From Leucoraja ocellata (Eukaryota), in contig JAWMAR010000611.1 in the NCBI GenBank assembly GCA_036785375.1, forward strand, positions 620,001 to 684,000: a stretch of DNA of 64,000 nucleotides, in the 5' to 3' direction. Position 1 is the stretch's first letter; each line of letters begins with the position of its first letter. Below are positions 1-64,000 of this stretch, piece by piece. Below the pieces are notes generated by a model. It did not search any database and was not told the DNA's origin. It saw nothing but the letters and a program-made list of their open reading frames with translations. The translations under genes were made by a program, and so were the position numbers.

Positions 1-419
1 GTCCATTGGATTTTGTAGTTTATCTTGGTCTCTTAGCCTTCCATGTTAGACCATTATTATCTTTGTTGATAATAAATAAGGTGCTCCTTTAAAAACAAAA
101 ATTAAAAAGGGAAACTGCGTATAAAATGAGCAACAATGCTCAATGAAAGCTCTCTGGACCATATGAATTCTATGATCTTTTGTTTAATCAGTGTTGTGGG
201 GGAACGGTATGTGTGTGTTTCTGTGTGTGAGTGGCAAGATAGAGATAATATATTTCAAAGTTCCTCATGGACCAGAAGTAACTTTGATTTAAAGCAACTT
301 ATGATGTACATGAGCCATTCTCATGAAGTACATAAGCCATAAAGACAATTATATTCGCCTTTATATTTTGCTATAAGATATAAGGAACATAAGCCATAAG
401 CCAATATATTTGCCTATAT

Positions 420-823
420 TTATATATTATAAACACATATATTATATACATGATACACAGATATATAAATGTATATTGATGTATATAATTATATAACACA
501 CATACATAATTCTCTAGTTTCTTATATATATATAAACACATTATATATATATATATATATATAATGAATATATGTTTATATATATATAAAGAAACTCGAG
601 AAATATGTATGTGTGTGTTATATATTTATATACATATATATCACACATATATGCATCATATATATATACATATACATCACACATATACGCGCATCATATA
701 TATATATATATGATGCGTGTATATATATGTGATGTATATGTATGTAAATATGATGCGTATATATGTGATATATATGTATTTAAATATATAACACACACAT
801 ATGTATGTTTCTCGAGTTTCTTT
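420..823. repeat. (TA)n-rich low-complexity tract with overlapping fold-back palindromes
   Basis: AAAGAAACTCGAGAAA at 588-603 and its reverse complement TTTCTCGAGTTTCTTT at 808-823 bracket a long palindrome centred near 705. A second palindrome centred near 550 reuses the same arm. Confidence 0.85.
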
Positions 824-1115
824 CTTGTGATCTAATTTTGTTGAACTTTTTTTTCATTCATTCAACCTCTCTGAAATCCTATCATTGTGAATAAAATAGT
901 AAGATTAAACGAGAACTTACCAGTTCGAAGTTTGATCTGTATTTTATGAGGAGTAACGTTGAGGGAAGACATGAAGAACCCGCCAGTACGAATGCGTGTC
1001 ATTGTTCAAAGCAGCAGTGTGAATCACAGATACCTGTAATGACTTAAGCATAGTAAGATTAGAGAAAAAGATACCAGTCGTGTTTATGATCAAGGGTGGG
1101 AGCGGAGGGCATGTA

Positions 1116-1222
1116 TTCCCTCAACGTTACTCCTCATAAAATACAGATCAAACTTCGAACTGGTAAGTTCTCGTTTAATCTTACTATTTTACTTCGGAGT
1201 CACGTGCGTGACTACATGAAGA
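1116..1222 (-). repeat. DIRS internal complementary region (ICR)
   Basis: 75 nt complementary to 893-967, joined through TTTT to 36 nt complementary to 8985-9020. Confidence 0.9.
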
Positions 1223-1419
1223 TTTCAAAGCTCTGTGATTCAAGCCGTGGAACGAGTCCATCATCACGTCTGCCTTGGTTATGGGGAGAATAGTGATAAC
1301 ATATTAAACATCAATATGATATATATAAATAACCATAAAGTTAATAATAATTGATAGCCCCTGTTTTTTGGGGTATATTATGGTACAGAAACTTAACAAT
1401 GTTTCTGAAAATTTCCTGT

Positions 1420-2200
1420 TTCCATTATTGGTTTGTTATAATCTTTAGAATGTTCTTTCCGATGGCCATCCTGCAGTCATGAGGATTTTATCCATAGGAA
1501 AACCTCCAATTTAAATGCTGCCGACGTTGCTGCAGCCTGGTGGAGTGAGATTTTAACCAAGTTAGTGTTTACACCAACTTTGGTCAATACTATGTTAGCC
1601 ATTTAGCTGACCTGGCCTGTTATTCTTTAATGAGGCTGTCTGTAGTTGATGAGAAGTTCCTCTTCTGTGCCACTGATGGTCTTGGTTTGTTCCATGTATA
1701 TTTGTAGATGTCTCACAACAGGCAATCATCTGTAGGGTAGGTTCTAAAAATGTTATTTTAAGGCCCGCTCACCCCTGTCTGTTTAGTTCCCTAATTCCTG
1801 AATATAGAAGTGTAAGTTGCCAGGTGAACTGGTCTAGTTATCCAGCCTTAATTTGGTAGGGACTGAGTCCTTAGTGCCGTGACCTAAGCCATCAGCATGA
1901 CAGTTTTGTAAAATGTCAAAAAACTGTAATGACAGCGCTGTGGCTGGAGCCCAGTTCTTTAACAACGTTAAGACGATGCTGATGTCCCGTATTTGGGAAT
2001 ACCTGGTCTTTGGGGAATTCCCATAAAAGTGTCCCCCATAAGCTGTTGTTCCGTTCTCTTGCCATAGGTAAGTAGATGGACCACTTCTGGCACAGTTGAT
2101 ATCACTAATACTAAGCGCCTGTAGGTTAACAAAGCTGCCAAACAGGCTGGATGATGTATTATGGTTGCAACACATCTCCAATTAGTTTATGTATTTTAGA
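1420..2200 (-). pseudogene. DIRS tyrosine recombinase remnant
   Basis: The minus strand near 1430-1555 reads KSHST-R/AAATSAA...DKILMTAGWPSERTF...YNKP, the DIRS YR HSTR...AGW...F...Y motif, with frameshifts and stops. Confidence 0.75.
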
Positions 2201-2289
2201 CATTGTCATTAGGTTGATTGTCTGTGGCCCACTGTGATCATGTCCATTGCTCTGGCCATCAGCCCCAGATGTAATAGTGGCGCTTTCAG

Positions 2290-3750
2290 ACTCTATGATT
2301 TATGCGATTTATATGTTCATGGCACGGGTGGTTTTTCCCATGCTTCATCGTCTGTTTAGGATGGTGCTGCATGGTTCTAATCTCATTCCCAGTAGCGCCG
2401 AGAATCATGGTTGGGTAGGTCAGTGGGGTACTATTAAAAACACCCCTACTGATGAGGTTGCCAAATTGTGTTGGCCAGATTGTTACATGATGTAGATTCC
2501 CTTTTACCCATGTGCTACCACAGTTGATATGTGCTACCACAGTAGTATTGTTAATTTATAATCTATAATAACCTGTTTAACATATTCCAGAGCAACATGA
2601 CTTTAGGCCATGAATAAACACCCAACATTTCCAGGTAGTTATGCCCAGTGTTTGTAATAATGATGCTTCCTGTGTATTCCATCTTCCTCCACAGCTGGAG
2701 ATGGAATTGGTAACACAACATCCTAGTGCATAGCATGCATATGTAGGACCATAGACTGGTTGCTGACAATGATAGGATTGGAGCAATGCCCAATGTTATC
2801 TTTCCACCATTTAGTTCCAATATGGCTTCATCATTCTATCGAAATGATCACCATTAATTTTAAGAGCTCATATTTTGGCCCTCTGTAAATCTTTATAATG
2901 TAAGGGTCTGAATTATGTGGCTGGAACCCATATTCCCAATACCACCTGTTGCCAAAATTCTTGCTACCAGTCTGATGGATGGTTTATCCTCATGTCAATG
3001 ATTTTGCTGTATACCTTTATTAAGATTGTAACCTCTGTTGGCAAAGTTACTGACATGAGGAACTGAGTTATTGGTGAACCCCAAATAATCCCTTTAGTTT
3101 GAAGGCTTTAATTTTGATTTAATTGGATGGATAATGAATCCTAGTTTCCAAATAATTGTTAAAGGGCTGTTACCGTTTTTTTCAGCCTGTCCTAAGTTCC
3201 GCACAATTAGTATGTCATCCAAAGAAGCCATTACCATTGTGTGGCTGGTTGTTATATTTTGTAAATAACCTAGGTGCTAATGTAAACACATTAGGTAGTG
3301 CTCTATACTGCTAGAGCTGAGCCATCCAATTAGATAAAATAACGTCCGTGGTCACCTGTTATGGGTACTGAAAATAGTAAGCATCCTTTGAATCAATGCT
3401 AGCCATTTTCGTTCTTAAAACGAATATACTTAACAATAGAAAAGGTTTCCGTTCTTAACGAATATATCGTATTATTAATTTTATTTATTTATTTATTTTT
3501 AATATATGGTCCCTAGATAAGGGACATATCAGATATTTAAAATGATAAAAACCCAGATATTATGCTTGATCTTGGCCAAAAAGCCGAGATCTGATCTATG
3601 TTTGATGCGTCAAGCGCCATATCCTATTTTGTTAGGAAAGGAATGCGTAGATAATAATTCTTCCCTTACAATGCAGCTAAAACCCATCCGTTGCTGATGT
3701 CCAGTGTCTGTATCCCATATGACATATTTGGTAATTGGTGATTATGTCTG
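2290..3750 (-). pseudogene. DIRS reverse transcriptase / RNase H remnant
   Basis: Minus-strand motifs MASIDSKDAYY (about 3375-3407), QYRALPN..LAPRLFTK (about 3258-3310), MASLDDILIV (3202-3231, degenerate YLDD), LGFIIHPIKSK, and TTVVAHIN in the RNase H region. Confidence 0.75.
3498..3595 (-). pseudogene. RNU2: U2 snRNA retropseudogene, 3'-truncated before the Sm site, with A-rich tail
   Basis: Minus strand ATCAGATCTCGGCTTTTTGGCCAAGATCAAGCATAATATCTGGGTTTTTATCATTTTAAATATCTGATATGTCCCTTATCTAGGGACCATATATTAAA aligns with the first ~97 nt of vertebrate U2. An (AAAT)n tail follows at about 3475-3497. Confidence 0.85.
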
Positions 3751-4800
3751 GATACGAGTAGATCGGCATCTGGTGTTCCATATCGTGTAGAAACATCAGC
3801 AAATACTATAGCCCAATATCCATTTGGTGTTCTCCTCCAAATTCCTCTCTCGATATATCAGCTGGACTAGAAGATTATGTGTTGTAAAATTCTATTGTGT
3901 ATCCCCGGATACTGTTTAAGATATGAGTGCCAAAAAATTATTTATTCAATGTCTTCTCGCACCAACCTCCTTGCTTCCTTCTGGTTTTACTGTTGTCATC
4001 TGGATCCCCGAGGCCGTGTGTTGTGGGTGTACACATCTTCAGATATAGGGGCGATACCTTTGAGGATGATGTTTGGACGTTTAGTTGAGCTCCAATTTGG
4101 CTTCATTGTCCAACTCCTTGACCTTCTAGATTGGTCACCTCCAAATAAAAAAATATTGCTAGGAGGTTTAGGGTTTACACAGGCCCGTGTCAATCCCGGT
4201 TGGATGTAACCAGATGCATAAATTGATTAGTTTAGTACATTCAGGGATTTACAATCCCCAGTGGCAAGTGACCGCTATGGTGTCAGCTAATGTTTGCCCC
4301 TGCAGTAGATAGAAAACATATGGTCTATGCTGGTTTCTAACCTGGTTTGTAGATCTTTCCCAGTTAGCTTTACTCACAGCTGTACTGTTGTTCCCCCTGA
4401 AACATAGACAGACATTCCCATGTGACTTCCCAGATGGGAATGGAATTTGTCAGTAAATGTTTGGACTGCTAAATCCTTCAGTCACAACATAAGTATTCCT
4501 GTATTTCTATCAGGAAAAGACCAATAATGCACTCTATGTACTTTGTGACTTAGAAAAAGCATCTCTTACATCTGTTTACCTGTCCAGGGTTTGCCCTAGA
4601 CTAGACCCCAGCACTCTTCTGACAAAAGAGTCTACTGGATGGAGAGAAGCATGATTATAGCCCTAAGAAAAGGTGCTGCTTCCTTCTCCCTAAGTCTGTC
4701 TTTTCCTCCAGCACTTCCCTGTAATAGTAGAAGTGAGATACAGCCCTGTATAAGGTGCTGCTATGGGAGTTACCCACTCGAGGATTTGTTCTTCTTTTTT

Positions 4801-7800
4801 AGAAAAATAGAAACATAGAAATTAGGTGCAGGAGTAGGCCATTCGGCCCTTTGAGCCTGCACCGCCATTTAATATGATCATGGCTGATCATCCAACTCAG
4901 TATCCCGTACCTGCCTTCTCTCCATACCCTCTGATCCCCTTGGCCACAAGGGCCACATCTAACTCCCTCTTAAATATAGCCAATGAACTGGCCTCAACTA
5001 CCCTCTGTGGCAGAGAGTTCCAGAGATTCACCACTCTCTGTGTGAAAAAAGTTCTCCTCATCTCGGTTTTAAAGGATTTCCCCCCTATCCTTAAGCTGTG
5101 ACCCCTTGTCCTGGACTTCCCCAACATCGGGAACAATCTTCCTGCATCTAGCCTGTCTAACCCCTTAAGAATTTTGTAAGTTTCTATAAGATCCCCTCTC
5201 AATCTCCTAAATTCTAGAGAGTATAAACCAAGTCTATCCAGTCTTTCTTCATAAGACAGTCCTGACATCCCAGGAATCAGTCTGGTGAACCTTCTCTGCA
5301 CTCCCTCTATGGCAATAATGTCCTTCCTCAGATTTGGAGACCAAAACTGTACGCAATACTCCAGGTGTGGTCTCACCAAGACCCTATACAACTGCAGTAG
5401 AACCTCCCTGCTCCTATACTCAAATCCTCTTGCTATGAAAGCCAACATGCCATTCGCTTTCTTTACTGCCTGCTGCACCTGCATGCCTACCTTCAATGAC
5501 TGGTGTACCATGACACCCAGGTCTCGCTGCATCTCCCCCTTTCCCAATCGGCCACCGTTTAGATAATAATCTGCTTTCCCGTTTTTGCCACCAAAATGGA
5601 TAACCTCACATTTATCCACATTAAACTGCATCTGCCAAACATTTGCCCACTCACCCAGCCTATCCAAGTCACCTTGCAGTCTCCTAGCATCCTCCTCACA
5701 CCTAACACTGCCCCCCAGCTTAGTGTCATCCGCAAACCTGGAGATGTTGCCTTCAATTCCCTCATCCAGATCATTAATATATATTGTAAATAGCTGGGGT
5801 CCCAGTACTGAGCCTTGCGGTACCCCACTAGTCACTGCCTGCCATTGTGAAAAGGACCCGTTTACTCCTACTCTTTGCTTCCTGTTTGCCAGCCAGTTCT
5901 CTATCCACATCAATACTGAACCCCCAATGCCATGTGCTTTAAGTTTGTATACTAATCTCTTATGTGGGACCTTGTCGAAAGCCTTCTGGAAGTCCAGATA
6001 CACCACATGTCCACGCTACTAGTTACATCCTCGAAAAATTCTATAAGATTCGTCAGACATGATTTACCATTTGTAAATCCATGCTGACTTTGTCCAATGA
6101 TTTCACCACTTTCCAAATGTGCTGCTATCCCATCTTTAATAACTGACTCTAGCAGTTTCCCCACTACCGATGTTAGGCTAACTGTTCTGTAATTCCCCGT
6201 TTTCTCTCTCCCTCCCTTCTTAAAAAGTGGGGTTACGTTTGCTACCCGCCAATCCTCTGGAACTACTCCAGAATCTAAAGAGTTATGAAAGATTATTACT
6301 AATGCATCCACTATTTCTGGAGCTACTTCCTTAAGTACTCTGGGATGCAGCCTATCTGGCCCTGGGGATTTATCGGCCTTTAATCCATTCAATTTACCCA
6401 ACACCACTTCCCGACTAACCTGGATTTCACTCAATTCCTCCACCTCCTTTGACCCGCGGGCCCCTGCTATTTCCGGCAGATCATTTATGTCTTCCTTAGT
6501 GAAGACGGAACCAAAGTAGTTATTCAATTGGTCCGCCATATCCTGGTTCCCCATGATCAACTCACCTGTTTCTGACTGCAAGAGACCTACATTTGTTTTA
6601 ACTAATCTCTTTCTTTTCACATATCTATAAAAACGTTTGCAGTCAGTTTTTATGTTCACTGCCAGTTTTCTTTCATAATCCATTTTTCCTTTTCTAATTA
6701 AGCCCTTCGTCCTCCTCTGCTGGTCTCTGAATTTCTCCCAGTCCTCCGGTATGCTGCTTTTTCTGGCTAGTTTGTACGCATCATCCTTTGCTTTGATACT
6801 ATCCCTGATTTCCCTTGTTATCCATGGATGCACTACCTTCCCTGATTTATTCTTTTGCCAAACTGGGATGAACAATTTTTGTAGTTCATCCATGCAGTCT
6901 TTAAATGCCTTCCATTGCATATCCACCGTCAACCCTTTTAGAATTAATTGCCAGTCAATCTTGGCCAATTCACGTCTCATACCCTCAAAGTTACCTTTCT
7001 TTAAGTTCAAAACCATTGTTTCTGAATTAACAATGTCACTCCCCATCCTAATGAAGAACTCAACCATATTATGGTCACTCTTGCCCAAGGGGCCACGCAC
7101 AACAAGATTGCTAACTAACCCTTCCTCATTACTCAATACCCAGTCTAAAATAGCCAGCTCTCTCGTTGGTTCCTCTACATGTTGGTTTAGATAACTATCC
7201 TGCATACATTCCAAGAAATCCTCTTCCTCAGCACCCCTGCCAGTTTGATTCACCCAATCTATATGTAGATTGAAGTCACCCATTATAACTGCTTTGCCTT
7301 TGTCGCAAGCATTTCTAATTTCCTGTTTGATGCCATCCCCAACTTCACTACAACTGTTAGGTGGCCTGTACACAACACCCACCAGCGTTTTCTGCCCCTT
7401 ATTGTTTCGCAGCTCTACCCATACCGATTCCACATCCTCCAAACTAATGTCCTTCCTTTCCATTGCGTTAATCTCCTCTCTAACCAGCAACACTACCCCA
7501 CCTCCTTTTCCTTTCTCTCTATCCTTCCTGAATATTGAATATCCCGGGATGTTCAGCTCCCAGCCTTGGTCACCCTGGAGCCATGTCTCCGTGATCCCAA
7601 CTATATCATAATCATTAATGGCTATCTGCACGTTCAACTCATCCACCTTATTACGAATACTCCTTGCATTGAGACACAAAGCCTTCAGGCTTGTTTTTAC
7701 AACGCTCTTACCCCTTATACAATTATGTTGAAAAGTGGCCCTTTTTGATTTTTGCCCTGGTTTTGTCTGCCTGCCACTTTTACTTTTCACCTTGCTACCT

Positions 7801-7940
7801 ATTGCTTCTACCTTCATTTTACACCCCCCTGCCCCTCTGCTCTTGTACCCATCCCCCTGCCACATTAGTTTAAATCCTCCCTGACAGCAGTAGCAAACAC
7901 CCCCCCAAGGACATTGGTTCCATTCCAGCCCAGGTGCAGA
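4801..7940 (-). mobile_element. CR1 LINE, 5'-truncated within ORF1, near-complete ORF2 (APE endonuclease + RT) broken by a ~16-nt deletion near 6009
   Basis: ORFs 5952-7991 (LNARSI, GITETW, MGDFN, SDH) and 4897-6006 (LDFQKAFD, GVPQGS, FADD). ORF1 esterase end LHLGWNGTN near 7915-7940. (TTTCTATG)n tail at 4801-4820. The deletion is evident against the copy at 37350-37390. Confidence 0.95.
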
Positions 7941-8039
7941 CCGTCCTGCGTCCTGCATCCTGCATCCTTTTTTGGACCTGCATCGCTGCAAACGCGTTAT
8001 GTTCTCGCAGGTGCAGGTCCCGCAGTGTCAACGCGTTGC

Positions 8040-8560
8040 AGTGCTCAGGGCACTGAGTCCCCTGTAGTGCCGTTGGCCTGCGGTGCTCCAAAGCGCGGTG
8101 CAGTGCTCACGGCACTGAGCCGCCCGTAGTACCGGTAGCCTGCAGTGCTCCAACACGGTTCAGTCCTCTCGGGGAGCTGGCCGCTCGCAACGGCAGGTAT
8201 GGTGGTTTTGACGCGGTGCAGTGCTCTGCACTGTGCCGCTCCTTTCCCACGTGGGCCTGCGGTGCTCCAACGCGGTTGAGTCCTCTCGGGGGGCTGGCCT
8301 CTCGCAACCGCAGGTATGGTGGTTTTAACGCGGTGCAGTGCTCCCCACCATGCCGCTCCTTTCTCATTTGGGCCTGCGGTGCTCCAACGCAGTTCAGTCC
8401 TCTCGGGGAACTGGCCGCTCACAACCGCAGGTATGGTGGTTTTAACGCGGTGCAGTGCTCCCCACTGTGCCGCTGCTTCCCCCTTGGGCCTGCTGTGCTC
8501 CAACGCGGTGCAGTCCTCTCGGGGAACTGGCCGCTCGCAACGCAGGCCCAGCAGCTCCAA
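8040..8560 (-). repeat. GC-rich 117-bp tandem repeat (about 3.5-4 units) in the DIRS 5'/gag region
   Basis: ORF 8045-8620 repeats a 39-aa unit (WGALHRVKTTIPAV...RWSTAGP). Confidence 0.85.
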
Positions 8561-9342
8561 CGCGTACCCGGTGTTCACGGGCAACGACCGCTCGCTGCTA
8601 TTTTTATTTCTCAGCCCCAAGGACCCATGTAGCGCTCCTTACCCTGTAGGTCCTTGGGCTTTTCCGAATCATCAGATTGACGGCTCCTGAGTGCTCCATC
8701 GGTTGTCGGCGACCCGTACCCTTGCTGGAGCTGAAGTCGCACCGGCTCCCGCCAAGGGAGATTGTCGTGCCACCGGCCGTTGCTGGCTGCCTGCTCCTAT
8801 ATAGCAGCTCTCCCCCGCCAGCTTTCCACAGCCTTCCTGTAAACAAAGGTAAGTAAAAAAGAAACGAAGTTCTCTTACCTACTGTTGTAGGTTCCAAACC
8901 TGCCGTTTGGGAGGAACGTCCTTCCTTCCCACAATGACGTTGCAATGTGTGTAGCAATAATGATACGCATGCGTACTGGTGGGTTCTTCATGTAGTCACT
9001 CACGTGACTCCGAAGTAAAATATAAATGAACACATGCCAAGATATTTTTTCATTCTATATTAGTAAAGTAAGAGTGTATACATACCTACATTGATGCAGA
9101 AGTGTGAGCATTAGACATGAAAACTGTGCATTGCTACCATAGTTTAGTTTTTAATTTAACATATATTTGAGGGAAATTTACATATATTTGAGGGAAATGA
9201 GTTACCCTATTTCCCGGCAATGAAGACGCACCACCATTTGAGTTGCTAAATTTTGAAAAAAGGATGGCGGGAGAGGATCGAGGGTTTGGTTTAGTCCAGG
9301 GGTCCGCAGCCTTTTTTGCACAGGGGCCAGGACCCTCCTGGA

Positions 9343-9467
9343 CTAGCTGCAGTTCCCAGGTCACCTGCGAGCCCCGGGTCTAGCTGCAGTTCCCAGGTCA
9401 CCTGCGAGCCCCGGGTCTAGCTGCAGTTCCCAGGTCACCTGCGAGCCCCGGGTCTCGCTGCGGTTCC
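9343..9467. repeat. 37-bp tandem repeat, 3 full copies plus a partial
   Basis: CTAGCTGCAGTTCCCAGGTCACCTGCGAGCCCCGGGT at 9343, 9380 and 9417. Confidence 0.95.
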
Positions 9468-10462
9468 ACTGTCCGGGCCCGGCAGCCACCCGAACTCTGA
9501 GTGAGTTTTTAAATGTGAATATCTCATAACTAAACATTTGTGGGTTAGCAGTATATTGCATCAAGCCACTCAATTTTAAATCATTCTACAACAAAATTCA
9601 TAAACGAGGATAACACTTTTTATTTCTGTCATTTATGGTAAGATTTACATAATTTATTGTTTTATGTGTGAGATATACAGAGTGTTCAGAACAAAGACGG
9701 CAGTTCTTTGACAAGTACTCCATAGTTCGCTGTAGGAGATCTTATCAACGAGTATTCTGGACCCACTGTCAACATCTGAAATTACAGTAACATATCATAT
9801 AGAATTAACTTATAAGAACAAATCTGATCATAACTACATAACTGCAGAATGAATGATATGTCACTTAAATGCAATTGTTTTCAGGGATGGGGAGAGACAT
9901 GTATATTGAAGATGCATTTTTCCTCTAGTAGGTCAATTTATGCCTACTGAATAAAGTCTGTATTCATGCCTCCTATGTTCTGTTGTGTTGAAGCAAAGCA
10001 AGAATTTCATTGTCCTATCTGGGACACATGACAATAAACTCTCTTGACTTGATTTGACTTGATTTAACTTAAATGTAGAAGAGCTTACAATACCATGCCT
10101 GCCTTACGACAAGAACAAAACCAAAAATGTACAGCAGTGTAAAAATTGATACCCTTATTATTATTTAAGAAGGAACTGCAGATGCTGGAAAATCGAAGGT
10201 AGACAAAAATGCTGGAGAAATTCTTATGGAGCTGGAGCATTTTTGTCTACCTTAATTATTGTGCTAAGTCTATATCTATAAAAGAAGACTTTCTAATAAC
10301 TTGCTCATGTACCAAAAAATGTCATATAATATAATACATTGTCAGGATCATAAGAATAGAATGATATATGTTACGGTCATCATACATTGGGAAGGAAATT
10401 AAGGCTTTAATGTGTGTTCCTCGTGGCTTGTCTTTGTTCCCTACAACACCATTTATCATGTA

Positions 10463-11127
10463 CTAGACTAAGTGGGACCCGTTGGGTCCCAGCATCACAC
10501 GGGGGGGCTGGTCACCAACGCAATATTCCACCTCTCCACCAATTCCAACACTGCTCGCCAGTGGGGGGGTGGGTGGGGAGGGGGGGGCTGTTTGTTGCGC
10601 TAGTATGGGTGTTGCGGGCCGAAGGCACTGGTTTCCAGAGGGCTAGTATAGACATTGTGGGCCGTATGGATGCTTGAGCAGGCATCCAACTGTTGCAACG
10701 ATTTTAAAAGGTAAGGCAAACAATTGGGCTGCAGATACCCGACAACCAAAATTCATTTAGCGAACACAAACTTGTTAAAAAAGGCTGCAGCCACTTTAAA
10801 GTCGCATCGAGGGGACTCACCGTGAAGTAGACGTGCGTTCAGTGTTATTCGCAGCTCAGAGAGCCGTGACCCTCTCGCTTCCTGGTCTGGCAGAGACTGA
10901 ATGAGGCACGACACGCCAGCGGGGGCAGCAGAGAGAATGGGGAATTTTGTAAAAACATTAATATCTCTCTCATTTTTCATCGACGGAAAGAATCCTCCGC
11001 ACTCATATGGCAGAGCGGGGCTCTGAGCGAGGTGGCCAAAAATGATGGCCGTAGGTGGCGGCGTTCTCTCAGAAATCGCAGCACAGTTGGCCAAAAGCGG
11101 TCAAGATCAGAGATTTAGTAATATAGA
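10463..11127 (-). mobile_element. Non-autonomous Helitron
   Basis: The minus strand starts A|TCTATATTACTAAA and ends CTAG|T. A GC hairpin TGGGACCC-GTT-GGGTCCCA (10473-10491) lies just inside the 3' end. Inserted between A and T with no TSD. Confidence 0.8.
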
Positions 11128-11761
11128 TTTTAAACACCATTGATCCGTGTACGTTGTGAATATTTAACACCATTTATCCTGTATTTTAAACACTATTTCA
11201 AACCTGCTTAAACACAAGCCGATTCGGGATCTCCGCGGCTAGGAGGTCCCGAATCGGCCGCCTCCTACTGGAGACCGGGGCTTCATGATGTTGTAGGCCG
11301 CGGGCCGGCGATCGGAGCTTTTCTCTAGCGAGGGATCCTAGACTCTGCGAGAAAGAGTGCACGCTGCCCCCGCGACTAGAAGCTCCACACACCGCAGCTT
11401 CAGGGTGTTATAGTCCGCGGGCCAGCGATCAGAGCAATTCTTCTGGTGACCCCCGGCTCCGCGATCTGAGCTATAGGAAGAGATCAGCCTCAAGACAGAA
11501 AGTTATAATTTTTTTCTTACCTTTTGTCTTTAGTGGGGAATCTGAAGAAAGACTGCTATAATGTGCTCGAATCACTTACATTTACTATAGCAGAACAGCT
11601 CGCTACGCTGGTAGATGTGGATGCCATGATAGAAGCCCATTTAAAAAAAACGCTCATATATATGATTCTCAAAATGGCGCGCAAAAAATTACCCATGAGC
11701 CTATGACCGTACTACAGCTTTTTCGTCGAGTGGTTTATCTTGCTCCTCTATAATCTTTGGT

Positions 11762-13460
11762 GTGAACTGTGAGGAGGATGCTATGAGAATGCAAGGTGAC
11801 TTGAACAGGTTGGGTGAGTGGGCAGATGCATGGCAGATTAAGTTTAAAGCGGATAAATGTGAGGTTATTCACTTTGGTAGCAAAAACAGGAAGGCGGATT
11901 ACTATCTAAATGGCGTCAAGTTGGGAAAAGGGGAAGTACAATGGGATCGGGGGTCTTTGTACATCAGCCTATGAAAGTGAGCATGCAGGTACAGCAGGCA
12001 GTGAAGAAAACAAATGGCATGTTGGCCTTTATAACAAGAGGAATCGAATATAGGAGCAAAGAGGTCCTTCTGCAGTTGTACAGAGCCCTAGTGAGACCAC
12101 ACCTGGAGCATTGTGTGCAGTTTTGGTCCCCTAATTTGAGGAATGACTTTCTTGCTATTGAGGGAGTGCAGCGTAGGTTTACAAGGTAATTCCTGGGATG
12201 GCGGGATTGTCATATGCTGAGAGAATGGAGCAGATGGGCTTGTACACTCTGGAGTTTAGAAGGATGAGAAGATATCTCATTGAAACATATAAGATTGTTA
12301 AGGGTTTGGACACGCTAAAGGCAGGAAACATGTTCCCGATGTTGGGGGAGTCCGGAGTCCAGGGGCCACAGTTTCAGAATAAGGAGTAAGCCATTTAGAA
12401 CGGAGACGAGGAAACACTTTTTCTCACAGAGAGTGGTGAGTCTGTGGAATTCTCTGCCTCAGAGCGCGGTGGAGGCGGGTTCTCTGGATGCTTTCAAGAG
12501 AGAGGGCTCTTAAAAATAGCGGGGTCAAGGGATATAGAAACATAGAAACATAGAAATTAGGTGCAGGAGTAGGCCATTCGGCCCTTCGAGCCTGCACCGC
12601 CATTCAATATGATCATGGCTGATCATCCAACTCAGTATCCCGTACCTGCCTTCTCTCCATACCCTCTGATCCCCTTGGCCACAAGAGCCACATCTAACTC
12701 CCTGTTAAATATAGCCAATGAACTGGCCTCAACTACCCTCTGTGGACAGAGAGTTCCAGAGATTCACCACTCTGTGTGAAAAAAGTTCTCCTCATCTCGG
12801 TTTTGAAGGATTTCCCCCTTATCCTTAAGCTGTGACCCCTTGTCCTGGACTTCCCCAACATCGGGAACAATCTTCCTGCATCTAGCCTGTCCAACCCCTT
12901 AAGAATTTTGTAAGTTTCTATAAGATCCCCTCTCAATCTCCTAAATTCTAGAGAGTATAAACCAAGTCTATCCAGTCTTTCTTCATAAGACAGTCCTGAC
13001 ATCCCAGGAATCAGTCTGGTGAACCTTCTCTGCACTCCCTCTATGGCAATAATGTCCTTCCTCAGATTTGGAGACCAAAACTGCACGCAATACTCCAGGT
13101 GTGGTCTCACCAAGACCCTGTACAACTGCAGTAGAACCTCCCTGCTCCTATACTCAAATCCTCTTGCTATGAAAGCCAACATACCATTCGCTTTCTTTAC
13201 TGCCTGCTGCACCTGCATGCCTACCTTCAATGACTGGTGTACCATGACACCCAGGTCTCGCTGCATCTCCCCCTTTCCCAATCGGCCACCATTTAGCTAA
13301 TAATCTGCTTTCCGTTTTTGCCACCAAAATGGATAACCTCACGTGGGGAGAAGGCAGGAACGGGGTACTGATTGGGGATGATCAGCCATGATCACTTTGA
13401 ATGGCGGTGCTGGCTCGAAGGGCTGAATGGCCTACTGCACCTATTGTCTATTGTCTATTG
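11762..13460 (+). mobile_element. CR1 3' fragment split by a younger antisense CR1
   Basis: RT C-terminal ORFs 11762-12389. The 3' UTR resumes at 13343 (GGGGAGAAGGCAGG...) and ends in (CTATTGT)n. Confidence 0.9.
12535..13342 (-). mobile_element. CR1 3' fragment nested in the previous CR1
   Basis: ORF 12733-13281 is nearly identical to the 4897-6006 product. (TTTCTATG)n tail at 12535-12556. Confidence 0.92.
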
Positions 13461-14575
13461 ACTCTCTAGGTGAAAACGTTTTTCCTCATCTCATTCCTAA
13501 ATGGCCTATCCCTGAATCTTAAACAGTGAGCCTGGTTTTGGACTCCCCCAACATCGGGACCATCATGCTTGCATCTACCCTGTCCAATGCTCTAATAATT
13601 TATGTTTGTACAAGATGCCCTCTCATCCTACTAAATTCCAGCAAATTCAAGTCCAATCTACGCATTCTTTCATCATACGTCAGTCCTGTCATCCCAGGAA
13701 TTAACCTGGTGAACCTACGCTGCACTCACTAAATAGCAATAATGTCCTTCCTCAAATTAGGGGATCTAAATGGCACACAATACCCCAGGTGCGGTTTCAC
13801 CAGGGCTCTGTACAACTGCAGTAGAACCTCTAAACTCAAATCATCTCACTATGAAGACCAACATGCTATTTGCTTTCTTCACTGTTTACTGTACCTGCAT
13901 GCTCACTTTCAGCACAGCCAGGTCTCGTTGCACCTCCCCTTCTCATAATCTTGACGCCATCCAGGTAATAATCTGCCTTCTTGTTTGTGCCACCAAAGTG
14001 GATAACCTCACATTAATCCACATTATACAGCACTGCCATGCTTCTTCCCAGTCAACCAACCTATACGTCACCCCGCAGTCTCATAGAATCTTCCTCGCAG
14101 CCCACACTGCCACCCAGCATTGTGTCACCTGCAAACTTATTGTTACATTTCATTCCATCGTCTAAAGCATTAATATATATTGTGAACAATGGGGGTCCCA
14201 GCAGCGATCCTTGCGGCACCCCACTAGTCACGGCCTGCCAGTAGATCCCCGCTCCCATAGTTTTTCCGGGGAGATTGTTTGTGTCGTCCTTAGTGAAGAC
14301 AAAACTAAAGTACTCATTTAACTGGTCTGCCATTTCATGTTTCTCATTATAAATTCACCTGTTTCTGACTGTAACGGACCTATATTTGCCTTCACTAATC
14401 TCTTCCTCTTCACATATCTTAAAACGTTTTTACAGTCAGTTATTAAATTCTCTGCAAGCTTTCTTTCATGCTCTATTTCCCCCCCCCCCCCCCTTTTGTC
14501 CTCCTCTGTTGAATTCTAAATGTCTCCCAGTCCTCCGGTTTGCTGCTTCCTCTGGCCAATTTCTATGCCTCTATT
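13461..14575 (-). mobile_element. Decayed CR1 ORF2 fragments with internal deletion
   Basis: ORF 14061-14333 ([13 protein letters not shown]) and flanking similarity to other CR1 copies. Confidence 0.8.
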
Positions 14576-14734
14576 AGATTAACACGATCTTCATGATCTA
14601 CATTTTCAATGACCTGAGAATATTTTCGGGTGTAGAAGAGTGAGCAGTGTAAGAGAAGCATCCATGAGAAATAATGGAAATAGCCCCTTTGGGTATCTAT
14701 CCTTGTGAATATATTTAATTGTAATTTTTGAGAT

Positions 14735-15005
14735 GCCGCATGGATACAGGCCCTTGTGCCTAACGAGTCCATGGCGAACATCGACCTGCCGTTCACACTA
14801 GTGTATTGTTATCCCACTTTCTCATCCACATCGAACATATAAAAGGCAATAATACACAGCCCATTGCACCTCCAGATCCGTATATCTTTGGGATGTGGTA
14901 GGAAACCGGAGCCCACGGAGAAAATCTACACGGTTGCAACCTCCACACATACAGCTCCCGAGGTAAGGATCGAACCTGGATCTATGCAACTGTGTGGCAG
15001 TGTGC
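14735..15005 (-). mobile_element. Decayed V-SINE (HE1-like, tRNA-derived)
   Basis: Reverse complement of the V-SINE core (CTCCGGTTTCCTACCACATCCCAAAGAT), a B-box-like CAGGTTCGATCCT, and a CR1-like tail. Confidence 0.65.
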
Positions 15006-15477
15006 AGATTAGGACATGAGCAGGAGCATCACACTAAATACACGCTCCGTGCGTTTTATAACGTATTGAGGGATCTCATCTCCACATCCAACCAATGCTG
15101 CATTTGTCCCAGTGCATTTCATGGGAGAGAGTCAAGTGAACTTTGTCATTGAGCCTCGTCAAGGGTTACCCTCCCCTATAATATTTGTCCGAAAAACAGT
15201 CGCGAGGGCTTTGCTCGGAATATTAGTAGTACATCCCTCTGCTCTTGTAGAATTGGAACGAACAAGGTTTATGGAGATAATCATGTATTTACTAGAGGTG
15301 TCATTGCCCGCGGAGTGACTCCAGCTGATATACCGATAATGCTTAGCTGTGATTAAATGGTTAAATCAAAGACGGATTCTATCGGTGCAAAGAAATTGAC
15401 TTTTGGCTGACGTGCCATCGATGTCTGTTCAATAGACATTTTGTAACATTGTCGGTGCCACATTGTGCACTGCCTAG

Positions 15478-16368
15478 ATGAGGATGCTAGGAGACTGCAA
15501 GGTGACTTGGATAGGCTGGGTGAGTGGGCAAATGTTTGGCAGATGCAGTATAATGTGGATAAATGTGAGGTTATTCATTTTGGTGGCAAAAACGGGAAAG
15601 CAGACTATTATCTAAGTGGTGGCCGATTGGGAAAGGGGGAGATGCAGCGAGACCTGGGTGTCATGGTACACCAGTCATTTAAGGTAGGCATGCAGGTGCA
15701 GCAGGCAGTAAAGAAAGCGAATGGTATGTTAGCTTTCATTGCAAAAGGATTTGAGTATAGGAGCAGGGAGGTTCTACTGCAGTTGTACAGGGTCTTGGTG
15801 AGACCACATCTGGAGTATTGCGTACAGTTTTGGTCTCCAAATCTGAGGAAGGACATTGTTGCCATAGAGGGAGTGCAGAGACGGTTCACCAGACTGATTC
15901 CTGGGATGTCAGGACTGTCTTATGAAGAAAGACTGGATAGACTTGGTTTATACTCTCTAGAATTTAGGAGATTGAGAGGGGATCTTATAGAAACTTACAA
16001 AATTCTTAAGGGGTTGGACAGGCTAGATGCAGGAAGATTGTTCCCGATGTTAAGGAAGTCCAGAACAAGGGGTCACAGCTTAAGGATAAGGGGGAAATCC
16101 TTTAAAACCGAGATGAGAAGAACTCTTTTCACACAGAGAATGGTGAATCTCTGGAACTCTCTGCCACAGAGGGTAGTTGAGGCCAGTTCATTGGCTATAT
16201 TTAAGAGGGAGTTAGATGTGGCCCTTGTTGCTAAGGGGATCAGGGGGTATGGAGAGAAGGCAGGTACGGGATACTGAGTTGGATGATCAGCCATGATCAT
16301 ATTGAATGGCGGTGCAGGCTCGAAGGGCCGAATGGCCTACTCCTGCACTTAATTTCTATGTTTCTATG
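15478..16368 (+). mobile_element. Young CR1 3' fragment
   Basis: Open ORF 15465-16277 matches the CR1 RT C-terminus. 3' UTR hairpin and TTTCTATG tail are present. Confidence 0.95.
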
Positions 16369-17277
16369 AGGTCTGCTGTGCGATTTTACTAGACTGTATG
16401 CAAACATAAAGAATATCACGGCTTCAGTGTGCAAAGGGAAACAACGTGGACACCTCTGGCCTTCGCTAAACTGGAAGATAATGAACATCCATTCGGTATT
16501 TTACTCATTTTTACTCAGGTCACTAACTGTGTGGTGTGTGACTAACAATCATACCCACTATATGAACTACCTGATAACCCTGTGTCAGATCATCTCTAAA
16601 CAGATTCCATACAGAATCCAATACACATTGATGCCCACTGTAAACGTGAAAGCTAATCCCAACCAAACACAGTAGCTGGGATTTACATGATCACAATGGA
16701 TACTTCTGACAATTTAATCAAAATGATGCAGCATGTAACCAATACGATTGGTAGCTGGAAGTTTGCGAGATAGTTTTTTATAGTTTTTTATATTTTGTTA
16801 GTTGTTATTCACCATCAGAATTTTTAGTGTTTGAGCAACACACTGAAAGTGCCTGATTAATTTAGCAGCACGGCCGACAAAGGTGTTTCCTTTCAGTTAC
16901 ATGGTGGGCTCTTGCCCATCATTCATCATTTCGCCACAGAAAATGTAGAAGAGGGGGGATATTCTGATTCAGCAGAATCTGAAATGCATTCCTTTCTTAT
17001 GCTATGTCATTTTATCATTTATTCAATGTGCATTCTTATGATAATAAGGACTATCTCTGTAGAGCCACATAAACACAAACAATTAGAGGGAAGTGCGAGG
17101 CATTAATAAAGTTAATTTAGTTTTCCCCACCGATTTAATGGACATGTTGTCTTGGAGAAGACACGGGGAACCTGAACGATATGGCAGCGAGTTTAAATGG
17201 ATTTGATGTAACATAGGAGGACAAAAGGTTAACAGATAGATCGCACGAGTTGGCCGTTCGATCTCAGATTACTCGTT

Positions 17278-19288
17278 AGAAACATAGAAAATAGGTGCAG
17301 GAGTAAGCCATTCGGCCCTTCGAGCCAGCACTGCCACTCAATACGATCATGGCTGATCATCCAAAATCAGTACCCCGTTCCTGCTTTCTCCCCATATCCA
17401 TTGAGTCCGTTAGCCCTAAGAGCTAAATCTAACTCTATTGAAAACGTCCAGTGAATTGGCCTCCACTGCCTTCTGTGGCAGAGAATTCCACAGATTCACA
17501 TCTCTCTGGGTGAAAAAGGTTTTCCTCATCTCAGTCCGAAATGGCCTATCCCTTAAAATCTTAAACTGTGACCCCTAGTTCTGGACACCCCCGACATCGG
17601 GACATTATGCGTGCACCTACCCTGTCCAATGCTCTAAGAATTTTATATGTTTCTACGTGATATCCTCTCATCCTTCTAAATTACAGTGAATACAAGTCCA
17701 GTTGACCCCTTCTTTCATCATACGTCAGTTCCGCCATCTCGGGATTTAACCTGGTGAACCTACGCTGCACTCCCTCAATGGCATGAATGTCCTTCCTCAA
17801 ATTAGGAGATGAAAATTGCACACAATACTCCAGGTGCGGTCTCACCAGGGCTCTGTATAACTGCAGTTGGACCTCCTTGCTCCTAAATGCAAATCCTTTC
17901 GCTATGAAGGCCAACATGCCATTTGCTTTCTTTACTGCCTGCTGTACCTGCATGCTTACTTTCAGTGACTGATGTACAAGCACACCCGGGTCTCGTTGCA
18001 CACCCCATTCTCCTAATCTGACACCATTCCGATAATAATCTGCCTTCCTGTTCTTACCACCAAAGTGGATAACCTCACATTTATCCACATTATGCTGCAT
18101 CTGCCATGCTTCTGCCCACTCACCCAACCTGTACAAGATGCTATAAGCCCAGTAGCCACATAACATCTTCCTTGCATCCCACACTGCCATCTAGCTTTGT
18201 ATCACCCGTAAACTTAGAGACGTTACATTTAATTCCCTCGTCTAAATCGTTGATATATATTGAAAACAATCAGGGTCCCAGCAACGACCCGTTAATTGCT
18301 ACTCTTTGCTTCCTGTCCACCAACCAGTTCTCTATCCATGTCAATACTCTACCCCCAATACCATGTGCTCTAATTTTGCACACTAATCTCTTTTGCTGGA
18401 CCTTGTCAAAGTCTTTCTGTAAGTCCAGATACACCACATCCACTGGCTCTCCCTTATCCATTCTATTTGTTACATCCTCAAAAAATTCTAAAATATTAGT
18501 AAAGCATGGTTTCCCCATGCTGACTTTGACTGATCCCGTTATTGCTTTCCACATGTGCTGCTATAACATCTTTAATATTCAACTCCAGCATCTTCCCCAC
18601 TACCGATGTAAGGCTAACTGGTCTGTAATTCCCCGTTTATTCTCTCTCCTCCTTTCTTAAAAAGTGGAGTTTCATTGGCTACTCTCCAGTCCACAGGAAC
18701 TAATCCAGAGTCGAGACAACAATGAAAAATGATCACTAATACATCCTAGGGTCACCTTCTTGAGGAGTCTAGGACGCAGACCATCAGGCCCTGGGGATTT
18801 ATCTGCCTTCAGTCCCAACAGTTTACCTAACACCATTTTCTGACTAATGTGGATTCCCTTCGGATGCTCCCTCCCACTAGATCCTCGGTCCCCTAGTATT
18901 TCTGGGAGATTGTTTGTGCCTTCCTTAGTGAGGACAGAATCAAAGTACTCATTTAACTGCTCTGCGATTTCTTTTTTTCCCCATTATATGCTCACCTGTC
19001 TTTGACTGTAAGGGACCTGCATTCGCTAATCTATTTCTTTTTACATCCCTAAATAAACGTTGACAGTCAGTTTTTATATTCCCCGCAAGCTTTCTTTCAT
19101 GCTCTTCCCCCTCTTAATTAACCCCTTTGTCCTCCTCTGTTGGAGTTCCAAATTTCTCCCAGCCCCCTGATTTGCCGCTTCTTCTGGCCAATTTATATGC
19201 CTCTACTTTGGATTTAACCCAATCATTGTCTTCCCTCCTCAGCCACGGTTAAGTCGCTTCCCAGTTTTATTCTTTTGGCAGTTCAGGA
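17278..19288 (-). mobile_element. Decayed CR1 ORF2
   Basis: ORFs 17681-18190 and 18270-18554 (VDVVYLD, KIRAHGIGG). Tail at 17278-17290. Confidence 0.9.
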
Positions 19289-19289
19289 T

Positions 19290-22200
19290 TAGTCTGGCAT
19301 CAGTTTGACGAGAAGGTCGACAAGGTGCTAGAAGCAACTGTGAAGGGAGACGTGGACGGAAGGCTGTGGGCGATGACAACAATCATCATCAGCCTAGCTG
19401 TGGAAAGGTTTGGAGCAGTGGAGAAGAAGCCGGCCAGAACACCTTTCACCATGAACCAACGAGCAACAAAGATCCACAAGATCCAGCAGGTGCTGAAGTC
19501 CCTCAAGAAGCAGAATAAAGAGGCCAGTGAAGAGCAACGTCCCCCCTTGGCTGAGCTGTGAACTATCCTGAGGAAGAAGCTGATGACCCTCCGTAGAGCT
19601 GAGTGGCACCAAAGACGCCGGAAGGAAAGAGCCAGGAAGCGAGGATCATCGTTCATAGCCAACCCCTTCGGCTTCACCAAACAACTACTCGGGCAGAAGG
19701 GCAGTGGGAGTTTGTCTTGCTCTAAGGAGGAGATCGACCGGCACATCCAGACGACCTACAGTGACCCCGTCAGGCAGCAGGAGCTGGGCCAGTGCAACAT
19801 CCTGATAAAACCACCTCCACCCATCAAGGAGTTTGATAGTAGGGAGTCACTCCTGAAAGAGGGAAAGTGGCGCAGCAGTGGCGATTCGCTGAAGGAGTCT
19901 GGATCCCAAAGGAAGAAGATTCCAAGAAGATCGATCAGTTCAGAATCATCTCCTTGCTAAATGTTGAAGGCAAGATCTTCTTCAGCATAGTGGCGAGGTG
20001 GCTGACCAACTTCCTCTTCAGCAATGGCTACATCGACAGCTCAGTGCAAAAGGGAGGCTTGTCTGGAGTGCCGGGGTGTCTGGAGCACACGGGAGTGGTG
20101 ACCCAGCTCATCAGAGAAGCCAGGGAGAACAAGGGAGACCTGACTGTGCTCTGGCTTGACCTGGCCAACTCCTACAGCTCCATCTCGCACAAGCTGATCC
20201 AGACAGTCATGGCCAAGCATCACGTACCCCGCGGGCCAAGTGGCAGATCTCATCCTGGATTATTACAACCAGTACAGCATGAGAGTCTCATCAGGGTCAG
20301 TAACATCAGTGGCACAGACTGGAGGTTGGGATCATCACAGGCTGTACCATCTCTGTGATCCTTGTTACCTTGGCGATGAATATGATCGTCAAGTCTGCTG
20401 AGCCAGAGTGCCGGGGCCCTCGGACCAAGTCAGGAATGCACCAACCACCAATCAGAGCCTTCATGGACGACCTGACTGTCACCACTGAGTCAGTGCCAAG
20501 AGGCAGGTGGATCCTGCAGGGATTGGAGAAGCTGATTGGATGGGCAAGGATGGGCAGGAATATCAAGGTGACTGGTGCTGAAGAAGGGCAAAGTCATGGA
20601 CAGGTTCCGCTTCAGAACCGAAGGGACACCAATCCCAACTGTCTCCCAAAGGCCAGCGAAGAGTCTTGGCAAGGTGTTTAACAGCAGCCTGAAGGATACA
20701 GCATCTGTCCAGGCAACCTGTCAGGAGCTGGAGAGTTGGTTGAGAGCAGTGGACCGGTCGGGGCTTCCCGGAAAGTTCAAGGCATGGATTTACCGGCATG
20801 GTTTCCTGCCAAGGATACTCTGGCCACTGCTTGTCTACAAAGTCCCAATATCCATCGTAGAGAGATTGGAGAGGAAAGTCAGCAGCTTTCTCAGAAGGTG
20901 GCTGGGACTGCCCAGGAGCCTTAGCAGCATCGCCCTTTACGGAAATAACACCAAGCTCCAGCTGCCCCTGAAGTCCCTGGAGGAGGAGTTCAAGGTGACT
21001 CGGGCCAGAGAGGTGATGCTGTACAGGGACTCCGTGAAAACTGGGTGGAAGTGGAGAGCCGGTGAAGCCGTGCTGCAAGCAGAGTCTTGGATACGCTACA
21101 GTCCTGGTGGGAGCAGTGACTCGGGGAAGAGCTGGCCTGGGAATCTTCCCATCTCCCCAGTTTGACAAGGCCAAGGGGAAGGAGAGACGCAGGCTGGTCT
21201 AGCAGGAAGTGAGGGCAGTGGTGGAGGAGGAGAGGTGTACCAGATCAGTTTGAAACAAGTTTGAAACAAGTTTATTCATGGATAACCCCTTGAGATGGAC
21301 AGTCATCTCGTTTTCGAGGGGGTCCAACATAAAACATACAGCACAAGACATAACATACATAAAGGCTCTCATTGACCCACCTACCCACACACCAATCCCA
21401 TAACCCCTCCATCCCCACTTGTTATAGTTTATAACAATTGTTAATTGACTTTACATATCCAATAATAATAACAGTTATATGTTACAGCACAAATGATCAC
21501 ACACAGAGCAAGCTAGATAAAGGAGCTTGAAGACTCTAATACTAGAAACAGGTACATGGTTTTATAAGGAAGGGTAAAAGTGTATTTTTAAATAGACGAA
21601 ATGAGCTAATAGTTCTTATTGTACTAGGCAAAGTGTTCCAGTCAGAAGGAGCTTTGAATTTAAATGCATGTCTCCCAATTTCTTTGTTAGTTCTTGGAAT
21701 GAAAAAGAAGGGTTGCTGAATATGTCTTAGTGAGTATGAGGGTGTGTATGAGTAACAGGTCTTGTTTTAGATAAGAAAGGTAATTGAGTTGGATGCATTT
21801 AAAGATGAACTGGAACCAGTGGTAGCATCTTCGAGCGTGGGGGGATAACCAGTTTAGCGTTTCGTACATAGAACAGTGGTGAGTTATATATGGACACCTT
21901 AAAATAAATCTGCAAAGACTATTATAAACTACATTGAGAGGTTGAAGATGTGTATCAAATGTATTCTGATAGACAATATCAGCATAATCCAGTGTTGGTA
22001 GTAGTAGTTGAGAGACAATTATTTTTCTCATCTGAAAGGTGAAACAATTTATATGGCGGTAAAGAATAGCTAGATTACAGCTGAGTTTTTTAGTAATCGT
22101 CTCACTATGTTTCGTAAATGAAAGCGTTGGATCGAGCCAAACACCAAGATATTTGAAGTTCAATACTTGTTCTAATGGTGATCCTTCAATAAATGATATA

Positions 22201-24215
22201 GTCAAATCTACAGAATTACCAAGGCCTTGTCTGGTACCAAATAACATACTGCATGATTTATTTTTATTTAAAATTAATTTGTTAAATAATAGCCATTTCT
22301 GAACAGAAGTAAGATCTAATTGAAGGGATCTTTCAATTTCTGATTTGTTAGTACTAGATGTATATAGCACTGCATCATCGGCATATAGTTGTGTTTGACA
22401 ATCAGAACAGATATTAGGGAGGTCGTTTATGAAAATAGAGAAAAGGAGTGGTCCCAAGGACGAACCTTGCGGGACCCCCTTCTCAACAATTAAGAAATTG
22501 GATTGACTTCCATTAAAGGTGACACATTGGCGTCTGTTATGAAGGTACGAGTTAAACCACAGTAGATTGTTTTGAGAAAGACCAATAGAGTAAAGTTTAT
22601 CAAGCAGTAGATAGTGGTCAACAACATCAAAGGCCTTGGTTAGATCAAGAAAGATGGCACCGGTGAGTTTACCATCCTCAGAAGCAGTGAACACATCGCT
22701 GGTGAGTTTTAACAGAGCTGTAATTGTGGAGTGATTAGGTCTGAACCCAGACTGGCATGGAGATAGAATGTTGAAAGTTGAGACATAATGTGAAAGCTGG
22801 TTGAACACTAGTTTCTCAAGGATTTTAGCCACCGAGTTGATAATTGAGATGGGGCGGTAATTGTTAATATCGTGTGGTTCGCCTCCCTTATGCAGTGGAG
22901 TAACATTAGCACACTTCCATGCGGAAGGGAGAGTACAAGTTGAGAAAGACAAATTAAACAGGTCGCATAGTGGGTATATTAGAATATTAGCTCCTATCTT
23001 AATTAATTTAGGCTCAATACCAGCTGGACCAGCTCCACAATCATCCTTTAATTAATTAATAGCATGTTGAACGTCAACAGGTTTTATTTTTTGAATAGAA
23101 AAAGAGCTTCTACATGTAGAGGTAGCTGGAAAGTCACATATAATAGATGAGTCAAATACAGTAGAGCTACATACAGTGGAGAAGTGCTGGTTGAAAGCAT
23201 TGGATATAACAGCAGGGTCCTGAATGATGTCAGTTGGATTGAGGCAGCAGGGAGCCTGGACAAGGTGGGAGCAGGCCATGGACCGAAAAGTCACATGGAC
23301 TGAGCTCTGGCAGGCTGAACCACAGCGCATCAAGTTCCTGGTCCAGGCAGTGTATGATGTCCTGCCCAGCCCATCGAACCTCTTCATCTGGGGCAAAGCG
23401 GAATCTCCAGATTGCCCGCAATGCTCAGGCAAGGGGACGTTGGAACACATCCTGAGCTGTTGCCCAAAGGCTCTTGGGCAGGGCCGGTACACATGGCATC
23501 ATGACCAGGTTCTTAAACCATTTTCAGAAGCCATCAGCATGGGAATCAGCAGCTGTAGACGAGAACGCCCCACCACCCAGATGATCACCTCCGTGAAGGC
23601 CGGAGTGCAGCTGCCAAGAACCACAGCAGCCAGGAATCCATCAGGAATCCTGGCGACTGCGCAGGACTGGCAGCTTTCCGTAGACCTGGTGAAACAGCTG
23701 AAGTTCCCACGGCACATTGCCTGAGGCCAGATATCCTCCTGGTCTTAGTGACGACCAAAAACATTGTCTTGTTGGAACTGACAGTGCCGTGGGAGGACCA
23801 TCTGGAGGAGGCCCACGAGAGGAAGATGGCCAAGTATGAAGAGCTGGTCATAGACTGCCGCAAGCAGGGCTGGAAGGCAAGGTGTATGCCCATCGAGGTT
23901 GGCTGCAGAGGTTTTGCAGGGCAATCGCTCTACAGAGCCTTGAGTGCAATGGGCATCAACGGAGTGGCGAGGAGAAGGGCCATCAAGAACACCACAGAGG
24001 CAGCGGAGAAGGCCTCGAGATGGCTGGATCAGGAGAGAAGGTCCATGGGGAGGAGCGAATGCCACCTGAACACAAGTCGTGGTCTGATCAACCACGGCTG
24101 GGTCGCCTGGGTGAGGGTGTCTGATGTTGAAAGACCTGAAACACCCAATGACCCCAGGTTACATCACTGATGATGTGTTCAGGAGCATCTATAGATGTAT
24201 TTGTATCAATCGCCA
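19290..24215 (+). mobile_element. HERO-type non-LTR retrotransposon (RT + CCHC finger + restriction-like endonuclease), 5'-truncated, decayed, with a nested LINE
   Basis: Peptides FRIISLLNVEGKIFF, QKGG..GVPGCLEH, LWLDLANSY, IRAFMDDLT, CPQCSGKGTLEHILSCC, RPDI, LLELTVPWE, PIEVGCRGF. This is the RLE-clade LINE layout typical of HERO. Confidence 0.85.
21251..23229 (-). mobile_element. L2/Crack-like LINE 3' part nested in HERO
   Basis: 421-aa open RT ORF 21687-22952 (YRPISI, QSGFR, FLDLTKAFD, GVPQGS, YADD). AATAAA plus (CTTGTTTCAAA)n tail. TCAGTT is duplicated at 21245-21250 and 23230-23235, and removing the insert restores HERO ...RCTRSVGLRQQGAW. Confidence 0.85.
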
Positions 24216-24625
24216 TGGAGCGCAGGAGGATGTTGAGGGGAGATCTTATAGAGGTGTACAAAATCATGGGGGGAAAAGATCGGGAAGATGCCCCGAGACT
24301 TGTGACCAGAGTGAAGGAATCGAGGACCAGAGGACATAGGTTCAAGGTGAAAGGGAAAAGATTTAACAGGAATCCGAGAGATCACGTTTTCACACCAAGG
24401 GTGGTGGGTGTATGGAACAAGCTGCCAGAGGAGGTAGTTGAGGTTGGGACTATCCCATTGTTTAAAAGACAGTTAGATACATTGATATGACATGGATTGG
24501 AGGGATATTGACCAAGTGCAGGTAAGTGGGACTAGTATAGTTGGGACATTGTTGGTTGATGTGGGCAAGTTGGGCCGAAGGGCCCGTTTCCACACTGTAG
24601 TACACTATGACTGTGACTTATCTAA
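24216..24625 (+). mobile_element. CR1 (second subfamily) 3' fragment
   Basis: ORF 24170-24490 LRGDLIEVYK...RTRGH...WNKLPEEVV and 3' UTR GGGCCGAAGGGCC. Confidence 0.85.
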
Positions 24626-24636
24626 GTTTATCTAAG

Positions 24637-25498
24637 TAGGTATGTTACAAAACCTACCTGAATCGTCATTGGGAATCTGCCCTCAGCCATGTCGGCGATT
24701 TTGGCGCTGTTTGGAGGGGGCGGGTTTAAAACGCGATTTTTACTAGGCTGTACTAATCGCACATGTTCAGCCTAGTAAATTATTAACGAAAAATCGCTGC
24801 AAGACCCGGTCGCAAAAGGTATTATTAGTTTTATAGGCCTCGATAATATAGTTATAATAGTTTTAAAATTACTCTCTGATTTCGCAACCTCTCGCAGCCC
24901 CAGGGTTTTATAAAGCAAACAATTAAAGGTATGTACCTTATTTTTACATTAAATGGGGCATATATATAACCCTGAATATCAAGTTATCTATAACGAATAG
25001 TTCATTTTGGGCTTTTTATATCCCGCAGTATTTTTCTCGGCATATGAGGGCACTAATCCAGCGCTATGTCAACGTTCTAAACCAGCGCGTTCCACATGAA
25101 CCCACTAGAAAGCCGATTTAAATGGGCATTTATTTACAGCAATTGAACACTAAATTCCTTCCATTTGGCCTATAAATTAATGTAAATTAGATATAAAAAT
25201 CATGTTATATTGTGAATTATTTGTGAATAACCTTTGGACACTTAGGCTATTTAAAATGTTAATCTTTCCTTAAGAAATGGGCGTTTGACTATCCAAGATC
25301 ACAGCTTTTTTGTAATGTCCATTGAAAATCAATAGGGAACAAGATGCTAATTTCCGAGTATGAAAATGGTCATAACTTTTTTAACACTTGAGATATGAAA
25401 GTGAATTTGGTGTCAAATTAAACTTATTGTTATGCTTTATCTGATGGGATAAATTGCAGACTTGATTTTTTAAATCTCAAAATTTTGTAACATTGTTA
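24637..25498. mobile_element. Putative non-autonomous DNA transposon with short imperfect TIRs
   Basis: ATGTTACAAAA (24642-24652) and TTTTGTAACAT (25483-25493). ATCTAAG is repeated directly on both flanks (24630-24636, 25499-25505). No ORF. Confidence 0.45.
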
Positions 25499-25506
25499 AT
25501 CTAAGC

Positions 25507-26065
25507 GGTCTTTAAATCTTCGCCATTGCATCTCCACTGTCAACCCTTTAAATAAAATGTGCCTGTCTCTCCTAGCCAGTTCCCGTCTCATACCATCAAA
25601 GTCTATTCAAGTTCAGGAGCCTAGTCTCTGAATTAACCATGTCACTCTCCATTCTAATGTGGAATTCCACCATATTATGGTCACAGTTGAACGAGTGGCT
25701 TTGCACAACAGGATCGCTAACTAATCTGTCCTCGTTACACAATACCCAGCCTGCCCTCTAGTCGGTTCCTCTACATATTGGTTTAAAAACCCATCCCGTA
25801 TACATTCCTGGAAATCCTCCTCAGCACTGTTACCAATTTGGTTGGCCCAATCTACCGGTAAATTGAAGTCACTCATGATAACCGCTGTATCTTTGCTGCA
25901 TGCATCACTAATTTCCTGCTTGATGCTATCCCCAACCTCCATCTTGCTGTTGGGGGTCTGTATCCCACTCCAACAAATGTTTTCTGCCCTTGGCTATTTC
26001 ACAGTTCTACACATACCTGTACTGATTTTACAACATCCAAACGAATGTCTCTCCTTGCTATTGCA
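25507..26065 (-). mobile_element. CR1 endonuclease fragment
   Basis: ORF 25721-25942 EVGDSIKQEI...IMSDFN...LNQYVEEPTR. Confidence 0.8.
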
Positions 26066-26640
26066 TTATTGCTTATTGACGTTCAACTTGACCATGAATG
26101 ATCATCCAAAATGTTACGTTTTCCCTGCCACATCTGTGTCTCACTTAATTTTATTAGCCTCAGAACTCGCCATTAAAGCTGAATTTTTTTTAAATGAATG
26201 TCATTTCATATTTATTCTGTTTCCATTTGATTTCACCTTTCCCCCACATATGATGTGGCTGGAGTCCAACACTCCACCGCTAACAAAGAGCAGGAGCTAA
26301 CTGAACGGAAGCACCTGTGGATTATTTAGAGAAATGAATGTACTGATTCCAGCCCGATGCACAGAGCTGCTGACTGCAAACTAACAACTCCAAGATCTGC
26401 CCAGCAACACTTGTCTCGTACCCTCAACTGATAATAATATTTGGAAGAATCGGACACATGATGATCAGCAATGATTGGGTTGAAGGCTGAACCAGTTTTA
26501 AGTGCCTAATGGCCCACCTTGCTCCAATCGTTAATGTTCGTGTCTAGTCATGATCCGTTACTATAATATGTTTCAGTGTACAACACTGTTCATGAAATCG
26601 CAATTACAAATATTTCCCTGGAGCATGTCCCTTGCGCAAT

Positions 26641-27085
26641 AACAATAGACAATAGGTGCAGGAGTGGGCCATTCGGCCCTTCGAGCCAGCACCACCATTC
26701 AATATGATAATGGCTGATCAACCCCAATCAGTACCACGTTTCTGCCTTCTCCCCATATCCCCTGACTGCGCTATCTTTAAGAGCCCTATATAGCTCTCCC
26801 TTGAAAGTATCCAGAGAAGCGGCCTCCACTGCCCTCTGAGGCAGAGAATTCCACAGACTCACAAATCTCTGTGTGGAAAAGTGCTTCCTCATCTCCATTC
26901 TAAATGACTTGCTCCTTATTCTTAAACTGTGGCCCCTGGTTCTGGACTCCCCCAACATCGGGAACATGTTTCCTCCATTTAGCATACCCAAACCCTGAAT
27001 AATCGTATGTTACAATAAGATCCCCTCTCATCTTCTAAACTCCAGAGTTTACAAGCCCAGCTGCTCCATTCTCTCAGCATATGAT
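26641..27085 (-). mobile_element. CR1 3' fragment
   Basis: ORF 26728-26991 and (CTATTGT)n tail. Confidence 0.85.
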
Positions 27086-27764
27086 AAACAGCAAAAAATG
27101 ATTTGTCTGAGAGTTTAAATATGAATAAATAATGATAATTCACCTTGACAATGTCAAATACTTTCAGAATCTGGCAGAACGTAGTGAGGCTTGACTGGTT
27201 TTACGTCTACAGAGAGTGTTACTGACGTGGAGAAATTAAATAGAACAACGGACATTCACCAGGGCAATCTCTGTGACTGAACTCTGCTTTCAGGATCTCC
27301 CTGTCTCCATCACAAAATGTAGACTACGCACAGACGTCCATTAATACCCGCTGACTCTCAGTTACTTTGACTGCATCCTTCCAATCTGCCCCTTGTAAGG
27401 ACACCATCCCTTACTCTCGATTTCTCCGGCTCAGCTACTTCTACTTCTATGATAACGCTTTTCACCCAACGACATGCGAAACCTTCCTTTAATTTCAGTA
27501 GCCGTGGTTTAGCCGTACAGTTGTGGATTACACCTCCATCCATATCTTCCCTGTGTCTCACAGTTCTGCTCTCGCTCGCCCTTCCTCAGACGGAACAAGG
27601 ATAATGTTCCTCTGGACCTCGCTTTTCACCACACCAGCCTGCACATATAATATATCATTCTCCGACATTTCCAATATCTTCAACGTGATCTCATCTCCAG
27701 TCGCGTCCAGTCACTGGAAGTGTCATGACAGCAGTCAGGGTTACCGTCGAGGAAATACTGAAAC

Positions 27765-28780
27765 AGAGGGAGATGGTGGAAGGTTGCTTCTCGGACTGGA
27801 GGTCTGTGACTAGTGGTGTGCCTCAGGGTTGGGTGCTGGGCCTGTTACTGTTTGTTATCTACATCAATGATTTGGATAGGAACATACAGGGCAAGATTAG
27901 CAAGTTTGCTGATGATACAGAAGTGAATGGTTTTGCAGATAGTGAAGATGGTTGTGAAAGATTGCAGCAAGATCTGGATCAATTAGCCAGGTGGGCAGGA
28001 GGAATGGTTGACGGAACTTAAAACAGAGAAGTGTGAGATGTTGCATTTTGCATCCTCGAACAAGGGCAGGACCTACACAGTAAATGGTCGGCCTCTGGGT
28101 AGTGTTGTAGTGTAGGGGGATCTAGGAGTACAGGTGCGTGGTTCCCTGAAGGTCGTGTCGCAGGTAGCTAAGGTAGCCAAAAAGGCTTTTGGCTCTTTGG
28201 CCTTCATCAATCAGAGCATTGAGTATAGAAGTTGGGAGGTCATGTTGCAGTTGTATAAACAGTTGGTGAGTTTAGAATATTGTGTTCAGTTCTGGGTACC
28301 ATTTATAGGAAAAATGTTGTCAAGCTTGAAGGGGTTCAGTAAAGATTTACGAGGATGTTGCCAGGACTAGAGGGTGTCAGCTATAGGGAGACGTTGAGTA
28401 GGCTGGGTCACTATTTCATGGAGCGCAGAGGATGAGGGGTGATCTTATGGAGGAGTACAAAATCATGAGAATGGGGGAATCGAGGACCAGAGGACATGGG
28501 TTCAAGGTGAAGGGTAAAAGATTTAATAGGAATACGATGGGTAACTTTTTCACACAGAGGGTGATGGGTGTATGGAACGAGCTGCCAGAGGAGGTAGGTG
28601 AGGCTGGGACTATCCCATCCTTTAAGAAACAGTTGGACAGGTACATGGATAGCACAGGTTTGGAGGGTTATGGACCAAGTGCAGGCAAGTGGGACAAGTG
28701 TAGCTGGGACATCGTTGGTCAGTGTGGTCAAGTTGGGCTGAAGGGCCTGTTTCCACACTGTATCACTCTTATGTTTCTAT
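27765..28780 (+). mobile_element. Decayed CR1 RT/3' fragment
   Basis: [23 protein letters not shown], followed by C-terminal motifs and 3' UTR. Confidence 0.85.
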
Positions 28781-29339
28781 GTCTCTATCTTTCCGTTTCC
28801 GCCCCTTCCGCTTTCCAGAGCGACCACATTGTTCGCAGTTGCTTGGTCTGGTCGTCTCTCCCCACCGAAACCGCTCCATTCCCAAGCATTTCCCCTACAT
28901 CCACATGGAATGTAACGCCTGACCCGACAGCTCCTGTTTCACTTCCAACAGCCACACAGGTAGTCGTCCCAGTTCAGACTGAGATTCATATCCACCTCTG
29001 CAGATCACGTGTGCAGCATTTGTTTCCTGCGATGCTCATTCGTGTACATTGGTGAGACCAAGAGTCCACCAGGCAACTATTTTGATGACCATTATGCTCT
29101 CTCTGTAAAGTTCACAGTCAGTTAAGCTCTGTTTCCCATTCCCACACCGAGCATCTTCCATTGTCAATCTTGGCCTCACACACAGTGGAGAGCAGCACCC
29201 GATGATGATCCACTTGGATGTCTTTCAATGGAACAGTATAAACACCGATTTCTTCAATTTAGAATCATAGCACCCTGCACACGCTCTCTTCCTCATTCTT
29301 GTGCCCATATTTTACTCCCCAGCCCCCAGCTCTCAAGTC

Positions 29340-30575
29340 ACCTTCGTCATTTAAATTTTAAAACTCTACCTGTGCTACATGAACGCCTGCATCGGTGCCA
29401 CCTCATGCACCAATGCAGAACTAACTGACCATTAACGTCACAACCAAATTTACATCCTGCACTGAAATTCACTTGGACCATCCCCGACATCTCCATGCCG
29501 TTTCCAGATCTGACCGTCACCATCACAGGAGACAGGCTATCGACTGACATCTATGACAAACCCACTGACTCTCATTGCTATCTAGATTCTTCCCAGCGTG
29601 TTTCCTGTCAAGACTCTCTGCCTACTCCCAATTCCTCCTCCTACGCCGCATCTGCGCCCACGATGAAGTGTTCCATACCAGGTCACCCGAGATGTCCTCA
29701 TTCTTCAGGGAATGGTGATCCCCTCTTCCATTATAGATGAGGCTCTCACTAGGATCTTGTCAACATCCTGCAGCTCCGTTCTTGCTCTCCCTCCCCCCAT
29801 TCGTAACAAGGCCAGATTCCTCCTTGTCCTCGGCTTCCACCCCATCAGCTGCCGCATATAGCACATAATCCTCCAACATTTTTGCCACCTCCAACAGGAT
29901 CCCACTATTAGCCATCTCCACCCCTTTCTGCTTTCCGCAGAGAACGCTCCCATCGCACATCCTTGGCCAACTCCTCCCTTGCCACCCAGGTACTTTCCCC
30001 TGCAACACCTGTCCCTATACCTCCCCATCAACTCCATCCAAGGACCCCAGCAGTTTTGTCAGGTGAGGCAGAAGTTCACTCACCTCCTTCAACCTCATCT
30101 ACTGTATCTGCTGCTCCAGGTGTGGATTCTTGTATATCGGCGAGACCAAGCGTAGGTTCAGCGATCATTTCGAAGAACACCTCTGCTCAGTCCACCTAAA
30201 CTTACTTGATCTCCCGGTTGCTCAACACTTTAACTCACCCTCCATTCCCACACTGACCTTTCTGTCCTGGGCCTCCTCCATTGTCAGAGTGAGGCCCAGT
30301 GCAAATTGGAGGAACATATGTTGCTCGGACAGCTTACACCCCAGCGGTATGAACATTGACTTCTCTAACATCAAGCAGCTCTTGCTTTTCCTCTCTGGCC
30401 ATTCCCTTCCCCTTCCCAGTTCTCGCACCAGTCTTGCTGGCTCCAACTACATTTTATCTCTGTACCGCCCACTCCCCTGACATCAGTCTGAAGAAGCCCG
30501 AAACGTCACCCATTCCTTCTCTCAAGAGATTCTGCATGTCCCACTGAATTACTCCAGCATTTTGTGTCTATCTTC
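29340..30575 (+). mobile_element. Penelope-like element fragment (RT thumb + GIY-YIG). Related fragments at about 27320-27710, 28790-29260, 31800-32370, 39170-39898 and 62560-63020
   Basis: GDRLSTDIYDKPTDSH and YIGETKRR...EHL...VAQHFN motifs. Terminal repeat CAGTCTGAAGAAG...CCCGAAACGTCACC. Confidence 0.85.
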
Positions 30576-30749
30576 CACCTATTGTTTGCCAAACTTTTTC
30601 CTGCTACACCCACTCTTTTCCAGTTTTCTCCCCACCCCGACGGCAATTACTCAGAAGAAAGCATTCCGTTAGGACGCGTCATCTGTCCAGCCCCTCCATA
30701 GATGTTCATTGGCTCGCTGAAATGCTACATCAGTTTGTGTATTGCTTGA

Positions 30750-31266
30750 AAAGAGGATATTCTTGCTATTGAGGGAGTGCAGCGTAAGTTCACGAGGTTA
30801 ATTCCCGGGATGGCGGCACTGTTGAACGAATGCAGTGACTGGGCTTGTATACTCTGGAATTTAGAAGAATGAGAGGGGTTCTTATTGAGACATATAAGAT
30901 TATTAAGAGATTGGACACGCTAGAGGCAGGAAACATGTTCCTGATGTTGGGGGAGTCCAGAGCCAGGGGGCACAGTTTAAGAATAAGGGGTAGGCCATTT
31001 AGAACGGAGATGAGGAAAAGCTTTCTCACCCAGAGAGTTGTGAATCTGTGGAATTCTCTGCCTCAAAAGTCAGTGGAGGCCAATTCTCTGGATGCTTTCC
31101 AGAAAGAGTTAGATAGAGCTCTTAAAGATAACGGAGTCATGGGGATATGGGGAGAAGGCATGAACGGGGCACTAATTGTGGATGATCAGCCATAATCACA
31201 GTGAATGGCGGTTCTGGCATAAAGGGCTGAATGGTCTACTCCTGCACCTAATGTCTATTGTCTATT
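30750..31266 (+). mobile_element. CR1 3' fragment
   Basis: ORF 30845-31195, 3' UTR and (CTATTGT)n tail. Confidence 0.88.
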
Positions 31267-34200
31267 GTCAATCGAGAAACACTGCAGAAAGATGCTGACC
31301 CATCATTCGTGGTCGCTTCGCTCTTCCATAATATCACGGCGGATGCCGTCTAAGAATCCTCATCACCTTTCCGCTCATTACACATACTCCTTGCCTTATT
31401 TGATTTTTTTTAAACTCCACCAGCATCCAATTGAAATATTGTCAATATATTCATATCCATTGTTTTCGGGAATAGAGAATTCCAAAGTGCCACAACTCCT
31501 TGTCACAAATTACTCTTAGTCACCGATTGCATTAGCTACCCCTTATTCTGAATCCACGCTCCTTAGTCCTGAACACCACTGTAGAAAAAATAATCTCAAC
31601 AGCTAGCCCATCAACCCAGCTCAGAATATTAACAATAGTAAGGTCATCTCTAAGTCTTTGAAATGTTATGCAGTGGCCTCTTTCTGTTTATCTGCCTCTC
31701 CACATCATTTTGTCATGCAAGAATCAGCTTAGTGAACCTTGCACTACCATCCTTACAATAGTCCCAAGCATTGTATTTCGGTATTAGAGATGTCTCCAGA
31801 CATGATCTCATTAGAAACCTATAAAACGTCCCATCGTCCGTATCCTTCCTCCAGCCATGTGCCAATCGATATCCTCACCTGCACTCTCCCTAACCCTAAC
31901 CCTAACCCGAACCCCAGCGGTAGGAATATTGATCTTCCTTATTTCCTCTAACCGTTGCAATCCATCAGTCCCCTTCCTCACCCACCCAGTCATCCTACTA
32001 GTTTCACTGTCGTCCTGCTTAGTTTTACGGCTTGTATGCACTTGTTATCACCTTTTCCACAGCCAACAAGAGGCCATTGTGGGCTCCACCATTCCTTGAT
32101 CGTTGGCTGGCTTTGATTTGTTCTTTTCGTAACTTTCATTAACTTGTTATTTGTACCCGTACATGCCTCTAGTTTCCCCCCCTCCCTTGATGTTTAAGCC
32201 AAAAAAGTAAGAATGTTATCCAATATTAGTATGTCTACTATTGCCCCTCTCCTCTGACTCAGTCTGAAGAAGAAGGGACTGAAGCCGAAAGTCACAGATT
32301 CCGGAGATATGACCTGAGCCCCTCGAGTTACTCCGCCATTCGTGTCTATCCTCTTTGTAAACCAGTAATTGCAGATCCTCCCTACACATTTCCTTCACTT
32401 ATCACTTCCCAGGCTTTATCCGGTCCCCACCCCTTTTCACCAGTTAATGGAGGAGATAATCTCAGCAGGTACCACAAACTGCTTATTTATCCCACTTCAA
32501 TACAAGCTTCATTCCATTAGCCTCCCAAGACGGCTGCTGCACCTCCGGTTAATATTTTGTGTGTCATAATCTGGTTGCTCAGAAATGTTTGCGCCACAAA
32601 ATTTTGAAGGTACACCTCACTGAAATAATATTGTCAGTACTTGCTTTCCGTCTTCATTTCCAATATGATGTCCTCAATGTTTCATAAAGCATCGTCCAAT
32701 TCGGTACCCATTGTACACATCACACTGCAGGTTCTTTGTGTTAGCCTGACAATTCTCACCGGAACACTATGTGTGCTGTCAAAAGGCCTAAACACGGCAA
32801 TCGGTCCATTTATTGAAGTTATTAATATGCATTGTAAACAATTGACATATCATCACTGATCTATGCAAGTACCTCATCCAAATACAAACCAGGACACACA
32901 TTCCATCTTCAAAGACTTACAACAACTTTGTCAAAAACCGTTGGTTTTTCAAAAAATGATGAACAATCTGTTAGAAGCGCTTATGAACCCTAAGCACCCG
33001 GATATTATCTGCTTAATCATGGCATTCAATATCTCCCCTCTGATAGATGTTCGACTATTTGACATTTTTCGTGCTCATTTCTGGCTCTCCTTCTTAATCG
33101 TAGTCACTTTTGCAGTTTTAACTCAATTAGTGTTTTTCAACAATGTTACATTATTTGAAAATGTTATTTTCTAATATATTATAATCCATACTCTCTCTTT
33201 GTCTACATCTACTTATTTCTAATGCCCACATTCAAGACATTGGGTCCAGGTGACTTGTCGATATCTAGTGCATTATTTTACTACATTTTCTCTGGTGATT
33301 CAGCGTACTTTCATAAGTTCAGATATTCATGAATCATAGCAGCATAATTGTATCAATCGGCCCGTCGAGTCTACTCTGCCATTCAATCGCCGCTGACTTA
33401 TCTTTCTCTCTCGTACCCATTCTGCTGCCTTTCCGCCAAAGCCCTTGACTCCCTAACTAAACACAAATCTGCCAATCTCCACTTTAAAACAGAACCATAT
33501 AACTTGGCCTCCACGGCTGCCCATGGCAATGAATTCCACAGATTCACCGCTGACTAAATAAATTCCTAATTTCCTTTCTAAGTCTATGTACTTTTACACT
33601 GAGGCTGTGCTCTCTTGTCCTAGACTTTCCAATGAGTGGAAACATCCTCTCCACATCAACCCTCCTCGGACCTTTCAATCTCAATCAGTCGCAATAAGGT
33701 CTCACCACATCCTTTTAAAGTCCAGCGTGCATCGGCCTAGCGCTGTCAAACGCTCATCAAAGGTTACCCCAATCATCCCCAGGATCATTATTCTAAGCCT
33801 CATCGGATCCCTCTCCAAGTCCAGCTTATCCCTCCTCAGATACTGTATGGGCCCAAACTCGGCTCAACATTTTCCATATCCTTGTTGGCCAATTCTACCA
33901 ACCTGTCCAGTTCATCTGCAGGCTCCCTGCTTCCTCTACACTACCTGTCCCTCTACCTATGTTCATATCATCTGGTAACATGGCCACAAAGTCAAGTGCT
34001 TTGAGATTTTCTGCATCTATAAGCTTAGATAATTTACGGTGATGTTAAAATAGATGCAAGATGCAGTATTTCCATCATTGCAGGTTTCCATCTTCCTTTT
34101 AACAGAGAACCAAAGTGATTAACTAGTCTAAAGAAGGGTTTCGGCCCAAAACGTTGCCTATTTCCTTCGCTCCATAGATGCTACAGCACCCACTGAGTTT

Positions 34201-34997
34201 CTCCAGCAGTTTTGTCTACCTTCGATTCTCCAGCATCTGCAGTCTCTTCTTGAACACCAAAGGGATGATATCAGTTGATAATGTTTATTCAGAATTTTCA
34301 AATACTTGCTGTATTTTTTGTATATTTGTCGCACAAAAAGTGGCGCAGCCCAGGTCCGGTAGTGGAACTGAGAAAATATGTGACCTTAACCCAACTTGCC
34401 AACACGGATAACTTTATTCTGGACTGCTACAGTCTTTGTAGGACTAATTCAGTTTTTGGTGAAGTCTGAAATAAATATAGATGCGCCCTCGTGCTTTAGA
34501 GCCGGCGGCATTTTGGGGTGTAATTATTGTTGACATAGTGCAGCATATGAAGTGGATAGGTGCTTGAAACACATTGTGTAATGCACCAGAAGTATTTAGA
34601 CAGGCATATGGATATGCAGAGAGTGGCGGGATGTGAATCGTTTGCACGTAGGTGAGATTGGTTTATCTTGGCATTATATTTAGTAGAGAGATTGTGGGGG
34701 GAAAGGCTTGTAACTACTGTACATTTCTATGGTCTATATAGTACATTTGCAAGACTATTGTGGAGTGAGTACAGAAGGTTGAGACAGATTGTGATTTAAG
34801 CAAATACAGACGTTGGGCTTGTCAGATGGATGCGTGTTTCAGTATAAAGTATGAAGACGTAAGGCCTAATGTGACATAGAATTGTGCTTCAGAACATGGT
34901 ACTATAGTTATTTTATTATTTTAGTTTAGATATTCAAAATATCATATGAATAAATACAGCCCAGAAACAATGACATTGTCTATTATAGTAGATATAA

Positions 34998-35330
34998 GGG
35001 CGGCACAGTGGCATATGGGGCGACAGGCTGTCACAGTGGTAGAGCTGCTGCCTTACAGCACCATAGACCAAGATTTGATCCTGACTGGACGCTGTCTATA
35101 CGGTGTATGTCCCTTCTCCATGTGACCGCGTGCGTTTTCTCCGGGTGCTCCGGTTTCCTCCCACACTCCAAAGACGTATAGGTCTGTTGGTCAATTGCCT
35201 TTGGAAACGAATGTAAATTGTCCCTAGTGTGTTGGATAGTGCTAGTGTATGGGCACCACTGGTCTGCGTGGGCGCGGAGGTCCGAAGGGCTTGTTTCCGC
35301 GCTGTGTCTCCAAACTAAACAAAACTAAAT
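34998..35330 (+). mobile_element. V-SINE (HE1-like); paralogous copy at 46990-47320
   Basis: tRNA-like head GGGCGGCACAGTGG, V-core CCGGGTGCTCCGGTTTCCTCCCACACTCCAAAGACGT, CR1-like tail and (AAACT)n. Confidence 0.85.
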
Positions 35331-36154
35331 ATGAGAAAAGAAAACACAATGCACTGTGAAAAGAGCGGTCCTTGTTCCCCATGATCATTATTTCCTTTTT
35401 ATGTCCAGTGAGTTAATGAATATGGAGGCTGGGTCTAACATGGTTTATGCGGGGCAAAGACAAGCTTAGATAATACAAGAAGTTGGACAATATACCGTCG
35501 TTTTTATTATTTTTAGTGTGTTTTGAAATTTGTGCTACTGTTATCTGGTACTGTTCTCCTCGCAGTCTCGGGAGAGATCAACGTCGGGAAGCTCCAACGA
35601 CACAGAAGGTTTGACCAGCCTCGACCCGGGAGTCAGATCGCCCGGCGCGGGGAGCTGAGATCCCCCCGATGATCGCCCTGACGCGGAGGGACCGCCGCCG
35701 GCTACGGGAGTCAAGATCAACGGAAGCTCGAGGCCCCCGACCGCGGTAGAACAAAGAAGGGAAGAGGTTGTACTTTTTTTCGCCTTCCATCACAGTGAGG
35801 AATGTGGAGGAGTCACTGTGATGGATGTTCATGTTAAAATGTATTTTGTGTGTTCTGTTGCTTTTTATTGGTATGACTGGATGGCAAATCAAATTCCTCG
35901 TATGTTGCAAAACATACTTGGCTAATAAAGTATAATTCTGATTATGATATTGTGAGATTAAATAAACAACATGATATAAACAGGTAAAATGCATGTTGCC
36001 TCTGATTGTGGTGAATACAGAAAACAGACTAAAAATATATACACAGGTGTAGAGATTTATTGAATATTGGCTGTAACGGGACCTTAGGAAGGCAATGTTT
36101 GTGGCGAACATTAAGCCCAATTAAACTGATCTGCCTGTCCTGATCCATATCCTT

Positions 36155-38908
36155 AGAAACATAGAAACATAGAAATTAGGTGCAGGAGTAGGCCATTCGG
36201 CCCTTCGAGCCTGCACCGCTATTCAATATGATCATGGCTGATCATCCAACTCAGTATCCCGTACCTGCCTTCTCTCCATACCCCCTGATCCCCTTAGCCA
36301 CTAGGGCCACATCTAACTCCCTCTTAAATATAGCCAATGAACTGGCCTCGACTACCCTCTGCGGCAGAGAGTTCCAGAGATTCACCACTCTCTGTGTGAA
36401 AAAAGTTCTTCTCATCTCGGTTTTAAAGGATTTCACCCTTATCATTAAGCTGTGACCCCTTGTCCTGGACTTCCCTAACATCGGGAACAATCTTCCTGCA
36501 TCTAGCCTGTCCAACCCCTTAAGAATTTTGGAAGTTTCTATAAGATCCCCTCTCAATCTCCTAAATTCTAGAGAGTATAAACCAAGTCTATCCAGTCTTT
36601 CTTCATAAGACAGTCCTGACATTCCAGGAATCAATCTGGTGAACCGTCTCTGCACTCCCTCTATGGCAATAATGTCCTTCCTCAGCTTTGGAGACCAAAA
36701 CTGTATGCAATACTCCAGGTGTGGTCTCACCAAGACCCTGTACAACTGCAGTAGAGCCTCCCTGCTCCTATACTCAAATCCTTTTGCAATGAAAGCTAAC
36801 ATACCATTCGCTTTCTTTACTGCCTGCTGCATCTGCATGCCTACCTTCAATGACTGGTGTACCATGACACCCAGGTCTCGCTGCATCTCCCCCTTTCCCA
36901 ATCGGCCACTATTTAGATAATAGTCTGCTTTCCCGTTTTTGCCACCAAAATGGATAACCTCACATTTATCCACATTATACTGCATCTGCCAAACATTTGC
37001 CCACTCACCCAGCCTATCCAAGTCACCTTGCAGTCTCCTAGCATTCTCCTCACAGCTAACACTGCCCCTCAGCTTAGTGTCATCCGCAAACTTGGAGATA
37101 TTGCCTTCAATTCCCTCATCCAGATCATTAATATATATTGTAAATAGCTGGGGTCCCAGCACTGAGCCTTGCGGTACCCCACTAGTCACTGCCTGCCATT
37201 GTGAAAAGGACCCGTTTACTCCTACTCTTTGCTTCCTGTTTGCCAGCCAGTTCTCTATCCACATCAATACTGAACCCCCAATGCCGTGTGCTTTAAGTAT
37301 GTATACTAATCTCTTATGTGGGACCTTGTCGAAAGCCTTCTGGAAGTCCAGATACACCACATCCACTGGTTCTCCCCTATCCACGCTACTGGTTACATCC
37401 TCGAAAAATTCTATAAGATTCACCAGACATGATTTACCTTTCGTAAATCCATGCTGACTTTGTCCAATGATTTCACCACTTTCCAAATGTGCTGCTATCC
37501 CATCTTTAATAACTGACTCTAGCAGTTTCCCCACTACCGATGTTAGACTAACTGGTCTGTAATTCCTCATTTTCTCTCTCCCTCCCTTCTTAAAAAGTGG
37601 GGTTACGTTTGCTACCCGCCAATCTTCAGGAACTCCTCCAGAGTCTAAAGAGTTTTGAAAGATTATTACTAATGCATCCACTATTTCTGGAGCTACTTCC
37701 TTAAGTACTCTGGCATGCAGCCTATCTGGCCCTGGGGATTTATCGGCCTTTAATCCATTCAATTTACCCAACACCACTTCCCGGCTAACCTGGATTTCAC
37801 TCAATTCCTCCATCTCCTTTGACCCGCGGTCCCCTGCTATTTCCGGCAAATTATTTATGTCTTCCTTAGTGAAGACGGAACCAAAGTAGTTATTCAATTG
37901 GTCCGCCATATCCTTGTTCCCCATGATCAACTCACCTGTTTCTGACTGCAAGGGACCTACATTTGTTTTAACTAATCTCTTTCATTTCACATATCTATAA
38001 AAACTTTTGCAGTCAGCTTTTATGTTCCCTGCCAGTTTTCTTTCATAATCTATTTTTCCTTTCCTAATTAAGCCCTTTGTCCTCCTCTGCTGGTCTGAAT
38101 TTCTCCCAGTCCTCCAGTATGCTGCTTTTTCTGGCTAATTTGTACGCATCATCCTTCGCTTTGATACTATCCCTGATTTCCCTTGTTATCCATGGATGTA
38201 CTACATTCCCTGATTTATTCTTTTGCCAAACTGGGATGAACAATTTTTGTAGGTCATCCATGCAGTCTTTAAATGTCTTCCATTGCATACCCACCGTTAA
38301 CCCTTTTAGAATTAATTGCCAGTCAATCTTGGCCAATTCACGTCTCATACCCTCAAAGTTACCTTTCTTTAAGTTCAGAACCATTGTTTCTGAATTAACA
38401 ACGTCACTCTCCATCCTAATGAAGAACTCAACCATATTATGGTCACTCTTGCCCAAGGGGGCACGTACAACAAGATTGCTAACTAACCCTTCCTCATTAC
38501 TCAATACCCAGTCTAAAATAGCCTGCTCTCTCGTTGGTTCCTCTACATGTTGATTTAGATAACTATCCCGCATATATTCCAAGAAATCTTCTTCCTCAGC
38601 ACCCCTGCCAATTTGATTCACCCAATCTATATGTAGATTGAAGTCACCCATTATAACTGTTTTGCCTTTGTCGCACGCATTTCTAATTTCCTGTTTGATA
38701 CCATCTCCAACTTCACTACTACTGTTAGGTGGCCTGTACACAACACCCACCAGTGTTTTCTGCCCCTTAGTGTTTCGCAGCTCTACCCATACCGATTCCA
38801 CATCCTCCAAACTAATGTCCTTCCTTTCCATTGCGTTAATCCCCTCTCTAATCAGTTACGCTACCCCACCTCCTTTTCCTTTCTCTCTATCCGTCCTGAA
38901 TATTGAAT
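36155..38908 (-). mobile_element. Young CR1 LINE with 8-bp TSD
   Basis: ORFs 38064-38831 and 36251-37951 (566 aa RT). TSD ATATCCTT at 36147-36154 and 38909-38916. The empty site is visible in the paralog near 48020-48040. Confidence 0.95.
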
Positions 38909-41900
38909 ATATCCTTGTACTCCCTGCATTTCCCTGTATCTACAATGAGCCTCTTAAACACTGCTAACATATCCACCCACACCACCATCATGCGTTCCTG
39001 CTCCGTACCACACTCCTTGTAAAATACTTGACTCGCCCATCTGCATTCAACGTTCCCCCTCACACCTTATAACTATGACTTCTGGTGTTGGACATTTCCA
39101 TCCTGGAAAATGATACTGACTGTCTACCCTATCAATGACTCTCATCATTGTATATCCTTCTATCAAGTTTCTAACAAGGACAGATTCCCCCTTGTCCTTG
39201 GCTTCCAACCCATCAGCTGCCGCATATAGCACATAATCCTCCGACATTTTCGCCTCTCCAACAGGATCGCACTACTAGCCACATCTTCCCATCTCCACCC
39301 CTTTCTGCTTTCTGCAGAGACAGCTCCCATTGCAAATCCTTGACCAACTCCTCCCTTCCCACCCAAACCATCCAGGTACTTTTCCCTGCAACACCTGTCC
39401 CTTAACCCCCATCAACTCCATCCAAGGACCCCTACAGTTTTGTCAGGTGAGGCAGAGGTTCACTCACCTCCTTCAACCTCATTTATTGTATCCACTGTTC
39501 CAGGGGTGGATTCTTGTATATCGGCGAGACCAAGCGTAGGTTCAGCGATCATTTTGTAGAACATCTCCGCTCAGTCCGCCTAAACTTACTTGATCTCCCG
39601 GATGCCCAACACTTTAACTCACTCTCCCATACCCACACAGACGTTTCTGTCCTGGGCCTCCTCCATTGTCAGTGCAAATTGGAGGAACAGTACTTCATAT
39701 GTTGCTTGGACAGCTTACACCCCAGCGGTATGAACATTGACTTCTCTAACATCAAGCAGCTCTTGCTTTTCCGCTATGGCCATTCCCTTCCCCTTCCCAG
39801 TTCTCCCACCGGTCTTGCTGGCTCCAACTACATTTTAACTCTGTACCGCCCACTCCCCCGACATCAGTCTGAAGAAGCCCGAAACGTCACCCATTCCAGG
39901 CCCGTACGAAGCTTTTCAAAAAAGGGGGGTGGCATGACAGGATTACAAAAACTTAATGTGAAATAAGCGGGCCCTGGAAGATCAGGGGTTTTAGATGCTC
40001 TCTGGTGCATTCTGAGCCTTATTTTGGAGCTTTTTTTTGCACCAAATTTATGACCAATATTTCAGAAATTAACAGGAATCTGAGAGGCAGCTTTTTCACA
40101 TAAAGGGTGCTGGGTGTATGTAACGAGCTGCCAGAGGAGGTAGTTAAGGCTGGGACTATCCTAATGTTTAAGAGACATTTGGACATGTACATGGATAGGA
40201 CAGATTCGGATGGATATGGGCCAAACGCGTGTGATTGGGACTAGTTTAGATGGGACATGTTGGTCGGTGTGGGCAAGTTGGGCTGAAGGGCCTGTTTCCA
40301 CACTGCATCATTCTATGACTAAAAAGTAAAGAAGAAAAATGTAGATAAGTAGAGCAGATTTGAAAGAGGAGTGAAATGTAAAGACAGAGAGGTTTATGGG
40401 TGGAAAGGAACATAGGAAAGGAGGGGGAGAGTGGGTTTGGGCAGATGGGTGAAGGGAAATTAGTCACAGAGTGCTGGAGTAACTCAGTGGGTCAGTCAGC
40501 ATCTCTGGAGAACATGGATAGGTGACACGTCACAGAGTGCTGGAGTGACTCAGTGAGTCAGGCAGCATCTCTGGAGAAACGGTATGGATTATATTTCGGG
40601 TCAAGACCGTTCTTCAGTAATATTCATGATATGGCATGCATGGACATTCCTGAATGTTACCCAAACTATCGTGAGCTACTTTGTTACGGTGCTTGCCCTC
40701 TCCTATAACGTCTCTGCTGCCTTGGGTGATGCAGGACAGGACACAAGCTTTGGGACACGGTGTGAAGCTGTTGCCGTCTGTCCCAGCTGGTTAAAAACCT
40801 GGATGGAGTTGATGTGGAGAGGATGCTTCCACTAGTGGGATAGTCTAGGACCAGTGGCCTCAGCCTTAGAATTAAAATACTTTACTTTTGGAAGTAGATG
40901 AGCAGGAATGTCTTAAGTCAGAGGGTTGGGAACTGTCGAATTAATTGCCACAGACAGCTGTGGAGGTCAAGTCAATGGACATTTTTCAGGAGGAGATTGA
41001 TAGATTCTTGATGGATACGGCTGTCGGAGGTAATGGGGAGAAGGCAGGAGAATGGGTTTGAGAGGGAAAGATAGATAGAGTCATAGAGTGATACAGTGTG
41101 GAAACAGCCCCTTCGGCCCAGCATGTCCCATCTGCACTAGTCCCACCTGCCCACGTTTGATCCATATCCCTCTGAACCTGTCCTATCCATGTACCTGTCT
41201 AACTGTTTCTTAAATGTTGCGATAATCCCTGCCTCCACTACCTCCTCTGGCAGCTTGTTCCATACACCTACCACCCTTTGTGTGAAAAACATACCCCATA
41301 GATTCCTATTAAATCTTTTGCCCTTCACCTTAAACTTATGTCCTCTGCTCCTCGATTCACCTACTCTGGGCAAAAGACTCAACCATATCTATTCAAATCA
41401 TGATTTTATACACCTCTATTTGATCATCCCTCATCCTCCTGTGCTCCATGAAATAGAGTCCCAGCCTACTCAACCTCTCCCTATAGCTTTGGCCCTCTCG
41501 TCCTGGCAACATCCTCGTAAATCTTCACTGTACTCTTTCCAGTTTGATGACATGTTTCCTATAACATGGTGCCCAGAACTGAATGCAATACTCTGAATGC
41601 GGCCTCACCAACTTCTTATGCAACTGCAACATGACCTCCCAACTTCTATACTCAGCCTGACCCGCTGAGTTACTCCAGCACTCTCTGAAACGTCACGGAA
41701 CAGGGCAAGATTAGCAAGTTTGCTGATGATACAGAAGTGAGTGGTTTTGCAGATAGTGAAGATGGTTGTGAAAGATTGCAGCAGGATTGGATCAATTAGC
41801 CAGGTGGGCAGAGGAATGGTTGATGGTTGCATGGTTCCTTGAAGGTCGTGTCGCAGGTATATCAGGTGGTTAAAAAGTATTTTGGCACTTTGGCCTTCAT

Positions 41901-42069
41901 CAGTCAGAGTATTGAGTATAGAAGTTGGGAGGTCATGTAGCAGTTGTATAAGACGTTGGTGAGACCGCATTTCGAATATTGTGTTCAGTTCTGGGCACCA
42001 TGTTATAGGAAAGATGTTGTCAAGCTTAAAGGAGTGTCTGTTATAGGTAAGATGTCAAACTGAAAAGAG

Positions 42070-43125
42070 TACAGAGATCCCCATCCTGGATCAGTCCAAT
42101 CAGGGTTGTGTCATCCACAAACTTGAGAAGCTTGACAGAGGTGTCTGTGGAGGTGCTGTCGTTGGTGTGGCGAGAGCAGAGGAGAGGGGAGAGTACGCAT
42201 CTTGTGGTGCTCCTATGCTGAGCGTTTGTGGGTGATATGCTTTCCCGCCTCACATGCTGCTTCCTGTCTGTCAGAAAGCTGGTGATCCACCGACAGAGGG
42301 GTTCAGGCACAGTGAACTCAGAAAGTTTGGAGCGTAGTAGCTCTGGCACAATGGTGTTGAATGCAGAGCTAAAATAAAAAAACAAAATCATCGCATAGGT
42401 CCCTTGGCGGTCTAGGTGCTGGAGGATGTAGTGCAGGCCCAAATTGACTGCGTCATCCACATATCTATTGGCCCAATATGCAAAATGCAGTTTCCAGCAG
42501 AGGGATTGTGATATTTTTCAGCTTGGCCAGCACAAGCCTTTCAATGGTCTTCATGACTACAGAGGTCAGTGAGACTAGCCTGTAGTCATTAAGACCAGTA
42601 ATCCTTACCTTTTTGGGTACAGGGACAATAATGGAGACTTTGAAGCAAGCAGGGACAGTACGTCTTTGCAGGGACTGGTTAAAAATTAGTAATTGGGTGT
42701 GAAGTGGTGATTGGAATGGGGTGGGTGTAGAAGGGCCCAGGCTTTGCAGACTGAGGTCAGGCTGTGAGTGTGTGTGAGATGTTGGTTGGGGTGGGAAAGG
42801 GTCCACACTTTTCATACTGTAGTCTTGCCTTAAGTAGGTGTGAAGTGGCGAATGGGAAGGAGAGGGTGCAGGGTCCATTCTTTACAGACTGGGGTCTGGC
42901 TGTGTTGTTGGGCAGGGGGTACCAGGGTTACGTTTCTGACTTTCAAACCTGCAATAAAACTCATTCAAGTCGTTCGTCAGTTGACGATTGTCCAAAGAGT
43001 GGAGGGGCTTTCTTCTTATATTCTTCCATGCCCTTCCAAACTGAAGAAGAGTCATTAACTGAGAACTTGCTCCTCAACTTGTCAGAGTACCTTTCCTTGG
43101 CAGCTCTGATTCCTCTTCTCAGCTC
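42070..43125 (-). mobile_element. Rex1/Babar LINE fragment
   Basis: [55 protein letters not shown]. Confidence 0.85.
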
Positions 43126-43559
43126 TTTATCGATTAGGCCATCTTTTAACTCTTTAACGATTAGGCTATCGGCTTGACGCATATTTTCCCCCACCCCCCG
43201 ATGAATTGAAATGTTACATCTGTATATAATGATCCCATTAAAATGTATATTTACGTCACAAACTATGGAATTCATATTTTTCAATATTGTTATCAAGGAA
43301 AAGAAAGCAGTTCCAATTGTTTGATATTATTTGATATTGTTTAATATTATTCATATGGAGGAGAAAAAATAATAGCTCTAAAACCTAACTTAATTTGGGA
43401 ATCTCACTAAAGATAATCCCCCTTTCCCTCTCCCCTCCCCATCTCTCTTTCCCCTCCATTCCCCTCTCTCTCTCCCCCCTCCCCCCTCTCACATCCCCCC
43501 TCTGTCTGGCGGGGGTGGCGAAGATGAAGGTTGCGTGGGCCTAGCGGGTGGGGGGGGGG

Positions 43560-43890
43560 TGAAGGTGGTGTGGGGTCAGCAGGGGTGGCATGGGCCCAGC
43601 GGGGGTGGCGTGGGCCCAGCGGGGGTGGTGTGGGCCCAGTTGGGGTGGCATGGGCCCAGTGGGGGTGGTGTGGGCCCAGCGGGGGTCAGCAGTGGTGGCT
43701 TGGGCACAGCGGGGGTTAGCAGGGGTGGCGTGGGCCCAGCGGGGGTGGCGTGGGCCCAGCAATGATGGTGTGGGCACAGCGGGGATCAGCAGTGGTGGCT
43801 TGGGCACAGCGGGAGTTAGCAGGGGTGGCGTGGGCCCAGCGGGGGTGGCGTGGGCCCAGCAAGGGTGGCGTGGGCCCAGCCGGAGTGGCG
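43560..43890. repeat. G-rich 20-bp minisatellite
   Basis: Repeats of GGGGGTGGCGTGGGCCCAGC and variants. Confidence 0.92.
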
Positions 43891-46800
43891 TGGCTTGTCG
43901 ATGTCTAGTGCATTATTTTACTACATTTTCTCTGGTGATTCAGCGTACTTTCATAAGTTCAGATATTCATGAATCATAGCAGCATAATTGTATCATTCGG
44001 CCTGTCGAGTCTACTCTGCCATTCAATCGCCGCTGACTTATCTTTCTCTCTCGTACCCATTCTGCTGCCTTTCCGCCAAAGCCCTTGACTCCCTAACTAA
44101 ACACAAATCTGCCAATCTCCGCTTTAAAACAGAACCATATAACTTGGCCTCCACGGCTGCCCGTGGCAATGAATTCCACAGATTCATCGCTGATTAAATA
44201 AATTCCTCATTTCCTTTCTAAGTCTATGTACTTTTACACTGAGGCTGTGCTCCCTTGTCCTAGACTTTCCAATGAGTGGAAACATCCTCTCCACATCAAC
44301 CCTCCTCGGGACTTTCAATCTCAATCAGTCGCAATAAGGTCTCACCACATCCTTTTAAAGTCCAGCGTGCATCGGCCTAACACCGTCAAACGCTCATCAA
44401 AGGTTACCCCAATCGTCCCCGGGATCATTATTCTAAGTCTCATCGGATCCCTCTCCAAGTCCAGCTTATCCCTCCTCAGATACTGTATGGGCCCAAATTC
44501 GGCTCAACATTTTCCATATCCTTGTTGGCCAATTCTACCAACCTGTCCAGTTCATCTGCAGGCTCCCTGCTTCCTCTACACTACCTGTCCCTCTACCTAT
44601 GTTCATATCATCTGCTAACATGGCCACAAAGTCAAGTGCTTTGAGATTTTCTGCATCTATAAACTTAGATAATTTACGTTGATGTTAAAATAGATGTAAG
44701 AGAGAAAACTGGGAATTACAGACCAGTTAGTCTAACATCGGTAGTGGGGAAACTGCTAGAGTCAGTTATTAAAGATGGGATAGCAGCACATTTGGAAAGT
44801 GGTGAAATCATTGGACAAAGTATATATATATATAATATATAGATACTATATATAAGCATCTGGATAAACAGGGTCTGATTAGGAACAGTCAACATGGATT
44901 TGTGCCTGGAAGGTCATGTTTGTCTAATCTTCTTGAATTTTTCGAAGATGTTGCTCGGGAAATTGATGAGGGTAAAGCAGTGGATGTTGTGTATATGGAC
45001 CTCAGTAAGGCCTTTGACAAGGTTCCTCATGGAAGGTTGGTTAAGAAGGTTCAATGGTTGGGTATTAATGGTGGAGTAGCAAGATGGATTCAACAGTGGC
45101 TGAATGGGAGATGCCAGAGAGTAATGGTGGATGGTTGTTTGTCAGGTTGGAGGCCAGTGACGAGTGGGGTGCCACAGGGATCTGTGTTGGGTCCACTGTT
45201 GTTTGTCATGTACATCAATGATCTGGATGATGGTGTGGTAAATTGGATTAGTAAGTATGCAGATGATACTAAGATAGGTGGGGTTGCGGGTAATGAAGTA
45301 GAGTTTCAAAGTCTACAGAGAGATTTATGCCAGCTGGAAGAGTGGGCTGAAAGATGGCAGATGGAGTTTAATGCTGATAAGTGTGAGGTGCTACATCTTG
45401 GCAGGACAAATCAAAATAGGACGTACATGGTAAATGGTAGGGAATTGAAGAATGTAGGTGAACAGAGGGATCTGGGAATAAATGTGCACAGTTCCCTGAA
45501 AATGGAATCTCATGTAGATAGGATGGTAAAGAAAGCTTTTGGTGTGCTGGCCTTTATAAATCAGAGCATTGAGTATAGAAGTTGGGATGTAATGTTAAAA
45601 TTGTACAAGGCATTGGTGAGGCCAATTCTGGAGTATGGTGTACAATTTTGGTCGCCTAATTATAGGAAGGATGTCAACAAAATAGAGAGAGTACAGAGGA
45701 GATTTACTAGAATGTTGCCTAGGTTTCAGCAACTAAGTTACAGAGAAAGGTTGAACGAGTTAGGGCTTTATTCTTTGGAGCGCAGAAGGTTAAGGGGGGA
45801 CTTGATAGAGGTTTTTAAAATGATGAGAGGGATAGACAGAGTTGACGTGGAAAAGCTTTTCCCACTGAGAGTAGGGAAGATTCAAACAAGGGGACATGAC
45901 TTGAGAATTAAGGGACTGAAGTTTAGGGGTAACATGAGGGGGAACTTCTTTACTCAGAGAGTGGTGGCTGTGTCGAATGAGCTTCCAGTGAAGGTGTTGG
46001 AGGCAGGTTCATTTTTATCATTTAAAAATAAATTGGATAGTTATATGGACGGGAAGGGAGTGGAAGTCAAGTGCTTTGAGATTTTCTGCATCTATAAACT
46101 TGGATAATTTACGGTGATGTTAAAATAGATGCAAGATGCAGTATTTCCATCATTGCAGGTTTCCATCTTTCTTTTAACAGAGAACCAAAGTGATTAACTA
46201 GTCTAAAGAAGGGTTTCGGCCTGAAACGTTGCCTATTTCCTTCGCTCCATAGATGCTACCTCACCCGCTGAGTTTCTCCAGCAGTTTTGTCTACCTTCGA
46301 TTCTCCAGCATCTGCAGTCTCTTCTTGAACACCAAAGTGATGATATCAGTTGATAATGTTTATTCAGAATTTTCAAATACTTGTTGTATTTTTTGTATAT
46401 TTGTTGCACAAAAAGTGGTGCAGCCCAGGTCCGGTAGTGAAACTGAGAAAATATGTGACCTTAACCCAACTTGCCAACACGGATAACTTTATTCTGGACT
46501 GCTACAGTCTCTGTAGGATTAATTCAGTTTTTGGTGAAGTCTGAAATAAATATAGATGTGTCCTCGTGCTTTAGAGCCGGCGGCATTTTGGGGTGTAATT
46601 ATTGTAGACATAGTGCAGCATATGAAGTGAATCATTTGCACATAGGTGGGATTAGTTTATCTTGGCATTATATTTTGTAGAGAGATTGTGAATTGAAAGG
46701 CATGTAACTACTGTACATTTCTATGGTCTATATAGTGTCTTTGCAAGACTATTGTGGAGTGCTACAGAAGGTTGAGGCAGATTGTGATTTAAGCATATAC

Positions 46801-48283
46801 AGACGTTGGGCTTGACAGATGGGTGCGTGTTTCAATATTAAGTATGGAAACGTAAGGCCTAACGTGACATAGAATTGTGCTTCAGAACATGGTACTATAG
46901 TTATATTATTTTTTTAGTTTAGTGATTCAAAATATCATATAAATAAATACAGCCCACAAACAATGACATTGTCTATTATAGTAGATATAGGGGCGGCACA
47001 GTGGCATATGGGGCGACAGGCTGGCACAGTGGTAGAGCTGCTGCCTTACAGCACCATAGACCAAGATTTGATCCTGACTGGAGGCTGTCTATACGGTGTA
47101 TGTCCCTTCTCCATGTGACCGCGTGCGTTTTCACCGGGTGCTCCGGTTTCCTCCCACACTCCAAAGACGTATAGGTCTGTTGGTTGATTGCCTTTGGAAA
47201 CGAATGTAGATTGTCCCTAGTGTGTTGGATAGTGCTAGTGTATGGGCACCACTGGTCGGAGTGGGCGCGGAGGTCTGAAGGGCTTGTTTCCGCGCTGTGT
47301 CTCCAAACTAAACAAAACTAAATATGAGAAAAGAAAACACAATGCACTGTGAAAAGAGCGGTCCTTGTTCCCCATGATCATTATTTCCTTTTTATGTCCA
47401 GTGAGTTTAATGAATATGGAGGCTGGGTCTAACATGGTTTATGCGGGGCAAAGACAAGCTTAGATAATACAAGAAGTTGGACAATATACCGTCGTTTTTA
47501 TTATTTTTAGTGTGTTTTGAAATTTGTGCTAATGTTCTCTGGTTTGTTTTATGTGGGGGGTGAGGGAGGGGATCGGGGGAAAGTTTTGTTCAATCTCTTA
47601 CCTTGCCAGAAGCTCGAGTCCCCCGACCGCGGGAGAACAAAGAAGGGAAGAGGTTGAACTTTTTTTTGCCTTCCATCACAGTGAGGAATGTGGAGGAGTC
47701 ACTGTGGTGGATGTTCATGTTAAAATGTATTTTGTGTGTTCTGTGCTTTTTATTGGTATGACTGGATGGCAAATCAAATTCCTCGTATGTTGCAAAACAT
47801 ACTTGGCTAATACAGTATAATTCTGATTATGATATTGTGAGATTAAATAAACAACAACGGGTAAAATGCATGTTGCCTCTGATTGTGGTGAATACAGAAA
47901 ACAGACTAAAAATATATACACAGGTGTAGAGATTTATTGAATATTGGCTGTAACGGGACCTTAGGAAGGCAATGTTTGTGGCGAACATTAAGCCCAATTA
48001 AACAGATCTGCCTGTCCTGATCCATATCCTTGTACTCCCTGCATTTCCCTGTACCTACAATGAGCCTCTTAAACACCGCTATCATATCCACCCACACCAC
48101 CATCATGTGCTCCAGGTCCGTACCACACTCCGTGTAAAATAGTTGCCTCGCCCGTCTGCATTCAACGTTCCCCCTCACACTTTATATCTATGTCTTCTGG
48201 TGTTGGACATTTCCATCCTGGAAAATGATACTGACTGTCTACCCTATCAATGACTCTCATCATTGTATATACTTCTATCAAGT
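43890..48283 (+). repeat. Local segmental duplication, copy B (with chimeric CR1 insert)
   Basis: Colinear with copy A from CTTGTCGAT.TCTAGTGCATT to CTTCTATCAAGT. Confidence 0.92.
44702..46063 (+). mobile_element. Chimeric, tail-less CR1 insert flanked by a 73-bp direct repeat
   Basis: A 120-bp piece of one CR1 subfamily, a (TA)n linker at 44820-44853, then a second subfamily giving RT ORF 44902-46107 (YADD). Flanks 44629-44701 and 46064-46136. Confidence 0.88.
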
Positions 48284-49455
48284 CGCCCACGAACCTCCAA
48301 CAATCCAGGGAAAACAATCCATGGATATCCACTCTCTCCCTGTGGCTGATCCAGGCAGCATTCTGGTTAACCTGTTTTGTACCCTCTCCAAAACCTCAAT
48401 TTCTTCCCTTTAATGGGGTGATCGGATCTGTACTCAATACTCCAATTGCTGCCTCATCAAACTCATATAGAACTGCATCATGTTCCTGACCCTTATGCTC
48501 AACACCCCTAGCAATGAACGCAAGTATACCATACATCGACTTTACCATCTACATGTGCTGTCAACTGCAGCGAGCTATGAACTTGGATTCCAAGATCCCT
48601 CAGCACATCCATGTTCTTCAGAATCTAGCAATTTACTGTATAATTGATGATCATTGAATGGTGGCGGCTTCACGTGAATTAAAATGGATTTAAGTTGGTA
48701 AGCGATGATCAAATGTGAGGGAAATGCCTTTTGTGATTTAAATGGAAACTGATTATAATATGTTCACTGTGGAGGAATGATGTGTTGTTTCCAAGACCAT
48801 ATGTAATAACAAAAGGGATTGAAGCATCTTTTATATACAGAGCCAAGCCAAATGTTATTAAGTAACTAAGAAGAGACATTGAGGGTATGAGTCGGGATTG
48901 GCTGGGATAGACGGGCAAATTATACTTAAAGTGTTGATGGTGGAGAAGCAATTCCAAATATTTAAGGACTGCATGGATGAACTCCGAAATGTGTTCATCC
49001 CCGGCTAGAGAAAGAAATAATATGGGGAAGGCGGCTCAACGTGACTAACGAGGGAAATCAAGGATAGTGTTAAATCCAAGGAAGAGGTTATATAAATTGG
49101 CCAGAGGACTGGGAGAAATTTAGAACTCAACAGGGGACGAAAAAAGGGTTAATTAAGGCGGGAAAGGAGAGCATGAAAGAACGCTTGCGTGGAATATCAA
49201 AACTGACTGCAATAGCTTCTTTAGATATGTAAAAAGGAAAAGATCAGTGAAGAAAATGTAGGTCACTTACAATCAGAGACAGGTGAATTTCTAATGGAAA
49301 GCAAGGAAATGGCAGAACAAACAAGTACTTTGGTTCAGTATTTACTAAGAAAGACACAAACAATCTCCCACAAATACTAGGGGACCGAGGATTTAGTGGG
49401 AGGGAGGAACTGAAGGGAACCCACGTTAGCCAGGAAATGATGTCATGTAAACTGT

Positions 49456-51916
49456 AACCCTCCACTCCGCTCTGGACCACTTGGACAACAAAAACTCATA
49501 TGTCAGACTGTTATTCATCGATTACAGCTAGGCATTTAACACAATCATCCCCTCCAAGCTGGTTACCAAACTCGCAGAACTGGGTCTCTGCGCATCCCTC
49601 TGCAATTAGATCCTCGACTTCCTCATTCACAGACCACAGTCTGTTCGTATTGGTGGAAATGTGTCAGCCTCGATTACAATCAGCACGGGAGCACCTCAAG
49701 GCTGCGTGCTCAGCCCCCAGCTGTACTCACTCTATACTCATGACTGCGTAGCCAGTCAAAGTGCGAACTCCATCATCAAATCGCTGATGACACCACTGTT
49801 GTGGGACGTATTACTGATGGGGATGAGTCAGAGTATAGAAGAGAGATCGAGCAACTGTCCATATGGTGCCAGCGCAATAACCTGGCCCTCAACACCAGCA
49901 AAACCAAGGAGGCATAGATCATGCGAGTCTCAGCTTATCCTGACGACAAATGACCTGGCCAAGAACCTTGATAGTAACGTCATCACGGATTTAGTTGTGC
50001 TGGACTTTTCTAAAGCATTTGATGTCATCCCGCACCAGAGACTGCTTTGGAAGCTTGACTTCTATGGTATTCGTTCCAACACGAAACGATGGATTTCCAG
50101 TTTCCTGACAAAATGTCTTCAGCGTGTGTGTGTGAACGGAAAGAGCTCCAATTGGCATCCAGTGTTGAGTGGTACACCTCAGGGCACAGTACTTGGCCCA
50201 CACCTATTTTTGCTTTACATAAATGACATCCATGAAAAAGTCGCAAGTACGACCAGACTTTTCGCTGATGATTGTTTGCTGTACCGTCCAATTAAGTCAG
50301 CTGATGATGAAGATGCTCTCCAAAAGGATCTTGATACTATGGTTGAGTGGTCACAACAATGGGGCATGCAGTTCAACCCTTCCAAATGTGAAACTATGCG
50401 TGTCACCAGAAAGAGGAATCCAGGCGAAATATCTTACAATATACTTGGTACCACCCTTGAAGAATCCAAACAAACCAAGTATCTTGGCATCAAATTGCAG
50501 AATGATCTGCGTTGGAATGGTAAGACTCATCATGCAACGGTGAAAACGGTGAACGGTGTCCTAAACTTTCTGAGGCGCAACTTTCATCATTGTTCAACTT
50601 CTGTCATGGAGAAGCTATACTTCACCCTCGTTAGACCTCATTTGGACTACGCAGTTGCAGCATGGGACCCATACACAGATAAAAACATTTCTTCCATCGA
50701 ACGTGTCCAAAGACAGGCCGCTCGATTTGTTACTAACACCTATGAGAGAGAAGCGAGTGTCACCAAACTTCTGAATTCTCTGGGGTGGAACCCTCTCCAA
50801 GACAGACGTGAAGCTCACCGTTTGACCTGTTTTTACAAAATGTTAAATGGTCAGCTCGACATAGACTACAAGACCTACACCAAACCCAAACCAATTAGGA
50901 GCAGACGAGGGCATTCGATCCAATTTGTGATCCCAGCTACAAAGACAGATGTATACAGCAATTCGTTCTTCCCCCGCACAATTAAAGCATGGATAATCTC
51001 CACCCAACTATAGTTACCCAACCAGATGCAACTAAATTTAAAGTAGCTCTTTCTTCCCAATAACCCCTTCTGGCTTAAGCCCTCCCTTCACCACCTCCAG
51101 TTTAAATTCCATTTGGAATATTTTGGAGGACCAAGAAACCAAGAACCAAGAACCAAGAACTGATTGTGGACTTTGGAAGGAGTAGGAGGGGAACCCACAG
51201 CCCCATTTATATCAACGGGTCGATGGTTGAAAGGGTCAAGAGCTTCAAATTCCTGGGCCTGCACATCTTTGAAGATCTTTCCTGGTCCGAGAACACTAAT
51301 GCAATTATCAAGAAAGCTCATCAACGCCTCTACTTCCTGACAAGATTACGGAGAGTCGGCTTGTCAAGGAAGACTCTCTCTAACTTCCACAGGTGCACAG
51401 TCGAGAGCATGCTGACCGGTTGCATCGTGGCTTGGTTCGGCAATTTGAGCGTCCTGGAGAGGAAGAGACTACAGAAAGTAGTACACACTGCCCAGTCCAT
51501 CATCGGCTCTGACCTTCCTTCCATCGAGGGGATTTATTGCAGTCGCTGCCTCAAAAAGGCTGGCAGTATCATCAAAGACCCACACCATCCTGGCCACACA
51601 CTCATCTCCCTGCTACCTTCAGGTAGAAGGTACAGGAGCCTGAAGACTGCAACAACCAGGTTCAGGAATAGCTACTTCCCCACAGCCATCAGGCTATTAA
51701 ACCTGGCTCGGACAAAACTCTGATTATTAATAACCCATTTTCTGTTATTTGCACTTTATCAGTTTATTTATTCATGTGTGTATATATTTATATTATGGTA
51801 TATGGACACATGTATCAGTTTTGTAGTAAATGCCTACTATGTTCTGTGTGCTTAAGCAAAGCAAGAATTTCATTGTCCTATACAGGGACACATGACAATA
51901 AACTCACTTGAACTTG
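49456..51916 (+). mobile_element. Rex1/Babar LINE 3' part
   Basis: STGAPQGCVLSP.LYSLYTHDC, KTKELIVDF, and ORF 51166-51723. AATAAA plus (CTTGAA)n tail. AACTGT is duplicated at 49450-49455 and 51917-51922. Confidence 0.88.
49909..51150 (+). mobile_element. Divergent CR1-group LINE nested in Rex1, open RT C-terminal frame
   Basis: SCESQL, LDFSKAFD, GTPQGTVLGP, FADDCLLY, YFTLVRPHLDYA in ORF 49661-51013. (ACCAAGA)n tail. AACCAAG at 49902-49908 and 51151-51157. Confidence 0.85.
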
Positions 51917-53235
51917 AACTGTTGGGACTGAAGGAAGATAAATCCGCAGGGCCTGATGGTCTGTATCCCAGAGTACTCAAGCAGGTGGCCCTAGAAATTG
52001 TGAATGCATTGGTGATCATTTTCCAATATTCTCCCGACTGGACCCATTCCTGTGTACTGGAGGGTAGCCGTTGTAACTCCACTTTTTAAGATAGGAGGGA
52101 GAGAGAAAACGGGGAATTATAGACGTTAGCCTGACATCGGTAGTGGGGAAGATGCTGGAGTCGATTATTGAAGATGTTATAGCAGCGCATTTGGAAAGCA
52201 GTGACAGGATTGGTCAAAGTCAGCATGGATTTATGAAGGGAGATCATGCTTGACTAATCTGGAATTTTTTGAGGATGTAGAATGGATAAGAGAGAGCCAG
52301 TGGGTGTGGCGTATCTGGGCTTCCAAAAAACCTTTGACAAGGTCCCACGCAAGAGATTAGTGTGCAAAATTAGATCACATGGTAATGGGGGAAGGGTATT
52401 GACCTGGATAGAGAACTGGTTGGCAGACAGGAAGCAAAGAGTAGGAAAAAAACGGGTCCTTTTCAGAATGCCAGGCAGTGACAAACGGTGCTGGGAACCC
52501 AGTTATTTACAATATTTATTAACGATTTAGACGAGGGAATTAAATGTGTAATTTCCAAGTTAAGTCTACGGATGACACAAAGCTGGGTGGCAGTGGGAGC
52601 TGCGGTGAGGATGTTATGAGGCTGCAAGGTGACTTAAAATAAGACAGATGCATGGCAGATGCAGTATAATGTGGATACATGTGAGGTTATCCACTTTATT
52701 GGCAAGAACAGGAAGGCAGTTTATTATCTGAATGGTGTCAGATTTGGAAAAGGGGAGGTGCAACGAGACCTGGGTGTGATTGTACATCAGTCACTGAAAG
52801 TAAGCACGCAGGTACAGCAGGCAGTGAAGAAAGCGAATGGCATGTTGGCCTTCATTGCATGCCATTCAATCTAATGGCATGTTGGGATTTGAGTTTCGGA
52901 GCAAGGAGGTCCTTCTGGCAGTTGTACCACACCTGGAGTATTGTGTGCAATTTTGGTCTCTAAATTTCAGGAAGGACATTCTTGCTATTGAGGGAGTGCA
53001 GCATAGGTTCACCAGGATAATTCCCGGGATGGCGGGACTGAGAGGCTAGATGCAGGAACAATGTTCCCGACGTTGGGGGAGTCCAGAACCAGGGGTCACA
53101 GTTTAAGAATAAGGGATAAGCCATGTAGGACTGAGATGAGGATAAAAAAATTCACCCAGTGAGTTGTGAATCTGTGGAATTCTCTGCCACAAAAGGCAGC
53201 GGAGGCCAATTCTCTGGATCTTTTCAAGAGGGAGT

Positions 53236-53458
53236 AATGCCCCTGGCCCACTTAGGAAACCTGAACGGAAACTTCTGGAGACTTTGCGCCCCACCCAAGG
53301 TTTCCGTTCGGTTCCCGGAGGTTGCAGGTGGTTGCTGGAGGTTGCGGTAGTGGAAGCAGGTAGGGAGACTGACAAAAACCTCCGGGAACCGCACGGAAAC
53401 CTTGGGTGGGGCACAAAGTCTCCAGAGGTTTACGTTCAGGTTTCCTAAGTGGGACATT
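53236..53458. mobile_element. Fold-back MITE with ~80-bp TIRs (possibly PIF/Harbinger-derived)
   Basis: CCCACTTAGGAAACCTGAACGG...GGTTCCCGGAGGTT (from 53247) is inverted at AACCTCCGGGAACC...CAGGTTTCCTAAGTGGG (to 53453). It interrupts a CR1 3' end. Confidence 0.8.
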
Positions 53459-53720
53459 TAGCTCTTAAAACCTATGGAATCAAGGGATGTGGGGAAAAAG
53501 AAGGAATGGGGTACTGAATTTAAATGATCAGCCATGATTATGTTGAATGGTCCCTGTTCGAAGGGCCGAATGACCTACTCCTGCGCATATTTTTCTATGT
53601 TTCCTCTATGTTTCTAACACATGACGCGTCAAGTATCAAGAATGTATAATTTTCATAAGTGCCGAGAGCGGTAAATTAAATTCTTACTTGGGCCTGGACG
53701 TACATGGCAGTGGATCGTGC

Positions 53721-54374
53721 NNNNNNNNNNNNNNNNNNNNNNNNNNNNNNNNNNNNNNNNNNNNNNNNNNNNNNNNNNNNNNNNNNNNNNNNNNNNNNNN
53801 NNNNNNNNNNNNNNNNNNNNNNNNNNNNNNNNNNNNNNNNNNNNNNNNNNNNNNNNNNNNNNNNNNNNNNNNNNNNNNNNNNNNNNNNNNNNNNNNNNNN
53901 NNNNNNNNNNNNNNNNNNNNNNNNNNNNNNNNNNNNNNNNNNNNNNNNNNNNNNNNNNNNNNNNNNNNNNNNNNNNNNNNNNCGTATGTGCGAGTGTGTG
54001 TGTGAGCGTATGTGTNNNNNNNNNNNNNNNNNNNNNNNNNNNNNNNNNNNNNNNNNNNNNNNNNNNNNNNNNNNNNNNNNNNNNNNNNNNNNNNNNNNNN
54101 NNNNNNNNNNNNNNNNNNNNNNNNNNNNNNNNNNNNNNNNNNNNNNNNNNNNNNNNNNNNNNNNNNNNNNNNNNNNNNNNNNNNNNNNNNNNNNNNNNNN
54201 NNNNNNNNNNNNNNNNNNNNNNNNNNNNNNNNNNNNNNNNNNNNNNNNNNNNNNNNNNNNNNNNNNNNNNNNNNNNNNNNNNNNNNNNNNNNNNNNNNNN
54301 NNNNNNNNNNNNNNNNNNNNNNNNNNNNNNNNNNNNNNNNNNNNNNNNNNNNNNNNNNNNNNNNNNNNNNNNNN
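53721..54374. other. Two assembly gaps (53721-53982, 54016-54374) around a 33-bp (TG)-rich island
   Basis: N runs. Confidence 1.
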
Positions 54375-55998
54375 CCTACAGTGGATGTGGGGAAAGCACT
54401 CGATTCCTCCATTGACCTCGCGTGCTTAGACATTTCTTCGTGGAGATTCAAGTGGACAGCAAAATATTCTGGTGAATCTGTAATATAAATCTACCATTTT
54501 ATTTGAACAAGATATGATAAAATAGACTCCCTCGGAGAATCCAGTTGATTTGCGCCAACTGCCAATATTGTTAAAACATATAATCGCCGTTGAGAATGAT
54601 ATCTTCATTGCCTTGTTTGTGTTGATCTAAAAATGGCTGGAAACAGAGATGAGCTGATTTAAATAAACAGTGATTTCAACAGCCCCAGACCCAGGTTCGT
54701 TTACTGAAGGACAGAAACAGAAGCAATGTTTCCCCAGAGGCGGAAAACAGATAAAGTGAGAAAGAAATGCAAATCTCTGAACAGATTACACCAGAGACAT
54801 TTATTTTAAATTGTCAACGTTCTCTCCCGTAAAAATAAAGTTGAAGTGCATATGGATGATGTTAGTCAATAATATATCTACAAAGCTAGGTTTACTGAGC
54901 ACATGTATCATATCCCTTTATTTATCAACAATGGCTGGGATCAATAACATTCTCTGCATACATATAAATGTCACACGTGACAAATTCACAGATGCATAGA
55001 AAATACAATGATAAATTAAAATTCAAGTCATAGAAGAATACTATGTTGGAGCGCAGGAAACTTTAATTGCCCGTATGCACCTTAAATTTTCGACACTCCT
55101 TGTGTTTTCCTCACAAATCAGTGAACTATTGTTTCTATTTATCTCCTCAGATAACTCTAGTGGATTCTTATTCAGATATCTCTATTAGATTTTTCGACAC
55201 CATCCGCCCTACCAGTGCAGTTTGAATCATTGAAATATTATCCAACAAATGTGCTCATTGGTTGATTGGTTAGAACGTGCCTTCATTCAACTTTGCTCTT
55301 TGGAACCAGCATCTGAAAATCAACACTACATGAATCATCCCTAATGCCGATCATTTCTCCAATCACTCCACAGATCTACAATTCCCCCCCCCCGCAATAT
55401 GCCACCCATTAATTTCCTTCCAATCTCTTAATGACATTTTAATAGAACCTTGTGTTTGCTTTGTATCAATTTCCACTACTGCCTTTTATGTAACCAATCT
55501 CGATATTGACATTTTATCTGTACGGCTGTATGGTGACCACACATTTCACTGTATCAACTGGGACATGTGACAAATAAATGTATCTTGATATTGGAATGGA
55601 CAGTCCCAATATTGTTCGAACGGCTCATATTGATAACTGCGAATGTGTAGGAAAGAACTGCAGATGCTGTTTTAAATCGAAGCTAGACACAAAATGCTGG
55701 AGTAACTCAGCGGGACAGGCAGCATCTCTGGAGGTCTGAAGAAGAGTCTCGACCCAAAACATCAAACATTCCTTCTCTCCAGAGATGCTGCCTGTCCCGC
55801 TGAGTTTCTCCAGCATTATGTGTCTACCTAATAATGAAGGCAGGCCTGTCTGTCTGTCTTTCTTGCTCAAATATTTTTCCTCACCTCTCCTCTCTCTCCC
55901 TCTCACACACGCAAGCACACACCCAGAAACATTTTAATATACATTTGAGGAATTCCGAACATATTTTATGAAACAACTGCACTATGAAACCAATCTTG

Positions 55999-56608
55999 AA
56001 AATAGGTGCAGGAGTAGGCCATTCGGCCCTTCGAGCCTGCACCGCCATTCAATATGATCATGGCTGATCATCCAACTCAGTATCCTGTACCTGCCTTCGC
56101 TCCACACCCCCTGAGCCCTTTAGCCACAAGGGCCACATCTAACTCCCTCTTAAATATAGCCAATGAACTGGCCTCAACTACCTTCTGTGGCAGAGAATTT
56201 CAGAGATTCACCACTCTCTGTGTGAAAAATGTTTTCCTCATCTCGGTCCTAAAAGATCTCCCCCTTATCCTTAAACTATGACCCCTATTTCTGGACTTCC
56301 CCAACATCGGGAACAATCTTCCTGCATCTAGCCTGTCCAACCCCTTAAGAATCTTGTAAGTTTCTATAAGATCCCCCCTCAATCTTCTAAATTCTAGCGA
56401 GTACAAGCCGAGTCTATCCAGTCTTCATATGAGTCCTGACATCCCAGGAATCAGTATGGTGAACCTTCTCTGTACTCCCTCTATGGCAAGAATGTCTTTC
56501 CTCAGATTAGGAGACCAAAACTGTACGCAATACTCCAGGTGTGCTCTCACCAAGACCCTGTACAACTGCAGTAGAATCTCCCTGCTCTTATACTCAAATC
56601 CTTTTGCT
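55999..56608 (-). mobile_element. CR1 3' fragment
   Basis: ORF 56200-56406 and CR1 3' UTR. Confidence 0.92.
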
Positions 56609-56689
56609 ATATATTGCTTATATTTTGCTTATATTGTGTAAGGGGAGGAAAAGCACGCGGTTTTATTAACCTCTTGTGCATCTGTATCA

Positions 56690-57990
56690 GCAAGGAGCAT
56701 TCGTAATAAGGTGGATGAGTTGAATGTGCAGATAGCTATTAATGACTATGATATAGTTGGGATCACAGAGACATGGCTCCAGGGTGACCAAGGCTGGGAG
56801 CTGAACATCCAGGGATATTCAATATTCAGGAGGGATAGACAGAAAGGAAAAGTATGTGGGGTAGCATTGCTGGTTAGAGAGGAGATTAATGCAATAGAAA
56901 GGAAGGACATTTGCTTGGCGGATGTGGAATTGATATGGGTAGAGCTGCGAAACACTAAGGGGCAGAAAATGCTAGTAGGAGTTGTGTACAGGCCACCAAA
57001 CAATAGTAGTGGAGTTGGGGATGGCATCAAACAGGAAATTAGAAATGCGTGCAACAAAGGTAAAACAGTTATAATGGGTCAATCTACATATAGATTGGGT
57101 GAATCAAATTGGCAGGGGTGCTGAGGAAGAGGATTTCTTGGAATGTATGTGGGATAGTTTTCTAAACCAACATGTAGAGGAACCAGCGAGAGAGCAGGCT
57201 ATTCTAGACTGGGTATTGAGTAATGAGGGTTAATTAGCAGTCTTGTTGTGCGTGGCCCCTTGGGCAAGAGTGACCATAATATGGTTGAGTTCTTCATTAG
57301 GATGGAGTGTTACATCATTAATTCAGAAACAAGGGTCCTGAATTTAAAGAAAGGTAACTTTGAAGTTGTGATTTGTGGTATAGGAACAGTGAGGTTCTAC
57401 TGCAGTTGTACAGGGTCTTGGTGCGACCACACCTGGAGTATTGCGTGCAGTTTTGACTCCTAATCTGAGGAAAGACATTCTTGCCATAGAGGGAGTACAG
57501 AGAAGGTTCACCAGACTGATTCCTGGGATGTCAGGACTTTCATATGAAGAAAGACTGGATAGACTCGGGTTGTACTCGCTAGAATTTAGAAGATTGAGGG
57601 GGGATCATATTGAAACTTACAAAATTCTTAAGGGGTTGGACAGGCTAGATGCAGGAAGATTGTTCCCGATGTTTGGGAAGTCCAGAACAAGGGGTCACAG
57701 TTTAAGGATAAGGGGGAAATCTTTTAGGACCGAGATGAAAAAAACATTTTTCACACAGAGAGTGGTGAATCTCTGGAATTCTCTGCCACTAAAGGTAGTT
57801 GAGGCCAGTTCATTGGCTATATTTAAGATGGAGTTAGATGTGGCCCTTGTGGCTAAAGGTATCAGGGGGTATGGAGAGAAGGCAGGTACAGGATACTGAG
57901 TTGGATGATCAGCCATGATCATATTGAATGGCGGTGCAGGCTCGAAGGGCCGAATGGCCTACTCCTGCACCTATTTTCTATGTTTCTATG
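56690..57990 (+). mobile_element. CR1 with large internal deletion (endonuclease piece joined to 3' end)
   Basis: ORF 56711-57124 (GITETW) and ORF 57441-57899. TTTCTATG tail at about 57975-57990. Confidence 0.92.
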
Positions 57991-58112
57991 TGTCTAATAG
58001 ATGTGATAGCGTGAGTCCATGTTGCTGTTGAGTTGGGAGCCGTGTTTCAGCTCCGCCCGCTGCACCACTCGGTTTACAAGTCCCGCCCACAGCCGCGCCC
58101 TCTTTTGCCGGG

Positions 58113-58119
58113 TATTTAA
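58113..58119 (+). promoter_or_regulatory. TATA-like element of the VH promoter (no octamer nearby)
   Basis: TATTTAA about 95 bp upstream of the leader ATG, preceded by GC-box-like CCCGCCC. The lack of a promoter octamer agrees with known chondrichthyan VH promoters. Confidence 0.5.
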
Positions 58120-58211
58120 TTCTCTCTAAGAGGGGCCGAAATCCAACTTCCTTGCAGTTGGTTTGTTGCGAGGTTCTGTACAGAAACAACAGGGTCACAC
58201 TTCCCAGCGGG

Positions 58212-58257
58212 ATGATGTCGGCGGTTTCACTGAGTTTGTTCCTGGCGTTAATAGTCC
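58212..58257 (+). CDS. IGHV: IgH V leader exon (MMSAVSLSLFLALIV-R)
   Basis: ATG at 58212, hydrophobic signal peptide, phase-1 donor GTGAGT at 58258. Confidence 0.92.
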
Positions 58258-58415
58258 GTGAGTGATGTTGGACAAATTCCCCACGCAAGTGTCTCAGTGG
58301 TGTATCCACTACACCATTCCCCTTCTACCCACTCTAGAACCGTCCCAATTTATCTCCACTTGATCAATGGTCAATATTTTATCCTCGCCATTCATGCCTT
58401 GTTTTTAACTTGCAG

Positions 58416-58737
58416 GTGTCCATTCCGATATCGTTCTAACCCAGCCCGAGATAGAGACGGCCACTCCTGGAGGCTCCATCACACTGACCTGTAAAATCAG
58501 CGGGTTCAGTGTTGGCAGCAAGTGGATGGCTTTGGTCCATCAGGTCCCCGGGCAGGGGCTGGAGTGGCTGCTTACTTACCTCTCTTCTGCTCACACCAAG
58601 TACTTCGCTCCGGGGATAGAGAGCCAATTTACTCCGTCCAACGACAATACGAATAATATCTTCATCGTGACGGCCAGCAGCCTGAAGATCGAAGACACGG
58701 CTGTCTATTACTGTGCGAGACAGGGGGTATTGGATGG
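58416..58737 (+). CDS. IGHV: IgM-type VH exon, germline-joined to D sequence (VD/VDD)
   Basis: Acceptor TTGCAG ends at 58415. Translation [52 protein letters not shown]...[13 protein letters not shown]...[14 protein letters not shown] (to 58720), then 17 nt CAGGGGGTATTGGATGG with no intervening RSS. Confidence 0.93.
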
Positions 58738-58765
58738 CACAGCGGTTCCTACCAATACAAAAACA
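58738..58765 (+). promoter_or_regulatory. Recombination signal sequence, 12-bp spacer (D 3' RSS)
   Basis: CACAGCG (58738-58744) + GTTCCTACCAAT + ACAAAAACA (58757-58765). Confidence 0.93.
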
Positions 58766-59092
58766 TCCACAACCCATAATACGGTGGTCTGGGCCAGTAT
58801 ATGATATTTGCAATTCAATATTTCATACAACAAGAGCATAAACATGTCCAGGGATATTTTCGCACATTTTGTTGCATAGGTAACTTGAAGTAATTTGTAT
58901 TTTATATGTAGATAATTCTTATCACATTTCACTGCCCAGTTTAATACACGGAGCCGTGGCATCTGATTATTGTTGGAAATGATTTATTTAACGCATTCAT
59001 TGTTTTCAAAGAGCAATAAGTCATTCACCTTCGATGTGAAATACGAATAATTACAGGAATTTTGTTCTTTTTTGCCTACCTTGTGCAGATCA

Positions 59093-59131
59093 TGTTATTG
59101 TGTGAGGCAGCCCATAGAATGTAACACTGTG
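59093..59131 (-). promoter_or_regulatory. Recombination signal sequence, 23-bp spacer (JH RSS)
   Basis: TGTTATTGT (59093-59101, 7/9 to GGTTTTTGT) + 23 nt + CACTGTG (59125-59131). Confidence 0.88.
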
Positions 59132-59178
59132 TTACTATCTTGACTGGGGAGGAGGCACCATGTTGACGGTAACCAACG
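59132..59178 (+). CDS. IGHJ: JH segment (YYLDWGGGTMLTVTN)
   Basis: W-G-X-G motif, upstream RSS, phase-1 donor GTAAG at 59179. Confidence 0.93.
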
Positions 59179-60409
59179 GTAAGAAACTTCATCCTATTCA
59201 GTATCTAGATGTATCCAGTTGTAATTTTACTCGATATTTTCAATAATTATATTAAATTGTTCCTCTACATTAATGACCCATTCATTGCAATGTTGGATCG
59301 ATGTTGCTTTAGAATGTTATGTGATTCCGCTTCAGTGATATTCACGATTTAAACTTGCCTTGTGTGCTATGACTTTCGATCCTTTGACTATGAAACGGAT
59401 TCTGTTTAAGTTCCTAATTAGTGGGAAAATGTGCATCAATTTGCTTTCACTAGGCTTTCTAATTGTTTGAGATTGTTGTGGTCCTTGATCTGCGATGCAT
59501 CGAACTGTATTTTCTGATCAACAGCAGGTACTTTGTCTCAGTTTGTTTCTTCTCAGCGCATATGAAACAAACGACACAAACGGATAAATCCTGGGTGTAA
59601 AATGTTCACGTTTTTAAAGTGTATGTATTAATTGGTGGAATCACCTTGCCAACTTTAATCCAATCGCTAACAAAACTTGCATGGACGAAGTAAAATGTTC
59701 TTGCAGCAAAACACAGACAGCAAGGTCCAGCGTCAGTTATGTATCTTGAAGTACAATGAATAGGGAGGAACTGTGGATGCTGATTTATGTTGCCGATTGA
59801 CACAAAGCTGGAGTAACTCTGCTTCTCCCGCTGAGTTACTACAACTTTTTTTGTCTATCTTGAAGTACAATGAATTGGCCATGTGAACCAATGATACAGC
59901 AAAGCTAAGAAAGCAAATTCCGTGAAACGCGATCTACAGAATGACAATGTACCGGGTGTAATAGGGGACAGAGGAACTAGCGTGACGGAGGAACTGAATG
60001 TAATTCACATTATATGGAAATGTTATCTATGTAATCCACGTGTATTGTGTTATTCCTCGTTATTTCAACAATGATTGGCTCGGTGGTCAATGGAACAATG
60101 AATTTCGGTGGTCTTTGGACAGAGATATTTGGATTTTTGTGAAGAGTTTCAGCAAATTTGTGTTAAGCGATTGATCCCATCGGCGGTATGATTCAGCCGG
60201 TGATTGTGGGAGACGATATTTGGTGCGCAATTGGACGTGTTTGTACGTTCCAATCGATTGGCAGCGACCGGGTATTGCTGTTGTATGAAGTGTCCGATTC
60301 GGTTATTTCAATAAACGCAAAGAAGATATATGTTTAAAAATAAAAATAACAAGAAATTATTAGAAATCATAAATAGGAAGAGTAAATGTTGCAAACACCT
60401 AGAGGGTCA

Positions 60410-60710
60410 CGCAGCCTGTGGCGAAAGACACATCCCATAGAGGGGAGTCGAATGACAGCTGGTAGCGCCAGAGACACTACTTCGTTCCCGAAATCAGGGG
60501 CAGACTAAGAACTGTGCGTTCTCCCTGCGGTTTGTTACTGGTTCTCTGCTTTCCTCCCACAACCCAAAAGAATGCAGGTTTGCAGGTTAATTGACCCGGG
60601 TGATTGACCCGGGTGGGTCGGGGGTGAGATAACGTGGAACTTGTGTGTCGCCGTGGATTTGGTTGGCAGAAGGATCTATTTCTATGCTATATCTCTAATC
60701 GAAACTGAAT
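60410..60710 (+). mobile_element. Decayed V-SINE in the J-C intron
   Basis: Degenerate V-core (CTTTCCTCCCACAACCCAAAAGAATGCAGGTTTG) and CR1-like tail. Confidence 0.6.
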
Positions 60711-61020
60711 TAGCCATGGTTTATTCTCCCAACGATAGTCGACCTGGCAAATGCTTGCTTTCCTCTTTCCACAAATGCTGCCTAACCCAATGACCCATTT
60801 CTCTGTTTTCTGTCAAAGATCACGAGTTTTCCCATTTGGAAAATGCGTTGAATGTAAAACGGGGAGATGCAGTTCTTGAATAATTTGTAATCCGTGGATT
60901 TATTAGAAAGCGAATTTGAATTCGTGTTTGTCTATGGCTCCAAATGTCATTTAAACAAAATGTTCCTCTACTGAATTGCTAATGAAAAATGTCCGTTTTA
61001 CGAATAGTTGCGGTAAGAAA

Positions 61021-62557
61021 AATGAGAAATTGGGAAAAACGGAATGTTGGAAACGGAATTTTCTCCGCTAATTTAGATAATAGGTGCAGGAGTAGAGGCC
61101 ATTCGGTCCTTCGAGCTAGCACCGCCATTTAATGTGATCATGGCTGATCTTCCCCAATCAGTCCCCTTTCCTGCCTTCTCCCCATATCCACTGACTCCGC
61201 TATCTTAATTTTAATTACAAAACAGGGTATCCCATTAATCATTGAACAGAGTGCGAATTGAAATCCATGGCTTAAAGGAGGGTTTGAGTGGCGTTCAAAT
61301 TTACATTTGCATTTATTTAATTAAAGCATTGATTTAGCAACATTGTGCATTTTCACTATTCTAAGTAAACTTCCTCTATATGAATGAAAGCCTTTTCCTG
61401 TTAAAGTCACGAAGCAAACTCAGATATGTTTTAATAGATTGCAGGTTATAATTTATAATTGGTATATTTGATATTCGTTTCCTATCGGACAGCGATACAA
61501 ACCCGTCTGAAGAAGGGGTTCGGCCCGAAACGTTGCCCTTTTCCTTCGCTCCGTAGATGCTGCTGCACCCGCTGAGTTTCTCCAGCTTTTTTGTGTACCT
61601 TCGATTTTCCAGCATCTGCAGTTCCTTCTTAAACACAGTGATACAATGTTAATCATTCGTTCTTTTGTGCCGATCACATTGTAAACGTAAACTCGTTTTA
61701 AAGATGCTGGAAACTGAACTGAATTGCATCATCATTAATTTTAATTGATTATTATTGATTTCATTGAGGCAATGATGCACACAGACAAACATTTGAAACA
61801 TGTGCCAATTTATTTAATTACGAAGTATTAACATGTTGTTACAATTTATATGCTACATTTAGTTTCCAAATGTTGTGGTACATAACCTTTACTAATTCAG
61901 ATATTATATTGAGGGAGTTATTTTTAATCCTTACCAATGCAATCTCATACATGTTTTTAATCTGGTATGAATGTAATGTTCTTGCCGGCTGGTTTGCTTT
62001 TTGGAATGTCCTTGCAATTACGGTCGACATAGAAATGATCGGTATATTTTCGTGAGTGATGGGACAACAAAATACAGTTAAAAAGTAACATTTGAAGTGT
62101 GTTATTTGTCGCTACCATTTCAATCCCATTCACCCCCTTAGTTGGTTTCGTTCGATGGACACATTTAAGGCCAAATTACACGAACAAGATTGTGATTGTT
62201 TATTTTTTGTCTTCTCCCAAATTATGTTCGGGACCCGATGTGGAAACCACAGCCATCCTTCCATTGTTTCTGATTTTATCGGATAATCTCTGAACCATTT
62301 ATGACAAAAACTCTTCCCTCTTCCTTCAAATCAAAAGTTTAGCCACGGGCACTCTCAGTGGCCCAAGCGAAACCTGCCTAAATTATTTAATTTTAATTAA
62401 ATAAATGCATATGTAATTTTGAACGTCAGTCAAACCCTCGTTTGAACCATTGATTTCAATTCCCACTCTGTTCACGGATTAGTGGGATAACTGTTCGATT
62501 CAAATAGCAGAGAAAATGTTGTTTCCAACATTGCACATCATTTCACCAATTTCCATT
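61021..62557. repeat. Decayed inverted repeat in the J-C intron, arms carrying octamer motifs
   Basis: 61221-61325 versus the reverse complement of 62392-62495 (about 14 differences in 105 nt by eye). It extends outward to 61021-61074 / 62500-62557 across a CR1 tail inserted at 61075-61204. Confidence 0.85.
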
Positions 62558-63322
62558 TAGTTGGGTACACGGGACAACCCCTGACACAGACTGGCCGATT
62601 CCCCGAACTCTTCCTCCTGTACCCATGCAGAACTCATCGACTTCATTGGCTACAAACTTTGACCGTACGATCAAATTCCCCGGGTCTATCCCCGACACAT
62701 ACCTCCCCTTTGTTGATTTCACCGTCTCCATCGCAGGAGATAGACTATCGACTGACGTAAATAACAAATCTACGGACTCCCACAGCTATCAGGACTACAC
62801 CTCTTCCAACCTTGCCTCCTGCAAAGATTATATGGTCTATTCCCAAATTCATCCATCTCCGTGCAACTGCTCCCAAGATGAGTTGTTCCATCCCAGGATA
62901 TCCGAGGTCCTCATTCTTTAGGGAGCGGGTATTCTCCACTTTTACAATAGACGAGACTCTCACACGTGTCTACACTGTATCCCGTAGATCCGCCCTTGCT
63001 CCATCATCCCCAGTCGCAACAAGGAGTTTGGTGAGATTGTAACACATACGCCAACGTTAGTTATAGCCATTGAACATTCCTGAGAAATGCTGGGAATTTT
63101 ACAGTAATGAATACTGGAGGCCTATCGATATATTTCCAACTCGAAATTGTGCGTACATTTGGAAGTAACTGCCAGATATTGGCACCCAAGACGTTTTCAG
63201 CCAATGTTTTCCAAGGTGGGATCAAGGCGGAATGATTGTGTGATACTCAGGTGAAGTTGCATGAAATAGACAAGAGAGAGAGAGAGAGAGAGTTTAACAT
63301 TCATGTGGCCTTTGCTTTGCAG

Positions 63323-63619
63323 CGGCTCCATCCGCGCCCAGTCCCTTCATTCTCTTCACCTGCGAGGATCAAGGCTCCGGTGGTTCGTTCACCTATGGTT
63401 GTTTGGCGTTGGGCTACTCCCCTGCGGGCGCCAGTGTTTCTTGGAAGAAAGATTATATAAAACTGGAGACCGGAGTGAAGGACTACCCGGCAGTGTTCAA
63501 TAAGTTGGGAACTTATACCCGGAGCAGCGAGTTAACCATCACCGCGGCGGCGGCAGCGGGAGGTGACATCTTCTGCGTGGTTCAGCACAACCAGACCGAG
63601 TATAAAGTGAAAGTACCAG
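63323..63619 (+). CDS. IGHM: IgM heavy-chain constant exon 1 (C-mu-1)
   Basis: Acceptor TTTGCAG. Translation (A)APSAPSPFILFTCEDQGSGGSFTYGCLALGYSPAGASVSWKKD...YPAVFNKLGTYTRSSELTIT...DIFCVVQHNQTEYKVKVP, with C1-set Cys/Trp/Cys and the light-chain Cys intact. Donor GT at 63620. It closely resembles skate IgM CH1 as I recall it. Confidence 0.93.
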
Positions 63620-63659
63620 GTTTGTGTTGGGGTGCACCGCGAGGCCGAGGGTGGAGTTG

Positions 63660-63970
63660 AGAGTCGAGAGTCAAGAATGTTTTATTGTCATATGTCCCAG
63701 ATAGAACATGCACACATACTCAAAACAAACAATAACTGCAATAATAATACAATAACTATTGTAGTTCAGAGCATATGATGTTGTAATGTTTAATAGCCTG
63801 ATGGTTGTAGGGAAGAAGCTGTTCCTCAACCTGGGCGTTAGTTCTCAGGCTCCTGTACCTTCCTCCCGATGGCAGTGGTGAGATGAGTGTGTGGCCAGGA
63901 TGGTGTGGGTCTCTGATGATGTTGGATGCCTTTTTGAGGCAGCGACTCCATTACATCCCTTTGATGATGG
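63660..63970 (-). mobile_element. Rex1-like LINE 3' end in the CH1-CH2 intron
   Basis: Reverse complement of the Rex1 C-terminus/3' UTR seen at 51540-51900 (IIRDPHHPGHTLIS...GRRYRSL) with AATAAA tail. Confidence 0.75.
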
Positions 63971-64000
63971 GAGGAGGGAGGGGGGGAGGGGGGGGGGGTC

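Follow-up and report, generated by a model that had tools for sequence, protein, structure and literature searches.

The core of the mammalian intronic heavy-chain enhancer E-mu consists of E-box and Ets sites, and the catfish E-mu-3' enhancer is located 3' of C-mu. E-mu itself lies between J and C-mu in AT-rich surroundings; it contains one octamer, which according to passages in PMC1800861 is situated outside of its core. The same passages describe the catfish core as two variant octamers plus a mu-E5 site and report that catfish Oct1 and Oct2 bind the consensus as well as the variant octamer ATGTAAAT. In the mouse, the 3' regulatory region of the IgH locus (hs3a / hs1,2 / hs3b) harbours hs3a and hs3b as inverted enhancer copies. 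Portions of PMC4757795 characterise it as a palindrome that spans 25 kb on the 3' side of the C genes, includes proven enhancers and has been tested for its effect as a palindrome, and compensated change between its arms is suggested in part of PMC9936319. In sharks the IgH genes lack the upstream octamer on which other vertebrates rely, and each IgH cluster of a shark or skate is activated independently, as stated in sections of PMC2435157. OCA-B orthologs exist in cartilaginous fish (sections of PMC13043367). Our literature search yielded no description of an IgH enhancer of cartilaginous fish, nor of the repeat reported here; it missed some relevant older papers, and priority is uncertain.

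The DNA analysed, hereafter called the window, is a stretch of 64,000 nucleotides from Leucoraja ocellata (GenBank assembly GCA_036785375.1, contig JAWMAR010000611.1, positions 620,001 to 684,000). Its end is occupied by an immunoglobulin heavy-chain cluster made up of a leader, a V to which D is already attached, a J and a C exon; three further C exons follow past the window's end. Identity to the little-skate Ig mu chain of PIR, P0003, amounts to 94% for C-mu1 and 92-95% for C-mu2-4, which makes it a skate IgM cluster and places the repeat in its J-C-mu intron. With V-(D)-J in front and four C-mu exons plus a secretory tail behind, the arrangement is that of an IgM cluster. The IgW isotype is ruled out by the identity to P0003 together with the four C-mu exons. 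A PDB search returned generic antibody chains only. The features are the following:

58100..58211, plus strand: IgM V promoter / 5' region with TATA-like and GC-box-like sites, without octamer; our positive control for constraint
58212..58257, plus strand: leader exon, read from the sequence and in agreement with the P0003 leader
58416..58737, plus strand: V exon, germline-joined to D, directly followed by a 12-spacer RSS (58738-58765)
59132..59178, plus strand: J segment, with a 23-spacer RSS (59093-59131) in front
61020..61073, plus strand: left arm, outer part, from the inverted-repeat alignment
61074..61210, minus strand: 3' tail of a very high-copy retroposon, presumably CR1-like, within the left arm; missing from the right arm, with many copies in the loci
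61211..61325, plus strand: left arm, core, from the inverted-repeat alignment
61289..61295, plus strand: CRE-like site; TGACG is its usual form in right arms and in the left arms of subfamily B, altered in the window's subfamily
61299..61312, plus strand: variant octamer (61299-61306) overlapping a perfect octamer (61305-61312), left arm
61326..62391, no strand: spacer, specific for IgM clusters, with a SINE-like insert (about 61488-61635) inside; no transposase match
62392..62557, minus strand: right arm, unbroken, from the inverted-repeat alignment
62405..62412, minus strand: octamer site of the right arm, which in the window carries the derived T>A change
62558..63026, plus strand: decayed high-copy retroelement fragment, which by resemblance we take to be Penelope-like; truncates the outer end of the right arm, no Pfam match, contig depth at most 68,000
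63323..63619, plus strand: C-mu1 exon; C-mu2-4 and the secretory tail lie beyond the window

The arms proper, 61228-61325 and 62392-62489, are 98 nt long, 88% complementary and separated by 1066 nt. With 123 bits they form the best inverted pair of the intron; 60 shuffles did not exceed 37.4 bits. A gapped alignment fuses this core with an outer inverted pair (61043-61073 / 62502-62532), so that each arm comprises about 165 bp (61020-61325 and 62392-62557). The inverted arms which an earlier note on this DNA had placed at 61221-61325 and 62392-62495 are thus real, and so is the outward extension it proposed. It had overlooked the insert of about 140 nt that interrupts the left arm, the high-copy insert that truncates the right one, and a TGACG resembling a CRE that precedes the octamer by about 10 bp. 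Searched inward or beyond the right-hand insert, the repeat does not continue above the level of shuffles.

The repeat belongs to IgM clusters. A search with the right arm gave at least 41 matches at 40 places (the best 40 of 82 candidates were scored). When ten-kilobase stretches were taken at 38 of the matches, every one proved to be an IgM cluster that carries both arms; of two further loci, one has both and the other, at a contig end, the right arm only. When C-mu1 was used instead, at least 41 loci were found (best 150 of 230 candidates scored), and they are identical to the arm-bearing set. In sum, the arm is present in the J-C-mu intron of 41/41 IgM clusters found, one of them partial at a contig end.

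It was not found in the other immunoglobulin loci examined. Ten regions were collected by V similarity; nine of them are clusters that we presume to be of the IgW type, judging from their many C exons, and the tenth has no J match. Between J and the first C exon of the IgW-type clusters neither the arm nor a perfect octamer was found (0/9). Homology searches by nhmmer with IgW introns and light-chain loci gave nothing useful, the best light-chain match being partial, with E 0.006, in one of five. A promoter octamer with an AT-rich tail is seen in 3/5 light-chain stretches. In two light-chain V promoters, L104:4999 and L105:5664, an ACGT-core site precedes the octamer by 7-8 bp, and the sequence behind the octamer is an AT-rich tail; this layout loosely resembles the inner block of the arm, without homology by nhmmer. 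As a separate observation, all nine IgW-type clusters contain a 470-bp inverted pair, 67-69% alike, with one arm in the J-C intron and the other between C exons (e.g., 5789-6261 and 11344-11807 in the joined positions of L071-L072).

Low-copy inverted pairs are not rare here. In 249 kb of sampled loci we counted 58 local inverted pairs, of which five, including the arm pair, have at most one other match there. One of the five, a locus-private inverted duplication, lies upstream of a light-chain V (L101:397-513 / 1821-1941, i.e., G000:C531:1050396-1051940). It resembles the IgM pair in its general geometry, with arms of about 120 bp (117-121 bp, 83% alike) placed 1.3 kb from each other, and its four genome matches are confined to that locus and its duplicate; unlike the IgM pair, it is devoid of an octamer and has not been multiplied 41 times.

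The clusters fall into two main subfamilies, A and B, which are 8.7% apart over the intron, and one outlier. Both subfamily types also occur in contigs of other organisms. The left-arm insert is present in all three subfamilies and missing from the right arm, which implies that the duplication preceded the insert. Left and right arm are fixed for different letters in 23 of 171 columns; about 63 bp of the right arm are lost in two clusters, and in two the outer left arm is unmatched. The order of events was duplication, entry of the retroposon into the left arm, split of the subfamilies and, finally, the T>A change in the right octamer. The SINE-like insert in the spacer (61488-61635, with a 12-bp duplication) is found in subfamily A and missing from most of subfamily B. 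Four sequencing runs, which carry three organism labels, contain the junction that skips 146 nt with 12 shared letters, and both states occur in those four runs.

The strings ATTTACAT at 61299, ATTTGCAT at 61305 and ATGCATAT at 62405 had been read correctly in the earlier note, and the left arm does contain a variant octamer overlapping a perfect one. The perfect octamer is found in the left arm of 39/39 clusters and in the right arm of 29/39; the variant occurs in 38/39 left arms and in no right arm (0/39). The perfect form is ancestral in both arms. The arm octamers are the only perfect octamers common to at least 20 of the 39 introns. By chance, 0.27 octamers are expected per 4.1-kb intron and about 0.01 per 160 bp.

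The right octamer is lost in 10/39 clusters, including 2/18 unjoined intact ones: T>A is seen in 7/18 subfamily-A clusters and T>C in 3 of the other 21. It is present in 16/18 unjoined and in 13/20 other clusters. A tie between octamer loss and germline joining is only weakly indicated, most losses belonging to one clade. The right-arm string had also been proposed as a MORE site for an Oct dimer. ATGCATATGTAA agrees in 10/12 positions with the MORE consensus as quoted in that proposal. The palindromic 12-mer, however, is not kept; it results from a recent, derived T>A point change in 7/39 clusters, all of subfamily A, at what ancestrally was a plain octamer.

The CRE-like TGACG is found in 37/39 right arms and 20/39 left arms, having disappeared from every left arm of subfamily A. 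Within the arms, no consensus for mu-E5, mu-E2, mu-E3, PU.1, kappa-B or EBF is common to at least 20 of the 39 clusters. The octamer is overlapped by an E-box of generic type, and 21/39 left arms contain an EICE-like string. A MEF2-like string beside the right arm (39/39) has no counterpart in the left arm and was treated as AT-rich noise.

With mammalian E-mu the skate repeat shares the position between J and C-mu, the perfect Ig octamer and the AT-rich surroundings. Two traits of an intronic enhancer, location in the J-C-mu intron and an Ig octamer, are present. The cluster of E-protein and Ets sites that stands beside the octamer in E-mu is not, and the E-box/Ets core sites are not shared inside the skate arms. 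E-mu moreover has a single octamer and, unlike the putative skate enhancer, does not form an inverted pair. Like the catfish enhancer, the skate repeat has two octamer-type sites, and the variant ATGTAAAT overlaps the perfect octamer of the left arm. It differs from the catfish core in the lack of mu-E5, in having the variant octamer in the left arm only and in that its two sites belong to inverted copies, with 1.1 kb between them. The mouse 3' regulatory region is similar in that inverted duplicates enclose unique sequence within an IgH locus. Dyad symmetry kept by compensated change, as suggested there, is not seen in the skate arms: the three subfamily consensuses show no co-changes, and 23/171 columns are fixed different; the power of this comparison is low. 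No homology between the skate repeat and the mouse palindrome is implied.

Rates of change were derived from a tree of 39 introns, which is shallow (length 0.49) and of low power for an 8-bp site. The mean of the intron is 0.420 changes per site. The V promoter shows 0.177, less than all 3469 intron windows, a slowness that may partly come from gene conversion. The left core changes at 0.419 per site and the right core at 0.314; among intron windows of equal size, 54% and 20%, respectively, do not exceed these values. The whole arms, in short, change at about the background rate of the intron, and motif conservation beyond this background, for which the earlier note had proposed to look, is not clearly seen across the 39 clusters.

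The inner ends look slightly different. The inner 37-nt blocks show 0.216 (left, 11% of windows) and 0.324 (right, 35%) changes per site; in the two together 20 changes were counted where 29.6 were expected (Poisson p 0.041, with rates overdispersed 2.1-fold). The left octamer has no change on the tree (Poisson p 0.038), yet 12.8% of the 8-nt windows are also unchanged, and 342/4084 intron 8-mers are identical in all 39 clusters. The right octamer changed four times, a value that 73% of windows do not exceed. Rates from the 18 unjoined, intact clusters alone lead to the same result. The fixed differences between left and right arm thin out toward the octamer end (13/66, 7/55 and 3/50 columns); the best 21-column window of left-right likeness reaches p 0.045 over the whole arm and 0.13 in the core. 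Among the differences listed for other organisms, none falls within 61292-61325. A weak hint of mild conservation of the left octamer and the inner ends (p 0.04-0.13) is what these numbers amount to.

The best reading, to which we assign a probability of about 55%, is an old and near-neutral local inverted duplication that was copied with each cluster. A segment of about 165 bp of the J-C-mu intron, containing one octamer, would have been duplicated in inverted orientation about 1 kb away, likely once, and perhaps by a template switch during replication or repair. The inverted pair would then have been copied with each IgM cluster and likely have drifted near the neutral rate, the palindrome as such presumably escaping selection. 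A single duplication of an octamer-bearing segment means that the two octamers need only one chance octamer. This reading fits the arms' changing at intron rate when the promoter is lower than 3469/3469 windows, the four changes of the right octamer and its loss in 10/39 clusters, the absence of co-changes and of G-U bias at paired positions, the score of 0/9 in IgW-type clusters and the occurrence of low-copy inverted pairs elsewhere. It does not easily explain the unchanged left octamer, the slowed inner blocks and the inward fall of left-right differences, and the tree from which the rates were taken is shallow. That an octamer falls into a given 160-bp piece by chance in about 1% of cases is the main remaining argument for a function. 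Oct proteins may still make use of the left octamer; the inverted architecture would not be what selection keeps. A neutral duplication would do no more than mark how skate IgM clusters were duplicated over time.

As the chief rival, though less likely, the arms may represent a duplicated Oct-dependent intronic enhancer composed of CRE-like site, octamer and AT-rich tail, of which the left copy would be essential and the right one redundant. They would feed Oct2/OCA-B input to IgM clusters whose V promoters are devoid of an octamer. The position in the J-C-mu intron in 41/41 clusters and the perfect octamers, 39/39 left and 29/39 right and the only ones shared across introns, are consistent with this idea, as are the mildly slowed inner blocks. 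Further points in its favour are shark IgH genes that do without the upstream octamer (passages of PMC2435157), fish Oct1/Oct2 that bind consensus and variant octamers (passages of PMC1800861) and OCA-B orthologs in cartilaginous fish (passages of PMC13043367). Mouse hs3a/hs3b provide a precedent for inverted enhancer copies (parts of PMC4757795), and skate light-chain promoters show the octamer with an AT-rich tail in 3/5 stretches. The window test, however, reveals no significant excess of conservation. The right octamer is lost in 10/39 clusters, 2/18 unjoined intact ones among them, and the CRE-like site from all left arms of subfamily A; shared mu-E5, mu-E2, PU.1, kappa-B or EBF sites are lacking in the arms, the only E-box being a generic one overlapping the octamer; and IgW-type clusters do without the module.

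Among the things that would speak against such an enhancer, the earlier note had named that the arm be a high-copy transposon end and that motif conservation in the clusters show no excess. The first does not apply, the arm being restricted to IgM clusters; the second largely does, across 39 clusters. That the module is an intronic IgH enhancer of cartilaginous fish, a compact unit of CRE-like site and octamer in inverted duplicate with Oct2/OCA-B input, we consider a tentative and rather unlikely proposal. If true, it would amount to a convergent counterpart, reduced to 1.5 kb, of the mouse hs3a/hs3b palindrome and would set the regulation of IgM clusters apart from that of IgW clusters. An active module would narrow two questions, the activation of cluster-type IgH genes and the age of E-mu-like control, to a precise target of 40 bp. 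Controls are provided by natural variation: clusters differ in whether the right octamer is intact or changed and in whether they have the CRE-like site, and IgM clusters can be set against IgW. From the sequences at hand, we would describe the repeat as a real, old, IgM-specific inverted duplication that usually has an octamer in each arm, and as a candidate enhancer with weak hints.

A third explanation, already raised in the earlier note, derives the arms from an old DNA transposon of the non-autonomous kind: they would be its terminal inverted repeats, and its other copies would have vanished or decayed past recognition. We consider it improbable. The geometry would fit: as in a MITE, inverted arms, here of about 165 bp, surround roughly 1 kb (about 0.93 kb) of non-coding DNA. 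The right outer end is cut by the other insert, with no continuation beyond it, so that a target-site duplication is unreadable, and the outer arm has a match at one place outside the Ig loci. The searches, however, found no copies scattered over unrelated loci, although copies more than about 20% diverged could have escaped them. A scan with the arm pattern and one mismatch gave 54 matches. With three mismatches, 80/88, 76/78 and 69/69 matches of three scans fell inside IgM clusters. The 8 outside matches of the first of these scans are fewer than its control (16), and none extends past 22-35 nt; the 2 of the second are one duplicated fragment. The genome-wide count of the arm that had been suggested thus comes down to IgM clusters, chance matches and one apparently captured piece of DNA.

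This piece (G000:C109:3301118-3301180, L108, with a duplicate near C109:3451261) is a 65-bp, 84% copy of the outer left arm without the octamer. It spans the junction between arm and retroposon. Joined to it is a truncated LINE, by its 5' end, and the 40 kb around it contain no Ig gene. It looks like IgM intron sequence that was captured during LINE insertion.

The spacer, too, matches IgM clusters only (best 40 of 51 candidates scored), and three of its longest reading frames gave no Pfam match, to a transposase or otherwise, at E 0.1. Contig depth, a rough measure, is over the arms about that of unique intron in the four runs, hundreds in three and tens in the fourth; over the retroposon inserts it rises to between hundreds of thousands and millions. 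A high-copy transposon end is ruled out by the IgM-confined scans, the IgM-only spacer and the depth resembling that of unique intron; as judged from these searches, the arm is not a dispersed transposon end. Unlike a MITE, the repeat has neither dispersed copies nor a readable target-site duplication nor a transposase remnant.

Least of all do we believe that the arms are kept because they pair in the pre-mRNA, as once suggested, or form a stem in single-stranded DNA that affects splicing, editing or AID targeting: the predicted RNA fold joins them end to end, as it would with any such repeat, and a palindrome effect on hypermutation is described for the mouse 3' regulatory region (portions of PMC4757795), but no sign of selection for pairing is seen, with no co-changes of paired positions among the three subfamily consensuses (a test of low power), 23/171 columns fixed different, no G-U bias (10:4, 7:8, 8:6), no Rfam match over the arms, a left arm split by the 140-nt insert in all subfamilies, some 63 bp of the right arm lost in two clusters and an outer left arm unmatched in two.

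A few observations on the locus may be added. The state of germline joining, read from the V-J distance, differs between clusters: of the loci L031-L047 and L050-L070, 19/38 are unjoined, 18/38 partly joined and 1/38 (L040) fully joined. The cluster of the window (58416-59178), with V joined to D, retains a 12/23 RSS pair. Near the start of the window, an 82-bp inverted pair (892-973 / 1110-1191, 99% alike, 136 bp apart) has a MITE-like appearance and no further match in the 249-kb sample. Another inverted pair of 600 bp (55998-56600 / 57370-57978, 94-96%) consists of high-copy retroposon sequence and ends just upstream of the V promoter.
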